A stretch of 64,000 nucleotides of DNA from a virus. Lineage: Duplodnaviria; Caudoviricetes. Where the stretch lies: IMG/VR virus record IMGVR_UViG_3300006930_000001, positions 1-64,000 of that record. The stretch is one strand, 5' to 3'. Both the position numbers and the translations under genes were made by a program. The notes beneath the pieces are model-generated. The model searched no databases, was not told where the DNA came from, and was given only the letters and a program-made list of their open reading frames with translations. Positions 1 to 64,000 of the stretch are shown piece after piece; the first letter of the stretch is position 1, and each line of letters begins with the position of its first letter.

Positions 1-304
1 ACAATTCCAGGCGAGCGAGCGCATTCCACGCCACATGACTCGCATGAAGAAGTTCCGTATCCAGGTCACAATCCTCTTTCTTTTCTGATAACAGGTGTCG
101 AAGGAGGGCAGCGGTGTAGCGATGAAAACCATCAGGGACTGATTGCCATCCTCCACGGGTATACTTGTTAGCGCCATATGTTCCGACTTCAGCGACGGAT
201 AATAGTGCTCTACCAAAATCGAGGAGCAAGTCGGCTGAAGGCTTTCCTGCATCGAGTTTGGCTCCAGGAGAATGCTGATCAATCCCATTGGGATCATGTT
301 CCAT
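1..304 (-). CDS. dATP/dGTP diphosphohydrolase N-terminal-like protein (DUF5664-like), 3' end runs off the window
   Basis: Not in ORF track; hand translation from ATG at 304: MEHDPNGIDQHSPGAKLDAGKPSADLLLDFGRALLSVAEVGTYGANKYTRGGWQSVPDGFHRYTAALLRHLL...LLHASHVAWNALARLEL; GAKxDxGK, GAxKY, RH and HxAWNAL motifs match the family. Confidence 0.8.
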   Translation of the reverse strand, partial: MEHDPNGIDQHSPGAKLDAGKPSADLLLDFGRALLSVAEVGTYGANKYTRGGWQSVPDGFHRYTAALLRHLLSEKKEDCDLDTELLHASHVAWNALARLEL

Positions 305-317
305 AAAAAAGAAGGGA

Positions 318-671
318 TCACTCAAAGGTGATGGTGAATGGCTCATCGGTTGAGAACAGTTTCCTGGCATTCTCCGGAGTGTCCTCGTATGAATAGACAC
401 CGATGGAGACCTTGACTTCGCCGGTCCTCATGCTTGCAGGAACATCGAAGAACCCAGTATCGATCTTGTCACCGGGCTTGAAGTCTGCCAGTTCCTTGAG
501 AATCTCGGTGCCATTGACATTCACCCGGACAACTGACTTGACTACTTCGGTGATGTCCTGGATTCGCTCAAATCGATAGAAAAACCTGCTGGTTGATGCC
601 GGAACTTCAATACTTTTCTTTGGGTTAGCATCTCCTGCCTTCCCGGTCCACAGTCCGTTGATTTCGAACAT
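318..671 (-). CDS. Hypothetical beta-rich (possibly Ig-like) protein
   Basis: ORF track 318-680 starts at TTG; ATG at 671 preferred; followed by a T-run. Confidence 0.6.
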   Translation of the reverse strand: MFEINGLWTGKAGDANPKKSIEVPASTSRFFYRFERIQDITEVVKSVVRVNVNGTEILKELADFKPGDKIDTGFFDVPASMRTGEVKVSIGVYSYEDTPENARKLFSTDEPFTITFE

Positions 672-710
672 ACAATACAATGTATGATCTACTGGTATAA
701 AAAAGAGATG

Positions 711-1535
711 TTACTGCATGGTTGCAGTATCAATCGTGGATGCAGTTCCATTGGAAACAGAAGATGTGTCACCGAAACCAAGTGGTTTTGAAAAATCACT
801 ATATCTGTTTTTGATAGATTCTCTGTAACTGCCAGTCGAATTACCAATCGCAGTATACCGTTCTTTAACAGAATTTCTGTAATCCATATTTGGTGAACGT
901 GGATCTGAACCTGCTGCAGTATTGATGGCTGTCCATGCAGTAAACATACCATTACCACCTTCTGACTTGTAATCTGTGGTAACATCAATCCCATCCACAA
1001 CCTGGTCAGTAGCATAATGTGCCATGTCACTCATGCCAATAGCGCCAAATGATACATCCTGGTAAGACGGTGTTTGTCCAGCATCAGTCTGTGTAGTCAC
1101 GTTCTGCGTGGTATTTGTGGAATTAGTTTCATTTGTTAGATTGGATGGCGTTGTTACTGTGGAATATACTGGAGGAATGGCTACCCTGTTATCATATGCG
1201 TGAATAGAGTCTTCATAGATTACTCCTCCATCAGATTCCATTTCTGTTGACGAATCCATATAATTTGATACAGATGCATCAAGCGTTACATTCCTCTGAT
1301 AAACATTGTAACCTGCGCCCGATATGGCCGAATGTCGTGATTCTCCACCTTGGAAATCTGAATCTCCACCAATTGCATTGCCACCAATGTTCCAATCATG
1401 TTGTGATGATGCAATGATGCCACCATCTGCGCTGATATACACTTCAGTGTTTACAGTGGATGGGGATCCTGCGCAGGCAACACCCACGAACAGCAATAGG
1501 ATTACTGCTGTGTGCCACATTTTAAACCACAACAT
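711..1535 (-). CDS. Secreted Ser/Thr/Asn-rich protein with signal peptide
   Basis: N-terminal hydrophobic stretch MWHTAVILLLFVGVACA followed by GSPST; low-complexity TNETNSTNTTQN segment; ATG at 1520 is a possible alternative start. Confidence 0.7.
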   Translation of the reverse strand: MLWFKMWHTAVILLLFVGVACAGSPSTVNTEVYISADGGIIASSQHDWNIGGNAIGGDSDFQGGESRHSAISGAGYNVYQRNVTLDASVSNYMDSSTEMESDGGVIYEDSIHAYDNRVAIPPVYSTVTTPSNLTNETNSTNTTQNVTTQTDAGQTPSYQDVSFGAIGMSDMAHYATDQVVDGIDVTTDYKSEGGNGMFTAWTAINTAAGSDPRSPNMDYRNSVKERYTAIGNSTGSYRESIKNRYSDFSKPLGFGDTSSVSNGTASTIDTATMQ

Positions 1536-1680
1536 GCTCGCTTTACCTCTCGAACAAATTTGCGATACACTCTTTTTGTTCTGGATGCTTGCCTGGCTTC
1601 ATCCGTTGCCTTTGGTTCGGCAAAGATGTCTACATCGTTGTCCATGATCATCATATGCGCTCATCCGATTTATATCTGGT

Positions 1681-1691
1681 CGGGTATAAAA
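1681..1691 (+). promoter_or_regulatory. Repeated TATA-containing motif CGGGTATAAAA, copy 1
   Basis: Exact 11-mer also at 41622 and 42990, all intergenic; here 45 bp before the thyA start. Confidence 0.5.
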
Positions 1692-1725
1692 TGTTTAATA
1701 GGTTACAGAATATATCCTATAGGGC

Positions 1726-2511
1726 ATGAAGGTGATTGATTGCAAGACAATTGCTAATGCTCATGTTCTTTTGGTAAATTACGTCTTCAACGAAGGTATA
1801 CGGATGTATACAGAAGATGGCCAAAGTTGTATTGAGGCAGAACCTGTTGCAGTAACGATTCATAGACCCTGGTCAGAGAACGATGAGGATATGATTCATC
1901 CAGACAGTCCAGCACAGAGAAAAAAAGTTCTGGCTTATGTGGACCAGATTTTCAACGGTGCGAAAGGTTTTGAGTATACATATCACGAACGGCTTGCAGA
2001 ATACAAGCGTATCAATGGTAGCATCTCTGCAATTATCGCAAATGTCAAAGCATGCCTTTGTAATGATTCTTTGATAGCAGATCTTGATGTTGTAGAAGAA
2101 TTGGCAATGGATGTCGAAGAACCAGTAGATCAGATCGACGCATTGATTGATCACTTAAAGCACGAACCAATGACACGGAGAGCAGTGGCCATTACCTGGT
2201 ATCCCTGGAAGGATCCCAATACACAGCACGTTCCATGTCTGCAGTTCATACAGTTTAAGACAAGGAAAGTAAAATTTGGAAGACTGTTCTGGTTACTCGG
2301 CAAAAAACCAATTCTTGATATGTATGTTCTGTTCCGGTCAGAAGATGTTCTCGGAGCCTTTGGCCAAAATGCAGTAGGTTTTGCAGCACTACAAAGGTAT
2401 GTGGCCGATTGCATTGGTTTTGAAATTGGAAAATATGAACATATTGTTACGATTCCACATTTCTATCCAAATACTAATGCACCCGAAATGAAACGGATGA
2501 CAAAATGCTAA
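1726..2511 (+). CDS. thyA: Thymidylate synthase (archaeal-type ThyA)
   Basis: RRAVAITW, catalytic HVPCLQ, FRSEDVLGAFGQN (dUMP-specificity Asn retained), PHFY. Confidence 0.85.
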   Translation: MKVIDCKTIANAHVLLVNYVFNEGIRMYTEDGQSCIEAEPVAVTIHRPWSENDEDMIHPDSPAQRKKVLAYVDQIFNGAKGFEYTYHERLAEYKRINGSISAIIANVKACLCNDSLIADLDVVEELAMDVEEPVDQIDALIDHLKHEPMTRRAVAITWYPWKDPNTQHVPCLQFIQFKTRKVKFGRLFWLLGKKPILDMYVLFRSEDVLGAFGQNAVGFAALQRYVADCIGFEIGKYEHIVTIPHFYPNTNAPEMKRMTKC

Positions 2512-4577
2512 ACGATATATTATCGAGGGGATACCTCAAAAAAGGCGAGAAATCCTGGGAAGACATTGCATTAAGGGTTTCTAAATTTGCTGGTGGAAAA
2601 GAAATGTTCAGATTGATGTGTGATAAGAAATTGATACCAGCAAGTCCATTTCTCATCAATGCAGGGACAGATCATCCACAATGTTTCTCATGCTTTGTTC
2701 TTCCATTGGAAGATAACCTGAAAAGTATTTTCCAATTCTACACAGAGGCAGCAACCATTTTCAAGTCATCTGGTGGAGTAGGAGCAAACTGGAGCAAACT
2801 TCGTCCAGTAGGATCTCCATTATCTGGTGGGGGGACTACCAGTGGTGTAATTTCCTTCATGGAAATCTTTGATCAGGTGATTGAAAAGGTAAAACAAGGT
2901 GGTATGAAAAAAGGTGCTGCTCTTGCATGCCTTGATATAACCCATCCAGAAGTGGAAGATTTTATCAGATCTAAACTCATCAAAGGTTCACTTACCAACA
3001 TGAACATCTCACCAATTGTTCGTGACGATTTCATGAGAAGGGTAACAAAGAAAGATCCAGAGGCACTTCGTTTATTCAATCTCATTGTTGATTGCACCTG
3101 GAAATGTTCAGAACCTGGAATGTTATTTATCGATACAGCAAACCGTGATAATACAGTCCCTGGTCTCGGGGATTACGAATCCACAAATCCATGCGGAGAG
3201 TTATGGTTACTGGATTATGAATGTTGTTGTCTATGTGGAATCAATCTTGTTCCATTCTGTAATGGTATGAAGGTTGACTTTGGTGGTCTTGAAAAGGCAG
3301 TAAGAACTGCTATACGGTTCATGGATGAAGCAATCGACAAGAACGAATACCCAATCCCTCAGATAGAAGAGATGTCAAAGAGAACCAGGAGAATCGGATT
3401 ATATCCACTTGGTGTTGCTGATGTCCTGGTAAATGCAAAATTACCATACAATTCAAAAGATGGCAGAGCATTCATAGAATCAATCTGGGAATTTGTAAAT
3501 AAGATTGCTTGGGATGAATCGGTAAAACTTGGACAAAAACTTGGACAATTCCCTGCACATGAACACAGAGATACAAATCTTGTCCCAGAAGGTGCCAGGA
3601 ATGCATCTGTTACTTGTGCTGCCCCAGGTGGAACAACCAGTTTTATAGCAGGTTCAAATTATGGGATAGAGCCATTCACATCATTTGTATCTATTCGAAG
3701 GAATGGTGCTGGAGAAGGTATGATCATCGAACCTCATTTCGAAGAGATGCTCGATACCATATGCCCAGAACATAAACAGGAAGCGATAGACCATTGCTTA
3801 AAGACAGGATCGATACATGACCTGGACTTTATACCGTCTGAAATACGTAAGGTATTTGTGACCGCCTATGGAATCTCATGGAAGGACCATATTGACATGC
3901 AGGTCATATTCCAGAAGTTATGTCATGGTGGATCTATTTCGAAGACTGTGAACCTGCCAGAGAGCACCACAAGAGAAGATATCGCTGAAGCCTATATCTA
4001 CGCATGGAAGAAGGGATGTAAAGGGATCACATTCTACCGGGAAGGAACCAGGGATGCGGTCTATAATCTGCAGAAGGAAAAGATCAAAAGGACCGGCCCA
4101 GACTACAAAGTCCCAAAGACAGCACCTGCCATCAGATACAATGTCAATGTAGGATGTGGCCGGATGTCAGTAATCGTCGTCGGGGATCCCGAGACCTATG
4201 AACCCATCGAAGTCTGGATGATACCGGTATCTGGAGGAGGATGTGCAGGTCATTGTAGTGGAGAAGGCAGGACCATCAGTAATGCTCTCCAGTATGGTTT
4301 CCCTCCAGAAAGATTTGCATCGAGTATGGGAAAAGTGGTTTGCAAAGCATGTGCAAACAAAGAAAAACTTGATGGAAAATCATGTCCTGATGCTGCAGGA
4401 AGAAAATTGATTCAGTTTATCAAGGATTCTCCTGTTATGTTCAACCAGGTAAAAGAAGACCTTGAAGATGTTATTCAAGGCAAAAAAGAAGGTGTATGCC
4501 CGGATTGTGGTGCAGAACTTGAACATGCCCAGGGCTGTGTAGCCTGCCGATCATGTGGTTGGTCTGGGTGTTCGTAA
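2505..4577 (+). CDS. nrdJ: Class II (adenosylcobalamin-dependent) ribonucleotide reductase with C-terminal TSCPD-like and Zn-ribbon regions
   Basis: PASPFL, CFSCFV, GGVG, TNPCGE catalytic motif, RRIGL, APGGTTS, ISKTVN, FYREG; KSCPDA and CPDCG...CRSCGWSGC at the C-terminus; no small subunit gene nearby. Confidence 0.92.
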   Translation: MLNDILSRGYLKKGEKSWEDIALRVSKFAGGKEMFRLMCDKKLIPASPFLINAGTDHPQCFSCFVLPLEDNLKSIFQFYTEAATIFKSSGGVGANWSKLRPVGSPLSGGGTTSGVISFMEIFDQVIEKVKQGGMKKGAALACLDITHPEVEDFIRSKLIKGSLTNMNISPIVRDDFMRRVTKKDPEALRLFNLIVDCTWKCSEPGMLFIDTANRDNTVPGLGDYESTNPCGELWLLDYECCCLCGINLVPFCNGMKVDFGGLEKAVRTAIRFMDEAIDKNEYPIPQIEEMSKRTRRIGLYPLGVADVLVNAKLPYNSKDGRAFIESIWEFVNKIAWDESVKLGQKLGQFPAHEHRDTNLVPEGARNASVTCAAPGGTTSFIAGSNYGIEPFTSFVSIRRNGAGEGMIIEPHFEEMLDTICPEHKQEAIDHCLKTGSIHDLDFIPSEIRKVFVTAYGISWKDHIDMQVIFQKLCHGGSISKTVNLPESTTREDIAEAYIYAWKKGCKGITFYREGTRDAVYNLQKEKIKRTGPDYKVPKTAPAIRYNVNVGCGRMSVIVVGDPETYEPIEVWMIPVSGGGCAGHCSGEGRTISNALQYGFPPERFASSMGKVVCKACANKEKLDGKSCPDAAGRKLIQFIKDSPVMFNQVKEDLEDVIQGKKEGVCPDCGAELEHAQGCVACRSCGWSGCS

Positions 4578-5272
4578 TGGCACTACGATTCAGCAAATCC
4601 AGTATTGGAGACTACAATAACTGCCCCAGGAAATACTACCTCAAGAAATTCACTCTCATGGGTAGACAACCAATGCAGAACGAACCTGATTATCTCACGA
4701 ATGGTAAACGGGTTCACACCTACGCAGAGAATTATAATCGTGGCATAGAGGATCCTGTAGACAATGAAAATGAGTTTGTCATAACCAATGTGGCAAATTT
4801 TCATTGTATCCTTAATTCTTTTGGATTGGATCGTGCAAAGTATGCAGAAATGAAGCATTACGATGAAGTTCTTGACTTGGTTGGTGTGGTGGATGCAATC
4901 TATGAAGTTATTGTAGCAAATCCAAAGACAGAAGAATTTGTAACCGAATACTGGCTCATCGACTACAAGACCGGCAAGTATCGTGAGTCAAAGAAGACAG
5001 AGATGCGGTTTGAACTTTATCTGTATGTTTACCTGGCAGAAAAGTTCATGGACATTAAAATAGATAAAATTGGGATGTTCTATACGCAATTCCCGGAGTG
5101 TTCATTTGTAGAAAAGATGGCAAGGAAAAAGATTGATAGTAATGTTCTGAAGTTCCAGAATGCTGTTCAGAAGATAAGATCTCTTGACTTTCATCGTATA
5201 GAAGGTCCATTGTGCAAACATTGCGAATTCATCTACTGTTGTGAATCTTACAAGGATGAGATAATTGACTAA
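4577..5272 (+). CDS. PD-(D/E)xK Cas4/RecB-like exonuclease with probable Fe-S cluster
   Basis: N-terminal NCPRKYY, LVGVVDA, LIDYKTG, ELYLY, C-terminal CKHCEFIYCC; ATG at 4577 overlaps the nrdJ stop. Confidence 0.85.
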   Translation: MALRFSKSSIGDYNNCPRKYYLKKFTLMGRQPMQNEPDYLTNGKRVHTYAENYNRGIEDPVDNENEFVITNVANFHCILNSFGLDRAKYAEMKHYDEVLDLVGVVDAIYEVIVANPKTEEFVTEYWLIDYKTGKYRESKKTEMRFELYLYVYLAEKFMDIKIDKIGMFYTQFPECSFVEKMARKKIDSNVLKFQNAVQKIRSLDFHRIEGPLCKHCEFIYCCESYKDEIID

Positions 5273-6221
5273 AATACTCTATAACATTTTTCCCAGGCAA
5301 ATAGCGATGCCATACAGGATCACTGTCATAGAAAAAGATTTTTATGATTATATCAATTGCTATAACGGAAAGAAACGGTTATTTTCGTCCGTATACAATT
5401 ACACAGGCAATTTTGAGTATGACAGGATAGCACTAAAGGTTGACAAAGTATTCTTTGATTTTGATGGCGATGATTGCCTGAAAAATGTATGGGATTTCGT
5501 TAATGAATGTATAAAAAATGATTACAAGTTTATTACATTCTTCTCTGGTGCTGGATTTCATGTATACGTGTTTACCACAGCAAAACATCTTGATAATCCA
5601 AAACTTGCACTCACACGATTCCAAATGATGTTTTCTGGCATGGATAGAACATCGATTGGTGATGTGGCAAGGGTGGCTACGATCCCGAATACGTATAATA
5701 CCAAACGTGGCCGGTTTTGCATTCCTGTCACTCTGGGAGACTTATCATTGGGATATGAACATATCAGAGAACTTGCAACCGAACAACGGTACGATATTCA
5801 ATTCTATGGAGATACACTGGTAGATCTATCAACATTTGATGGTCCGGAAGAAGAACGCCATTACCATGTCTTTGATGAACCCCGTGTAGAAATTGAAGAG
5901 ATAAAAGAACTTCCGCCATGTATAAACGATTTATTATCATATGAAAAGAAAGGATTTAGAGGGAGGTTTCTAATCATCGTATACCTGAAAGATGCAGGAT
6001 ACCTTGAGAATCAAATAGAGGATATCATACGCAAATATTGTGCAGGGAAAGAAGCAGAACACTGCATTAAAGAAGAGAGACAGGTAAAATATCTTTATTG
6101 GAAAGATATCATGTTTCCGTCATGTGATCAAATGAAATGTGATGGAAGATGTCCTGTAGTCGATTTCTGCGAATTTACCAGACCTTATGGTAATAAGCAT
6201 CTCGTAAAAATCTACAAATGA
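5265..6221 (+). CDS. Archaeo-eukaryotic primase (PriS-like) fused to a PriL-like C-terminal domain
   Basis: VFFDFDGD (motif I), FFSGAGFHVY (motif II), DVARVATIPNTYN (motif III); C-terminal LPPCI...FPSCDQMKCDGRCP. Confidence 0.85.
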   Translation: MTKILYNIFPRQIAMPYRITVIEKDFYDYINCYNGKKRLFSSVYNYTGNFEYDRIALKVDKVFFDFDGDDCLKNVWDFVNECIKNDYKFITFFSGAGFHVYVFTTAKHLDNPKLALTRFQMMFSGMDRTSIGDVARVATIPNTYNTKRGRFCIPVTLGDLSLGYEHIRELATEQRYDIQFYGDTLVDLSTFDGPEEERHYHVFDEPRVEIEEIKELPPCINDLLSYEKKGFRGRFLIIVYLKDAGYLENQIEDIIRKYCAGKEAEHCIKEERQVKYLYWKDIMFPSCDQMKCDGRCPVVDFCEFTRPYGNKHLVKIYK

Positions 6222-6335
6222 ACATTAAAATGCTTGACCAGATGTTTGGAATGGGTCTGGTCTATGCAAACGAAGATTACGTTCAATTTATGGTCCTGGG
6301 TGATTGCCAATTACCAGGACAAGTGAGGGAACAAC

Positions 6336-6974
6336 TTGCTGAAGATAGATTACAGGGAACCAGCAGACATCATTGCTGCGGTTCAGAAGGAAGCGAAGAA
6401 GAGAAAGATTTCTACGAGTGTTGAACAACTGCCTTGTGGAGATTTCGTCTGGGAAGATACCGGGATCTGCATTGAGAGAAAGACAGTGGCCGATTTTGCC
6501 ATGTCTTGGAAGGATGAACGTATCAAACATCAACTTATGAGAATGGCAGGCTTCCCGCACCCATACGTGTTCATCTCAGGCCCTATACAGGACTGTATAA
6601 TCTATGGACGGGATAAACCTTGGGTATGGACAATATCAAGGCATGACCTGGCCAAATTATCAGTCTCATCAAAGTATAACGTGAAGGTGATCCAGGTTCT
6701 GAATGACATGAAATTGATCGATGCAGTTTTTGACATAAAGGACTATTACGATGATTTTGCACAGAATGGCATTGGGTATGCTCTGATTAAACAAATAAGA
6801 AAATCAGATGTCATAGATCCAAATTATGTCATGTTCATGACCATTCCCGGTATCGGAAAAAAGAAAGCCAAAGATCTAATGGAACGATACAAAAAATTTA
6901 CCGAATTCTTATCGGACTACAAATCCATCAAATTGCCCAAATCAAGCATAGAATTTCTTGAAAAGATTATTTAG
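6336..6974 (+). CDS. ERCC4/XPF-family nuclease with HhH motif
   Basis: IDYREP, LPCGDFVW, ICIERKTVADF, IPGIGKKKA; TTG start preceded by GTGAGGG. Confidence 0.88.
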   Translation: MLKIDYREPADIIAAVQKEAKKRKISTSVEQLPCGDFVWEDTGICIERKTVADFAMSWKDERIKHQLMRMAGFPHPYVFISGPIQDCIIYGRDKPWVWTISRHDLAKLSVSSKYNVKVIQVLNDMKLIDAVFDIKDYYDDFAQNGIGYALIKQIRKSDVIDPNYVMFMTIPGIGKKKAKDLMERYKKFTEFLSDYKSIKLPKSSIEFLEKII

Positions 6975-8973
6975 GCATTAAAATCCTATTTTTGACATTT
7001 GGGGATGTTGCAGTAACATGATCTCCAATGAATGTATACCCAGATAAATGGGAATATACTGGAACAGCAAATACTGTGAACCCGGATATTGTAGCACTAC
7101 CTACATTCATCATCCTTGCATGAATATGTGTATCTGTTGTCGGTTTAACAATTATAGTCCTCTTGAATATGGCTATTGACGGTGAACCATAATCTCCCGG
7201 AGTTATATCTTTCATAACACAATGCATGCCACCGGCATTGTAATCTATGCATTTATAATTGCTATATTCTGATGCAGTGTCTGGTAATGGGACTACTCCA
7301 CCCACAGGTGGTGTTCCATTGATATAATCGTTAAGAAATTGTCTCCAGTATGCTATATAATTGGCATCAGTATATTCCTCATTTAATGAATTTGTATACA
7401 GACCAAGATCTACAACACATCTACCATATGGCTGTGATATATAGAAATATAAATCATATATACCTGGTTTAAGATCTGATAATTGGTATATTGGATAATC
7501 TTGGACATGGCTTTTCAATGCAGCAACCTCTGCTATTGGACGATTGCCACCAATTGGAAATAGTGTTCCACTATTTTCTTTGTTTATGGAGAAAGTATAC
7601 TTGGTAAGTCCACGTTCGTAATTGGATCCATCATAATGTGCAATCACTAATATTCCTGCATTAATATAGTATGTCGGTCCATCTGATGGTAAAATAAATC
7701 TGCAATAGAGCGATCCACCATTTTTAAACTTCCCTGGTGTTATTGTAGTGGTGGTATTAACTGATCTATCAAATGTCCAGGTAGATCCCACATATACCAG
7801 GAGAAGTTTTACTTCTATGGAAGTGACTCTTGAACCATCATTGATATTAAATTCGACAGGAACATAAACCACATTATCTGAACCCTCTACGACTACAGGA
7901 ACATCTTCTCCTGGGTATGGTGCAGTAACAGTGATATTTAATCCAGTTGCAAGTGTTCCACCAGTAGAAGAACCTTCTACAGCGGTTTCTTCTGTTTCTG
8001 CTATTGATATTATATTTCCTGCAATTATTTGTGTCTTTAATCTATTATAGAATATCTGTGGTTCTCCAATTGAATCAAGATCCCAATAAAAACTTGCATT
8101 ATTGCTTATATTTGTAACATGATTTGATCCATCTATCAATAATGCACTACTTGATCCAATTTCTTTTGCATCTGGAGCACGCTTGATATAATCGTATGGA
8201 CCATATGGTGTATTGAACATACTCTTTGTGGCATTGCATTTTATCTCCCATGCAATGTTGGTGATAAGTTTAAATCCACCACGATTGATTATGATATATG
8301 ATATATCAACAATTGGTCCATCTACACCAGAATCATCTACACAGGTATTAACTTGTATCTTTGCAACATTATCACCTGCATCAAGTAGTTCACAAAATAC
8401 ACGATACCCAAGATAATCTATTGGAGTTATTTCAAATGAATTTACTTGTATCTTATCCCAATTTCCTGCAGCAAGAGATATAGTCTGTGTACTGTTTGAT
8501 GCTGAAAGAGATCCAGAAATTACACTTGTACTGACTGGAGGCAATCCAAAATATGAACCTATGCCTTGTAGTTTGTAGAAATCCTTTGGAAAGAAATATC
8601 CATTTAATACATATGGAGAAGCAAATGAAAATACAGTTTCTGGTTTAAAATCTGTTATTATGAGATATCCTTCTATAATATTGCTATATTTTACAACAGA
8701 AATCGATCCTGGTAATACCTCTACCTTTTCATCCAATACATCTATCTGTATTTCTATAGCATCATCAAATGACATTGATTCAAGGTATCGTAATGTAATA
8801 TCCTTATCATCACCGTATATTGTTCCGGTAATCTCTACACGATGGACATTACCCTTAAATTTAGAAACACTGTATCCTCTGAAGTCCCTTGATATCTGAT
8901 GTTCGTTTTCAAGACGACTTTCGAATGTCTCAACATTTATTTTAAGGTTCACACCTGTTGGATCTATCAACAT
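6967..8973 (-). CDS. Tail tip / receptor-binding-associated protein (668 aa)
   Basis: Last gene of the morphogenesis block after tape measure and hub; beta-rich; no recognisable motif. Confidence 0.55.
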   Translation of the reverse strand: MLIDPTGVNLKINVETFESRLENEHQISRDFRGYSVSKFKGNVHRVEITGTIYGDDKDITLRYLESMSFDDAIEIQIDVLDEKVEVLPGSISVVKYSNIIEGYLIITDFKPETVFSFASPYVLNGYFFPKDFYKLQGIGSYFGLPPVSTSVISGSLSASNSTQTISLAAGNWDKIQVNSFEITPIDYLGYRVFCELLDAGDNVAKIQVNTCVDDSGVDGPIVDISYIIINRGGFKLITNIAWEIKCNATKSMFNTPYGPYDYIKRAPDAKEIGSSSALLIDGSNHVTNISNNASFYWDLDSIGEPQIFYNRLKTQIIAGNIISIAETEETAVEGSSTGGTLATGLNITVTAPYPGEDVPVVVEGSDNVVYVPVEFNINDGSRVTSIEVKLLLVYVGSTWTFDRSVNTTTTITPGKFKNGGSLYCRFILPSDGPTYYINAGILVIAHYDGSNYERGLTKYTFSINKENSGTLFPIGGNRPIAEVAALKSHVQDYPIYQLSDLKPGIYDLYFYISQPYGRCVVDLGLYTNSLNEEYTDANYIAYWRQFLNDYINGTPPVGGVVPLPDTASEYSNYKCIDYNAGGMHCVMKDITPGDYGSPSIAIFKRTIIVKPTTDTHIHARMMNVGSATISGFTVFAVPVYSHLSGYTFIGDHVTATSPNVKNRILMPK

Positions 8974-9380
8974 AATACAGTGCCCTCTATCCTGAATTTT
9001 CTGGTCAATCCAAACGATTCAACAAATATAGAATTTATCAACATCGATCCTGTCCTGGTGTCAAATGTATAAGTTATCACAGGATCAAGATTTTCCAATG
9101 CCAATTTATATTCTTCTATTGTCATGTAATCTGTATCAGGAATCAATCCATCCAGTTCATAACTTACAGCATCATCCTTCAACACACCAGTTATAGTGAT
9201 ATTATACCTACGGGACAACGATTTAATCGGGACTGGATAATACACTGCAGTTTTTTTAAATTTCTTAATATCTACAGTGTTTGATATTGATGGACTTGAT
9301 ATATCAGCAAATGGTAATCGTAATACCTTTTTTACATCGCCATCTGTATAATGACGTAAAGCAAGTCTATTATAAGTCAT
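8967..9380 (-). CDS. Distal tail-like small protein
   Basis: Position between hub-like and tip genes; overlapping start/stop codons. Confidence 0.5.
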   Translation of the reverse strand: MTYNRLALRHYTDGDVKKVLRLPFADISSPSISNTVDIKKFKKTAVYYPVPIKSLSRRYNITITGVLKDDAVSYELDGLIPDTDYMTIEEYKLALENLDPVITYTFDTRTGSMLINSIFVESFGLTRKFRIEGTVLC

Positions 9381-11362
9381 TGCGCACCTATATCCTTTAC
9401 TTGTTTTTGTAATCTATCAACGATATCATTTATTCTGGCTGAACGGTTTTGTAGTCCTACTCTTACGCTTGTAGGTGTTGCTGTGATTGATCGTATCCGG
9501 TATGATCCAGTGATCGGTGCAGGAGACGAAAATTCTGCAATACATCCTACATCCACTGGAGTATCAGAATAATAAAATGCAAGTGGATCTATCTCAACCT
9601 CTGCCTGCATAACGCTTCTGTAATCATTATAGAGACTTCTTGCCAGATTTTTTGCCTGTGATGGGTATACTATGTTTGTATCCGAAAATAACAGGTATGG
9701 TTTATGTATGATAGTCTTCTGTGGTGTTGATAGGAATAGTGGTATACTGTATGCATTATTGGTCGGTGTTATCTGTCTAACCTTCATACCATGCCAGGGG
9801 AAGTATGTATCAACGTCTGTCTTCATCTCTGACTTGATAAATGGTATTCCACCACAGTTTTGTGTATTTGATGGCGTCTCGTTTGAATACAAGAACGTCT
9901 GATTGAATAAGCAGTCATCTGGATCTGTTTCTGCACTACCAACTATTTGTTCCCATACAGTTGTTCCATTGGTCCTTATTACCTGGAGTGTCCACTGGTT
10001 TCCTGCAAGATCAAATCGTCTTTTGAACCATACAAGAAATTTATAATTCTTGTAGGCAGAATATCCCATGTCATATCCTTGGTAATCAATAATACCCTTT
10101 GTTTCACCTGGATCTATACTACCAGGCGTTGTAGAACCTGCCAAATTGTATTTTTCAAGGTTAAGATAGAATCTTATCCTTCCATACCCATTTAAAGTTC
10201 CAGATTGTGATGATCCTGGTGCTGGTTTGTAATAATATATTCTGTTGCAAATACGTTCCATTGTAACGCTACAGATTACATTGCCATCTGGATCCATTGT
10301 TCCAATTGTTATATTATTGATAAAGATATATGGTGGTCCCCATCCGGAACCATTTGCTGCTGAATAATATGGCAACCAGTTATCCATACCGTTACTATAT
10401 TTATTGTCAATTGATACTTCAAATGCCATATCAAATTCATCATAATCAAGTAATAACATTTTATCTTTTAATATCACTGTATTGGTATATCCTGCACCTG
10501 CTCTTATATATTCAGTGTTTGGACTACTGACATCTACATATGGCAATCGTGCAGATGCACTCTTTTTGAAAAATATACTTATTTCGCCATCATCCATTTC
10601 TATTTTTGATAATGTGGTATTTGCAATTGGTATATGTTGTTCTTCAAAACTTGCCAGTGATTTCTTGCGTAGATCATATTGCAAATACGTATCCGATACA
10701 TCTGACGTTTCTATAACATTGGATCCAAATACATCTTTGCCTCCCTGGATAACAACGCCACCAAAATTGATCAGGTTGACATCCTCATTACCAGACCCCG
10801 ATGTCTTTTCAGAAAGGTCTATGGCGACACCTGCATTACGTGCTCCGATGTATACCACATTATTATCATCAATCCAGAATGTGCATGGATTTCCATAGTC
10901 GTCAGTGCATTGTTTTGCAAGGAAATACATAAAGTCAGTTTTTGTGGCCCAATTTCCAACTATTGAAATTTTCCTACTTGGAACACTACTTGGTGTAACA
11001 GAGAACTGACTTCCAGCCAATATCTCTTTTACGATATCATATACGAGTTTGTTCTTAAAATCAAATACTGCAGATGAATTTGATATTGCAAATCCACTGG
11101 TGGTCCATAGTGATGCATTCTTATCATAGATTCTTAATTCTATTTCATTATCATTACGTGATGCAAAATACGGTATACCAGTGAATATACATTTGTCTAT
11201 GTAATAAAATTTCATCACCGATTCAGTTTTTACCCGGTCAAGTAATGATGCATCCATTTTTACTACAAGAGTAGATGCAGAATCATAATTAAGTTCAATG
11301 GTGAAATCACTGATTGGGTATTCGCCACAAGAACCGGTAAGGGAATAAAGATCGAGAATCAT
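9377..11362 (-). CDS. Tail hub / Tal-like protein (661 aa)
   Basis: Directly after tape measure; N-terminal pattern (KCIFTG...IYDKNASL...IVKEIL...FWIDDNNVVYIG) typical of hub proteins; C-terminal YRIRSIT...VGL. Confidence 0.6.
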   Translation of the reverse strand: MILDLYSLTGSCGEYPISDFTIELNYDSASTLVVKMDASLLDRVKTESVMKFYYIDKCIFTGIPYFASRNDNEIELRIYDKNASLWTTSGFAISNSSAVFDFKNKLVYDIVKEILAGSQFSVTPSSVPSRKISIVGNWATKTDFMYFLAKQCTDDYGNPCTFWIDDNNVVYIGARNAGVAIDLSEKTSGSGNEDVNLINFGGVVIQGGKDVFGSNVIETSDVSDTYLQYDLRKKSLASFEEQHIPIANTTLSKIEMDDGEISIFFKKSASARLPYVDVSSPNTEYIRAGAGYTNTVILKDKMLLLDYDEFDMAFEVSIDNKYSNGMDNWLPYYSAANGSGWGPPYIFINNITIGTMDPDGNVICSVTMERICNRIYYYKPAPGSSQSGTLNGYGRIRFYLNLEKYNLAGSTTPGSIDPGETKGIIDYQGYDMGYSAYKNYKFLVWFKRRFDLAGNQWTLQVIRTNGTTVWEQIVGSAETDPDDCLFNQTFLYSNETPSNTQNCGGIPFIKSEMKTDVDTYFPWHGMKVRQITPTNNAYSIPLFLSTPQKTIIHKPYLLFSDTNIVYPSQAKNLARSLYNDYRSVMQAEVEIDPLAFYYSDTPVDVGCIAEFSSPAPITGSYRIRSITATPTSVRVGLQNRSARINDIVDRLQKQVKDIGAQ

Positions 11363-14300
11363 ACTCCAACATTCACCCCTGTATTAACCACTGGTTTTTC
11401 CATCACTTTAACTGGATCACTCAAATATTCCTGGGCCTGTTGTGGAGTTTCCACGTTAAGTTCTCCTATGTTCACTGTATATGCACTGGATTGTGATGGT
11501 GGCAATGATTGGACATATGATAAATTCTGTGGTATTGGATTCATAGGAACAGCCACAGATGGTTGCATACTTGTTTCTACCCATGTCTGTCCTTCTGCAG
11601 CAAGTCTACTCTCATGTGATCGGTTTGAATTCCACATCAATACAGCAAGGTCATTGTAGTTCAGATTATACGAACTGATCTTTGCTCCAAGTGATAATAT
11701 TGCTGCATCGAGTTTGCTTGTATCGGATCCCACAGGTGCATTCTTTTTCTTTTCATTGAGATCTATATAAGCATTCATGGTTTCAACACGTTCTTGTTTA
11801 ATTTTATCCTGCTTGTCCATGTATTCTTGCAGTTTAGACATACTACCAGTTAGGTTGTCCCTTATATTTGCAGTTGACGTTTCTGCTGCAGAGAATGGAT
11901 TTACCTGACCCATATTGAGAAGTCCACCAACATCTTTCTGAACATCACCAGCAAGGTCTGATAATCCTGTATTAATACCATCTTTGTATGCTTCGCCTTC
12001 TGCTCTACCTTTTTTCCTTTGTTCGTCAGTTCTGCCATCTATTACCCACATTTTGTCAAGATTGGCATTTGCACGTTTCATTGCTTCTTTATAATACACC
12101 TTTGTGTTATTTTTCTGAACGTCTGCATATATTTTTGCCTGGGCAACATATTCCTTTGTAAGATCATACGATTTTGCTATTTTATCTTTCCAACTCTTTG
12201 GCAATGGTAATGCCTGGACAATTCCATTTATGAATCCCATTAGCGATTCGAATATGCCTGCTGTTATGAAATGGTATATATCAGTTCCAATATTTGTAAT
12301 AAATGCAGCAAGTGATAACTCAAGATCCATCAATCCACGTATCAATTCTTTTACTACAATGGGTATTATCTTTGTTACAATTGCACGAACTATCGTTGTT
12401 AATATCGTTGCAGTTGTTATAACAACCGTAGCAAGGAAATTTATTATTGCACCACCAATTGCTTCGAGTCCACCATTATCTATGAAATCTGCAGTCTCCC
12501 CAAAGAAATTGCCAATAACATTATAGATTGCACTGCCAATACTCTCAAGAGCATCCATCATTATATCTATAAGTGAATTTGATAATTCCTTTGCAAGTTC
12601 TACTGCATTTCCAATATTTCCAGAACCAAATGCATCAAATATTTTCATAAAAAATTGTCCAACAGTATCAATTGCTCTAACAATTGGACCAATTATCATC
12701 ATGATTCCATCATATAATGTTTTTAATCCACCAAGTATTGCACCACCTGCATTTGATACAATATCCTGTATACCACCAAAGTTTGTTCTCCATGCACGAT
12801 ATAATAGATACAATGCTCCTATAATTGCTATTATTACAGCGACATATGGTGCAGCAACTACAAGTGTTGATGCTATTCCTGCAGATAACACTGGTAATGC
12901 TGTTGCTACACCAAATATTGCACCACGTAGACTTCCAAGCAATGAAACAATATTAAATCCTTTTAATGTAGATCCTATTCCAGAAAATGTTGATTTTAAC
13001 CCAGATCCAAAGTTTATGAAACATGCAGCCATTGAAGTTGTATGAGATCGTGTATATGCCAATATATTTGAAAGTGAACCACGTATTACAAATGCAAGTT
13101 CCTGGAATGACTTTGCATTGGCACCTGCTATTATAGATGAGAAGAAATTAGTACTTGCTGTGCCTGCAAGAGTTTTTTGTATCACCTGTAACATCAGATT
13201 GAATTTACCAAGTGTTGTAGTAGCCAATGGAACAGAACCTGCCTGGGATCCAAGTAAAAATGAAATGAAAAAATCAAGTAATTTTCTTGTTGCTCCACCA
13301 AGGAATCCAGAAAGTCCAAGTAATGTCTGTGAAAACCCTGCAAGTGCAGATCCTACAGCACCTATGTAAACCATCAAAGGTCCACCTATCAAACCGATAA
13401 GTGCTATGATAAGTGCTTTATTCACTACAAATGCCTTTTGTGTATCACTTAATGATGCAAACCATGAAACAAATTTATCTATTATTGAATATATTATACC
13501 ACCAAGTTTCTCTATCTCTGCAGCAATTGTAGAGAATATCTTTTCCATTTCTGGACCATATTTGAATAACAATTCTCCTATTTTTGTAAGTGTCTTTGAG
13601 AATGATGTATATATCAATCCCATTAATCTTGCATATTCGTTTTGTATTTTTTGTGTTCTTCCTTTAACAGTATCAAGTTTATCTGCTCTTATTTGATCTG
13701 AATATCCTGCAGAATTTTTTATTGCTTTATTCAAATCCTTGATATAATCTTCTTGTGTTGAAAATGAATTTGAAAATACATTTGCTGCAGTAGACTGAAC
13801 AGTATCAAACATTTTGTTAAATTGTTCTTCAGTAATCCTTCCTTCTTTCCTGGCATTACCTATTGCTTTGAAAACATCACCAAAGAATTTAACTGCATTC
13901 TGTGCAACATCTTTGTATGTTACATTGAGTTTATTTGTTTCAACGTCATATGATGCTATTTGGCCCTTTAATGCAATTATCTGTTTTGATATTGCATCTG
14001 TATTGGCACCTGCACCTTTCATATTAAGTTTCTTCGCTTCAAGTTCTTGTAACTTTATTGCAGCCTGTTTTCTTTTTTCAAGAATGGCACCATATTGATC
14101 TGCAAACTTGGAATATTGTTCTATACCTTTTGGTATACCTATTCCTTCAGATTTAATGAATTTTCCAAGTTCTCCTTTCATCGAGGATACATCAATAAGC
14201 AAGGATCGTATTGAAGTTCCTATAGACGATGGTTCCATTCCACCTTTACGAAGGATTGCAGCATACGTCAAAAGATCAGAAAATTCTAATCCAAGTGATG

Positions 14301-17109
14301 CTGTCTGACCAACAGTATAATTAACTACAGTGGCCAGGTCCTCTGCTTCGAGACTTGTTTTGTTAAGAGCAACAGCAAATTCATCACCAAACTGTTTTGC
14401 TGCAGATATGTCTTTATTAAATGCAAATACCAGACCACCAAGCATTTTTGCAATATTTGAAACATTCTTTGTATTTGTGGCAGTAGCAGTGGCATCAGCA
14501 AAGTCCATCATGGCTTTAAGTTCTTCAGGTTTTGCAAATCCTGCCTGGACAGTGGATTGCATTGCCTTTGCAAGTTCATCCCTGGAATTTGATGCAGTTC
14601 TGGTAACGGTATTAAGCATATCAACAGTGACCTTTTCTGCTTCCTGGATCGAACTACCATATTCCTGCTTAATCAAAAGTGCAGTATTGACTATGGCATC
14701 GCCCAAGTCACTTTGGTCCTGCATAGCCTTGCCAATGGTTGAGGATGCCCATTGTTGAATGAACATGAGACCTATACCGGCCATAGATAATTGGCTGGCT
14801 GTATTGCCCACATATTGAAGTCTGGTAACAAGTTCCTTTGCTGCTGCAGTAAGCATATCAGCACCAGATTTCAATGTTGCAAATATATTCGGAAATTGAT
14901 GAGTCCTTATCATACTGATGGCAGATACTGCTGCCGTTGCTGCTGCTGCAGTTCCTATGAGTGAATTCTTTAATGCATTTGATCCCTTTGCAGTTGTATT
15001 CAAATTTACAACTGAATCAATTACATGATTGATAAGAACATCAAGTCCAGCAAACCCAGATGACCATGCTGCAAGTGATACAGCAAGTTTTACACCCTTT
15101 ACAACATTTGCTTTTGTAGCAAGTATATTGAATCCTTTTGTTAATCCAGATACATTTCCTTGTAGTTTAGAAAGTGATGCCGATGTATCTTCTGCAGCAA
15201 GATCTGCATCTATCATTTGCGATGACAATTTTTTATTTGAAGATGCAGATACCATCTGATTTAATCTATCGGTAAGACTATCTATAGTATATCCAAGATC
15301 TACACCGGCATCATCTGCAGACTGGATTAAAGATTTTACAGTAACCCATTCACGTTTCATTTCCTCGTATAACGTGGGATCAAAGTCGTCGTATTCTGCA
15401 AGTTGTTTTACACCAGTGATAAGCCCATATATACGATCTGTGTATTCTTCTACAGAGTTTCTTGAAATGTCGTATTTGGTATACAGATTAAGTGCATCAG
15501 ATTTTTCTGCAAGTATATCATGTGCAGATGCCAATTTATCTTCTGCAGCATTAAGTACACGTATAGAATCCGTTGAATTGTCAACCTTTTCAGAAAGAAT
15601 ATCAAATGCAGCATTTACTGCATCAAATTCTTCATTTGATCCTATTCCATATTGTAATGCATTCCGTAATGTTTCTACCTGTCCAGTTAATTCTGGAACA
15701 GAATTTGATATCTGATCAAATCCTGCTTCAAGTTCTTTAAGTTCTGATGTAGGCAATTTAAAATCTGCAAGTTCTTCAAGACTCAATTTTGCTTTTACAA
15801 CGGAACTATTGAACATATCAACAGATTTTGTTGATTGTGTTACCTGTGCATCTATATCGGAAAGGTTATCGACATCGATATTTAACTTTACACGAATATT
15901 TTCAGCACCAATATGATCTCCAACAAATCTTGTAAGCGATTCCTGTTTCTTTTTGAATGCATCTCCTGTAAGTCTTGCAAGATCATTTGACATCCTGGTA
16001 AGATGCGATTGCCAAGGATTGAATACTTTCTTTACAGTGGCATCATCGATATTAAATGCACTTGCAATATTAGATCTCATTGCATTGACATTCTTTCTAA
16101 TATCCTCTGCTATATTTTCTCCTACTCTTGCATTTGATATTGTATCGATTATTGCTTTTAATTCTGGCTTTATTATAGATGAAAGATTAAGTTTTTCTTT
16201 TAATTCTGTTGCAAGTTTATCAGTTTCATCCAATGAATTGAGTATTGCTTGTGATATTGAATCTTCTATTTCTTTTTCAAGTGTAGCCGCATCAACATGC
16301 TTCAATCCATCTTCTACAGCATCTTCAACCTTCTTACTTATATCCGATACATCAGTATTGCCTATTCCAGTTTCTACACCAGATTCTATACCTTCTATTC
16401 CATACTGTTTAAGTATAGTATAAAATTCAGATAAATCTGCACGATTTACTGCACTTTTTAATTCTGGTCCAAGAACTTCTACTGCTTTCGATAATACCTT
16501 TGAAATCTGTTGTTCTATCTGAAGAAGACTTGCAGGATCAGTAATTGGATATAACCGCAATCGTTCATTTAATCTATCAAATGTTGTTACAAGCGATGCT
16601 ATTACACCAGACGCATCTTTTTCGCTAAAATTTATTTTTATATTTGTAGCAAGTCCAAGTGCCTTTAATTCTGTCTTTAATCCTTCCAATGCACTTTTTT
16701 CAAGGACTGGACGCACTTTAAAGAGTGCGGAATCTTTTCCAACCTTTGATTTCATTGCAATTATCAAAGATTCGAGATCTCGTAAATTTACCTTCGGTAT
16801 TATGGTCGATATAACTGGTGGTGGTGCAGTGACCGATGTTTGTGTAATAACAGGTTCAATTTTTGCACCTGCACCAGATCTTACATCACTTAACGATTTT
16901 ACAAGTTTATCGATAGAAGCGATAGTGGGATTAACCGCTTCAGGAAAGGATTTGATAAGTTTTAATACACTTTCAAGGTTCTGTTCAAAAATAGCGAAGT
17001 CTATCTTTACTATGTCTTCGAGTTCCTTCTCTAATTTATTGAGACTCTCTTTGGCATCTTTATCTTCTACCTTTACGTTTAGAGTCCAATCCGTTCCTTG
17101 AGTTTGCAT
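11359..17109 (-). CDS. Tape measure protein (1916 aa)
   Basis: Very long helical Ala/Ile/Leu-rich protein; TP901-like core (AKAMQSTVQAGF...NIAKMLGG...AVALNKTSL...GGMEPSSIGTSIRSLL); hydrophobic segments; YRAWRTNFGG; follows the tail chaperone. Confidence 0.93.
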   Translation of the reverse strand: MQTQGTDWTLNVKVEDKDAKESLNKLEKELEDIVKIDFAIFEQNLESVLKLIKSFPEAVNPTIASIDKLVKSLSDVRSGAGAKIEPVITQTSVTAPPPVISTIIPKVNLRDLESLIIAMKSKVGKDSALFKVRPVLEKSALEGLKTELKALGLATNIKINFSEKDASGVIASLVTTFDRLNERLRLYPITDPASLLQIEQQISKVLSKAVEVLGPELKSAVNRADLSEFYTILKQYGIEGIESGVETGIGNTDVSDISKKVEDAVEDGLKHVDAATLEKEIEDSISQAILNSLDETDKLATELKEKLNLSSIIKPELKAIIDTISNARVGENIAEDIRKNVNAMRSNIASAFNIDDATVKKVFNPWQSHLTRMSNDLARLTGDAFKKKQESLTRFVGDHIGAENIRVKLNIDVDNLSDIDAQVTQSTKSVDMFNSSVVKAKLSLEELADFKLPTSELKELEAGFDQISNSVPELTGQVETLRNALQYGIGSNEEFDAVNAAFDILSEKVDNSTDSIRVLNAAEDKLASAHDILAEKSDALNLYTKYDISRNSVEEYTDRIYGLITGVKQLAEYDDFDPTLYEEMKREWVTVKSLIQSADDAGVDLGYTIDSLTDRLNQMVSASSNKKLSSQMIDADLAAEDTSASLSKLQGNVSGLTKGFNILATKANVVKGVKLAVSLAAWSSGFAGLDVLINHVIDSVVNLNTTAKGSNALKNSLIGTAAAATAAVSAISMIRTHQFPNIFATLKSGADMLTAAAKELVTRLQYVGNTASQLSMAGIGLMFIQQWASSTIGKAMQDQSDLGDAIVNTALLIKQEYGSSIQEAEKVTVDMLNTVTRTASNSRDELAKAMQSTVQAGFAKPEELKAMMDFADATATATNTKNVSNIAKMLGGLVFAFNKDISAAKQFGDEFAVALNKTSLEAEDLATVVNYTVGQTASLGLEFSDLLTYAAILRKGGMEPSSIGTSIRSLLIDVSSMKGELGKFIKSEGIGIPKGIEQYSKFADQYGAILEKRKQAAIKLQELEAKKLNMKGAGANTDAISKQIIALKGQIASYDVETNKLNVTYKDVAQNAVKFFGDVFKAIGNARKEGRITEEQFNKMFDTVQSTAANVFSNSFSTQEDYIKDLNKAIKNSAGYSDQIRADKLDTVKGRTQKIQNEYARLMGLIYTSFSKTLTKIGELLFKYGPEMEKIFSTIAAEIEKLGGIIYSIIDKFVSWFASLSDTQKAFVVNKALIIALIGLIGGPLMVYIGAVGSALAGFSQTLLGLSGFLGGATRKLLDFFISFLLGSQAGSVPLATTTLGKFNLMLQVIQKTLAGTASTNFFSSIIAGANAKSFQELAFVIRGSLSNILAYTRSHTTSMAACFINFGSGLKSTFSGIGSTLKGFNIVSLLGSLRGAIFGVATALPVLSAGIASTLVVAAPYVAVIIAIIGALYLLYRAWRTNFGGIQDIVSNAGGAILGGLKTLYDGIMMIIGPIVRAIDTVGQFFMKIFDAFGSGNIGNAVELAKELSNSLIDIMMDALESIGSAIYNVIGNFFGETADFIDNGGLEAIGGAIINFLATVVITTATILTTIVRAIVTKIIPIVVKELIRGLMDLELSLAAFITNIGTDIYHFITAGIFESLMGFINGIVQALPLPKSWKDKIAKSYDLTKEYVAQAKIYADVQKNNTKVYYKEAMKRANANLDKMWVIDGRTDEQRKKGRAEGEAYKDGINTGLSDLAGDVQKDVGGLLNMGQVNPFSAAETSTANIRDNLTGSMSKLQEYMDKQDKIKQERVETMNAYIDLNEKKKNAPVGSDTSKLDAAILSLGAKISSYNLNYNDLAVLMWNSNRSHESRLAAEGQTWVETSMQPSVAVPMNPIPQNLSYVQSLPPSQSSAYTVNIGELNVETPQQAQEYLSDPVKVMEKPVVNTGVNVGV

Positions 17110-17383
17110 TTTTCTGCTCCCTATCCTTTGCTTCGAATCCCATTATTCTTACTATCGATAGATACGTAATTTCAGGAATATTTTCAAGATCCTCCCAGGA
17201 CCAGTGCATTTCCTTCATTACAATGTATTCTCGGAACGTATCATGCGTTGTTCCGGTTTTTACACCTTTCTGCCATTGGTATAATCTTTCTTCTGTATTC
17301 TCAAAAAGATGTTTTACCTTTTCAGAAGGTGCATTCTTTCGTTCAGATTCCGTGGAAATGTATTCCGCTAATGACCGAAAAAA
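17060..17383 (-). CDS. Tail assembly chaperone -1 frameshift extension (gpT-like), missing from ORF track
   Basis: Open -1 frame after slippery T TTT TTC (17377-17383): FRSLAEYISTESERKNAPSEKVKHLFENTEERLYQWQKGVKTGTTHDTFREYIVMKEMHWSWEDLENIPEITYLSIVRIMGFEAKDREQKNANSRNGLDSKRKGRR, stop at 17060-17062. Confidence 0.8.
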   Translation of the reverse strand, partial: FFRSLAEYISTESERKNAPSEKVKHLFENTEERLYQWQKGVKTGTTHDTFREYIVMKEMHWSWEDLENIPEITYLSIVRIMGFEAKDREQKNANSRNGLDSKRKGRR

Positions 17384-17802
17384 GCCTCTACATCACCACC
17401 AAGGACTTCCATACATTTTGCATATGCTTCCTCGATTTGTTTTTCGGTCAATTCATCAAGATCGTCCTCTGCAAAGAAATGATTGCATGCCAAGGATATT
17501 GTTGATCTGATATTAAGTTCCATCTGGGAATTACCAAATTCGATTGCTTCCTGTGGATGATCCTTCATCAGACGATTCAATTCCTTGTCAACACTTGCAT
17601 TTAACTGCAACTTTGCCTGTTCTTCTTTTTCAGGATCTTCTCCCTTTACCTGTTTTGGGATTTCAAGATCCATTCCACCTGTAAACAGAGAGAGGAATCC
17701 CTTGATGGCTTCATTGCGTTCCTTCCTTACTTTACGAACAACGCCATGCTTTGGCTCATCAGTGAGTTCGTAACTTTTTCCATTGACAACAATTAACGAC
17801 AT
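17368..17802 (-). CDS. Tail assembly chaperone (gpG-like)
   Basis: Between tail tube and tape measure; acidic helical protein; slippery heptamer four codons before the stop. Confidence 0.8.
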   Translation of the reverse strand: MSLIVVNGKSYELTDEPKHGVVRKVRKERNEAIKGFLSLFTGGMDLEIPKQVKGEDPEKEEQAKLQLNASVDKELNRLMKDHPQEAIEFGNSQMELNIRSTISLACNHFFAEDDLDELTEKQIEEAYAKCMEVLGGDVEAFFGH

Positions 17803-17826
17803 AATAAAAATGGATTAAGTTTTTAT

Positions 17827-19137
17827 TTAAGACTTGTAGCCTGGTCTGTGCGGTGGATTTTCTGGATCTGGTATTTCTTCAATACTGAATCCACCAACTG
17901 GCAGTGAAGTGATAGAATCACCAATAACATCTTCTGGATTTAATTCAAGAGGCATCTCTGTGAATTTGATACCAGTGATATATACACGGGCTGCCTTGTT
18001 GTAGTCCGAACACATATTGTAGTATATGTCGAAGCATACCTGGAACTCGTCAAAATCACGAACCTTCTGGAACAGTACGAAACTGTTGTAATCAATCTCC
18101 ATCGTGACAGTTACTTCACGATTCATGATTACAGCACCGACAATCCTGGTGCTACGGAGATATTCTGGGGCACCGATATCCTTGACAAGTTTCAGATCAT
18201 TTGAAATGTTGATCTCAATTGATCTTACCGGATCAAATGGTGTCCATCCATCTTCCCCAGATACCGATCCACCAACATAATCACCACAAAATTCTCTGCC
18301 ACGGTAGCAGAAATCCCTGATATTATCATACGATAATGGTGCAAGCATTGGTGATGGCTGTGCAGCATGCTTACTGGTAACTGCCGAATTTGTTTCGGTT
18401 ACTGGATCGTATGTGTGAACTGATATGAAATCTTCTGGTGTTGGACCAACAGCACCTGCACCGGAGAATGTTGAAGTGAACTTGATGTTTTCATCTTCTG
18501 CAATGGATAATGTTGCTTCTTTGCATTGGCATCCCCAGAAAGACATATAGTTGGTCTTTTTTCCATCAGATCCAGAATTTTCTATACCTGCAGAGAATCC
18601 CACAGAACCTATCTTGTCTCCAAGACAATACACGGTAGTGCATACAAGTCCCACTGCATTCTTGTTGTTCGCAGGGACTGCTGGATCTGTTCTATCCTTG
18701 TCCTGGATACCATCACCAATACAATACAGGAATAACCCGAATGCACCATCAACATGAACAAGATCTCTTGCAGTTGCTGTTCCAGTCACATCATAATACC
18801 GTGGCTGGAGAGCAAGTTCTATATCGAGAGTAATCTCTTCATTTGCTTTGGTATGAATTACTGCAACAGATCTCTGTTTTTCTCCATGTGCCTTAAGATA
18901 CTTTGTCGAAGATGGAACTACGACTTCATTAATCTTGAAACTTGATAATACACCAAGCCATTTTGCACCATCTGGTGATGTAGTAACGGTGTCTTCAAGT
19001 TTTATTGCACCACCATTCCACACTGGAGTTATTCCAGGTGTAGCATCATCCTTATATCCAACCATTGAAGAACCAAACACCAGTTCTGGTGTCCATTCTG
19101 CAAATCCGTTGTAACCAGGAATAATTGTTTTTGCCAT
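17827..19137 (-). CDS. Major tail tube protein
   Basis: Position; tube-like features (GCQCKEATLSIAEDENIKFTSTFSG; VRSIEINISNDL; REVTVTMEIDY). Confidence 0.75.
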   Translation of the reverse strand: MAKTIIPGYNGFAEWTPELVFGSSMVGYKDDATPGITPVWNGGAIKLEDTVTTSPDGAKWLGVLSSFKINEVVVPSSTKYLKAHGEKQRSVAVIHTKANEEITLDIELALQPRYYDVTGTATARDLVHVDGAFGLFLYCIGDGIQDKDRTDPAVPANNKNAVGLVCTTVYCLGDKIGSVGFSAGIENSGSDGKKTNYMSFWGCQCKEATLSIAEDENIKFTSTFSGAGAVGPTPEDFISVHTYDPVTETNSAVTSKHAAQPSPMLAPLSYDNIRDFCYRGREFCGDYVGGSVSGEDGWTPFDPVRSIEINISNDLKLVKDIGAPEYLRSTRIVGAVIMNREVTVTMEIDYNSFVLFQKVRDFDEFQVCFDIYYNMCSDYNKAARVYITGIKFTEMPLELNPEDVIGDSITSLPVGGFSIEEIPDPENPPHRPGYKS

Positions 19138-19139
19138 TT

Positions 19140-19559
19140 TTACCTACCCTGATACCAGGCTACGTCCAAAATAAGGTCTCGCTGAAATACCCGGATTTTG
19201 GTTTGACCATTCATGATCTCCCTAATAATCATGGGACTTCCATCGACTATCCCTTTGCTCCTGAATCCCTCAAATAGCAATTCATCCTTGAATAGCCATG
19301 CATCGAGTTCTCCGATCAGACGATCAACCTGAAGATTATCATCAGATACAATTGAGAATCTGACCAATCCCCTCCAGTTGGAGCCATATTGATACAAATA
19401 ATCCCGTTTCTGAACCTTACTATCTACGTCGACTACACAAATGGGATATTCAACAACTGCCAAATCTGGAAACACGGAGTAAGTTCTTGTAGCGAAATCG
19501 GTAATTCTTGCAGGAATAAAATCCCCAAAATATCGCTTAATTTCCTCAACCGTGACCAT
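19140..19559 (-). CDS. Tail terminator-like protein
   Basis: 139 aa, immediately upstream of tail tube; FPDLAVVEYPICVV pattern. Confidence 0.6.
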   Translation of the reverse strand: MVTVEEIKRYFGDFIPARITDFATRTYSVFPDLAVVEYPICVVDVDSKVQKRDYLYQYGSNWRGLVRFSIVSDDNLQVDRLIGELDAWLFKDELLFEGFRSKGIVDGSPMIIREIMNGQTKIRVFQRDLILDVAWYQGR

Positions 19560-19589
19560 GACAGTTAATATGTTTAATTGTCTGGTTAC

Positions 19590-20120
19590 TTAAATATTCC
19601 TTCTAACAGCCTTTGAAAATAGTTCATTTAAAGTCGTATACGGGTTTAATCCCAATGCTCCTTGGTTAAATTTCCATAGCATTAAATTGACATCTTGCAA
19701 TTTTCCCTCTGCTCTGTTTATGTATGTCCATTCAATCAATGCATTGTTAAAATCTGATGGAGCACCTTTTTTATTACCCTCAAGAATAAAAATGTTGTAT
19801 GGATCGATTATAGGTTCCCATGAACTGTGATGAAACCCATTACCAATGTAATGTGATGGTAAACGATTTACAATAGCAAATCCTTTCTCTATCTCTGTTG
19901 GAACCATCCAAGAATGCCCAAAAGTAGATGTATCTTCCGGAGATGATATACGAAGTTCCTCATGAAGAAATTCAGCATATCTTAATCGTGCAGTATCAAT
20001 AGCAGTATCAAGTTGATCCCTGATGATATTCAGTATCTGCGATGGACTCTTATCAAACTTAAACTTGACAGACATAACACTTGTAATCTCCGAGAACAGA
20101 ATCCCATTCTGATACGTCAA
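19590..20120 (-). CDS. Neck / tail completion protein (HK97 gp10-like position)
   Basis: Synteny; SPEDTSTFGHSW resembles the gp10-type PvdTG.l..Sw motif. Confidence 0.55.
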   Translation of the reverse strand: MTYQNGILFSEITSVMSVKFKFDKSPSQILNIIRDQLDTAIDTARLRYAEFLHEELRISSPEDTSTFGHSWMVPTEIEKGFAIVNRLPSHYIGNGFHHSSWEPIIDPYNIFILEGNKKGAPSDFNNALIEWTYINRAEGKLQDVNLMLWKFNQGALGLNPYTTLNELFSKAVRRNI

Positions 20121-20388
20121 TTACCTTATAATTCTTACCACAATAGACAACGATATCATCACGTTTCAGTGTAATCTCTCTTATGTAAACATCCACTTTT
20201 CCAAAAGAATCTATGCCAATGGATGTATCAGGTTCTTGTAGTGATAATCCATGAGGGACTACAACTGCTTTTACAGTCTGCTCGGTGTAATCGGTATCAT
20301 TTACTCCATAAAAAGCATCAGTGACCGTTTTATCAACGATCTGTATGGTTATATCCTGCTCGAATACACCAAGGACCTGTTCAATCAT
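20059..20388 (-). CDS. Head closure (stopper)-like protein
   Basis: 109 aa; TLKRDDIVVYCGKNYKVIDV pattern typical of head-closure proteins. Confidence 0.6.
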   Translation of the reverse strand: MIEQVLGVFEQDITIQIVDKTVTDAFYGVNDTDYTEQTVKAVVVPHGLSLQEPDTSIGIDSFGKVDVYIREITLKRDDIVVYCGKNYKVIDVSEWDSVLGDYKCYVCQV

Positions 20389-20633
20389 AGACCTGGGATC
20401 ACGTTTGAGATTCCGAGTTTTGCACAGGCAGCCACAGCGATGATCAGAATTGCTTTTGCAAGGAAGAAACCAGCATTATACTGTCCAAATGCCTTTTTGG
20501 TATCTGTAACAAGATCTTCCGGGACATCGGTTGGAATTGACTCGGGATAGAATGCTGTCGGGTGACGAAGACCTTCTCCGATACCGACACAAAATGCATT
20601 CACTTCTTCTTTCTGGTCAAGAAAATCGATCAT
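20385..20633 (-). CDS. Small membrane protein (holin candidate)
   Basis: 82 aa with C-terminal hydrophobic helix FFLAKAILIIAVAACAKL. Confidence 0.45.
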   Translation of the reverse strand: MIDFLDQKEEVNAFCVGIGEGLRHPTAFYPESIPTDVPEDLVTDTKKAFGQYNAGFFLAKAILIIAVAACAKLGISNVIPGL

Positions 20634-20731
20634 ACAAGATAATTGATGATGATTTGTATATAAGGATTACCAGACATTCACACAGACGAACGCTATTGAC
20701 ATAAAATTTTTGAGACGATGTATCATATGGG

Positions 20732-21097
20732 TCATACCTTGATCAACCCAAATAACCATGCCAGGAAAGCAGATAACAATGCTCCTGCAGATACACCAAC
20801 AATACCAATCTTGGTCTTTAACTCAGCAAGGGTGATCGCATGCTCGGTATCCCTGGCATCAATCTTTTCCTTGGTAGCAGTGATAAATTCATCCAGTTTG
20901 GTATACATATCATCCATCTTCTTTTCAAGGCTCGTCATCTGTGCTTCAAGTTTATCCATGCGTTTATCCTGCCGTTCTTCCATCTTGTCCATATTGGCAG
21001 CCAGAGCATCTGTTACTGCCTTTGTATTGGCAGTCATTACATTCATCTCCCGGATCTGCATCTCTACATAACGGTCAAACCAATCTTCTACGGGCAT
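20732..21097 (-). CDS. Coiled-coil protein with C-terminal TM helix (XhlA/holin-like)
   Basis: Heptad-rich MEERQDKRMDKLEAQMTSLEKKMDDM; TM IGIVGVSAGALLSAFLAWLFGL. Confidence 0.6.
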   Translation of the reverse strand: MPVEDWFDRYVEMQIREMNVMTANTKAVTDALAANMDKMEERQDKRMDKLEAQMTSLEKKMDDMYTKLDEFITATKEKIDARDTEHAITLAELKTKIGIVGVSAGALLSAFLAWLFGLIKV

Positions 21098-21621
21098 AGG
21101 CGACCATCACATGGAGTATGAGCAAACACTATTATTCCAGCCTCTTCTCCTACAATCGTGTAATATGCACACATATGAAATACAGCATTGACAACCGATC
21201 CATCCAATCTCTTGAATTCTCCTATATATGTGTATTTTCCATTGGCAAATGTTTGTGTATCTGCCTGGTCGTATATTTCTGCATATTGTTTATCAAACAT
21301 ATCAAAAACAGTTTTTCCAACTATATTTTCACGCGATAAACCAAGAGCACGTTCACATGCAATATTACAACCAAGACATACACGATCTTTATCTTTCCAG
21401 AAAATAGGCATCGGTATGTGATTGATAATCTGTTGAAGAAGTTCTATTGTTTCGATGTGGACTTTTTCTTGTTCCAAGAGAGATTGATACATTGCTTCTA
21501 CTTCATATCCCCTGGCAGCAATTTCACATTCAAGCCCGGCCATTTTAGCCCTGGCTTCTGTGAACTTCTTTTCATAATCCACAACCTCTGCAGCAAACTT
21601 CCGGAGGTCATCTAATCCCAT
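21088..21621 (-). CDS. Coiled-coil plus PAS domain protein
   Basis: LQQIINHIPMPIFWKDKDRVCLGCNIACERALGLSRENIVGKTVFDMF...GEFKRLDGSVV is a typical PAS S-box. Confidence 0.85.
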   Translation of the reverse strand: MGLDDLRKFAAEVVDYEKKFTEARAKMAGLECEIAARGYEVEAMYQSLLEQEKVHIETIELLQQIINHIPMPIFWKDKDRVCLGCNIACERALGLSRENIVGKTVFDMFDKQYAEIYDQADTQTFANGKYTYIGEFKRLDGSVVNAVFHMCAYYTIVGEEAGIIVFAHTPCDGRLCP

Positions 21622-21653
21622 ATTAAGGAAATAGACGAAAATCTAAAAATAGG

Positions 21654-21743
21654 TTACGTAGAATTGATCAAAGCCATTAACGCTGCAAGTTTTTCGGCTC
21701 TGATCCGTCTTGCCCTTTCAATGGGAGTTTCCTGATCGGTCAT
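21654..21743 (-). CDS. 29-aa peptide MTDQETPIERARRIRAEKLAALMALINST
   Basis: Hand-translated; fills the gap between 21778 and 21621 on the operon strand. Confidence 0.35.
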   Translation of the reverse strand: MTDQETPIERARRIRAEKLAALMALINST

Positions 21744-21777
21744 TTCTTACCCTTACCTTTCTTCTTTCCGCAAGCCA

Positions 21778-22068
21778 TTAGGCATCAACGTCAAATCCGG
21801 CGTCCTCTTTCCGTTGCCATTCGATCTCCATAGACGATCTCTGACTCCGGTATGCAGCATCGAAATTTGCAAAAGCATCGTTACGTGCTGCAAAGAATGA
21901 ATCCTCGATATCCTGCGCATCTTTGATTGCCTGCAGATAAACCTGTTCCTGTCTCCAGTTTGCAAGGATCTGTTCTGACGAAAGCGCATTGAGACCTTCA
22001 ATGGTGGAAGGAAGTGAGGCTTTCCAGGTGGCATATGCAGCCTGTGCCTGCGTTACTAAAGTTCCCAT
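21778..22068 (-). CDS. Small helical protein, possible fibre chaperone
   Basis: Follows the LamG fibre genes; 96 aa, helical. Confidence 0.45.
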   Translation of the reverse strand: MGTLVTQAQAAYATWKASLPSTIEGLNALSSEQILANWRQEQVYLQAIKDAQDIEDSFFAARNDAFANFDAAYRSQRSSMEIEWQRKEDAGFDVDA

Positions 22069-22069
22069 A

Positions 22070-24034
22070 TCAATACATATAAGTCTCTGCCATTATTTGA
22101 CCTAATTGGTTAAGATCAAGATAACGGTTGAATACTGCCAATAATCCAGTAATACCAGAATGGTAATTTGCAGCATTCACAGAATCTTTACCTATGCATG
22201 CACTTGTAGGTGTAATGATGGCACCGGAAGAAGAAGAAGTAACTTCGAGAACTAAATTCTTCCTGCCCTCCATTACCAATTTGTTTCTTGTGAATGTTAT
22301 GAAATACCATTCTCCTAATGTAAATGTTCCAGATTCCTCTAATGTAATAAGATTCCACGAAGAATCTCCAGACGATGCACACCATCCAAATTTTGATGTT
22401 GTATTGGCATATATACGCAATCCATATCCAGAAGCAGATGCAAGATGAAATAGATTTCTTAATACCGATACAGAATCTACACGGACCCATAAACATATGG
22501 TAAAATCGTTTGATCCAAAAATCATTTCATTTGTTATTGACAATACTATATAATTTGTAGATCCATCAAATTTTGCAAGATATGATCCAGATTTTTGTAG
22601 TTCTTTTGCAAATGTTCCTGCAGGTGTTGCTACACAACCAGGAGGAAGAAATCTGAATCCATTATCATTTAATGAATCAGAATAATCCTTTAAATTTGTA
22701 TTACAATGCAATAATAGTTTTGTGTTTGGTAATGATTGTAATTCTGATACATCGTTTGAAAATACAGTATCTCCAACATTTCCTCCAGTATAAACCGCAG
22801 AATTTGTCCATCTTATTCCAGAAACATACCCATATAGGTTTGCACCGGAAGCATCACCATTCTGACCAATTATAAAGTTCCTTGCAGATACCCAATATGT
22901 TCCTGCAGATCCTTTTCCAATGATAACGCCATCTTTGATAACATAAGCATAAGCACCGGATCTCATTATAACAAGTTTTGACCATACACCAAGAGCAGGA
23001 CCTGAATTATTTGCAGTAGTTATTTGTGTAGCATATGCCCCATTATAACCCACAAACATCAACGAACCATTTGACCACATGCGACAATATGTAGCATTAC
23101 CAGAAACACTTGCACCCGTATTGAAAAAGAATGCAAGGTTTTCTATATTATCTGGATTAACAAACAATTCAAATGTCCAATCCGAATTTATACCATTGTT
23201 AATATCCGAAGGTGCTGTAACAGAAATATATGAAGATCCACCAGTGAGATATAACATACCTCCACCATTTACTGGTGGTGCTACCGATTTTACACCACCA
23301 TATGCAGTTATAGTATAATTATTTGCACTTGAATCAACAAAGGACGTTCCTGTCTGTGCATAACGCATCAATAGTTTTGTATTACTTGTTATCTGTGGGG
23401 ATCTGGTTGGTGGTTTATAATTTGATGTATGACCAGTCACATTGAGTATTTCAAGATCTGAAATAAATCCTGCCATATATGTACTTGTATTATACCTCCC
23501 AATAGACAATGGAGATGTAGATGGATAAAATGAACCGGATGATGTCCATGTATCGGTAAGTATTCCATTTCTAAAACAATAGAATGTATTGCCGCTTCTT
23601 GTTACTTCATAATACGCTGCAACATTCAATACAGCAGTTCCAAGCGATTTATTACTTGCAATATCCCAAGATGTTCCATTAGACGTTCCAAGGAAATAAA
23701 CAGATGTTCCATACGTGTCTATCAAGAATGGAGTATATGCTCCTGTTCCATTTCGTGATATTACACCATGCGATGTGGACGATCCAAGATCGGTGTTTGT
23801 CATCCAAAATCTTATGGTGAATGGTTGTGTTCCAAAATCCCAATCTTCTGAATCTACCACTTCGTTATATGCATTGGTTCCATTATAGTAACCAACACCA
23901 GAACCAGGAACTGGATTTGCCAGTATAGCAGTTCCACCAGTAGTTACTGTTTTTGGAGCATTTACCAGAGCCTGCCTTCCTTGCCAAAAAATAGAACAAT
24001 CAAGGCTTTTTAAAGCATCATTATTGACAATCAT
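22070..24034 (-). CDS. Adhesin with about three LamG/concanavalin-A-like domains
   Basis: Repeated FGTQPFTIRFW, WTFELFVNP, FGSNDFTICLWVR; YMAGFISDLEI, YGYVSGIRW. Confidence 0.8.
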   Translation of the reverse strand: MIVNNDALKSLDCSIFWQGRQALVNAPKTVTTGGTAILANPVPGSGVGYYNGTNAYNEVVDSEDWDFGTQPFTIRFWMTNTDLGSSTSHGVISRNGTGAYTPFLIDTYGTSVYFLGTSNGTSWDIASNKSLGTAVLNVAAYYEVTRSGNTFYCFRNGILTDTWTSSGSFYPSTSPLSIGRYNTSTYMAGFISDLEILNVTGHTSNYKPPTRSPQITSNTKLLMRYAQTGTSFVDSSANNYTITAYGGVKSVAPPVNGGGMLYLTGGSSYISVTAPSDINNGINSDWTFELFVNPDNIENLAFFFNTGASVSGNATYCRMWSNGSLMFVGYNGAYATQITTANNSGPALGVWSKLVIMRSGAYAYVIKDGVIIGKGSAGTYWVSARNFIIGQNGDASGANLYGYVSGIRWTNSAVYTGGNVGDTVFSNDVSELQSLPNTKLLLHCNTNLKDYSDSLNDNGFRFLPPGCVATPAGTFAKELQKSGSYLAKFDGSTNYIVLSITNEMIFGSNDFTICLWVRVDSVSVLRNLFHLASASGYGLRIYANTTSKFGWCASSGDSSWNLITLEESGTFTLGEWYFITFTRNKLVMEGRKNLVLEVTSSSSGAIITPTSACIGKDSVNAANYHSGITGLLAVFNRYLDLNQLGQIMAETYMY

Positions 24035-25569
24035 TGTGTCCCTCTATGCCCAGGTAATATCGGGTATGCAGGGGCATGCAACCCATCTGGATTTGTTCTA
24101 TCCATATGGAATTTGATCTCACCACTTGATAAAGCCCTGTTAAAGACCATCAAATGTCGGATATACGATTTCCCATACAAACTGTTGGCTTCTCCTATTG
24201 ACCAGGCCAGACCAAGATTTGCAGGTGAATTCCATGCAGTATCTATAGTAACCGTTTTGCTTACCATATTTATATAAATATACAACGTAGTTCCAGATCT
24301 TACCAGAGTAACGTAATACCATGTATTCAATGACCAACCAGGACTCAAATTATGCCTGTAATAGAATCTTCTGACACCACCAGTATCATCCGATATCAAA
24401 ATAATACGTGGATCTCCTACATTTGCATCAAGATACAATATAGCATAAATTGTCCCATTTGATTGGCCATATATCGGAACATAGTTTATATTTGCTGGAA
24501 TATTCACCCAGAACGAAACAGTGAAATTTGATGCAAATACATACAGACTACTATCATTTGATATAGCAATTTTGTTTGTTGTTCCATTAAATCTCAATGC
24601 ATGTTTATTATTGCCAAGTGGTGATTTGATCCAGAATCCAGAAGGTGTTATAGTGCTTGCTGCTGGTTTTATCGGAAATCCACCAACACCTTTTCCAATA
24701 AAGTCAAATCCTGATTGTGTTGCATATCTGATTATTACAACACCAGATCCTCCTCTATACCCTGCAGTGCTTACAGGTCCACCTGCTCCACCACCACCAA
24801 GACCATCTGTTCCTTGAGAATAGTATCCACCACCACCAAGACCAGGAGATGCATTGGTTGGACATCCTGCATGAACACCAGCACCACCACCACCATAATA
24901 AGTTGCAGTTCCAGTAATACTTGATTGTGTTCCAATACCACCATCACCAGGTTTAGTGCTTGCTACACCATTACCACCAACACCTCCAGTTCCACCACCA
25001 CCACCAGAAGGTGCTCCAGATGTAGAACCATTACCACCTGCACTTCCTTCCCCAGAAGTTCCAGATCCACCAGTTCCTGGGTTGGCACCTGCTCCACGGC
25101 CACCACCACCACAACCACCAGTATTTCCGTTTATATTGGTTCCGTTACCTCCACGGCCACCACCAGTAGTAGTTATTGTAGCAAATACAGATCCATCACC
25201 ATTGGTATCAGAAGCGCCTCCTTGTCCAATAGTAATAAGATATACCTGACCTGGAGTAACAGCCAGTGTTCCGGTCTTTAATCCACCAGCACCACCTGCT
25301 CCACCAACACCTGTCGAATTACCAGAACCTCCTCCTCCACCACCTGCTTGAACCAGATATTGGATAGAATTTACACCATCAGGACATACCCAATACGTGG
25401 ATGTTGTAATATTGGTATTGAGAATGAACCTATCAATAGAATATCCACCATCGACAAGTCTGTCCCAACTGATATATGTTGCACCAATAATTTCCAGATC
25501 TTCGCCGGTATACCAGAGTACACACCCGTTATAAAATTCCTTGTATTTTTGATAATTTAAAAGTGTCAT
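24031..25569 (-). CDS. Gly-rich domain plus LamG domain adhesin
   Basis: WVCPDGVNSIQYLVQAGGGGGG...GGSGVVIIRY Gly-rich block, then FTVSFWVN...WYYVTLVR...HLMVFNRAL. Confidence 0.8.
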   Translation of the reverse strand: MTLLNYQKYKEFYNGCVLWYTGEDLEIIGATYISWDRLVDGGYSIDRFILNTNITTSTYWVCPDGVNSIQYLVQAGGGGGGSGNSTGVGGAGGAGGLKTGTLAVTPGQVYLITIGQGGASDTNGDGSVFATITTTGGGRGGNGTNINGNTGGCGGGGRGAGANPGTGGSGTSGEGSAGGNGSTSGAPSGGGGGTGGVGGNGVASTKPGDGGIGTQSSITGTATYYGGGGAGVHAGCPTNASPGLGGGGYYSQGTDGLGGGGAGGPVSTAGYRGGSGVVIIRYATQSGFDFIGKGVGGFPIKPAASTITPSGFWIKSPLGNNKHALRFNGTTNKIAISNDSSLYVFASNFTVSFWVNIPANINYVPIYGQSNGTIYAILYLDANVGDPRIILISDDTGGVRRFYYRHNLSPGWSLNTWYYVTLVRSGTTLYIYINMVSKTVTIDTAWNSPANLGLAWSIGEANSLYGKSYIRHLMVFNRALSSGEIKFHMDRTNPDGLHAPAYPILPGHRGTQ

Positions 25570-26321
25570 GATAATCTCCAGTATTCATGTGGTCCAGGTA
25601 TTGCTCCAAGTCCTGTTACTGGATGCATTACTCGATTATACAATACAATTTCATTATCGGATATTGCACGTTTCAATAACATAATATTTACCATATTACC
25701 ATTGAAATATGAACCATTATACTCTCCAAGTCTCCCAAGTGAAAATGCATTTGCACTATTCTTGATTGTGTTTGATAATGGAGAGTTTGTTGCTATAAGA
25801 GATCCACTTTGAAAACCATCAAATACAGTCCCAGATCTCCGTAATACAATACTATACCATTCTGTTGTATCTGCAATCAATGCTATCGTCATTGTGCAGA
25901 ATACTAAACTTGATATTGAATCGTATGCCCTAAAATACAAATAATTATTACCTGCATTGATAACATCAAATGCTAAAAGCCATGATATTGATGCATCAGA
26001 TCCATTTGAATCGGATTGCCCCATAACAAATTGTCTTGATGCTAATGATCCACGTTTTATGAATAATAATATAGTGAAATTTCCTGCTACAAAATCAAAA
26101 TCTGTATGATCTGGTAACGATATACAATTGCTGGATCCATTGAATACCAATGCAGATCTATTATTCCCAAGACTTATTTTTGTCCACGATCCATTGTTTG
26201 TAGGGGATATACTCGATGGTATTATCGGAAATTCATCAAAATCGTTTGTATACCCTGCACAATGAAACCCTGGCCACCAAAATACACATCTATCAAAAAG
26301 GGCTGGAAATTTTCCAGTCAT
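25566..26321 (-). CDS. Single LamG domain adhesin
   Basis: FDFVAGNFTILLFIKR, WYSIVLRR, LGRLGEYNGSYFNGNM, KRAISDNEI. Confidence 0.8.
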   Translation of the reverse strand: MTGKFPALFDRCVFWWPGFHCAGYTNDFDEFPIIPSSISPTNNGSWTKISLGNNRSALVFNGSSNCISLPDHTDFDFVAGNFTILLFIKRGSLASRQFVMGQSDSNGSDASISWLLAFDVINAGNNYLYFRAYDSISSLVFCTMTIALIADTTEWYSIVLRRSGTVFDGFQSGSLIATNSPLSNTIKNSANAFSLGRLGEYNGSYFNGNMVNIMLLKRAISDNEIVLYNRVMHPVTGLGAIPGPHEYWRLS

Positions 26322-26328
26322 GATAACC

Positions 26329-27309
26329 TCACGAATACGTAACCTTTGTTCGCAGTATCAAGTCTGCACACCCAACATCTGCCTGATTGACTCTGAAGTG
26401 CAATACATCACCAGCAGCAAGAGTTATCATACCAGAATCAAGAGATGTACCAGTTTTTTCCTGTTTATACACACCATTGGTGGCTGTATCTGTATCAAGT
26501 ATTTGTAGTGGGGCATCTGATGCAAATATACTCCCTGTCTCAAGTGTTGAGTTTTTCATTACCTGGACATACAACCTTCCACTTGTTCCTGGATTTCCAG
26601 TAAGATATGCCCCAGATAATCCAATTGTGCATGCTGCGGGAGCAACCCAAGGCATTAGCATGGTTTCATATACAGCACCTTCTATAGTTCTGGTAATCCA
26701 CTCTACTGCAGCACCAGAACCTCCGGTTATCCCTGTAAGCAGAGATCCATCCACTGCTGGAAGTTTTCCATCTGCATTTAACTGAACCAGGTTTAATGCT
26801 GAAGTTCCTACAGCAAGTCCATCTTTTAAGACACCAGTTGTGGAATCCCATTGTGGAACTTTGTTTTCTGTGGTGGATCCTGGCTTCAGGATCAGTCCGG
26901 CAATCAGGTTTGCATAGGTGATCTTTTTATTAAGACTTGCAGATATGTCACGGAATGGCAATTCATCGCCAACAGCGATTGTAGTTTCTGCTGTTAGACC
27001 AGTAATATCCATTGATGAGAGTAAACCTGCAACAAAGTTTGCCCTGGTCATTCTCCTGATTAACTCAGTAGATGCATCATATACCAGGACTTCATCATCA
27101 TCTGCAATCGATGTAAATGCAGCAGTTCCATGAATATCAAGATATATGGAAAGTGTTTCATTTCCACCATCTGTATTCTCAAGCAGACCAATTGCTGCAC
27201 CTGCTACCAGTTTTCCATTTAGGTATCCCCTGGTAGTATCATTTGAGGAAACCTTTACCACTTCTGGCAAATACCCTAAACTTGTGTTTTTTGTCATTTC
27301 TACACCCAA
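26329..27309 (-). CDS. Fibre protein
   Basis: VKVSSNDTTRGYLNGKLVAG; two IA.DE..l.D.S repeats; module shared with the 28062-30401 protein. Confidence 0.65.
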   Translation of the reverse strand: MGVEMTKNTSLGYLPEVVKVSSNDTTRGYLNGKLVAGAAIGLLENTDGGNETLSIYLDIHGTAAFTSIADDDEVLVYDASTELIRRMTRANFVAGLLSSMDITGLTAETTIAVGDELPFRDISASLNKKITYANLIAGLILKPGSTTENKVPQWDSTTGVLKDGLAVGTSALNLVQLNADGKLPAVDGSLLTGITGGSGAAVEWITRTIEGAVYETMLMPWVAPAACTIGLSGAYLTGNPGTSGRLYVQVMKNSTLETGSIFASDAPLQILDTDTATNGVYKQEKTGTSLDSGMITLAAGDVLHFRVNQADVGCADLILRTKVTYS

Positions 27310-28061
27310 TATTTAATAATAACAATACCAGAGGCACCATTTATCGTATTAGAATGCCAATAGTCTCTTCCACCTGCACCACAACCTGAATTTGCTACAG
27401 GTCCATATGCTGCTCCAGTTGCCCATCCAGAACCATGTCCTGCCCGTGGACCACCAGGAGCACCATTCAATGATCCTCCTCCACCACCACCGGAACCATA
27501 ACATAACATTGTTCCAGTTATATTGGAATATACACCTGTTCCTCCGTTTCCACCATTGTTACCGGATCCGTTGGAGCCATTACCATTTGCTCCTGCACCT
27601 CCACCAGATCCTGTGTTAATTCCTCCTCCTCCATTGAAACCTACCGTATTTCCACCATCAAATGCAATTCCGTCTGCCCCAGGTTGACAAATCAAATCAT
27701 CAAATGATGATATTTGCCCATTATTACCAACAGATAAATTATACACAGTTCCTGGAATAACTGTCAATATTCCAGTTTTTACTTCTCCACCAGCACCACC
27801 AGCAGACGAATTATAACCAGATTTTATCTGTGCGCTATTCCCACCACCAGCAACAATCAAATATTCGATAGATGTTACCCCAATTGGACATTGCCACGTT
27901 CCTGGTCCAATTGTTGTAAATTGTTCCACTACCGATTGTTTTATATGAGAATGAGTAGTCCGTTTCAGAAGTGATCCCTGGTCAATGGTAAGTGGAAAAT
28001 TTTCCTGGAGAAGAAATGGTCCACTACCCTCCATATCGATACTTCTGTTAGAAAGCAGCAT
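27300..28061 (-). CDS. Gly-rich domain fibre protein
   Basis: WQCPIGVTSIEYLIVAGGG...GASGIVIIKY; paralog of the Gly-rich block in 24031-25569. Confidence 0.7.
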   Translation of the reverse strand: MLLSNRSIDMEGSGPFLLQENFPLTIDQGSLLKRTTHSHIKQSVVEQFTTIGPGTWQCPIGVTSIEYLIVAGGGNSAQIKSGYNSSAGGAGGEVKTGILTVIPGTVYNLSVGNNGQISSFDDLICQPGADGIAFDGGNTVGFNGGGGINTGSGGGAGANGNGSNGSGNNGGNGGTGVYSNITGTMLCYGSGGGGGGSLNGAPGGPRAGHGSGWATGAAYGPVANSGCGAGGRDYWHSNTINGASGIVIIKYWV

Positions 28062-30401
28062 TTATACCACATCCAGGACTCCCATAGCATACTTTGCCAA
28101 CCATGTGTTATGCCCTCCCAGAGCACCCACATACATCAAAGTAACACTGTCATAACCACTTGTAGAGGCTATGGTTCCACCACTTGCTGATTCGCTAATA
28201 TGGAGTCGTATATATTGTCCAGAATTGGCAGTCAAAGTCCAGTTGACTCCAGTACCGATCACTTCAACAATATCCCCCTGTGATGGCGATACTGGAAGGG
28301 TATAGTTTTCTGTGATAGATACATAGGATCCCTGATTTGCTACCACATTGGTAAGCAGAGATCCATCTATCGCCGGGAGTCTACCTTCCTCGGTAAGTTG
28401 CACCAGATTCCCGGCAGCAGTCCCAATAGGGATACCAGAGGTAAGTTTCTTGTTCTCTGCATCCCACGTAGGGACCCGTCCTTCGATAGATGTCTCTGGT
28501 CCGGTAACATCCCCTTCCTGGAGATCAGCAGAGATCACACCATCGACAATTGATATCCGATCCCCTATCTTAACCCCACCAAGAACTGTATCAGATGCTA
28601 CAGGAAGTTCATAATCTCCTGAAATTGTTGGTTTATTCTTGATAAAATCATCCTGGGTATTATCTGTCTGATTCCAGTCAGGCTGAACATTTTTCTCTGC
28701 ATCTGATGCAGCATGGTCAGAAATTGCATGATCATATGCAATCTTTCCACGATCTCCCCTGTATGCAGTATCAGATGTTTCACCAAGAATTGCCGCAAAT
28801 GTTTCTGGTTTGTTTGTTACATTTGCCCATGCCACTGACAAAGACTGGTTATCAATTTTATCAAAAGATGTATCATTACGATATACAAGCCAATCGCCAA
28901 CCAGAAAATCGATGGTCGCAACAGTTCCTTCAGCAGAGGCGATATAATAATATCCCTGTGCAGCAGGTTGCGGAGCACCAAGAGCAGGGTTAAACGTGCC
29001 CTTGAATACCAGCGATCCCACAAGACTCGCCGGAAGCATCGCATCATCGATCTTACCATTTTCATCAAGAAAGGATACAGATATCTCTCCATTGGATATC
29101 GTTATCCCATCACCGGCTATGTAGTCTCCTGCTGCATCAGTATCCTCTACCCATCGACCATTTCTCCGGTCATACATCTTGTCATCGTTTGGAACTTCTC
29201 CAATTGATGATTGTCTTCTGATTCCAGTTACTGCACTTGGATCCGAAATCAAGCCATTAAATGCCTTATATGCATTGAGTCTTCCACCAGTGATACATTT
29301 TCCGGATAATGCAGGGATCACATCGACATTGTTGAGTATAGCAGCACGTATCTGTGCTACAGTCAATGCAGGGAATGCTCCTTTGAGTAAAACGGCAACA
29401 CCAGTAACCATAGGTGCTGCCATAGAAGTCCCAGATAACCAAACGTATGCATCACTGCCAAGCGTACTACAAATATTTGATCCTGGTGCTGCAAGATGAA
29501 CTGTTGAATTTCCATAATTTGAATGAGTATTCAATTCATCCTTGTTATTGGTATTTGCAACAGAGATGATATTACTTAAACCAAAAGATGCAGGATACAC
29601 AGGTTCAGAATCATTGTTCTTTGCATCATTTCCTGCAGCACAGACAAACAATGTGGTTGTCATCCCTGCCATCTTGTTATATAACGCAGATGAATATGAA
29701 TACGATCCAAATGACATATTCACAATCGGACAGCCCATGAAATCTGCATGATCAAGACCATACAGGATAGTACTGTCTGTTGCTTCCATATTTGGACCAA
29801 GAGACTTGATTGGAATGATTCTACAATTCCATGCAACACCTGATACACCAGAACCATTGTTACCTTTTGCTCCGATTATACCTGCTACATGGGTTCCGTG
29901 GTCTCCATCATCCATTGCATCAGCATCGGTATTGTAGAAATCGGCACCATCTGATTTTTTACAGTTCTCTGACAGATCTGGATGATTATAATTCACACCG
30001 GTATCAATCACACCAACTTTTACTGCAGAACTTCCAATTGTTTTTCCATCCTCATACAGAAGTCTCCAGGCAAGTGGAGCACGTATATCTGCCCCTGCTA
30101 CACCACCATTCTGACCAGTATTCCATAATGCCCACTGGTTGCCATCTGCATAATATGGATCATTAGGATGATATGGAGTTATCTCAAATGCTTTGTAAAC
30201 ATGATCTGGCTGTGCATATTCCACAATTCCAGCAGTTGTAAGCAATTCTATTGCTTTCTGGACTGTTATATCCTTGAATGCAATAAGATGATGTCCACCA
30301 ACCTCCATTTCAAGAATAGCAGAAGGAATGACCTTCTGTATACTATTCATTGATACGCCAGGTTTTATTTTTACCAGGACCTTTCCTTCAACATATTCCA
30401 T
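28062..30401 (-). CDS. Subtilisin (S8) serine protease fused to fibre-like C-terminal modules
   Basis: Propeptide-like N-terminus; VIDTG (Asp), HGTHVAG (His), AAGN, GTSMAAP (Ser); C-terminal LVFKGTFN...GDWLV, VAWANVTNKP, LPVASDTVLGGVKIG; no signal peptide. Confidence 0.92.
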   Translation of the reverse strand: MEYVEGKVLVKIKPGVSMNSIQKVIPSAILEMEVGGHHLIAFKDITVQKAIELLTTAGIVEYAQPDHVYKAFEITPYHPNDPYYADGNQWALWNTGQNGGVAGADIRAPLAWRLLYEDGKTIGSSAVKVGVIDTGVNYNHPDLSENCKKSDGADFYNTDADAMDDGDHGTHVAGIIGAKGNNGSGVSGVAWNCRIIPIKSLGPNMEATDSTILYGLDHADFMGCPIVNMSFGSYSYSSALYNKMAGMTTTLFVCAAGNDAKNNDSEPVYPASFGLSNIISVANTNNKDELNTHSNYGNSTVHLAAPGSNICSTLGSDAYVWLSGTSMAAPMVTGVAVLLKGAFPALTVAQIRAAILNNVDVIPALSGKCITGGRLNAYKAFNGLISDPSAVTGIRRQSSIGEVPNDDKMYDRRNGRWVEDTDAAGDYIAGDGITISNGEISVSFLDENGKIDDAMLPASLVGSLVFKGTFNPALGAPQPAAQGYYYIASAEGTVATIDFLVGDWLVYRNDTSFDKIDNQSLSVAWANVTNKPETFAAILGETSDTAYRGDRGKIAYDHAISDHAASDAEKNVQPDWNQTDNTQDDFIKNKPTISGDYELPVASDTVLGGVKIGDRISIVDGVISADLQEGDVTGPETSIEGRVPTWDAENKKLTSGIPIGTAAGNLVQLTEEGRLPAIDGSLLTNVVANQGSYVSITENYTLPVSPSQGDIVEVIGTGVNWTLTANSGQYIRLHISESASGGTIASTSGYDSVTLMYVGALGGHNTWLAKYAMGVLDVV

Positions 30402-30402
30402 T

Positions 30403-33400
30403 TTAGATCACCACATTCATCTCAATAGTTCCTACTGCAGAAATGACCTGGAATTCAAGATTTGCTGTTATGCACAGGATTTCTACACAGTCCCTGTAGT
30501 GCGATGATTGGATATACCCATCCACACCTTTTCTGGTCTCCCGGTCCAAAAAGAATATCTGCTGGTTGGCATTTTGACCGATCTTCCATCCACCAACACC
30601 TTTGCCCACTACACGGAATTTGTCACCCATTGCACAAGTTGTAGGGAGTGATAACACAAGACGCGATTCTCCATTGGATATGTAGCATTTGTCTGCCTCG
30701 ATTGTCCTGGACGATACCAATTGCGACCATGATTCTCCTGCTTCTGGAATTACCCACGGGACCCAGACACCACCAGTTTTTGCATATCTGATTCCTGCTG
30801 TCTGATCATAGAGCATTGCTCCTTCGGGTGGAACATCAAATTCCCATTCTCCACCAGTTCCATTGTCTATCCAGGTTGCAATTTTGTTTTCTTGGTCTGC
30901 CCATACACCTGTAGGAGATGCTCCAACAAGGAATCTATCATTAAAGTCATAATTGACAGGTGGAGCATTTAACGTGGCTTCTACCGATTCTTGCCAAGAT
31001 CCATCACTTGTTCCTGCAGGTCCTCTTGGCCCCATAGGTCCTTGTGGTCCGACTGCACCGGTATCACCCTTCTCACCACGTAACCCACGTAGTCCAGTTG
31101 GTCCCTGTGGTCCCTGTGGACCTTCGACACCCTGAAGACCACGTGGGCCTACAATATGACCACAATTTACCCAGGAAGTTCCAAACCAGACATAACAGTT
31201 CTGATCTGCTGCACAGAGATACCCATCATTCAGCGTGGCCGATACCGGAAGATCCCCAACAGTTGCCACAGATCCCAGGAGATTAATCTGGGTTCCAGGT
31301 GCTCCTGGTGGACCCTCGGGACCCATTGGACCAGCAGGACCTACAAGTCCATCTTCGCCATCAACGCCATCCTGACCATTGGTTCCAGCATCTCCTTTTT
31401 CTCCTTGTGGTCCACGGACTACAGAAGTTATATCGATCCATGCTGAACCATCCCATTGCTGATATACAGATCCTACGATAATAAACGTATCCTGTTGAAG
31501 AATTGGATTTCCTTCAGTTGCAAAATGTGCATCACGGGCAGTAGTATCTGCAAAGATATGTTCTGGTCTTACATAGATAGGACCAATGTATACTTGTTTA
31601 TTTACAAATGCAGATTCTTCTGCTTCGTAAAATATACCATCACCATCTTGTGGATTGGTGATCTTGAATCCTGCAAGTTCTACCCAATTATGTCCATGAC
31701 CAGCAAGAGCAAAATCACTTGACGGATGCCCATTAAGCAGTTGTGCATTAAGATTCGGAACAAGCACTTGTGATGCAACAAGGAATGGAGATCCTACATT
31801 TGTGAACGTATGCTGTGCAGAAATCTCTCTTGCATTGGCAAGATGAATATATTGCAAATGATCGTCATTTGCGAGTCCTGCAAGTGCAGAATGGTTTACA
31901 ACGCTTGGCAATTTCACCCAGGTAGTTCCATTGTATGTATACGAATGGTTATCTGCTACACATGCAACAAGCCATCCAGTTACCGGAGATTCGAATGCCC
32001 ATTCAGTTGTATATGTAGCAATTGCATTGTTATGACCTTCGAATGCTCCAGTTCCAGCAGTTCCGACCAGATAAATATCACCAGACGATGGTGTAACTGG
32101 TGGTGTATTGGTAACATCAAGAACAGAACATTTCCAAATCATACCAGCCACTGCTGCCGCAAGTGTATCAAGCGTTACTGCATCGGATCCAGCAACAGGT
32201 GGCGATAGATTGGTAAGTCTTCGTGTCTGGGCATCGATGGTTTCTGTATACATCCTCGGGTATCTTCCATCATGGGTATGAGGAGATCCACCAATATTAT
32301 ACGTTTCTCCACCTGGAATATTGATAGAATTTGGAACAATACCATATGGGAATCGTGCAATTGCATCGGCACGTATTGTCATTGCTTCTGCAATTTCAAG
32401 TCCACCAATAGGTTTTACCACAAGTGATACTCTGGAAAATCCATTACTGGCACAACATCCATAAATGAACATTCCACCACCAAATTCATCAACCTTTACA
32501 TTTTTGATGACATTTGCAGCGAATCCTATCCTTGGATGCAATGTTGCATTCTGTTCACAAGCATTCCAGTAATTATCTGGGTTCCATTTGGTATCTATAT
32601 CAAGAATTCCACCATATGTGAGAGTATCAAACGATGCATGCGTTTTAAGGATATATTCTCCACGACCAGTCTTGAACGGACGTTTAATCAGAAGATTTCC
32701 TTCGAGAAATGCATCATACCCTGCAGCCTTGGCATATCCACCAAATGAATCTGCCCAGACCATTAACTGATTTTTCACTGTTGGTGTTATTGGCAAAATA
32801 CCAGTGGTTGCATTAGACATACCCATGTTGATAAGCATGCAGTTTTCAAATAACTCTGCTGCCTCTTCATTCATACCAACACGGAGTTCTCTTTTTGTAA
32901 AATCTACACCAAGTTCTCCACCCCATAATCTTGCATTTGCAAGCCCTGCAGTATTTCCACGTTTTATAAGAATAATATTCTCTGTGCAATGAACTGACTT
33001 AAAAGTGGCAGTAACATCCAGATCTTCGGTAAGTGCATCATATACAACGGTATCACCTTCAACCTCTTCACCATTCACAGTAAGGGTATCAAGTTCATAA
33101 TCGTCGTCCGGGACTGCACGAATTACCACACGTTGGCCCTGGAGATAATCTTCACTTCCAGGATACATTGGTGTCGGATCAACAGAAATATCACCACCAA
33201 GACCAGATCCTCCAGTGGTATCAATATTATACGCAGTATGCGGTCCTGCACCAAATTCAACCGTTACTTCGAGATCGTCTTGTATATTTGGAATTTCAAC
33301 ACCAGCAATACCTCCAGTTCCAGTTCCAAGACCTGCTTCCGAATACTGTGTCGAAACACCAGTTCTTAAATTCTTTACAGTTATCGTCTTTGTTCTAAAA

Positions 33401-33585
33401 CCATTTGGTAAATTTGCTCCACCAGAATTGTAAGCATCTCTACTTGGTATGGTTTGAACATAAAACGAATCACCAGGTTCTACCCAGGATTCACCAAGTT
33501 TTTCAACGGAGTTTACTGCGTTGCATGGGGCACAATTATCCCCAAACATATCCTTGGTGTTCTTAATTACGTTTACGTATGGCAT
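30403..33585 (-). CDS. Large fibre protein with collagen-like repeats and DUF2793-like modules (1060 aa)
   Basis: Two Gly-X-Y runs (about 31010-31150 and 31290-31410); two W..V...PP....D.ylVG..tG.....n.iA.w modules; DDHLQY motif. Confidence 0.8.
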   Translation of the reverse strand: MPYVNVIKNTKDMFGDNCAPCNAVNSVEKLGESWVEPGDSFYVQTIPSRDAYNSGGANLPNGFRTKTITVKNLRTGVSTQYSEAGLGTGTGGIAGVEIPNIQDDLEVTVEFGAGPHTAYNIDTTGGSGLGGDISVDPTPMYPGSEDYLQGQRVVIRAVPDDDYELDTLTVNGEEVEGDTVVYDALTEDLDVTATFKSVHCTENIILIKRGNTAGLANARLWGGELGVDFTKRELRVGMNEEAAELFENCMLINMGMSNATTGILPITPTVKNQLMVWADSFGGYAKAAGYDAFLEGNLLIKRPFKTGRGEYILKTHASFDTLTYGGILDIDTKWNPDNYWNACEQNATLHPRIGFAANVIKNVKVDEFGGGMFIYGCCASNGFSRVSLVVKPIGGLEIAEAMTIRADAIARFPYGIVPNSINIPGGETYNIGGSPHTHDGRYPRMYTETIDAQTRRLTNLSPPVAGSDAVTLDTLAAAVAGMIWKCSVLDVTNTPPVTPSSGDIYLVGTAGTGAFEGHNNAIATYTTEWAFESPVTGWLVACVADNHSYTYNGTTWVKLPSVVNHSALAGLANDDHLQYIHLANAREISAQHTFTNVGSPFLVASQVLVPNLNAQLLNGHPSSDFALAGHGHNWVELAGFKITNPQDGDGIFYEAEESAFVNKQVYIGPIYVRPEHIFADTTARDAHFATEGNPILQQDTFIIVGSVYQQWDGSAWIDITSVVRGPQGEKGDAGTNGQDGVDGEDGLVGPAGPMGPEGPPGAPGTQINLLGSVATVGDLPVSATLNDGYLCAADQNCYVWFGTSWVNCGHIVGPRGLQGVEGPQGPQGPTGLRGLRGEKGDTGAVGPQGPMGPRGPAGTSDGSWQESVEATLNAPPVNYDFNDRFLVGASPTGVWADQENKIATWIDNGTGGEWEFDVPPEGAMLYDQTAGIRYAKTGGVWVPWVIPEAGESWSQLVSSRTIEADKCYISNGESRLVLSLPTTCAMGDKFRVVGKGVGGWKIGQNANQQIFFLDRETRKGVDGYIQSSHYRDCVEILCITANLEFQVISAVGTIEMNVVI

Positions 33586-33589
33586 CTTT

Positions 33590-33988
33590 TCACCCTATGT
33601 CCATGTTCACGGGACAGAATATCCCATCAACGCATATGATCAGGAATACATCCTGCCTGACCAGTTCTTCATTGGCCCTGGCAAATCGGGATAGGTCAAC
33701 ATACTTGCTTATTCCTCCATTATCTCTCCACAATGAAGTGACATCATAAATGCCACATCTCCCTGACCATGTATAAGTTCTTCCATTGCCTGCATTAAGA
33801 ACTGTCGTACCTGACCCACAACTGACCTTTGCAATCGAATTTCTGACTCTTGTTAAATAGATCGTTCCTTTTCCATCCCAATCAAAAGAATGTCCTGCTG
33901 GACCATTTTCGAAAAATGGTTCATCATATTGACCAATTGCAACAGTATCACCAGCAGATATCAATTTTATAATCCGAAGATTGGCCAT
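33590..33988 (-). CDS. Hypothetical structural-module protein
   Basis: ORF in tight operon context. Confidence 0.55.
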   Translation of the reverse strand: MANLRIIKLISAGDTVAIGQYDEPFFENGPAGHSFDWDGKGTIYLTRVRNSIAKVSCGSGTTVLNAGNGRTYTWSGRCGIYDVTSLWRDNGGISKYVDLSRFARANEELVRQDVFLIICVDGIFCPVNMDIG

Positions 33989-34659
33989 TATTCCTCCTCA
34001 AAATAAACGATCACCTTTCCTTTGTCAAATGGAGTCATTGACTGGACTTTAAATTCATCACCAGTCAAATTATAATAAGACGGATATTTAATCCCATCTT
34101 CGTTGCAAATGTCTCCTTCAAATGCAACATATTTAATTCTGCACATCGGGTATGGGTATGCCTTGATGGTGACAATATCACCAGCAGGTGCAGGAACAAA
34201 CCCAGAAAGTGGACTTGTAATTCCACTCCCATTATTCTGGATAACAAAACCGGTATCCGGATAAATAGCATCATCTTCGAGCCTTTCTCCAAACATTAAC
34301 TCCTTCAGATACATCATTGACTTGCCCATTACATAATATCTGAAATAAAGAGTCATACCCGATTTTCCTTCCAACTTTGACCTTGAAAGTTTCACACGAT
34401 ACTCTACAAATTCGTAAATATAACGTGCATGAGGTTTCATCGGTAATAGTTCATATTCTCCATCTATGCATACCAGGACCATGATCGTCTGAAAATGAGA
34501 TATATGAAGTTCCTGTCTCATTAAGAACCGTAGATACTGATTTTTGTATAATTCGGTATCATTGATCTGAATTGAATACTCCTGGTTATTTTCCGACATA
34601 ATCTGTTCAACATCTCCAAGGTAATCAATCCCACTGGAAAAAGGACCTGTAAGAATCAT
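33988..34659 (-). CDS. Hypothetical protein with a C-terminal beta-repeat-like segment
   Basis: Operon context; GSGITSP...GDIVTIKAYP resembles a segment in the 30403-33585 protein. Confidence 0.55.
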   Translation of the reverse strand: MILTGPFSSGIDYLGDVEQIMSENNQEYSIQINDTELYKNQYLRFLMRQELHISHFQTIMVLVCIDGEYELLPMKPHARYIYEFVEYRVKLSRSKLEGKSGMTLYFRYYVMGKSMMYLKELMFGERLEDDAIYPDTGFVIQNNGSGITSPLSGFVPAPAGDIVTIKAYPYPMCRIKYVAFEGDICNEDGIKYPSYYNLTGDEFKVQSMTPFDKGKVIVYFEEE

Positions 34660-37196
34660 ATATCCCTCACATAAGGTATGTATACATTATATTCACCTGG
34701 TTTTCCGACATTTCCACACAATACACCGTATTTTGATCCTGAAATGAATTCAAATCTATAATTGAATCCACTCAAAAACGTCACATACTTTTGTATACGT
34801 AATGGACTACCTCCTGTAAATGTTCCAACAGACAATCCATTCATTTTGATTGCAGCACCTGCAAATGGACAAGTTATGTTAAATTTGACCAATTGGATGT
34901 TTATAGCAGTCATACGTATCAGGATATTGTTATCTGTCAGATCCATAGTCACTGGATAACTATTTATCACATAGTAACCAGGTGCTGATATTGTAAGAAC
35001 ATATGAACCTGGGGCAAGAGTCTTTTTGACAACTGCACCATTATACGTTCCTACTCCAGATATTACAGTTGTAGCAGATGGTAACAAGTTTCCAAATGCA
35101 TCTACTATGGTAACGGTAAGCGTTCCAAATTCATCAGAATCCTTTCCTTCCCAATTTCCCCATATTGTATACGTGGATCCATCAGGAGCACTTCCTATCG
35201 TTATTGAAATCGTGTGTGTAGAATTATCTAACGAAGCGCCACCAGATCCTTGGTCTATACCACGATTCGTGCATGTTATGTGTGTTGGATCTCCAGATTT
35301 CCAATTTTCTCCACGCATTGATACAGTTCTTGTAGCAAATGTGACATCTACTACATCACCTTTCTTTCCTGCTACTTTACTCCCAATATCATACAGATGT
35401 TCCTGTATTTTGAAAGAAGTCCCTATAACTGTCGATATTGAACGTATTTCGTATGTATACGTCTTATCTCCTGGATCGTCTGGATCTGGATCTGGTGTAG
35501 GTCCTGGAGGATCGACTGGATCAATTGGATCGGGTGCAGGATCAATTCCTGTATCAACACCATTATCTGGGGATATATCCACTTCACATTTTGTTGTGAT
35601 ACCTCCCCCTCCTCCACCACTTGAAGATTTCGTCTCTACATCTGTTGTTGGATTAGATTCTCCATCTGCGTTACGATTTGTAGTCGTAGTGTCGGTATGG
35701 GGATCAGGTTCCGCAGGAGTTCCTTCGATTGGTGGTTTGTTGATTTTTCCTGGTATTATCACCGCAGATTTCTTGAATTTATCCACTGTAGCATTGCCAC
35801 TTGCAGATACAGGCATTGTTTTTGGATCGTATTCATCTACTGGAATATTATCCACTTTCCTCAACTTAACATTGGGATTTTTCTGTATAGTATCTCCAGT
35901 TGGTGATTTTTTGACTTCAAGAACACTTCCAGTGAAACTTGACACCGAATCCACATTTGGATTCATCATTAACTGGAAAAAGTTGCCAGCAGTCATTACA
36001 TCTCCACCACCATCACTGCCAATGGATCTCAATGCTGCAATACCATACACAAGCATCAATGCAATATCCATCACGGTTATAGTAGTTTTTCCTTTTACCT
36101 CTGCATCTCCAGTTTTTATCTCTCCAGTCGTTGTATCTTCGTATTCACAAGGAACACCAACAGCATATTCAATTTCCCCTTCATAAAGTTCAGATAACAC
36201 AATTGTGCATAATGTATCTTCTCCTTCTACTGCATTTGCAGAAGCAACACCATACAAATTAAGATTTCCTTCTTTTTTGAATGCTGCAAATGTATTTGAT
36301 CCTTCTGGATACAATTGTTGTTTTACCAGTGATTTACCAACAATCTTTGAATCTGTTGATCCAATCCACAATACATCTACACCTGGAACATGATTTGTGC
36401 CATCTGTGACATCTACTGCAATCATTCCATATTTTTGGCGTGGAAATGTTTCTGGATAATGCACAAGTTTTGGATAAAATGTAATATTGGATACAATCTC
36501 TTCTGCATATAACGAAGGTCCATAAAATGTATATGGATGATTGACCACATTGCCTTCACCATCATATGTATCATATGACCTTGTGCACATACAATTTCCA
36601 ACAGAATTGAATGTCTGATGTTTTATCATCAAAACAGAGTCAGTAGATATCTTCTTTTCAATTACAGAAGACCATCCAGACATATGTCTTGGATCTACAG
36701 CAATTCCAACAGATTTACAATTACCACGATAAGGAACTACCTTTGTAGTGCCACACCATCTCCCATAATCATCAACACGTTTTTCATCCTTTTCCCAGGG
36801 ACATTCAAAATGCCCACATTGGACCGGCATACGTGCTGTTCTCTTTGAACCATCCTCATATACCCATTCAAGTATAGGATCGGCATATGTCACAGTATAC
36901 GATTCCTGGACATAATCATACCTTACAATGGTTTTTCCGCCATCGCAGCCATTTGGCACAGGTATTTTGCCATCGAACTTGAATGGATCAATTTCATCAC
37001 CATCTATCATTACAGGGACTGCAGGAGGATCTCCCCATTTCCTTACAGCACTATCAGAAAATCCCAGATCAAGTGGAGCAAGTTTGTTAGAACAGTCAGT
37101 TTTGCACGTAATTGCATATTTACGATACCTGGTCTTCCCAGATGGATGGATATAGGTAACGTAAATATAGGCTGTTTTTTCAGCCATAATAGGCAC
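34656..37196 (-). CDS. 846-aa protein with Pro/Asp/Thr-rich linker and C-terminal beta-sandwich (PEGA-like) domains
   Basis: DPAPDPIDPVDPPGPTPDPDPDDP linker; TLTVTIVD...TLAPGSYVLTISAPGY. Confidence 0.65.
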   Translation of the reverse strand: MPIMAEKTAYIYVTYIHPSGKTRYRKYAITCKTDCSNKLAPLDLGFSDSAVRKWGDPPAVPVMIDGDEIDPFKFDGKIPVPNGCDGGKTIVRYDYVQESYTVTYADPILEWVYEDGSKRTARMPVQCGHFECPWEKDEKRVDDYGRWCGTTKVVPYRGNCKSVGIAVDPRHMSGWSSVIEKKISTDSVLMIKHQTFNSVGNCMCTRSYDTYDGEGNVVNHPYTFYGPSLYAEEIVSNITFYPKLVHYPETFPRQKYGMIAVDVTDGTNHVPGVDVLWIGSTDSKIVGKSLVKQQLYPEGSNTFAAFKKEGNLNLYGVASANAVEGEDTLCTIVLSELYEGEIEYAVGVPCEYEDTTTGEIKTGDAEVKGKTTITVMDIALMLVYGIAALRSIGSDGGGDVMTAGNFFQLMMNPNVDSVSSFTGSVLEVKKSPTGDTIQKNPNVKLRKVDNIPVDEYDPKTMPVSASGNATVDKFKKSAVIIPGKINKPPIEGTPAEPDPHTDTTTTNRNADGESNPTTDVETKSSSGGGGGGITTKCEVDISPDNGVDTGIDPAPDPIDPVDPPGPTPDPDPDDPGDKTYTYEIRSISTVIGTSFKIQEHLYDIGSKVAGKKGDVVDVTFATRTVSMRGENWKSGDPTHITCTNRGIDQGSGGASLDNSTHTISITIGSAPDGSTYTIWGNWEGKDSDEFGTLTVTIVDAFGNLLPSATTVISGVGTYNGAVVKKTLAPGSYVLTISAPGYYVINSYPVTMDLTDNNILIRMTAINIQLVKFNITCPFAGAAIKMNGLSVGTFTGGSPLRIQKYVTFLSGFNYRFEFISGSKYGVLCGNVGKPGEYNVYIPYVRDI

Positions 37197-38451
37197 CGCA
37201 ATCGATTACGGCATTCTTGATCCGGTTCTGATTAAGGTCAAAATGTCCGTATTCGTTTGTCTTAATACCATTGGTAAAGGTGCCACCCTGACCATTTGAA
37301 AAAAGAACATGATTAGTATTTGGATTTAATTGCACCGGAGCAGTCAATGCAAGACCAATTACCTCTTCCACAGTCTTATTTACCAAGTTTCCATTAGCAT
37401 CAATGACATATATCTGTCCAGTCCGTGGATTCGATGAATCAACATCATCCAAATCAACAAATGCCGATGCTCCACTACCAGAACCTGATCCAAACCCTAC
37501 CCAATCGGTAAGATTCCAGTAATATGGTCTCTTGTCTGCCAGGCTGTATACAGCAATACCTGCTTCCTGCCCATCGATAACCCATTCACCAGATATCTTT
37601 TCAAGGACCATACCACGCATCAATTCATCAGAACAAAGATTGGATATTGCATATCTATCTCCATTTGAAGATATGTTTGGTAATGCTGAAACGATATCGA
37701 TTACTGGATCTTTCCAGGTCCTCTTGTCAACATACCCCTTTGTGGCAGCATCGCCATCGCTCACTGGAGCACCGAGGTTGGCGATCTTTTTCCCATTGAA
37801 GTTTATATCGGCTGATGGTCTATTTGTCCCATCACGCTTCAGGAAATCATCATGGGTATGGCTTACATCTCCCTGGGTAACATCTGCCGGAACAACCCGG
37901 CCACTCTGCCACTGCAGGAACTGACCATTTCTGATTAGATCAATCTCTACATCGGTAAGATTCTTGATACTATCATGTGGCAGGTTTCCGGTGTCATGCT
38001 CGGGATCATAGAAATTATGAATGTCAACGTCCTCATGCCTGTCTACGGTCAGGTAATGCGGGTGACTATCCGCATCAAGATCGGTAAGCCAGGAATGGGA
38101 ATATAGCGAATTAATCCACCTTGACCCATTATACATGAACACTTGTCTGTTTTGTGGATCTACGATTGCTACATCTACCAATCCATCAAGATTGGTTATA
38201 GCACCATCAAGAAGCCCACCATGTAATGCCAGATGTCTAACCTGGTCAAGATACTGTTTATGATGGTCTTCTGCAAGATCCTCAAGTTCTCCATGTGATA
38301 TACGTTCATCATTAAGCGAGAACAGTATATTATGCCCATAAGTAGGGTCATTTATAGTGAAATCAATTGAAAGCAGACTATTTTTGGATCGAAATAGAAG
38401 AGTTTCTATCTCTTCTATATCCAATGATGTTTTTCCATCACTGATACGCAT
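37180..38451 (-). CDS. Fibre/collar protein with His-containing repeats and a DUF2793-like module
   Basis: EDHHKQYL, DSHPHYL, NLGAPVSDGDAATKGYVD, WKDPVIDIVS; first gene after the head-tail adaptor. Confidence 0.65.
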   Translation of the reverse strand: MRISDGKTSLDIEEIETLLFRSKNSLLSIDFTINDPTYGHNILFSLNDERISHGELEDLAEDHHKQYLDQVRHLALHGGLLDGAITNLDGLVDVAIVDPQNRQVFMYNGSRWINSLYSHSWLTDLDADSHPHYLTVDRHEDVDIHNFYDPEHDTGNLPHDSIKNLTDVEIDLIRNGQFLQWQSGRVVPADVTQGDVSHTHDDFLKRDGTNRPSADINFNGKKIANLGAPVSDGDAATKGYVDKRTWKDPVIDIVSALPNISSNGDRYAISNLCSDELMRGMVLEKISGEWVIDGQEAGIAVYSLADKRPYYWNLTDWVGFGSGSGSGASAFVDLDDVDSSNPRTGQIYVIDANGNLVNKTVEEVIGLALTAPVQLNPNTNHVLFSNGQGGTFTNGIKTNEYGHFDLNQNRIKNAVIDCGAYYG

Positions 38452-38752
38452 TGTTTCCTCCTACTCTGTTGTAATAGAGAAGAGGCAATCTGCTTCCACT
38501 ATCTGCGTCTGACAATGTTTTGAGGGTTCCAGTCAAATCTGTTTCAGATTTAAGTGGACCAACAGTAGCAGAATCTGGTAATTTGCCCGCAAGACGTAAC
38601 TTGGTGATTGCAAGTTTCACAGCCTTGTTTAGATGATGACTGTGGTTATCACCAGTATCAATTGCTGCTAAATCAAGCAGATCCTGTATTTCGTTGTCAG
38701 TTAATGCATCTGCTGGCAGAATTGCCTTGACTTCTTCTACAGTTGCTAACAT
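38438..38752 (-). CDS. Head-tail adaptor (gp15/gp6-like)
   Basis: MLATVEEVKAIL...LTDNEIQDLLDLA; directly after the capsid gene. Confidence 0.7.
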   Translation of the reverse strand: MLATVEEVKAILPADALTDNEIQDLLDLAAIDTGDNHSHHLNKAVKLAITKLRLAGKLPDSATVGPLKSETDLTGTLKTLSDADSGSRLPLLYYNRVGGNNAYQ

Positions 38753-38768
38753 AATCCCTCAAAAAAGA

Positions 38769-39611
38769 TTAGAGGGCCTTGAAATGCTGGATTGTCTTTG
38801 GCTGGTAGACAACCGGGACCAGAGCCTCATAGAGCCTTCCCCAGAGATCCTTGGATTTCTGCAGGATTTCAAGTTCCACAGTCATATCCTGTGCGATGAT
38901 GAGTTCATACTGGCTATTTGACTTGCCACCGGTGAACATTCCATGACCTGCAGGGATCCAATTGGTCACTTTGATGTTACTGACCATTGACTGGACCATC
39001 TCAAGTTCTGACTTGCCACCTGTCCAGAGTGAAATGCCCAACTGCGTATACTGCTGTGGGTTGATCGTCCACTCAAATGGACCATAGATCTCATTGGCCA
39101 TTGCATTCTCGATAGCGAGTGCAGTTGCCTTGGCAAAGTTACCAGGTGTTGCAGCATCGTAGGAATCAGTCACTTCGATACCAGCAGAATTAAGGAGACC
39201 CTTAATCTCGTAGTTTTTGCCATCGGTGCTGTATCCATTGATGACCATCTGGTTCTCGATGTTGGTGATCTGATATGCAGCAGCATTCGAGTTGATCGTG
39301 CTGATCGGATAGCCACCTTTTGCTGCAGCAGCCAGGTCTCTTCGGCCAACCCTGAATTCTTTCTGAATCAGAGGGATCGGAATATGTGCCCTGTCGAATC
39401 CAACACGGTCTTCGGCCATCTCAACAAACTGATATGAGACGACTGCCTCACTCATTTCCTCGGTCTTATCGTATGACCACTGCTGAACAGCGATACCACC
39501 GATTGGACCAGTAACCGGGAGCATACCACGGCATATATTTTGTTTTCTTGCTTCTGAAATGGCACCTGCCTTGATGACACGATACCACTCAACCGGAATT
39601 TCCATTGGCAT
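38769..39611 (-). CDS. Major capsid protein, HK97 fold, encapsulin/Linocin-M18-like
   Basis: IPIPLIQKEFRVGRRDLAAA, ENQMVING, IKGLLN, GPFEWTINPQQY; follows protease and decoration genes. Confidence 0.85.
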   Translation of the reverse strand: MPMEIPVEWYRVIKAGAISEARKQNICRGMLPVTGPIGGIAVQQWSYDKTEEMSEAVVSYQFVEMAEDRVGFDRAHIPIPLIQKEFRVGRRDLAAAAKGGYPISTINSNAAAYQITNIENQMVINGYSTDGKNYEIKGLLNSAGIEVTDSYDAATPGNFAKATALAIENAMANEIYGPFEWTINPQQYTQLGISLWTGGKSELEMVQSMVSNIKVTNWIPAGHGMFTGGKSNSQYELIIAQDMTVELEILQKSKDLWGRLYEALVPVVYQPKTIQHFKAL

Positions 39612-39623
39612 TTTTGATCCTCC

Positions 39624-40547
39624 TTAGATCATTGCGAGTGCCCCTACTCGCTTGGTCTCCGTGGTTGCATCAGTAGTTTTCTGACATCTTGCTACCGGGA
39701 TGATACCTTCTCCTTCAACCGACAGCAGGATATAACCGGCAACAGTGTGATTGCTGGTGGTATATGACAGCCTCATGGTTGCATTTGGAATGGTATACGG
39801 GACTTCTCTGGTGAAATACAGTGCAGTCGAATCCGCTGATTTGATTGTGGTTCCTGCAAGCAGAGCACCCACAGTAAGGTTTCCTGCAGAAGCATCATCA
39901 AGAACCGGATTCACGTATCCTGCAGTTGCCAGGCTTGCTCCATTGATAAATCCATCAGCATCTCCACCAGAAAGACTGGAAAGAATACCAACATCAATGG
40001 TTGCAGACTCTGCAGCGGTTTCTACAAGAACACCAGCACCGGTGATCCTTATTCCCTGTGGAATGAGAAGTGCAGTATCAAATTCAGTGGCTTTCTTGGT
40101 GAACGGAATCATCACAGTGATACCACGTTTTCCAATGAATCCAGGAATGACTTCTCCCCCACCCCACGAAAACAGGACCTGTCCCTTCTTGGCAAGCGTT
40201 CCCCTGGTGAGCCAAGGCCACAGGAAGGTATTCCCACCAACAAGGATTGGAATAGGACAATCTTCTGGGAATGCAAGAGATGGAGTTTTTGGACGCATCG
40301 TGCCATAGTCTGCAGGATTTGCAACATTTGCAAGGTATGACTGCTCAAGACCTGCAAAACCAAGGACTGGTAACAGACCATTGCCCCTTATGATACCAAA
40401 ATCGTCAGTGCCATCGGTCTTGTAGTTCGATACAACATGGCCCGGTTTGATAGTGGCTTCCCTGGACATTCCCTCGATAATCGTGATGGATTCAACGGAT
40501 CCGGAGACTACCTGGTATTTTGGTTCAACAATGTGTGCATAACCCAT
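39624..40547 (-). CDS. Capsid decoration/cement protein
   Basis: Between scaffold and capsid genes; IKPGHVV, GTLAKKGQVL. Confidence 0.6.
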   Translation of the reverse strand: MGYAHIVEPKYQVVSGSVESITIIEGMSREATIKPGHVVSNYKTDGTDDFGIIRGNGLLPVLGFAGLEQSYLANVANPADYGTMRPKTPSLAFPEDCPIPILVGGNTFLWPWLTRGTLAKKGQVLFSWGGGEVIPGFIGKRGITVMIPFTKKATEFDTALLIPQGIRITGAGVLVETAAESATIDVGILSSLSGGDADGFINGASLATAGYVNPVLDDASAGNLTVGALLAGTTIKSADSTALYFTREVPYTIPNATMRLSYTTSNHTVAGYILLSVEGEGIIPVARCQKTTDATTETKRVGALAMI

Positions 40548-41567
40548 CTAAATCACCTTCCATGCACCATTGCCATCAGGAATACCAATGGTGAGTTTTC
40601 CAGAATCATCGAATTCCTCTGGGACATTGTGATACCGTGGCTGCCTTGGTGGTCGTGATGCAGCAACCTGCTTGAGAACAGCAAGTTCGCTCTGGAGAAT
40701 TGCTGAAGATTTCCCGGCGAAGTGAGCATCCTCAACCTTAATACCAAGTGATGCAGCCAGGGTTTTGTAATCTGCTGTCGCTGACGCGACTGCTGCGACT
40801 TCTGACGCTGCAGCAAGTCTTGATGCCACAAGTTTATCGATATCGTCTTCAGTTTTGATGGTCTTCTTCAGGTCTTCGATCTGATCAAGTGATGCAAATT
40901 TCACTTCTGGTTCCTTTGGATCTTCGGCATCTTCCTGGTCTTCGCTGGCCTTGAAGAGTTTCTTCAGTTCTTCTATTGCATCTCCCTGGGTTTTTACCAG
41001 GTCAGTGAGGTCAGTTATCTGCTTATCTTTCGAAGCAATCAGTGCATCAACCTCTTCTTTCGTCTTTTTCCTTTCCTCTTCGATTTTCTTATCGAATGAA
41101 GCAAGGAATTTTGCCTCGTCGTCTGGCATAGTTATATCCTCTACTGGATTGGTCAACATGAAGCGTTTCGAAGCCGCATGTGAAAATGTGGCACTTTTCC
41201 ACGCTGGATCTGCTACCAGGGTAAGTGATTTGTTAAAATAGTTCTGAACAAACCCATTTGGTAACTGATCCCCCTGTCCGTATACCGACCATGCCTTAAT
41301 TTCACCGTTTTTTACCAATGATCTGGCTTTTTCGTTGTAGATTTCGGTCTTGGCCTTGATATTAAACCCATCATACCAAGCATCGATGACTGCGCCGATT
41401 TCATGCGGTTTTGATTCGGTGAGATCGCAGGAATGGTCACGTTCAGGACAGAGCCTGACTACTGATTGCTTCAGGGAATTGACCACATTGGTTATTTCGG
41501 GCGATTGGATTCCCCATCCGTTCGCGTTCAATTCACCAACAGGCATGACAATGCCCTCAAGAATCAT
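40548..41567 (-). CDS. Prohead protease plus scaffold
   Basis: Start reassigned to ATG 41567 (MILEGIVMPVGELNANG); HSCDL, WSVYG, LTLVADPAW protease-like motifs; acidic coiled-coil C-terminal half. Confidence 0.75.
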   Translation of the reverse strand: MILEGIVMPVGELNANGWGIQSPEITNVVNSLKQSVVRLCPERDHSCDLTESKPHEIGAVIDAWYDGFNIKAKTEIYNEKARSLVKNGEIKAWSVYGQGDQLPNGFVQNYFNKSLTLVADPAWKSATFSHAASKRFMLTNPVEDITMPDDEAKFLASFDKKIEEERKKTKEEVDALIASKDKQITDLTDLVKTQGDAIEELKKLFKASEDQEDAEDPKEPEVKFASLDQIEDLKKTIKTEDDIDKLVASRLAAASEVAAVASATADYKTLAASLGIKVEDAHFAGKSSAILQSELAVLKQVAASRPPRQPRYHNVPEEFDDSGKLTIGIPDGNGAWKVI

Positions 41568-41621
41568 GTATATATAATATTTTAAAGACAATTTAAGGGT
41601 TTTCCAAAAAGCGACGCATAT

Positions 41622-41632
41622 CGGGTATAAAA
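41622..41632 (+). promoter_or_regulatory. CGGGTATAAAA motif, copy 2
   Basis: Exact 11-mer in the divergent intergenic region between the late block and 41705. Confidence 0.5.
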
Positions 41633-41659
41633 TCGAAAACGGAGACTGCAAAATCGAGC

Positions 41660-41678
41660 AGTATTACGGAGTAATACT
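41660..41678 (+). promoter_or_regulatory. Palindromic operator/hairpin AGTATTAC-GGA-GTAATACT
   Basis: Perfect 8-bp inverted repeat; same arms recur at 55296-55314. Confidence 0.65.
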
Positions 41679-41704
41679 ATTAAATATTATAAAAAATAAT
41701 ACTA

Positions 41705-42103
41705 TTGTGTATGATAATCATCAAAGACAAGTCTGTAGAAGTGAATTTCAGCGAACGTAAGCATGTGGTGATAATAAGCAGAGAAATCGAAAACCTGGAT
41801 GCAGCAATAGCAAAACTGGCAGAATACCGAGAACGTCTGGTAACAGACCTTTTCAAGGCAGATAACTGCCCAAATGACGAAATGTATGTTCTGGTGATCA
41901 AACAAAGATGTAAAGTACAATGGTCATACAGCAGGACTGGTAATAAGGATGTAGGAAAAACATATACAAATTACGTTCTTGTGGCACATCATGGTGATTG
42001 CGTTGTAGCAGAACTTGAGACCAGGGACATCAAGGAGAAGAATGCCTTCTTGAAACAGTATCCGTATAGAGTAGAGGAACGCGAATATAACAGAAAGGTG
42101 TAA
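41705..42103 (+). CDS. Hypothetical protein
   Basis: First ORF of the plus-strand accessory block; ATG at 41711 is an alternative start. Confidence 0.6.
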   Translation: MCMIIIKDKSVEVNFSERKHVVIISREIENLDAAIAKLAEYRERLVTDLFKADNCPNDEMYVLVIKQRCKVQWSYSRTGNKDVGKTYTNYVLVAHHGDCVVAELETRDIKEKNAFLKQYPYRVEEREYNRKV

Positions 42104-42122
42104 AATTTTTCGGAGAAAAATT

Positions 42123-42617
42123 ATGGGATCATATGAAGAAGCAGTAGCAGCAATTGAACATGCATTAGAAGACAAAAATCTGGAATTTACCAGGGTTGAC
42201 GACAGATATTCGTTTGATCCGTCAAAGAAAGTGACAGATTTTGCATGGGATCTGAAGAAAAATGGTATAGACATCGGAAGAGGACAGAGACTCGAAACGG
42301 GTATACAATTCTGGTTTACCAGCGATGAAATCGTGGTGCAAATCGTTCCGAAGGGATATGAATCGCTCAATTTCTCCCTGCCTTCATTTGACGAAATAAC
42401 AGAATATCTTCGTCACCGGCACACATACATTCGCAAGGAGGACAAATTTCTGGTAATCGACAGAATCGCTGTCGAAAACAAGTTGGTGGTGGACACTATC
42501 GATACATTAATCAAAATGTCGGGATCTACATACGAAATCAATGGAGTTCCATGCATTCTTGAAGTGTCGGTGCGATTCAGCGCTACCCAGGTGATCATCT
42601 ACGTGGCGGCGGTATGA
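42123..42617 (+). CDS. Hypothetical protein
   Basis: 164-aa ORF, operon context. Confidence 0.6.
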   Translation: MGSYEEAVAAIEHALEDKNLEFTRVDDRYSFDPSKKVTDFAWDLKKNGIDIGRGQRLETGIQFWFTSDEIVVQIVPKGYESLNFSLPSFDEITEYLRHRHTYIRKEDKFLVIDRIAVENKLVVDTIDTLIKMSGSTYEINGVPCILEVSVRFSATQVIIYVAAV

Positions 42618-42982
42618 TGGAAGCAGATATTCGTCTTTTCGTGGCCTGTCCAAAATCCGGGTTCAATACACCGATAAATGAATGCAAAGCATGCAATTAT
42701 CACAAATCCAGGGAATTGGGTCATGTAACATGCGATTATGATTACATCGTTGACCTGGCAAATTCGTATATCAAGGAAATGCAATTTGGGCCTTGTAGTA
42801 GTGTCGAGGATGTCAAACACGTTCTCCGACTACTTGACACCTGGACAGGCACGTTTCGTAACCTTACAGGGTATACAGATAATGCTGCAGCGGCAATTGC
42901 AGATCACTTGATGAAGGTGGCCAACCTGAAAGACGGGTATAACCGGGAGTGCCTGGAACAAATAATCCGGATGTATCTCTGA
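42614..42982 (+). CDS. Hypothetical protein with N-terminal Cys cluster
   Basis: CPKSG...CKACNYH...VTCDY; overlapping start/stop. Confidence 0.6.
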   Translation: MMEADIRLFVACPKSGFNTPINECKACNYHKSRELGHVTCDYDYIVDLANSYIKEMQFGPCSSVEDVKHVLRLLDTWTGTFRNLTGYTDNAAAAIADHLMKVANLKDGYNRECLEQIIRMYL

Positions 42983-42989
42983 CTTTTGA

Positions 42990-43000
42990 CGGGTATAAAA
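42990..43000 (+). promoter_or_regulatory. CGGGTATAAAA motif, copy 3
   Basis: Exact 11-mer at the start of a 214-bp intergenic region that also has the inverted repeat AAGTTTAT-N12-ATAAACTT (43099-43126). Confidence 0.45.
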
Positions 43001-43196
43001 CTTTTTTTTGAAAAACTGCACCGTTCGGTCAGAAGTGGATAAGACACCACCCCCCTGGTCCTGATTCCTGGGTCCAGGCGGAAAAATAACCGCGCATTAA
43101 GTTTATTTAGATACTTTTATAAACTTAAACATAGATATAGTATGTGCAGATGATTAGAGCCGATGGCTGAGGCGATAATCCTGCAGGAATAAAAAC

Positions 43197-43394
43197 ATGG
43201 ATGGAATAGAACAGATCAGATCACTTCTCGAAAGCGATCTTAGATGGTGCCTTATTCATAAAGATGACCTTGATGATGATGGTGATAAGTTTAACAGGGG
43301 ATACTGTTCAGGGAGAATAGGGCTGATAAAAGATCTCCTGTCAGAATTGACCGTTATAAAAATGCAAGAAGAGATCAACCATGAATCAAATTAA
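43197..43394 (+). CDS. Hypothetical protein
   Basis: 65 aa; GYCSGRIGLIKDLL pattern common in small phage proteins. Confidence 0.55.
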   Translation: MDGIEQIRSLLESDLRWCLIHKDDLDDDGDKFNRGYCSGRIGLIKDLLSELTVIKMQEEINHESN

Positions 43395-43782
43395 AAACCT
43401 GGTTCTTCTCCTGGCTGTATTGCTCGCGTTCTTCAGTTTCGCGATCAGTTATTCAACACTTGAGAACCTGGCCGAGAAAGAGGGAGTTAATCCCTCTGCT
43501 CTGTTCCCGTTAATAATTGACGGGATAATTATCCTGGCATTAATCTGGAGATTATACGGTCAGAATAAGGACGAAAGTAGGCTTGTGATGGCTGCATATG
43601 TGATCTTATCGATTGCGCTTAATGCAGTCTCACATATGTCTATATTGGGTGCAATCATGGCTGCGGTTGCACCTATTAGCCTGTTCGTGACTTCAGAGAT
43701 ATCAGCGTGCATGATGCGAACTAATACGGGTATCAAGAAGAGAGATGAGAAGGGAAGATTTGTAAAACAAACCGAGGCTTAA
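43381..43782 (+). CDS. DUF2637-like four-TM membrane protein (paralog 1)
   Basis: SFAISYSTLENLA...ALFPLIIDGIII...SIALNAVSH...AAVAPISLFVTSE. Confidence 0.65.
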   Translation: MNQIKNLVLLLAVLLAFFSFAISYSTLENLAEKEGVNPSALFPLIIDGIIILALIWRLYGQNKDESRLVMAAYVILSIALNAVSHMSILGAIMAAVAPISLFVTSEISACMMRTNTGIKKRDEKGRFVKQTEA

Positions 43783-43785
43783 AAT

Positions 43786-44154
43786 ATGGCTGTAAATACA
43801 CTTAATACATTATACGGTATCGAACAGAGAATAAAGGCGCTGGAGATCGAACTTAAAGATCTCCGTGGTCAGGAAAAGAAATTAATCGGTCAGTGCCTTG
43901 AATCAAAAAGTATGGAAAACAGATACTATCGGCTGACCAATAAGGTGATCAGGGGTGACAGAAAGATCGATATCGTTCTCCTGAAAGAGAAATATCCTGA
44001 TATTGCACCTGCAATTATCAAAGAAACAGTTTCCGTGACCGATGCAAAAAAGAAACTCGGGGATGATTTGATCGATCAGATCAGTACTCGTCAGGCCGAT
44101 TCTATAACCTGGTTCGTTGAGAAAAAAGAATCATCTCCCGTGGTGGTGGTCTGA
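43786..44154 (+). CDS. Coiled-coil protein (Gam/Gp157-like appearance)
   Basis: IEQRIKALEIELKDLRGQEKKL...RKIDIVLLKEKYPDI. Confidence 0.5.
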   Translation: MAVNTLNTLYGIEQRIKALEIELKDLRGQEKKLIGQCLESKSMENRYYRLTNKVIRGDRKIDIVLLKEKYPDIAPAIIKETVSVTDAKKKLGDDLIDQISTRQADSITWFVEKKESSPVVVV

Positions 44155-44370
44155 ATGACTGCCTGGATATCTGACTCACCAAAAACAAAAAAGGCACTTA
44201 AACAGATGATAGGGCAATCTATCACTGTTGTAAATCCTCATCCTATGTCTGCATATGGCATGGATCATCCATTAAATGGTATTGCCGTTGTTGGTCCTGG
44301 AGCATATGAAAGAAAATGGTATGCCCAGGTCTGGACAGACAAAGATGGTATTCTCCTGAAGGTGAAATAA
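44155..44370 (+). CDS. Hypothetical protein
   Basis: 71 aa; VVGPGAYERKWYAQV; operon context. Confidence 0.55.
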   Translation: MTAWISDSPKTKKALKQMIGQSITVVNPHPMSAYGMDHPLNGIAVVGPGAYERKWYAQVWTDKDGILLKVK

Positions 44371-44966
44371 TGAGCCTTCAATTATTTGGTGGATTATGGC
44401 TTACTGAACATCGAAAGGGGGGAAAGATGACAGGGAAGGATTCAATAATGATCTCTCATCCTCCTTTCTGTGATCGGACCTGTGGTATATGTGGGTCCTG
44501 CTACTCAAAAAAGATGAGTAAATACAGAAAGTATCTGCAAAAAAGGCAGGACCAGAATACAAAGGTATTGAATAAACCTGGCTGTATCATTCATAAATTC
44601 AATACATTGGACAGAACCATAAGATGGTTATCCACTGGCGAACTGTGGTCTGATCAGATGTTCGAAAATATTTGCCTCTTCGCAATAGAGAATAATCATC
44701 TTTATCATGTGATCTGGACAAAAAGAGCGGGTATAGTTCGGCGGTGTTCGCGTATAATACCAAATAACCTGGGGCTGATATGGTCTGCTACAAAGATCGA
44801 TTATCCTAAACCCTTTGTGCCTAAAGGGTTTGATATCGGCTTCTGGGTCTATTCATCAGAAGATAAACTTCCTGATAATGCAATCCACTGCACAAAAAAG
44901 TGCTCAACCTGTGGATTCTGCTACCGTCCTGGATCAAAAGGTATCGTCTGTGAGGTGCTTAAATGA
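44370..44966 (+). CDS. Gp88-like radical-SAM-related protein
   Basis: CDRTCGIC (CX3CX2C) then GSCYS; IRWLSTGE, IWTKR, C-terminal CTKKCSTCGFCY; ATG 44370 overlaps the previous stop. Confidence 0.65.
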   Translation: MSLQLFGGLWLTEHRKGGKMTGKDSIMISHPPFCDRTCGICGSCYSKKMSKYRKYLQKRQDQNTKVLNKPGCIIHKFNTLDRTIRWLSTGELWSDQMFENICLFAIENNHLYHVIWTKRAGIVRRCSRIIPNNLGLIWSATKIDYPKPFVPKGFDIGFWVYSSEDKLPDNAIHCTKKCSTCGFCYRPGSKGIVCEVLK

Positions 44967-45028
44967 TAGATGATTATTATTTGGTGCTGCTGCTCCTGGT
45001 AATTATCATTTTCATAATCATAATTTAA
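44963..45028 (+). CDS. 21-aa single-TM peptide MIDDYYLVLLLLVIIIFIIII
   Basis: GAGGTG RBS 6 nt upstream, ATGA overlap; the same RBS precedes 45045. Confidence 0.35.
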   Translation: MIDDYYLVLLLLVIIIFIIII

Positions 45029-45044
45029 TTTTTGAGGTGCTAAA

Positions 45045-45518
45045 ATGTATCAATCAAATAAAGAAGAAAGCAAAAACATCAGGGAATTATTTAAAACTGA
45101 TAAATCCCTATCTCGGTATAAATTAGTACAGAATGGGCATGGAACCGGGACCGCTTACGGGTGGATTCATGTTACCGTAACTTATCCCGATGGTGAATAT
45201 ACAGAAAATTCGTATAACTATCAACGGCATGATGAAAGAATGAGGATCTATTTCCTGATAAAAAATATCGTTGGTCGTGGTGATCGGCAGGATGATTCTC
45301 AATCAGATTATTTCTGCGAGAATATACTATTGGATTTTATTTCTGAATCATCCTGGAAAGAAAAAAATTCCTGGAAAGAAAGAAGAAAACAAAACCGGAT
45401 TAAACATCAGACCTGTCCCAATTGTGGAACAATTGTTAAAGAGTTCAGAAGATGGGGATATCATTTTGTCAGATGCTGCCCTAAATGTGAAACTCAATGG
45501 GAACATGGATCGGCGTGA
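45045..45518 (+). CDS. Hypothetical protein with C-terminal Zn ribbon
   Basis: CPNCG...CCPKCE; GAGGTG RBS. Confidence 0.65.
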   Translation: MYQSNKEESKNIRELFKTDKSLSRYKLVQNGHGTGTAYGWIHVTVTYPDGEYTENSYNYQRHDERMRIYFLIKNIVGRGDRQDDSQSDYFCENILLDFISESSWKEKNSWKERRKQNRIKHQTCPNCGTIVKEFRRWGYHFVRCCPKCETQWEHGSA

Positions 45519-45522
45519 TAAA

Positions 45523-45684
45523 ATGAAATACTATCTTCTTACCCATACCATTTATTCTTTTGATGCTGATTCTGATGAAGAGGCGATCAAAATATCTGAA
45601 GAATCATCTGATATGAATACCGAATCTGAATCTTTTATCACTCTAACATCTGAAAACATGAGATTGATAAAAGATTATCAGTGA
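45523..45684 (+). CDS. Small acidic protein (53 aa)
   Basis: MKYYLLTHTIYSFDADSDEEAIKI...; C-terminal part of track ORF 45271-45684. Confidence 0.5.
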   Translation: MKYYLLTHTIYSFDADSDEEAIKISEESSDMNTESESFITLTSENMRLIKDYQ

Positions 45685-45782
45685 TATTACATCACTAACC
45701 TTTTTTGTGAACATCACTATAAACCTCTGGTGATATCACTGACTCTCAACCGACAAAAGGACTCCGGACGGAAGGACACTGG

Positions 45783-45882
45783 TTTTTCGCGGAGCGAAAA
45801 ATTCAACGGAGTTGAACCGTAGGCAAGTGGACTGACGGACGGAGTCCGGAAGGTAACGGTGTCCTGACGGACGGAGTCCGTC
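45783..45882 (+). other. Cluster of four C(GGA)G triloop hairpins
   Basis: TTTTTCGC-GGA-GCGAAAAA (45783-45801), TTCAAC-GGA-GTTGAA (45802-45816), CGGAC-GGA-GTCCG (45836-45848), GACGGAC-GGA-GTCCGTC (45866-45882); 17-bp direct repeat CTGACGGACGGAGTCCG at 45832 and 45864. Confidence 0.75.
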
Positions 45883-46201
45883 GCCCGCCAGACATCATTC
45901 GAATAAACAAATACGGGTATTGGCATTAAATTCTGCGCTCTATACTATGCAAAATTATTCTGGCAGGTTTTTGTTTTCCGGCATTTGCAAATTTTTCAAC
46001 GACATGCACACAGCGGGCCGAGGATGGCAAATCACACCTGGCATGGTATGATGTTAGGTCTTGTAGTCTGCCGCTCGACTACGTCTCGCTATGTGCGTGT
46101 AAAAATTGAGTGATATCCCAGGCGTGGTCCGGGCCGCACATGCCGGGTATAGTTCCAGTGGAAATGAAGGGGTAGAAGTGCAGCATAGTTTGTCGTAGAA
46201 A

Positions 46202-46576
46202 TTAGTATTCTTCTTTATGCTCCATTCTATGACAATTTGCACATAAAATGATACATTTCTTGGCTTCTTGTTCAAGGGAACGCATAGATCGTGTAAATGG
46301 TGCCAGACCAAACGATTTTTCTTCTATATGATGAAAATCGAATACACAACTATTTTCTTCGGTTGCTTTCAATCCACAATTCTTACATTTGGATCCAAGC
46401 ATCTGTATAAGAATCCATTTCTTATTCCTGATACGTTCTACACATTTTTGTTTCCTTCCAGGAGAAGAATTGTATTCTTTAATTTTTTCTTTGTTGATTA
46501 TCCTACGTTGACGGTGATACTCTTTTGGATCGTCCTTCACAGATACCGTTATTAACGGATTGCGTGGTTTTACCAT
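46202..46576 (-). CDS. HNH endonuclease
   Basis: CKNCG...FDFHH...KCIILCANCHRMEH. Confidence 0.85.
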   Translation of the reverse strand: MVKPRNPLITVSVKDDPKEYHRQRRIINKEKIKEYNSSPGRKQKCVERIRNKKWILIQMLGSKCKNCGLKATEENSCVFDFHHIEEKSFGLAPFTRSMRSLEQEAKKCIILCANCHRMEHKEEY

Positions 46577-46667
46577 GATTTATAATTGCGTTTTAAAAAA
46601 TATAAATTTGTCGGAGAATGTTCGTTTGGCGCAATTACAATTTTCCAGGTCCGTTTGTCAAAAGAGG

Positions 46668-47435
46668 TTATTCCTGGAGGAGTATCTCATCTATAGCCCA
46701 ATCAGGATTATTTATTTTGTATATTCGTGCTTCTACGTGGTGGTTTATCGGTTCCGGGAGTTTATTGTATAGTGGCTGGCCATCCTCGCCCACATCTGCA
46801 AACCTCATGAATATTGAATCGTTCCACAAATGCATTGGGATGCCTCCCATATATGTCTCCCAGGATTCTATTTTACGGAATTCTTCTGGCTTTCTTTCAA
46901 GATCCCTGCGCCATCGCATCTGGAAAGTGACATATTTCTTCAGGAATTGCTGATGCTCTACTTCAAGTAAATCGACTTTTGGATTCTCTGGTTCCTGTTC
47001 CTTGTCAATAGAATACAATTTTCTAATAAATGATGCTACTGCAATATTCATATTGATTTTGAACCTATCACCATCAGTATTTTTCCATACCAAACGATTT
47101 GCTTTCATAAAATCTACACCAGAACCAGCAACACCTTCCTCAAGATAGATTGCCATCTCTGCATATGTGAGATATACACCTTCATGATACGGATGTTCTA
47201 ATATACCTTCTATAGATTCTATTGGACGCAATACATCATGCGGTTTTACAATTTTTGAAATACGTCTAAAGACATGAGCATGTATTGTATCATCATAATA
47301 ATAATCATGGTCCTCTCCAAATTCACATTTCTTGATTGCTATTATTTTTGAAGGAACATTTAATCTTCCATTCATGGATCTTTTATTTGCACAAATTAAG
47401 AGACAACTTTTACGTGGCAAAATATCATTCTCCAT
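46668..47435 (-). CDS. AbrB/SpoVT-like N-terminal domain fused to an unknown domain (255 aa)
   Basis: Start reassigned to ATG 47435; NGRLNVPSKIIAIKKCEFGEDHDYYYD is a paralog of 47425-47616. Confidence 0.65.
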   Translation of the reverse strand: MENDILPRKSCLLICANKRSMNGRLNVPSKIIAIKKCEFGEDHDYYYDDTIHAHVFRRISKIVKPHDVLRPIESIEGILEHPYHEGVYLTYAEMAIYLEEGVAGSGVDFMKANRLVWKNTDGDRFKINMNIAVASFIRKLYSIDKEQEPENPKVDLLEVEHQQFLKKYVTFQMRWRRDLERKPEEFRKIESWETYMGGIPMHLWNDSIFMRFADVGEDGQPLYNKLPEPINHHVEARIYKINNPDWAIDEILLQE

Positions 47436-47616
47436 CTTTTGACTGCTGTTTTGAAATTCGCTTGAAGACATGAGCATCCAATTCCTTATCATAATAGTAT
47501 TCGTGGTCTTCACCAAACTCACAACTATGCGCTTTGATAGCATCTGCAGGAACTGTCAATCTTCCAGATTCCCTCGATTTTGCCATCCTTGTCAAAAGCG
47601 TTGTTTTACGTGGCAT
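47425..47616 (-). CDS. AbrB/SpoVT-like swapped-hairpin DNA-binding protein (63 aa)
   Basis: SGRLTVPADAIKAHSCEFGEDHEYYYD fits the G.l.iP..i......Gd pattern. Confidence 0.6.
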   Translation of the reverse strand: MPRKTTLLTRMAKSRESGRLTVPADAIKAHSCEFGEDHEYYYDKELDAHVFKRISKQQSKDGE

Positions 47617-47673
47617 TATTCATAATCGTTGCGTCTCTATATATTTTTTGCGTCTCTTCTTGTCGTCGCATAG

Positions 47674-47850
47674 TGCAGTCTCTAACAAAAGGTGCAGTCT
47701 GCAACTTTCTATTTGGACTGCAAGGCTCAATGCTATGATGGTCCGTTGCAGTCTCTAACAAAAGGTGCAGTCTGCAACTTTCTATTTGGACTGCAAGGCT
47801 CAATGCTATGATGGTCCGTTGCAGTCTCTAACAAAAGGTGCAGTCTGCAA
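47674..47850. repeat. 73-bp exact tandem repeat, 2.4 copies, rich in TGCAGTC
   Basis: Units start at 47674, 47747, 47820; TGCAGTC or GACTGCA occurs 10 times in 47674-47927. Confidence 0.9.
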
Positions 47851-48149
47851 AACGGTTGCAGTCCATAACTTTTTACCTCATGCAATCCAATACTATTGTG
47901 CAGCGTGTGATCGCCTTCACGACTGCATCCATGTAAAATTATTTCCTGCAGCAATACAGGGAATCTCAAAGCCTCTTCGATGCACCAGCCATGTATCGAA
48001 CACAAATAACCTTTCAGGAGAAAATAGCCGTTCTCCTGCTTCCAGGGACCACAAATCCCTGGCTACTTTTGATACACATCTTTTCAACAACTCTAAACCA
48101 TTTGCAGAGCCGCCAGGCGATGCTCCATTACCAGAACTATACAAACTGT

Positions 48150-48760
48150 TTTATTCGTGATCTTTATAACACTAAATATTATAATACTAAATTTTACTCA
48201 AGAACTGAACACAGATCGTCATATGGACTTTTATTCTTGCTGCTTTTAAATATGCCTAAATTACGCTCTATTTTCCCGGATAATACCCGTAAAATGATAT
48301 CTCAAAAATGCTAATTCACGCGTATATAGAATAAGAAATAAAAAAGAGGGTTTCAAAACTACTATCGCGCGAGGGAGGTTAAACACATCTTAAATTGGGC
48401 TTATTTTTACGAACGAGGCCCAACTTATCTATTAGTTTTACATCCATATATAAACTACGTCAAATACTTTCTAACATAAACTAATGCTATTTTGCGTTCA
48501 AAAATACCGATTGTGCAACAATCATAATATTACTTTAAATATATCCTGGATGTCATTTAGTTGACTCAAACGCTATGCCATTTTACAAAGTAAAACGATC
48601 AACCATACCACCCACGATCAGATCGGCCATTTTTACCCCCCTGGCATTCGTTTGGTGAAAGTTCTGGTAATCGAGCAACCTGGTGGTTGCACCCATTATG
48701 CATCGACTTCTGCCCAAACCAGTATTACGATTATCCAGGTTCGTAATATTATCAAAAAAG
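48150..48760. other. AT-rich ORF-poor region (origin or regulatory candidate)
   Basis: No convincing ORF; 10-bp-stem hairpin AGTATTACGA...TCGTAATATT at 48721-48750. Confidence 0.4.
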
Positions 48761-48765
48761 ATTTA

Positions 48766-48954
48766 TTAAAAGAATGTCTTTTTAATGTCAATGATTCGTG
48801 CTACGATACTGATTATCAGTAACACTGCAAAGACCTGTTCTAACCAGAACATGACATAACTGTTTTGCGTATGAAGGTAACAATCTTGCCATTGCAGATC
48901 TGGTATATCATATTGCTTGAAGAAACTGCATTCATTTCGCACTTCTTTTCGCAT
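48766..48954 (-). CDS. Small protein with Cys cluster and C-terminal TM helix
   Basis: ECSFFK...QDCY; WLEQVFAVLLIISIVARII. Confidence 0.5.
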   Translation of the reverse strand: MRKEVRNECSFFKQYDIPDLQWQDCYLHTQNSYVMFWLEQVFAVLLIISIVARIIDIKKTFF

Positions 48955-48970
48955 CTATCACATTGGTAAA

Positions 48971-49159
48971 TCATAATTGTTCCTCAATGCATAGGATATT
49001 TGCCTGGATACCGGCATATTCTATGTCAATAATTCGGTATTTTTTGTTTCCATTCACAACACATTCACCGATCCTTGGAAAAAATAGTGGATCTCTTACG
49101 ACACAAATTGTCTCAATTCGTTTATTTTCTTCCACCAGTTCATAATTGACGATTCGCAT
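48971..49159 (-). CDS. Hypothetical protein
   Basis: FPRIGECVVNGNKKYRIIDIEY, SH3-like pattern. Confidence 0.55.
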   Translation of the reverse strand: MRIVNYELVEENKRIETICVVRDPLFFPRIGECVVNGNKKYRIIDIEYAGIQANILCIEEQL

Positions 49160-49188
49160 GATTTTCTCACAGTAATTTTATTGGTAAA

Positions 49189-49389
49189 TCATTCATAATC
49201 CTCTGGATTATAATCTGGTGATCTGAGTATATGTTCTCCCCGGAGTTCGGTTTCTTCATCAACAAATATCAGGTTTAATGCAACCAATTTGATATTTTCT
49301 GGCTTCAATGCAAGCGTAGATGCCATACCTTTCTTGTAAGCATCAACCAGTTCTTGTAGTTCTGAAAAATTGAGTTTAAGTTCTTTCAT
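49189..49389 (-). CDS. Hypothetical protein
   Basis: 66-aa ORF in operon context. Confidence 0.5.
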   Translation of the reverse strand: MKELKLNFSELQELVDAYKKGMASTLALKPENIKLVALNLIFVDEETELRGEHILRSPDYNPEDYE

Positions 49390-49488
49390 ACAATTTCCTC
49401 GTCATGTTCAAGTTTAAATTCTCCGGAGTCTCCTGCGATTTGAGTAGATTTATTAGTCTTTCCTTGAAGCATCTCACTTATTCTGGGG

Positions 49489-49818
49489 TCATATAATCCC
49501 ATTATCAACGAAATTGCTGCATTTGTTGTGATCATCACGATATTTCACTTCCATTAATCCCCAGGGTTCATACATACGACACAAATGAATAAATGGACAT
49601 CCTGTGCCTGGACACCTATAAAATCTTACTCGATCAGAAGGTTCGTGTGCTTTGGTTGGTCCATGTAGATTGTTGCAATTGTTTGTTTCGGTTCTTCGCT
49701 CTCGTCCAGTTAAGGACTTGTAGGCCATTGCATACTTTGGATAAAGAGGGTGGGATTCACCCAATGCATCCATGATGTCTACAATATCAGATAGGTTTAT
49801 TTTGATTTCAAATTCCAT
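49489..49818 (-). CDS. Hypothetical Cys-containing protein
   Basis: CPGTGCPFIHLCRMY...KCSNF. Confidence 0.55.
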   Translation of the reverse strand: MEFEIKINLSDIVDIMDALGESHPLYPKYAMAYKSLTGRERRTETNNCNNLHGPTKAHEPSDRVRFYRCPGTGCPFIHLCRMYEPWGLMEVKYRDDHNKCSNFVDNGII

Positions 49819-50087
49819 TATACCAGATCCAATAATGAAAGGAGTTCAGATTCGGTCTCTCTATTGCCATAGAGACGATGATGTGTTGCTCTTTTTTGCA
49901 GAACTTCTTTTAGTTTGGCCATTGGATCATCTGGCAATGGACAATCATCTGGCAATGTTCCTTCAAATTCTCCTTCGAGATATTTATTGATGTCAGTGTT
50001 TTCTTTTTCGGGATGCTGACAATCTCCCCATGTTTTATCCGCGAAATGACAATCATTACAATTGTCTATTTTCAATATTTTGGTCAT
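49818..50087 (-). CDS. Cys-rich protein
   Basis: Start preferred at MTKILKIDNCNDCHF; GDCQHP...LPDDCPL. Confidence 0.55.
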   Translation of the reverse strand: MTKILKIDNCNDCHFADKTWGDCQHPEKENTDINKYLEGEFEGTLPDDCPLPDDPMAKLKEVLQKRATHHRLYGNRETESELLSLLDLV

Positions 50088-50566
50088 TTTATCCCGCCAC
50101 GGAGTTTGTCGATGGCATACTTCATGCATTCGGCAATAAGTTGCTGATCCACGGTCCTGGTGAATTCTCTACCAAATGTCTTGAGATGTTCGGCTACAAC
50201 TTCACCAACAACCTTGTTATACATACCTTTTTCATTGTCATACCTTGATTCTTTCCACACCAATGCGCTTTCGATGTCTTTGACGATCAGTTTCCTTACA
50301 GTGGTTTCCTCTCCACGACTGCCCCATTTATCGACATGAATGAATGGTTTGTCAAGGAGATCTTCCATAATCGTTTCAAGCGTCTTGGATACAATCGCTG
50401 GTATCTGTGTATTCAATTCTGCATCAAATTTCTCTTTTACCAGTTTAACAACCACTGCTTCTGCTTTTGCAATGATTGCTGCCTCAACACGTTCTGCCAC
50501 ACCGATAGAGATGCATTCTCCATCATCGTTCTGAAAAATTTCAGATAAATCAATCTCTACTTTCAT
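50084..50566 (-). CDS. Helical hypothetical protein
   Basis: 160 aa; KPFIHVDKWGS; overlapping start/stop. Confidence 0.6.
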   Translation of the reverse strand: MKVEIDLSEIFQNDDGECISIGVAERVEAAIIAKAEAVVVKLVKEKFDAELNTQIPAIVSKTLETIMEDLLDKPFIHVDKWGSRGEETTVRKLIVKDIESALVWKESRYDNEKGMYNKVVGEVVAEHLKTFGREFTRTVDQQLIAECMKYAIDKLRGGIK

Positions 50567-50744
50567 TGCGATTCTCCTTGTTTAGTTTCCTACGGCATTC
50601 TTTGCATTCGTCACGTTTTTCTGTGGTATCTTGGTCATATGCTTCAGGATTCTTGCCAAAGTATCCCCATTTTCCACAGAGAGATCGTCCATCTTCAATC
50701 CAATGGAACTTTTTGGCATTGAGAAGTTTTACCCATCCCCTCAT
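50550..50744 (-). CDS. Small Zn-finger-like protein
   Basis: FHWIEDGRSLCGKW...CKECRRKL. Confidence 0.55.
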   Translation of the reverse strand: MRGWVKLLNAKKFHWIEDGRSLCGKWGYFGKNPEAYDQDTTEKRDECKECRRKLNKENRNESRD

Positions 50745-51169
50745 CTGATCATTTCCTCGACATTTTCAAGTGCATATAATGCAGGAAATGCACTAACAGA
50801 AAGATATTCCTCTTTCATTCGTTTGATGTAATCCCTGACTTCCTGGATCGGTTTCCTGATGTCCCAGGCTGCCCATGCTTCTGCTTCGGTTGGGTAATGA
50901 TGCGTTCTCATGTTTACCGGACACAATTCAACTTTATGCCTGTTTTCGCACTGTATTCTGTATCCACGGTCAACATAATACTCTGATACTGGATTTCCTC
51001 CGCAGAACGGACAGAGTTCATGAATACAGCGATCTTCGAGTTGTCTCTCGGTTCTGCCGCATAATTTGCATACACCGAGGCCCCATTCACCAACAACTTC
51101 CTGTAGGTCTTCTGGAAGGTCAGGATCGTCTGGTTTCCAGCAAATATGAGCAGGATTGAATTCTTTCAT
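50741..51169 (-). CDS. Lar (restriction alleviation)-like Zn-finger protein
   Basis: LCPFCGGNP...IQCE...TEAEAWAAWD; extra CKLCG...CIH finger. Confidence 0.6.
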   Translation of the reverse strand: MKEFNPAHICWKPDDPDLPEDLQEVVGEWGLGVCKLCGRTERQLEDRCIHELCPFCGGNPVSEYYVDRGYRIQCENRHKVELCPVNMRTHHYPTEAEAWAAWDIRKPIQEVRDYIKRMKEEYLSVSAFPALYALENVEEMIR

Positions 51170-51516
51170 TATTTCACCAGGATTGCTTGATACATGCCGC
51201 AGAAGTCATATTGCTCGCTGTTTACGAATCCACATGATGTAGAACTGATTCTATATCCTTCTGCAAGCAGTTTGTTCATCTGTGCTTTGTATTTGTCAGG
51301 ATCCGAAGTCTCTACCACTTCTATGATGGTATCGCTATTATTTGTTCGATCAATTGCATCATCATACATTTTTACTGCAGCATCGAGTGAATGGGTTTCT
51401 GGTCCTCTAAAATGGCATACAGGACAAAATACAAAATATACTTTTCCAATTCCATGTTCGAATGCAGATCCTGTTTGTAATTGTGCATTACAAAAGGGGC
51501 ATTGGTCGTTTTTCAT
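51169..51516 (-). CDS. Lar-like Zn-finger protein with C-terminal extension
   Basis: CPFCN...VFCPVCHFRGPETHSLDAAVKMYD. Confidence 0.6.
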   Translation of the reverse strand: MKNDQCPFCNAQLQTGSAFEHGIGKVYFVFCPVCHFRGPETHSLDAAVKMYDDAIDRTNNSDTIIEVVETSDPDKYKAQMNKLLAEGYRISSTSCGFVNSEQYDFCGMYQAILVK

Positions 51517-51632
51517 GGTTCCTCGTAATCAGGGCATTGATCTTTATGTTCATCCGGTTCATATGGACAATAAAAACCCAATACACACCATCCTTTGGCA
51601 TCTTCATTGTCATAATATCTGCAAGTTTTCAT
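51513..51632 (-). CDS. 39-aa Cys-rich peptide
   Basis: Hand-translated MKTCRYYDNEDAKGWCVLGFYCPYEPDEHKDQCPDYEEP; overlaps both neighbours by 4 nt. Confidence 0.5.
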   Translation of the reverse strand: MKTCRYYDNEDAKGWCVLGFYCPYEPDEHKDQCPDYEEP

Positions 51633-51853
51633 GGATATTTCTCCAGGGAGAGATTTGATCCATAGAACACAACTTTCCCGGTCATGTTCTCCGCGATCAT
51701 CTGTTTGCCACCAAACTCATACAGAACCGTCACGTTGCCTTCGAAGGTCACATTGATGTGATTGTTCGACTCCCGATCCATTACGTAAACGTGACCGGCG
51801 ATAGCCGGGCTTGCTACAAGTCCTAACAGCATCAGGACCAATATCATCTTCAT
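51629..51853 (-). CDS. Small secreted protein
   Basis: Signal peptide MKMILVLMLLGLVASPAIA. Confidence 0.6.
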   Translation of the reverse strand: MKMILVLMLLGLVASPAIAGHVYVMDRESNNHINVTFEGNVTVLYEFGGKQMIAENMTGKVVFYGSNLSLEKYP

Positions 51854-52743
51854 ACTTCTGACTCCTGTTTTCGATCATTCATCAATTTGTATGACTCGAT
51901 CAGCCTTGAAAGTCTCGAACAGAGATCGTTGTGGGTATGGTATGATTTTTTCATCGGCTCTATTTTTCTGGCAACACCAAGAACAACTTCAAGATCTGCC
52001 ACGATTTCATTGAATGATACCGGTGTGGTCTTTCTTTTGACATACCCTGCCAGGAGATTACCGATGTCTGCTATAACTTCATCCAGGAACGTCTCACATT
52101 CCTCCATTGTTCCACGGTATACCTTGTTTTTCTCATATTGCTTGAAATTATTGAAGTATACTCCTTCAATCTTGAGAAATTCAAGGTTTGGATACGCTGG
52201 ATCGAATCCGGTTACTTTCTTTGGGTCAAATGTATACTTTGATGCCATTAGTGGGAACATTCCCAGGATGAACCTTCTGACATCAGCAATGCAGGTGTTG
52301 TTCAGTTTATCGGATGTTCTCCATGTGGTCTCGATGTATTCTGGGTATTTTTCTGATTCATCTGGCAATGGAATGATTTCTATTTCCACTGGTTCATTCA
52401 CAGTGGAATCTTTCCTGACTGCCCAGAATTTTCTACGAAGAACAATCCAGGCTATCTGATCATCCACTTCGAATTCTGGTTCTCCATCATCATCTGTTCC
52501 GGTTGCCTTGGCAAGCAATTCTTGTTCTCTCTTGGTATATTCCTCGATTGAGATGATTTCGTCTTCTGCGTTCGTGTAGTGCATAACTGGATGGATTTCC
52601 TGCACCTTTTCGATTACATCGGTGTCGGAGATGACAATGTTCTCATTTGGCACTTTTGCACCATTTACAGTGAATATTCCTTCGTAGCGTGGTATTTTCA
52701 CAGTTATGGCACCATTTGGTAGTCTGAATCCTGTCAATTTCAT
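51850..52743 (-). CDS. Hypothetical protein (297 aa)
   Basis: Long ORF, acidic central part; no motif recognised. Confidence 0.65.
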   Translation of the reverse strand: MKLTGFRLPNGAITVKIPRYEGIFTVNGAKVPNENIVISDTDVIEKVQEIHPVMHYTNAEDEIISIEEYTKREQELLAKATGTDDDGEPEFEVDDQIAWIVLRRKFWAVRKDSTVNEPVEIEIIPLPDESEKYPEYIETTWRTSDKLNNTCIADVRRFILGMFPLMASKYTFDPKKVTGFDPAYPNLEFLKIEGVYFNNFKQYEKNKVYRGTMEECETFLDEVIADIGNLLAGYVKRKTTPVSFNEIVADLEVVLGVARKIEPMKKSYHTHNDLCSRLSRLIESYKLMNDRKQESEV

Positions 52744-52922
52744 ATTATTCGTTCCTGGTGATTGTCTGCTGTGTTCTGTGTAATTGGAAAGTCAAATTTA
52801 TTATCTGCTGCGTAGTTACATACCATTGAAAGTAGTATAACCTCAAATGGTGCATTTTTAATTCTTGCAACAGTAGAAATGAAATTGTAGGCTTCTACTG
52901 GAATTTCTACCAGAACATTCAT
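52740..52922 (-). CDS. Hypothetical protein
   Basis: Start preferred at MNVLVEIP (52922), overlapping the upstream stop. Confidence 0.45.
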   Translation of the reverse strand: MNVLVEIPVEAYNFISTVARIKNAPFEVILLSMVCNYAADNKFDFPITQNTADNHQERII

Positions 52923-53068
52923 TTCAGCATCCTCATCCATTCAGGGATTAACGGAGAATAGGATCCCCCGCGTTCGTCAAAACTTTTCTTCATCTGGTAG
53001 ACTTTCCAGCCACACCAGAAGAACATCAGGAATATGATAATTCCTGCAATCAGCATTGGTTCGATCAT
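52919..53068 (-). CDS. 49-aa single-TM protein
   Basis: Hand-translated MIEPMLIAGIIIFLMFFWCGWKVYQMKKSFDERGGSYSPLIPEWMRMLK; ATGA overlaps on both sides. Confidence 0.5.
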   Translation of the reverse strand: MIEPMLIAGIIIFLMFFWCGWKVYQMKKSFDERGGSYSPLIPEWMRMLK

Positions 53069-53403
53069 TTGGTCACATCCCAGATCATCATTGCGTAATT
53101 CGCTATGTCTGCACAGGTTTTCTTGATACGTTCAGCATCTCTGGATTGGATGGCATACGTAAGTTCTGTGATGTTTCCAATCATTCTTCTATGCAGAATT
53201 TGTTTGTCTGTATCTTTCCAACCAGGTTTGTGATCGTTTGCAGACAATTCTCGTTCCATTGCGGTTATGAATTCATATACCGAAGTGCGTATGGTATAAC
53301 CAGTTCCACAGCAATCTGGACACGTTTCAAAATCTGTATGTTGGCCAGTTCCGGTAATTTCCTGAACTTCTCCTCTTCCTTCACAGGTTTTACAAATTGG
53401 CAT
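53065..53403 (-). CDS. DnaJ-type Zn finger fused to a MazG-like all-alpha NTP pyrophosphohydrolase-like domain
   Basis: CKTCEGRG...CPDCCGTG; FITAMERELSANDHKPGW...CADIANYAMMIWD. Confidence 0.6.
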   Translation of the reverse strand: MPICKTCEGRGEVQEITGTGQHTDFETCPDCCGTGYTIRTSVYEFITAMERELSANDHKPGWKDTDKQILHRRMIGNITELTYAIQSRDAERIKKTCADIANYAMMIWDVTK

Positions 53404-53630
53404 TACTGTTTCTCCCTGGGGAATGAATACCGTGGTCTGTTGTAGCAGTCGGGCATTCGTTCTTTCTTGTATCGGTGATACTCGCTTGGAGGCACATCAA
53501 TTGGTATCATGCATCTCCAGATGATCTTGGCATCCTGGAAGCACCAGCATTTTCCTGTGGTGCTGTTATTACCGTGGTTGTAGTAATTGTCATCACAACC
53601 ATTGCAGTAGTGTTTCTGGCTACGTTTCAT
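53403..53630 (-). CDS. Cys-rich small protein
   Basis: YCNGCDDNYYNHG...CWC...CY. Confidence 0.55.
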   Translation of the reverse strand: MKRSQKHYCNGCDDNYYNHGNNSTTGKCWCFQDAKIIWRCMIPIDVPPSEYHRYKKERMPDCYNRPRYSFPREKQ

Positions 53631-53829
53631 TGTTTAATTCCCCAAGCATTGTGATTGCTATATCTCTTCCCATCCTGGATAATTTCATATCCCCAAATGC
53701 ATTTTCTGCGTTATCAACATCATCTGATTCTACAGCATCGATGATACGCTGCTTTGCCTTGATATATTCATAATCCATGCTGTTCTTGACTTTGGTAAGT
53801 CTTTCTTTGATTTCTTCGATTGTTGCCAT
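53620..53829 (-). CDS. Small helical protein
   Basis: Start preferred at MATIEEIKERL (track ORF 53620-53844). Confidence 0.5.
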   Translation of the reverse strand: MATIEEIKERLTKVKNSMDYEYIKAKQRIIDAVESDDVDNAENAFGDMKLSRMGRDIAITMLGELNNET

Positions 53830-53931
53830 GTTTACCTCATGCACAGCAGTGATAACTGCACCATATCATTCTGCATAACCCTACCATGCCCCCAATTCCA
53901 ATGAAGGCCCAAAAGATTACTTCGTATCGTT

Positions 53932-54255
53932 TCATGATCTCCTCGGACAATTGATCAGTGTTGCACCTCTCCAGATAACAGGATAAAGGGATACAGGAAT
54001 TGATGTGGATGTAATACTACATTGTAAGCATCGTTCGTGTTTTGTTTTTCCGAATTGAACTGCTTTGCAATGTTCGCATTTTCCACATCCATCAACCGGA
54101 GTAAATATTTTTCCTCTCCAGATTGTCTCACCAATTTTGACGAATCTGGACCAGCATGCTCTTACGGTGACTCCCCATTTCTTTTCGGTAAATATGAAGG
54201 AATCTCCGTAATATGTGTCATGTAAGATGTCTCCATCAACATACTGTTCATACAT
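53932..54255 (-). CDS. Hypothetical Cys-containing protein
   Basis: CGKCEHC...CLQCS...NCP. Confidence 0.55.
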   Translation of the reverse strand: MYEQYVDGDILHDTYYGDSFIFTEKKWGVTVRACWSRFVKIGETIWRGKIFTPVDGCGKCEHCKAVQFGKTKHERCLQCSITSTSIPVSLYPVIWRGATLINCPRRS

Positions 54256-54466
54256 GATTTATCCTTGAATAAAGATCCCAATCCTCTGGGACCGGATGTG
54301 TTTCAAGATAGTCTTCAATTGCGCACATCATGACCAGGTTCGATTTTCCAATGATTTCCTTGATCTGTTCATCAGAATAGCATACATCCATTGTATGCCT
54401 GGCAATTTTCCAGATATTTGGAAATCGTTCTTCGCATGGTTTTTGTAATCGTTCAAGCGTGTTCAT
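54248..54466 (-). CDS. Hypothetical protein
   Basis: 72-aa ORF in operon context. Confidence 0.5.
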   Translation of the reverse strand: MNTLERLQKPCEERFPNIWKIARHTMDVCYSDEQIKEIIGKSNLVMMCAIEDYLETHPVPEDWDLYSRINHV

Positions 54467-54905
54467 ATCTCTCCCAGGTTCCGTTTGGACACTTGTTCAC
54501 GTTGATAACCATTCTTCCTGCACATTTGCCACAGAATAATCCAGTGGGTTCGTATGCCCGGTCACTGCACATCTTACAGAAGTCTGTAACGTGTTGGTTA
54601 GTTACCAGTGGCTGGTGCCTGGCAGAAATCCTGTTATGTTTGTTTACCAGTTCAAGAAGTTCTGGTAGTGTCATGTGCTTGTCACATCTGATAGGATTAA
54701 CATGCTGTTCACTACCAAACAGATGATCTTGTTCTTCTGGTGTGCAATTTTCAAGATAATCATCGTATGATACCATATGGAGATTTCCATCGACTTCGAG
54801 TAACAGGAATTCATTTCTGGCAACATGAATATGGCCATTGATGCATTCAGAATACCCACATTCAGAACATGGTCGAAGTTCTCGGAGATCTCGATCTTCG
54901 ATCAT
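54453..54905 (-). CDS. Hypothetical Cys-rich protein
   Basis: CSECGYSEC...FCKMCS...FCGKC...KCP. Confidence 0.55.
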   Translation of the reverse strand: MIEDRDLRELRPCSECGYSECINGHIHVARNEFLLLEVDGNLHMVSYDDYLENCTPEEQDHLFGSEQHVNPIRCDKHMTLPELLELVNKHNRISARHQPLVTNQHVTDFCKMCSDRAYEPTGLFCGKCAGRMVINVNKCPNGTWERYEHA

Positions 54906-55084
54906 GTATATCGTTCTACCTCTTTTTTGAGTAATACGAGTCCATCCATGATTGTCCTTGCGAGGATTGTTTTTTCCTTGGTGTCAAGCATGGGATCGCT
55001 CATAAGCAGCCTTATCCCTGCAATGGACGATTTTAATTCAGTAACAACTCGTTCATTGCATTGTTCAAAATGTTCAGTGGTCAT
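54902..55084 (-). CDS. Small helical protein
   Basis: 60 aa; overlapping start/stop. Confidence 0.5.
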   Translation of the reverse strand: MTTEHFEQCNERVVTELKSSIAGIRLLMSDPMLDTKEKTILARTIMDGLVLLKKEVERYT

Positions 55085-55290
55085 CGAATATTACCAGCCA
55101 CGATGTTACCAGAGAGTATTCCTGCTTCAAGTCCTTGGAGAGCAAGCAGTTGTCCCTCGATTACTCCACGATTGTAATCGTCCCAGGGATGTGCTGCCAT
55201 TTCAATGTTCAGGAGTCCCTTTCTGATAGCAATAAACTCCATGAGAGTGTATGCCTTGTCAGACTTGCTTGCGTCTACTGCGCACTGCAT
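55081..55290 (-). CDS. Small helical protein
   Basis: DDYNRGVIEGQLLAL; starts 5 bp after the palindromic operator. Confidence 0.55.
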   Translation of the reverse strand: MQCAVDASKSDKAYTLMEFIAIRKGLLNIEMAAHPWDDYNRGVIEGQLLALQGLEAGILSGNIVAGNIR

Positions 55291-55295
55291 AGAGT

Positions 55296-55314
55296 AGTAT
55301 TACTGCGTAATACT
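55296..55314 (-). promoter_or_regulatory. Palindromic operator/hairpin AGTATTAC-GCA-GTAATACT (minus-strand reading)
   Basis: Same 8-bp arms as 41660-41678; lies between a T-run/TTTAAG element and the ATG at 55290. Confidence 0.65.
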
Positions 55315-55326
55315 TAAAAAAGGTTA

Positions 55327-55551
55327 CTATGGTAATTTGAACGGGACCCAGAATAATTCTACAAATCCCATTGTAAGAATAAACCATATAGCACAAAATA
55401 CAATTATGAATGCGTATGTTGGTGTGTTCATTTCTTGATCAAGCCATCTCCTGAACGATTCAAGAATCATAGAGAATGGTATGAATAGCAAAAATACAAC
55501 AATCGCGCATCCAAGATACTTTACGATGAGATAAGCAAGTTCAAGGAACAT
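55327..55551 (-). CDS. Two-TM membrane protein
   Basis: Two hydrophobic helices. Confidence 0.55.
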   Translation of the reverse strand: MFLELAYLIVKYLGCAIVVFLLFIPFSMILESFRRWLDQEMNTPTYAFIIVFCAIWFILTMGFVELFWVPFKLP

Positions 55552-55955
55552 TATTCCACCATGAATTCACAGTCACGTTCGATATTTCCACCAAACTTTC
55601 CTATCACAAATCCCACGATTGTAATCCAATCAAGTGGATTAAGAATAAAACATAGGTTTTTGTCATCAATGTAGATGTCTGCACTGATTTTCCTGCAGTC
55701 GGTCTTGTAATAAATCTGTCTCTTTACACAATTTCTGTTAATATGGCAGAATTTTACATTATTGGCAATAAGCCATCGGATCATATTGGCTTCTGCCTCT
55801 CCGACTCTGCAGGAATTGATAATGATACAATGTCCTGATTTATGGAGAGCATTTACACCAGCGATTGCACCTGGCACTTCTGGACCAATTCCTGGCCAAT
55901 GTCCGTCTTCAATCAGAATCCCGTCGAAGTCTACTGCTATAATTGCCGTTCTCAA
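55551..55955 (-). CDS. HAD-superfamily phosphatase (phage type)
   Basis: IAVDFDGIL (DxD), IIINSCR, KISADIYIDDKN. Confidence 0.85.
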   Translation of the reverse strand: MRTAIIAVDFDGILIEDGHWPGIGPEVPGAIAGVNALHKSGHCIIINSCRVGEAEANMIRWLIANNVKFCHINRNCVKRQIYYKTDCRKISADIYIDDKNLCFILNPLDWITIVGFVIGKFGGNIERDCEFMVE

Positions 55956-55997
55956 TCACCTCCAGGTCAAATTCGCTGATAACATCTGCAGCGTAGT

Positions 55998-56234
55998 TTA
56001 TCTTCCAATCGCCCATGTGCCATCGATCTTTTTACGGAGAATGTCCGCAGTTCCTTTCAAATGCATGTTCATCTGAATTTCTTTTCCATTTACAACTATA
56101 ATCCCCCTTACATCGGCTTCTGCAATGAGATCGATGGTCTTTCTGTCGATAAATGTGCCTTCTGGGTTTCCAATAGCCTTATTCAATTTGTCCGCCTGTA
56201 TACGGATCACTTTTGCATGTATTTCGTCCTTCAT
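55998..56234 (-). CDS. Hypothetical protein
   Basis: C-terminal part of track ORF 55998-56366 from MKDEIHAK; overlaps the upstream gene by 56 bp. Confidence 0.35.
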   Translation of the reverse strand: MKDEIHAKVIRIQADKLNKAIGNPEGTFIDRKTIDLIAEADVRGIIVVNGKEIQMNMHLKGTADILRKKIDGTWAIGR

Positions 56235-56844
56235 TTCGATACTTCGTAATTGTGGTCCTGCTGATGCCAAGAACTTTTGCTGCCTCGGAGATCGTGCTCT
56301 CGGGATTCTCCTCAAAATATTCCATGACTTGTCTGAACTTCTCGGGATCGGTTCCCAGGGAAACATGGACCACTTCTGTTTTGGTTACTGGTTCCCCATT
56401 GTTCAATACCTCTACAATTTGTGCAGTTGGCACCTGTTCAATCACCTGTTCAGTGGACAAATCTGACCTGATGCACATCATGAACAGTTCAATACTTACA
56501 CAAAGGGTTACTGGTGCCACCGCATGTGCTGCTTGGCTGATGATATCGGGTGGACTGTGGATGATGTTGAATACCATACTGATCAAGGTGAACACAATTA
56601 GAACTGTCCATCCAACCATAGTAGACTCCATTCTAATGGACGATCTCAATATCATCAGACTACCAGAGATAAGCAGGGCATCAATACAAACAGGCCATAG
56701 CCATGATAACCAAGGAATAATACCTGCATCAAGTGCTGTTGCCTGCAGGTTAAAAAAACTAAGGAGAAATGAACAGACAGCAATGATCAGTGTTGCCACA
56801 CCGGTAAGGTTAGGGATGAACTGTTCAAACTGTTGCAGGTTCAT
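56179..56844 (-). CDS. DUF2637-like membrane protein with C-terminal HTH (paralog 2)
   Basis: LLSFFNLQATAL...WLWPVCIDALLI...SMVFNIIH...HAVAPVTLCVSIE; STISEAAKVLGISRTTITKYR HTH. Confidence 0.7.
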   Translation of the reverse strand: MNLQQFEQFIPNLTGVATLIIAVCSFLLSFFNLQATALDAGIIPWLSWLWPVCIDALLISGSLMILRSSIRMESTMVGWTVLIVFTLISMVFNIIHSPPDIISQAAHAVAPVTLCVSIELFMMCIRSDLSTEQVIEQVPTAQIVEVLNNGEPVTKTEVVHVSLGTDPEKFRQVMEYFEENPESTISEAAKVLGISRTTITKYRNEGRNTCKSDPYTGGQIE

Positions 56845-57202
56845 TCAGCCTAATCCTCTTTTCCTTCTTGTTGAAGTTGGTCTGTTTCAGGATCCCACAT
56901 TTGATGGATTCATCAACCATCTGCCGCGCCCTCTGTTGACTACAATTGGTGCAGTCTGCTACGATGAGAATACAATTGGTCCTGGTAATGTATCCAAGAT
57001 GTTCCATGTAATTCTTGATTCGCTGGTCTTCTTTGAAGATAGTAGCGATATCGTTGTAGCGTTCGGGTGCAATCGAGCGCAGGTATTTCCTCCAGCCTGT
57101 TACGAGATGTGGCATTTGATTCATCAAATAACTGACCACTTCTCTATCGAGAACGGAATTTTCCAGTGTCTCGATGACTTGTTTTGATGGAAATTCATCC
57201 AT
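56825..57202 (-). CDS. Putative winged-helix DNA-binding protein
   Basis: ITRTNCILIVADCTNCSQQRARQMVDESIKCGILKQ...IRL; ATG 57202 preferred; divergent from 57248. Confidence 0.45.
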   Translation of the reverse strand: MDEFPSKQVIETLENSVLDREVVSYLMNQMPHLVTGWRKYLRSIAPERYNDIATIFKEDQRIKNYMEHLGYITRTNCILIVADCTNCSQQRARQMVDESIKCGILKQTNFNKKEKRIRLNEPATV

Positions 57203-57247
57203 ACACATAATTGTGGATCTACAAGGTATAAATAACCAGTATTACAA

Positions 57248-57412
57248 ATGCATACTACGATGAGACTACGATGCACAGAATGTAGCGTGGGACCCTGCAC
57301 ATTGGATGTCCCAAATTGCATGGATCGAACAATGTTCATGGATTGTCCTGCAGCACATGATACCGGTATGGATTGCGGTGTAGATTGGGAAGAGATAGAT
57401 GGAATCGAATGA
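57248..57412 (+). CDS. 54-aa Cys-rich (Zn-finger-like) protein
   Basis: Hand-translated MHTTMRLRCTECSVGPCTLDVPNCMDRTMFMDCPAAHDTGMDCGVDWEEIDGIE; GGTATAAATA at 57225. Confidence 0.55.
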   Translation: MHTTMRLRCTECSVGPCTLDVPNCMDRTMFMDCPAAHDTGMDCGVDWEEIDGIE

Positions 57413-57500
57413 AGAACCCAGGCGTGAGTATCCTGTAGGACATAAACCTAAAAAGGTTGATTATGTTGAGGATGCCCCAGATGAATGGGGTGAAATATAA
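57399..57500 (+). CDS. 33-aa acidic peptide
   Basis: Hand-translated MESNEEPRREYPVGHKPKKVDYVEDAPDEWGEI. Confidence 0.3.
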   Translation: MESNEEPRREYPVGHKPKKVDYVEDAPDEWGEI

Positions 57501-57520
57501 GACCTATGTGATCCAACAGA

Positions 57521-57841
57521 ATGGTAACAACCATGACCAAAAAGACTGGATGGAGATCGATCAAAGGTAATGTGGTCAAAGTTTATGCCACGCTTACTGA
57601 AGTAAAAGTAAACCTTGATAGAACAAGATACAAGGTTAAATTGCCTGTTGACAATTCTATAACTATTTTGATACCAAATGAATCTATTTCTGTTGACCAG
57701 GGGTATCAATATGTCGAAATTGAAGTTTTTAACAGAATTGCCAAAGATGCATTGTTTAAACTTGGAGAATACCTTATCATAAAGCAAGGTGAATCACCTG
57801 CTCTTGTGAGATCCGAATTTACGGAAGTATACATAGAATGA
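57521..57841 (+). CDS. Hypothetical beta-rich protein
   Basis: 106-aa ORF in operon context. Confidence 0.55.
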   Translation: MVTTMTKKTGWRSIKGNVVKVYATLTEVKVNLDRTRYKVKLPVDNSITILIPNESISVDQGYQYVEIEVFNRIAKDALFKLGEYLIIKQGESPALVRSEFTEVYIE

Positions 57842-57972
57842 TATGCCAGTGGTTGAGTAATTCTGGTGAATGCAATCTATTTTCAAAACAGGATAAGGAA
57901 GATCCATTGCTTGAAAAACTTGATTGTGATAAGAATGGTATATGTAAAAAAGGAGATATAGAATGTATTTAG
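57838..57972 (+). CDS. 44-aa Cys-rich peptide
   Basis: Hand-translated MICQWLSNSGECNLFSKQDKEDPLLEKLDCDKNGICKKGDIECI; ATGA overlap. Confidence 0.45.
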   Translation: MICQWLSNSGECNLFSKQDKEDPLLEKLDCDKNGICKKGDIECI

Positions 57973-58262
57973 GAAAAATTAACTGTCCAGATTTGGACGA
58001 TGATGGTAATCCAATCTATTATTTCAATGTAAGTGTTACAGCGAAATGTTGTCAGTATTTTGTTGTAAAAAAGGCAGCAACATATGACGATCATGGAGTA
58101 GTTCAACCAGGTGTGGTTGGATTAGTATATTTCAAATCGCAGGAGTATATACCAAGATCTCTTGAAAATTGTGCATCTATTCTTGAACTTGCTTACAAAT
58201 CATTGTTTGGCAAGACCGGAGATTTTTATGGATGGTTTTTGTCCCAGGTGAAAGCATTATGA
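57963..58262 (+). CDS. Hypothetical protein
   Basis: GGAG RBS; operon context. Confidence 0.55.
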   Translation: MYLGKINCPDLDDDGNPIYYFNVSVTAKCCQYFVVKKAATYDDHGVVQPGVVGLVYFKSQEYIPRSLENCASILELAYKSLFGKTGDFYGWFLSQVKAL

Positions 58263-58777
58263 TGCTTGTGGCATTGGATATAAACAGGGCATCCGGAGTA
58301 AAAGTTTATTCGATGGTAGATCAGGAATACAAAGAGATGGAACTTTCATTTTCTGCAGTATCTGTTCTGTTTCGTGTAGCAATGATGATGCAAGAACAGG
58401 GTTTTAGATCTACGTATCTTCCTGAAGAAATACAAAAATTTAGAGATATTGCTTTCCTGAATAGTCCAATGGGACCAGCATACTTCGAACCAGAAGAACA
58501 TAATTATAATATTAAATTGAGTACGTTCTCATTTAATGTGGAGAAGTTATTCAAGTTGATATTGCCAGAATTGCACAGGTATGCAGAGAAATATTACTTG
58601 CATCCAAATTTCATCATACTTGGTGGTGATTATGTTGCCAGACTCCTGGAACGACAAGAAATGATACCAGAAAGGATACGATTCAATTTTACATCGATCA
58701 ATGCATGCCTGGAACTTGCTCCTGATTTCCGTGGCATATACGTTACCAGAGTAGAGAATCCTGGTGAATTCAAATGA
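58259..58777 (+). CDS. Hypothetical protein
   Basis: Start preferred at MMLVALD (ATGA overlap); track ORF 58232-58777. Confidence 0.55.
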   Translation: MMLVALDINRASGVKVYSMVDQEYKEMELSFSAVSVLFRVAMMMQEQGFRSTYLPEEIQKFRDIAFLNSPMGPAYFEPEEHNYNIKLSTFSFNVEKLFKLILPELHRYAEKYYLHPNFIILGGDYVARLLERQEMIPERIRFNFTSINACLELAPDFRGIYVTRVENPGEFK

Positions 58778-58937
58778 ATATAATACTTAAAGTGGTATAC
58801 AGGGATGGAAGGGAAGAAATTATTGATGATGTTTACCAATACAAAACAAGTTTTGGATGGTTAAATATTATAACTGGATTTCATGTTCATGGATCAAAAT
58901 CTATACCATCTGATTTGATTGCATCTGTGGAGCAGGT

Positions 58938-59561
58938 ATGACTTACTCAATCCTCTACGTTGATTGTCCCTGGCAATACAAAGACAAAGCTAATGCGGGT
59001 AAGCGTGGAGCAGAACACAAATACCAGTGCATGTCCCTGGCCGAATTGATCGGAATGCGTCCATATATTGATTCTATTGCGAACGACAATTCTGTCATGT
59101 TCATGTGGGCTACAGGACCAATTATGCCAGATGCACTAAAGGTAATGGAATATTGGGAATTTGATTACCGGACCATTGCGTTTACCTGGATCAAGACTAA
59201 TCCGAAAGGGACCGGGAGATCCCTGGATACTGGCCAACCATTGTATCTTGCCACATTCCTTAATCGTGAAGGAGAAATTGATACATATGGTGATTTCCTT
59301 GGTATGGGTAATCATACCAGGGCCAATGCAGAATTTGTTCTTCTTGGTGTGCGTGGTAAAGGATTACAAAGAGTAAATAATTCTGTGCGCTCTACAGTTA
59401 TATCCCCTATTAGAGAACATTCCAGAAAGCCTGCAGAAGTAAGAACTGCAATAGAAAATCTATATGGTGAGCAGGAAAGGATAGAATTGTTTGCCAGAGA
59501 GGTTGTTTCTGGTTGGGATGCTCATGGATTAGAAACCGACAAATTTAAATCACCAGAGTGA
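58938..59561 (+). CDS. MT-A70-family adenine-N6 methyltransferase
   Basis: YSILYVDCPWQY (DPPW variant), MFMWAT, WEFDYRTIAFTWIK, GMGNHTRANAE, EHSRKP, RIELFARE, GWDAHG. Confidence 0.88.
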   Translation: MTYSILYVDCPWQYKDKANAGKRGAEHKYQCMSLAELIGMRPYIDSIANDNSVMFMWATGPIMPDALKVMEYWEFDYRTIAFTWIKTNPKGTGRSLDTGQPLYLATFLNREGEIDTYGDFLGMGNHTRANAEFVLLGVRGKGLQRVNNSVRSTVISPIREHSRKPAEVRTAIENLYGEQERIELFAREVVSGWDAHGLETDKFKSPE

Positions 59562-59798
59562 TAATATTGTAATGTGGCACAGACGGAGAGTAACTACTGA
59601 TACCAGCATCAACGTCCGTCTGTGTTAATAACTGATGAAAAATTGTTGTGTTGTGCCTCTGCTTCGGGTCAAACCGTTGTGGAGGTATTGGCCGGGTAAT
59701 AACCGGCACTCCGAGTTCAGGATTGAGCATGACAATCCCCCTAACAACATGCACATAAGTCGGGAAATTGCCTGCAGGGACCAACCCTCCCTGTTATT

Positions 59799-59896
59799 GC
59801 CCCATTCGACAACTGGATGTCCACAGAAATGTGCCAGGGATATTATATCGATCACTGATATTCTTGGAACCACGGTTCGAGTCCGTGGATGGGGTC
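59799..59896 (+). ncRNA. tRNA-like element 1 (non-canonical anticodon region)
   Basis: Acceptor GCCCCAT/ATGGGGT; D arm GACA-ACTGGA-TGTC; CACA-GAAA-TGTG hairpin; 10-bp hairpin 59834-59867; T arm CCACGG-TTCGAGT-CCGTGG. Confidence 0.6.
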
Positions 59897-60148
59897 TGTC
59901 CATCCGTATAATCCAATTTAATGATCTGGTATCCATTCCAGTGAGTTGCTTGGAGTTGGACCGCTGTGAATTAATCGGTAAATAAACAGCATGCGTTGTA
60001 GGAGTTCCGTAAACCTTCCGCCTTTGCTGGTTGTCGTGTTACATCAACCAGAAGTTAAGATGGTTGCTATAAACCACTCGTATATGATTCCGACGCACAG
60101 GGATCTATGGCAGTAAACTCACAATAGGCCATTGTGTTCTGCCGTAAC

Positions 60149-60190
60149 AATGAGGAACGACTGCGATGGTTCAATTCCATCCCCTCGTTA
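60149..60190 (+). ncRNA. tRNA-like element 2 (acceptor plus T-arm minihelix)
   Basis: AATGAGG/CCTCGTT stem, 9-nt linker, GATGG-TTCAATT-CCATC. Confidence 0.45.
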
Positions 60191-60236
60191 TCCCTGACTG
60201 CAGCAGGGCGCTGGCCAGCGTTTTGGTCCAGCAAGT

Positions 60237-60345
60237 AGCAGATAGGTGACGAATTGGTCAAGTCAAATCGTGACTGTTATCAAATGCATCCCTGGTAACA
60301 AGATGGTTCCCAAAGGGTTCGTGGGTTCGATTCCCACATCTGCTA
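60237..60345 (+). tRNA. tRNA-like element 3 (class II-like with insertion; isotype not assignable)
   Basis: AGCAGAT/ATCTGCT acceptor; GAC-GAATTGGTCAA-GTC D arm; CCC-AAA-GGG variable arm; GTGGG-TTCGATT-CCCAC T arm; 4-nt acceptor-D connector and no canonical BHB or U33. Confidence 0.5.
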
Positions 60346-60478
60346 TCTCCCTGGTCCAGTGACAGGGAAAACTTAAAGGAGAATCCTGAAAATGTTACGG
60401 CGGATCGGGAGTCACTGGTCCGAACATTCTCTGCCGTGGGTAGAGATCTTTTTTATTGCTTCTTATCAAAGTTAATAT

Positions 60479-60937
60479 ATGCCAATTTGCAATAAGGGAA
60501 TAAGAGGTTGTGTAATCTGCCAGAACAAGAAGATATCGGATATTGTGGATCCTATCGTCTTTGGTGCAGAAATGAAGATGGCAGACCTCAAGGAAAAACT
60601 TGAGAATCAGTATGGTTTAATGTGTGAACTTACTGAACTAAAGGCTCATGCACGCCATGTATTTTTCATTGATTCTGATTCTATTGACAAAGTTTCTGAA
60701 AAAAAGAAATATGTTATAGAATCAAAAACGATAGACATCATAAATGATGAATTGGCCGAATTGACCACTGCTATGGAAGGCTACAGGAGAAATGGCCAGG
60801 ACAATACCCTTGAGTTCTCTAAGATGCAGAAGACCATGATCGAACTTCTGAACATGCGGGCAAAGATCGAGGGAGAAATCTCTGATGGTGTCATTGTAGT
60901 GCCTCCCTGGTTGGAGTCAATGGATGACCAGGCTTAA
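60479..60937 (+). CDS. Terminase small subunit candidate
   Basis: Directly upstream of TerL; N-terminal GCVIC...HARH; C-terminal coiled coil. Confidence 0.55.
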   Translation: MPICNKGIRGCVICQNKKISDIVDPIVFGAEMKMADLKEKLENQYGLMCELTELKAHARHVFFIDSDSIDKVSEKKKYVIESKTIDIINDELAELTTAMEGYRRNGQDNTLEFSKMQKTMIELLNMRAKIEGEISDGVIVVPPWLESMDDQA

Positions 60938-62369
60938 ATTTTATGATAAGCCACTTACCCTTTTCAATTTAGCAAAAACTGTTCTTGGTTATAACAAAAT
61001 AACTGAAAAGCATCGTAGGGTATGGTGTGATCCTCTTGAAGAGAATCTAAAACGATACCGGAGGCACCTGTATCTTAAACCCAGAGGAACTTACAAATCA
61101 ACATTGTATACCGTTTCTTTTGCAATTAACCTGCTTATACAAGATTGGTATGATAATGGTGGAAAATTTACAAAAAGGATCCTGGTTGCCTCCGCTACAA
61201 ATGAACTTGCAGAACAATTTGTTGGTGAAATAAAGCAACATCTTACCGAGAATGATAAACTGCATCGTGTATTTGGTTATAATCCAGTTAAAAGAGATAA
61301 TCAAAGAGAAGTTTGGTTAAATCCCCGTGTAGTGAAGAAAGAACCAAATATCAAAGCAAAAGGTGCATTGTCTTCACTTACATCGGAACACTATGATATC
61401 ATTATCTGTGATGATATTTGTAATAACGATGATCGTGAATCTGAAACTATACGTGAGAAAAAGAAACGCTGGCTACAAGACCTTATCTCTATCCTTGAAC
61501 CAGACGGTCTCCTGGTGGTAATAGGGACCAGATGGCATTCAGATGATGTCTACCAAGGGATTATAGACAATAATCCAAAATTGCCACAGAGAGAACAATA
61601 TCATATCGAAATAGAAGCAGTGGTAGATCCAGAAGGCAATCTTTTATTCCCATCCATTATAGACCATGAAAAAATTGAATCACTAAAAATTGAGAAGGGT
61701 CTTGTAGAATTCTATTCGCAGTATATGAATAATCCATTGCCAGCAGAAACACAGTTGTTTTCTACCGAAAGGATGTATTTCTACAGCGAATCACCAGAAT
61801 CACTGGAGAAAGAAATAAACTTTGCATATATGGATCCTGCTCTGGGTTCAATTGGCAAAGGAAAGAATGATTATATCGTTGTTCTATTCGGAGCAAAGAA
61901 AAATGGTTTCACTTTTGTAAGAGATTGCATCATTACCAATACCACAACACCAGATGCTGTGATAAAGGAAATGAAGCGTATGTATCGTATGTATGGATGT
62001 TCATACGTAGGAGTAGAAGCAAATGGCTACCAGACACTTTTTGCCAAAGCAGTAAGGGAAGAAGGAATGGTGGTCAAAGAAGTGAGGAGCAATAAGCCAA
62101 AGAACATCAGAATAGAATCCATTGAACCCTGGGTAGCATCAGGAAAGATAAGGTTCAGATCTGACTGGAAAATCCATTATCCGAAGTTAATTGAGGAAAT
62201 GGTTGTGTATCCAATTGGTAAACATGATGATGTCCCTGATGCTGTGCATGGTTTATCTGTGATGGGTTCCAGAAAATTATCAGGGATCAAGAAAGAATCG
62301 CTTCGGAATCTTGTAACAACAAAGACACGGTTGCTTTTAGGGAGGAGAAATGGCAGAAGTCATAATTAA
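60924..62369 (+). CDS. terL: Terminase large subunit
   Basis: PRGTYKST Walker A, IIICDD Walker B, IGTRWH, FYSQYMNNP, YMDPALG, VEANG, HDDVPDA. Confidence 0.93.
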   Translation: MTRLKFYDKPLTLFNLAKTVLGYNKITEKHRRVWCDPLEENLKRYRRHLYLKPRGTYKSTLYTVSFAINLLIQDWYDNGGKFTKRILVASATNELAEQFVGEIKQHLTENDKLHRVFGYNPVKRDNQREVWLNPRVVKKEPNIKAKGALSSLTSEHYDIIICDDICNNDDRESETIREKKKRWLQDLISILEPDGLLVVIGTRWHSDDVYQGIIDNNPKLPQREQYHIEIEAVVDPEGNLLFPSIIDHEKIESLKIEKGLVEFYSQYMNNPLPAETQLFSTERMYFYSESPESLEKEINFAYMDPALGSIGKGKNDYIVVLFGAKKNGFTFVRDCIITNTTTPDAVIKEMKRMYRMYGCSYVGVEANGYQTLFAKAVREEGMVVKEVRSNKPKNIRIESIEPWVASGKIRFRSDWKIHYPKLIEEMVVYPIGKHDDVPDAVHGLSVMGSRKLSGIKKESLRNLVTTKTRLLLGRRNGRSHN

Positions 62370-63717
62370 AGGTAAGAAACTCATAGCAGGTGTTTCTGGT
62401 ATTGAACGTATTGATGGTAGCAAGACAGAGATTGGTCCTTATCAGTTTGTAAACACTACAAACCGGTTTGTCAAATACCAGCAGATGTGTGTCACTTCGC
62501 CACACGTTTTGATATCACTCATTAAGTTGAGTTTATCAATAATCAAAGGATTTAGGATTGAATGCAATAATGAATCAAAGAAGAAAGAATACGAAGAATG
62601 GGCTACCAGGATATGTTTAAGATCAAAAATTCAAATGCTTGTTCTTCTGCTATGCAGGGATGGAACATACATTGCGAATATAACCAATCCCATTAAGGAA
62701 ACATTTGATTTTAATCCAGTTCTTATGGAATTTGCCTCTATTTATCCAATTGGATATAAACCAGATGCAGAAAATGCAACACTTGTTTTACAAGCGCCAT
62801 TTGATAGGATTATTATCAATGAAGGTATTCAGAATGCAGAAGATGAATTAAAACGTGAAGATATCATATATGGTGCATTGTTCCCGTATATTGGAAAAAT
62901 AAAGGATAATAGAGGTAGGGAAACATATGGACTGTATGGATTATCTATGCTTGAATCTATTGAAAATGTTCTTTGTGATTACCTGGATATTACCAGAGGA
63001 TATGCGCAATTCATCAAGAGATATGGTTTTGGAAGGCTTCATATTAATTACAAGGCTTTGGAGGAACTTATCAGGGAAGGAGAAGTCGATGAGGCAATTG
63101 ATGCACTCAATAAATTATCTGAAGAACATGAACTGATAGAACAAAATGAAGACATAATTGGTGCCGGATTTGAAATAAAAGAACTTGATACTGGTGGATC
63201 CAATCCAAACATCACACAATACAAGGAATCCCTGGAGAAAGATATCCAGATAGGATTGCTTCAAGCACCACTTACAATGGGCAGGGCAGAGGGAACGACA
63301 TACGCATCAGGCTACATATCCGAAGAAGAGCGTATGATAACTCTGGAAGGTATACAGAACATCGTAACAGAAATTGTGAACAATGAGATCATCAGGAAGC
63401 GTGAAGGTGCGCAGCCAGGTCAATCAATTGATGTCAGTATTGTATTTGACGAACTATCAAAGCCAAAGGTCGACTCGAAGGACCTTGGGGATGCCCGTGA
63501 CAAAGGTGCAATATCAATCGAAGATTGGCGGTCAAGGAGTGGTTTCCCAGAGAAAAGGAATCCAACACATACGTATGCTGTTGATATCAACAGTAAGCCA
63601 CCAAGCATGAACCCTGCTGATAATGTAGCAAAACCAATCACTGACAAAACCAGTATTACGGATTCACAACGCCAGGATGGACAAAAGGACTTAAATAATA
63701 ACGGTGTCAAAGAATAA
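62350..63717 (+). CDS. Portal protein
   Basis: Follows TerL; ETYGLYGLSMLESI, RYGFGRLHI, IQIGLLQAP...GTTYAS, ITLEGIQ...VNNEII. Confidence 0.85.
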   Translation: MAEVIIKGKKLIAGVSGIERIDGSKTEIGPYQFVNTTNRFVKYQQMCVTSPHVLISLIKLSLSIIKGFRIECNNESKKKEYEEWATRICLRSKIQMLVLLLCRDGTYIANITNPIKETFDFNPVLMEFASIYPIGYKPDAENATLVLQAPFDRIIINEGIQNAEDELKREDIIYGALFPYIGKIKDNRGRETYGLYGLSMLESIENVLCDYLDITRGYAQFIKRYGFGRLHINYKALEELIREGEVDEAIDALNKLSEEHELIEQNEDIIGAGFEIKELDTGGSNPNITQYKESLEKDIQIGLLQAPLTMGRAEGTTYASGYISEEERMITLEGIQNIVTEIVNNEIIRKREGAQPGQSIDVSIVFDELSKPKVDSKDLGDARDKGAISIEDWRSRSGFPEKRNPTHTYAVDINSKPPSMNPADNVAKPITDKTSITDSQRQDGQKDLNNNGVKE

Positions 63718-63719
63718 TC

Positions 63720-63944
63720 ATGGCAAACTTACCAATTGCACCAGTGAAGAAACTTGCGAAGAATGTTGACCGGGAAGCACGTATCGGTGACGATGCTGTT
63801 GCACTTCTGATTCAGATGGCCGAGAAAACCATCACCGATGTAGCAAAAGAGGCATATTCACTTGCATCCTACACAGGAAGAAAGACCATCCAGTCACAGG
63901 ATGTCCGGACTGCCTGCCAGAAACTCGGCATCAAGATCGAGTAA
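63720..63944 (+). CDS. Archaeal histone (HMf-like), virus-encoded
   Basis: LPIAP, ARIGDDA, AKEA..LA, GRKTI..QD histone-fold signature; 2 nt after the portal stop. Confidence 0.93.
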   Translation: MANLPIAPVKKLAKNVDREARIGDDAVALLIQMAEKTITDVAKEAYSLASYTGRKTIQSQDVRTACQKLGIKIE

Positions 63945-63946
63945 AC

Positions 63947-63955
63947 CTTTTTTTG
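63947..63955 (+). terminator. Oligo-T terminator after the histone gene
   Basis: CCTTTTTTTT directly after the stop codon; archaeal T-run type. Confidence 0.5.
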
Positions 63956-64000
63956 TATCATTGACGCATACATATGCTGTATGTCGTCTAAACTTGACGA

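Follow-up and report, generated by a model that had tools for sequence, protein, structure and literature searches.

The window, that is, the whole stretch of DNA analysed here, is the first 64 kb of a viral record of 75,120 bp with direct terminal repeats, and the presence of tail tube and tape-measure genes identifies a tailed virus. The gene of an MT-A70 methyltransferase (58938-59561, Pfam 74 bits) is followed in this genome by the island considered below, a 152-aa gene for which no known family was matched, the terminase gene TerL (60924-62369) and the portal gene. After the latter lies a histone-fold gene (CBFD_NFYB_HMF, 57 bits), whose nearest Atlas clusters are archaeal, and an ERCC4 nuclease is encoded by the same virus. 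Among 50,697 phage records the best match of TerL was ANMV-1 of an uncultured archaeon (35.5% identity, E 2e-65), the second-best having an E-value of about 1e-14, while blastn of the island itself against the same records gave no match. Based on the histone gene, ERCC4 and the proximity of TerL to that of ANMV-1, the host is probably an archaeon. The preliminary description of this locus had passed over the probable archaeal host, as it had the descent from a viral tRNA cluster and the fact that tRNA look-alikes with closed loops (t-elements) are already known.

The same description called the island free of open reading frames, which is true only approximately: three mechanically called ORFs (116, 103 and 79 aa) overlap it, but none of them matched a PHROG and no such frame is common to the homologous islands of related viruses. 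At the 3' end there are also small ORFs, of 27 aa in the window and of 23 aa in the relative L014, which were considered as coding and rejected, since they use different frames over conserved DNA. The following elements were distinguished:

59543..59550, plus strand: TATA-like box ATTTAAAT, which lies within the MT-A70 gene at its 3' end, some 26 nt ahead of the first hairpin
59576..59627, plus strand: 5' hairpin of 13 pairs with a 27-nt loop (stem 59577-87/59615-25), found in both MFE and centroid structures
59631..59762, plus strand: W0, a cloverleaf-shaped four-way junction in the MFE and centroid structures of 59574-59798
59775..59793, plus strand: hairpin CAGGGA-N7-TCCCTG, 6 nt before W1
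59799..59896, plus strand: W1, a five-armed tRNA look-alike with identical MFE and centroid structures (34% of the ensemble, z -2.94)
59897..60105, plus strand: spacer, weakly structured except for the hairpin 60027-60051 (60027-33/60045-51)
60106..60146, plus strand: long hairpin TATGGCAG..CTGCCGTA enclosing CACAAT/ATTGTG (stem 60106-13/60139-46)
60149..60190, plus strand: W2, an acceptor/T-arm minihelix built like family F of L014 and L023
60191..60236, plus strand: predicted 46-nt RNA, framed exactly by W2 and W3
60237..60345, plus strand: W3, a class II-like tRNA look-alike with orthologues at L015:662-769 and L023:151-230
60349..60367, plus strand: second CCCTG..CAGGG hairpin, 4 nt after W3
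60397..60454, plus strand: 3' hairpins ACGGCGGA/TCTGCCGT and T run 60449-60454 (stems 60397-404/60430-37; 60428-60446)

All eight sets of stems that had been listed for this locus were found in place. The box ATTTAAAT is the sole motif of its kind in the island or just before it (window mean 0.44 per kb) and, as a single short motif, represents a candidate archaeal promoter of the island. At the other border the T run 60449-60454 follows a terminator-like stem, and these hairpins with their single short run are a candidate end of the unit. The island is thus bordered by a single TATA-like box and a single T run. An ATG at 60479, which has no Shine-Dalgarno sequence, follows the T-rich box at a distance of 26 nt, so that this box may also act as the putative TATA box of a leaderless terminase mRNA.

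W0 is made of a closing stem and three hairpins, including GCCGG-7nt-CCGGC (59691-707) and GGATTG-7nt-CAATCC (59720-38); it carries no T-loop or D-loop motifs, and no homologue of it was found in the relatives. W1 combines a 7-bp acceptor, a D arm of GACA/TGTC whose loop has GG, and a T arm closed by the loop TTCGAGT, and at the position of the anticodon arm it has a CACA-GAAA-TGTG stub (3-4 bp capped by GAAA), which is shorter than an anticodon arm. Its extra arm of 10-12 bp ends in a 14-nt loop holding ATCGAT. W2 consists of the acceptor AATGAGG/CCTCGTT, a 9-nt connector, the T arm GATGG-TTCAATT-CCATC and discriminator A, with neither a D arm nor an anticodon arm; it is short, and its kinship with family F is drawn from architecture only. 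In W3 the acceptor AGCAGAT/ATCTGCT encloses a D arm with GG in its loop GAATTGGTCAA, a 3-bp stub, an internal loop, a long arm (7-bp helix TGTTATC/GGTAACA, 12-nt loop AAATGCATCCCT), a short CCC-AAA-GGG arm and the T arm GTGGG-TTCGATT-CCCAC, and again ends with discriminator A. The 46-nt stretch between W2 and W3 comprises a hairpin CCCTG-N7-CAGGG (60192-60208) and a 12-nt palindrome CGCTGGCCAGCG (60209-60220), which together make up its first 30 nt, and a variable tail. Hairpins of the CCCTG..CAGGG type occur only twice in 64 kb, after W2 and after W3, with 0.14 expected by chance.

The plus strand of the locus folds with an MFE of -314.8 kcal/mol (z -5.84), a value matched by none of 20 shuffled sequences, whereas for the minus strand z is -2.81. 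G-U pairs and the orientation of the T loops are also specific to the plus strand. The preference for a plus-strand RNA expressed earlier is borne out. The folding signal is distributed unevenly: z amounts to -3.74 for 59574-59798 and to -2.94 for W1 alone, and in the middle spacer (59897-60148) it drops to an insignificant -1.23. A scan for a 5-bp T stem with at least three G/C pairs, a TTCRANN loop and a perfectly paired 7/7 acceptor registered exactly three sites on the plus strand of the 64-kb window, all of them inside the locus and within 470 nt, while 100 shuffles gave 0.14 sites on average and one at most. These are the three acceptor/T-arm units without a normal anticodon arm that had been proposed before. 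The locus is thus a real plus-strand set of structured RNA genes arranged around three acceptor/T-arm units.

Ordinary tRNAs they are not. With default settings ARAGORN, one of the checks suggested in the preliminary description, called no tRNA and no tmRNA at the locus. Rfam, another of them, gave nothing there at gathering score, and the sole match at E up to 10 was tRNA-Sec to W3 (15.9 bits); in the whole 75-kb genome the Rfam tRNA model (RF00005) found nothing at or above its 29-bit gathering threshold, W3 being the best with 15.3 bits. A normal anticodon arm (5-bp stem, 7-nt loop, U33, purine 37) is absent from W1, W2 and W3, though all three retain the acceptor and T arm, and W1 and W3 also the D arm with GG. 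The anticodon loop is closed by a tetraloop in W1, deleted in W2 and replaced by a longer arm in W3, and none of them can read a codon.

One can suppose that the modules are real tRNAs in disguise, from which unconventional introns are removed by the archaeal splicing endonuclease or by another route, leaving working anticodon loops. tRNA introns are common in archaea, the host is probably archaeal, and in its intron mode ARAGORN reads W1 as Ile(GAT) and W3 as Cys(GCA). However, the program calls modules only in this mode or with relaxed settings, placing the "intron" inside the anticodon stem and leaving mismatched stems. A loose bulge-helix-bulge scan showed no excess (139 hits versus 117 in shuffles) and no site at a sensible junction. 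The stub of W1 does not even reach the length of an anticodon arm, such an arm is missing altogether in W2, and in family B of the relatives (see below) only 4-5 nt exceed the normal anticodon arm, which is too little for an intron. Hidden splicing is therefore an improbable explanation. Several other RNA types were looked for as well. The tmRNA reading was rejected, as it relied on a relaxed-threshold "permuted" artefact plus bare T-arm matches. The search for C/D boxes found one UGAUGA but neither RUGAUGA nor a CUGA in a position suitable for a partner D box, and antisense targets of the two large loops sought within the window gave only chance-level matches with 2 mismatches.

Relatives were found by terminase and small-subunit searches. 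The same island in the same gene order (MT-A70, island, 152-aa gene, TerL) is present in the metagenomic viruses L014, L024, L015 and L023, and in all only four or five related genomes carry it. TerL of L014 (the same contig as L001 and L013) is 77% identical to that of our virus, and its island occupies positions 1778-2462; L024 corresponds to L014 with an additional 660-nt block of five modules (island 2215-3563). In L015, with TerL 74% identical, positions 1-1228 are free of ORFs, and in L023 the island sequence is cut at its start. No T-arm units were found near TerL of distant relatives (49-50% TerL identity), and no tRNA-like island near TerL of two MAG contigs and ANMV-1, the non-coding stretch of which contains tandem repeats instead. 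A pattern scan of IMG/VR with the block conserved among the relatives gave 0 matches. The 17-mer CAGGGCGCTGGCCAGCG had 79 matches in IMG/VR, all in unrelated high-GC contigs and none with the full hairpin composite, and was discarded as chance.

The modules of the relatives are similar to those of the window but shuffled, so that both their number and order differ. The anticodon loops of these look-alikes are closed or missing, and by their structure the modules fall into the following families:

Family A: W1 and L024A (L024:2495-2593), with a class II-like long extra arm
Family B: 9-bp stem with a GACG tetraloop
Family C: 4 bp with GCAA or GCATA
Family E: W3, L015E and L023E, with a class II-like long extra arm and discriminator A; L023E has 5 bp with GAAA
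Family F: minihelices, like W2
Family G: GAAA or GTGAA stubs
Family H: armless

Rfam applied to the relatives, both at gathering score and with E values up to 10, recognised no family except for two cases, both in L015. One is a true tRNA-Asp(GUC) at the position of W2 (55 bits), which precedes the same hairpin and palindrome as W2 does; the other is a closed-loop module at L015:186-260 that passes the Rfam tRNA threshold with 38 bits. The genuine tRNA-Asp standing in L015 where our virus has W2 means that the island originated from a cluster of viral tRNA genes, almost all members of which have a closed or lost anticodon loop in their predicted folds. The hairpin that follows W2 and W3 has counterparts too: besides the one after the L015 tRNA-Asp, a shorter CCTGG..CAGG variant follows family F of L014, and a homologous hairpin stands behind the last module of L014 and L024. 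The segment 60203-60222 is 95% identical to L015 and is the best conserved part of the island, elsewhere identity being 35-75%. The spacer 59897..60105 had no BLAST match in the relatives and is not conserved, and most of the island cannot be aligned even between viruses with 77% identical TerL. Such fast turnover fits dispensable DNA as well as it does an arms-race locus.

The variability of the modules bears directly on one of the two options offered previously, a single large folded RNA of the GOLLD type. In its broader form this option implies a 0.9-kb particle (GOLLD/ROOL-like) or a packaging RNA resembling phi29 pRNA, working with the adjacent terminase. It agrees with the strong overall folding z-score and with the neighbourhood of the terminase genes, and GNRA tetraloops and self-complementary hexamers could mediate RNA-RNA contacts. 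A single machine would hardly be compatible, however, with modules differing in number and order, as in the case of the 660-nt block distinguishing L024 from L014, nor with a central 250 nt that is neither significantly folded nor conserved. Neither GOLLD and ROOL nor other large phage RNAs gave an Rfam match at the locus or in the relatives, and the predicted long-range pairs do not recur in the relatives. Since the number and order of modules differ between relatives, we regard the modules as independent units, and the large RNA must be considered improbable, to about the same degree as hidden splicing.

Comparison of homologous modules revealed compensatory changes. Within molecules 228 of 229 stem positions are paired, whereas combining 5' and 3' strands taken from different viruses at changed columns leaves only 52 of 124 positions paired. 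In W1 versus L024:2495-2593 all four pairs of the D stem and two pairs of the T stem are changed on both sides. Three compensatory changes were registered in the 9-bp non-tRNA stem of family B, and in family C a G-C pair of the 4-bp stub is replaced by A-U; even between the near-identical L014 and L024, three of ten differences fall in one acceptor stem with pairing kept. For family E, in a MAFFT alignment, all 16 core pairs are paired and nine of them are changed on both sides, a level reached in none of 500 shuffles, and slid controls are paired to 28-40%. Covariation in relatives, which the earlier account had looked to, is therefore present. In addition, the 7-bp helix of W3 is entirely different in sequence from that of L015E, while the loop keeps AATGCATC. 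The T and D loops of the modules keep their consensus, and the non-tRNA arms together with one loop motif, AAUGCAUC, are themselves conserved. With families of two or three members these covariation counts are small, and helices of the variable arms were assigned partly by eye. The predicted folds of the modules are nevertheless kept under selection by compensatory change.

This is an argument against a dead tRNA cluster, in which decaying pseudogenes have no present function and the hairpins are incidental. Clear descent from tRNAs, evident from the true tRNA-Asp and the 38-bit module of L015 at homologous places, would be expected in that case, and so would the fast turnover of modules, the lack of significant structure in the middle spacer and the absence of the island from more distant relatives. 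Decay should, however, break helices rather than leave 228 of 229 positions paired, and compensation extends even to arms that do not belong to tRNA. The anticodon loops were repeatedly replaced by stable tetraloops (GAAA, GCAA, GTGAA, GACG) and not by random lesions, while T and D loops preserve their consensus. Thus, we find the pseudogene explanation unlikely, though somewhat less so than the splicing and the large-RNA ones.

Least probable of all seems an element acting at the level of DNA, that is, an attachment site, a packaging site, an origin or a cluster of operators, with the tRNA likeness coming from copied ends of host tRNAs. The perfectly conserved 12-bp palindrome CGCTGGCCAGCG does resemble a protein site, and terminase genes adjoin the stretch. 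But acceptor stems change on both strands in step, which indicates selection on RNA pairing and not on identity with host tRNA, and the strand-specific G-U pairs and T-loop orientation also contradict this possibility, as does the lack of an integrase among the ORFs covered by an incomplete scan. The palindrome could still be a protein site even if the island as a whole acts through RNA.

The explanation we prefer, at a probability of roughly 55%, is that a viral tRNA cluster was converted to an array of non-decoding look-alikes, produced as one precursor that is cut by host enzymes processing tRNA ends. The three tRNA-shaped RNAs then probably serve either to mark cutting sites for enzymes that trim tRNA or as mimics of tRNA, and not in translation. 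It is well known that the acceptor/T-arm domain is the recognition element for RNase P, tRNase Z and the CCA-adding enzyme. According to this scheme the plus strand would be transcribed in the archaeal host as one precursor of about 880 nt (approximately 59575-60455). Each predicted module keeps a coaxial acceptor/T-arm helix with a UUCRANY T loop, which these three enzymes could read, and W1 and W3 also preserve the D arm with GG for the elbow. By analogy with archaeal t-elements, RNase P and tRNase Z may cut at every module. The expected products are stable L-shaped non-decoding RNAs and the RNAs situated between modules, above all the 46-nt hairpin RNA, as well as a 110-nt 3' RNA that would start with the same kind of hairpin. 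Of the two options considered originally, a polycistron cut at tRNA-like punctuation fits best, given one TATA-like box and one oligo-T run; the conserved 46-nt stretch framed by two modules and the archaeal t-element precedent fit it as well. The decoys for tRNA-targeting defences put forward in that account are still conjectural. As for the function, we favour mimicry of the tRNA body together with release of the hairpin RNAs; mimicry is suggested because conserved non-tRNA arms and AAUGCAUC would be needless for a bare cutting signal.

The modules do possess the trait that characterises t-elements, a non-decoding tRNA-like fold with an acceptor/T-arm domain. As outlined in PMC4326828, which cites Holzle et al. 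(2008, 2012), the t-element of Haloferax volcanii is a tRNA-like structure upstream of 5S rRNA, and in this organism both RNase P and tRNase Z cleave t-elements. When an RNA is inserted between two such elements it gets released, which was done on purpose for crRNA (PMC4326828). Archaeal t-elements share with the island tRNA-shaped structures without decoding capacity, residing in a longer transcript (known for t-elements and presumed for the island). They are cellular and single, whereas the island belongs to a virus and consists of 3-8 diverse modules in an array, their extra arms being elaborate and conserved and their processing putative. In plant mitochondria t-elements are tRNA-like folds setting the 5' and 3' ends of neighbouring transcripts (PMC1920247); the viral modules share such folds, but plant elements flank organelle mRNAs and for the modules no dependence of this kind on mRNA is shown.

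A viral parallel is provided by MHV68 TMERs, the hairpins of which, like those of the island, would be freed by tRNase Z cleavage. In both systems an uncharged viral tRNA look-alike stands directly before a hairpin, and several such units are arranged in a row. TMERs consist of a viral tRNA-like RNA followed by pre-miRNA hairpins (PMC6926008). They belong, however, to a eukaryotic herpesvirus, employ Pol III and the miRNA pathway, and have no sequence relation to the island. Ordinary viral tRNA clusters of T4-type phages and haloarchaeal viruses (PMC13532342) have the same tandem form and occupy a non-coding island, and their ancestral role is evident, but in our virus no module has a 7-nt anticodon loop or passes the tRNA model.

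Partial tRNA mimicry without decoding is also a property of the tRNA-like modules of YrlA and Y RNA and of the tRNA-like domain of tmRNA. To our knowledge, tmRNA does not occur in archaea. YrlA has a sealed acceptor end, its termini being located in the opposite stem, and works with Ro60. In contrast, the acceptor ends of the island modules are open, neither YrlA nor Y RNA gave an Rfam match beyond the bare T arm, and the genome has no TROVE domain. Ro60/TROVE and RtcB genes were both absent from it, leaving no evident virus-encoded partner. A limited literature search yielded no account of anticodon-less tRNA look-alikes forming an array in a virus of archaea.

A bolder variant deserves attention, even though it is doubtful and only slightly more credible to us than the dead cluster: anticodon-less tRNA mimics may form a new class of viral RNA effectors, trimmed by the host and tailed with CCA, rather than mere cutting marks. 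By binding to it they would keep occupied some host factor able to recognise the body or the 3' end of tRNA, candidates being toxins directed to the acceptor end (HEPN-MNT or nucleotidyltransferase), a synthetase or a modification enzyme. LeuRS, SerRS and AlaRS do not read the anticodon; given the class II-like long extra arms of families A and E, together with discriminator A in the latter, members of both may even be charged. Another mode of such action may be self-assembly of the modules. Self-complementary hexamers are found in all four large arm loops (ATCGAT in one, ATGCAT in two, and ATGCAT with GATATC and CTGCAG in one loop), and GNRA caps could add contacts, though the islands taken as a whole show no enrichment of palindromic hexamers.

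Viral tRNA genes are usually regarded as aids in codon usage or against nucleases. Here, in a probable archaeal virus, a whole tRNA cluster gave up decoding and yet kept the tRNA body under selection. RNA-based conflict between viruses and hosts is, as far as we know, almost unexplored in archaea. If the modules are mimics, they represent a new kind of viral effector. If they act as signals for processing, the island amounts to a natural t-element cassette and would point to a conserved 46-nt viral small RNA. Cassettes of this sort were built by experimenters for obtaining small RNAs without Cas6 (PMC4326828). Finally, the closed-loop module L015:186-260, scoring 38 bits, suggests that such mimics may already be mis-annotated as tRNAs.

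The non-coding islands of two related metagenomic virus contigs, L014 and L024, are otherwise 93–97% identical and differ by a single 660-nt block (L014:2040-2114 versus L024:2480-3217). Five modules reside in this block: units of the tRNA-like families A, G and H, a conserved block not resembling tRNA, and a unit of family B. As read from the sequences, the difference between the two contigs is a joint gain or loss of modules. Three elements of the related islands were located as follows.

L015:781-900, L023:235-356 and L024:2940-3067, non-tRNA block within the related islands, conserved and roughly 120 nt long
L015:186-260, tRNA-like module, in which a 9-bp stem with a GACG tetraloop replaces the anticodon loop
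L014:2016-2047, perfect minihelix hairpin, with a CCGTATA/TATACGG stem stacked on GGAAG/CTTTC

The conserved non-tRNA block begins with CACTTCCGAG and has two covarying hairpins (CATGGG/CCCATG versus CTTGGA/TCCAAG and ACGTT/AACGT versus ACGGT/ACCGT). It was not found in the window, had no match in Rfam, and a pattern scan of IMG/VR returned 0 matches. The module of L015 scored 38 bits with the Rfam tRNA model, which is above threshold despite the GACG-capped stem, and was reported by ARAGORN as tRNA-??? with a 4-base anticodon; mimics of this type can be mistaken for tRNAs or frameshift suppressors in annotation. The loop of the minihelix, GTCAAAT, is T-loop-like, and GAAGGTCAAATC is repeated 30 nt upstream of the hairpin.

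Features near the terminase genes were registered in the window and in its relatives, including ANMV-1, a virus of an uncultured archaeon.

Window, 60449-60479 region, T-rich box 26 nt 5' of the ATG of the 152-aa gene
L015:1962-4445 and L023:1621-4155, large terminase genes (827–844 aa)
ANMV-1 (KP703175.1), stretch some 1.7 kb 5' of TerL, tandem array of four TGGCACC-rich repeats of about 60 nt each

Since the DNA of this region is conserved in L014 and L024 and no Shine-Dalgarno sequence precedes the ATG in the window, the T-rich box is a candidate TATA box for a leaderless mRNA of the terminase operon. TerL has 481 aa in the window; the longer TerL of L015 and L023 probably carries an intein insertion, and a weak LAGLIDADG match was detected in it. 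The repeat stretch of ANMV-1 is mostly devoid of annotation and contains no tRNA-like units; its repeats probably represent an origin or binding array.

Two further genes of the window were recognized by their domains.

63720-63944, histone-fold gene, 74 aa (CBFD_NFYB_HMF, 57 bits)
30403-33585, minus strand, tail-fibre-like protein, 1060 aa (Mtd_N, DUF2793, collagen repeats)

The histone-fold gene lies immediately 3' of the portal gene, and the same gene is likewise 3' of portal in L023. The Mtd_N domain hints that the 1060-aa protein may be a target of a diversity-generating retroelement; such a system is known in ANMV-1, the nearest terminase relative of the window.
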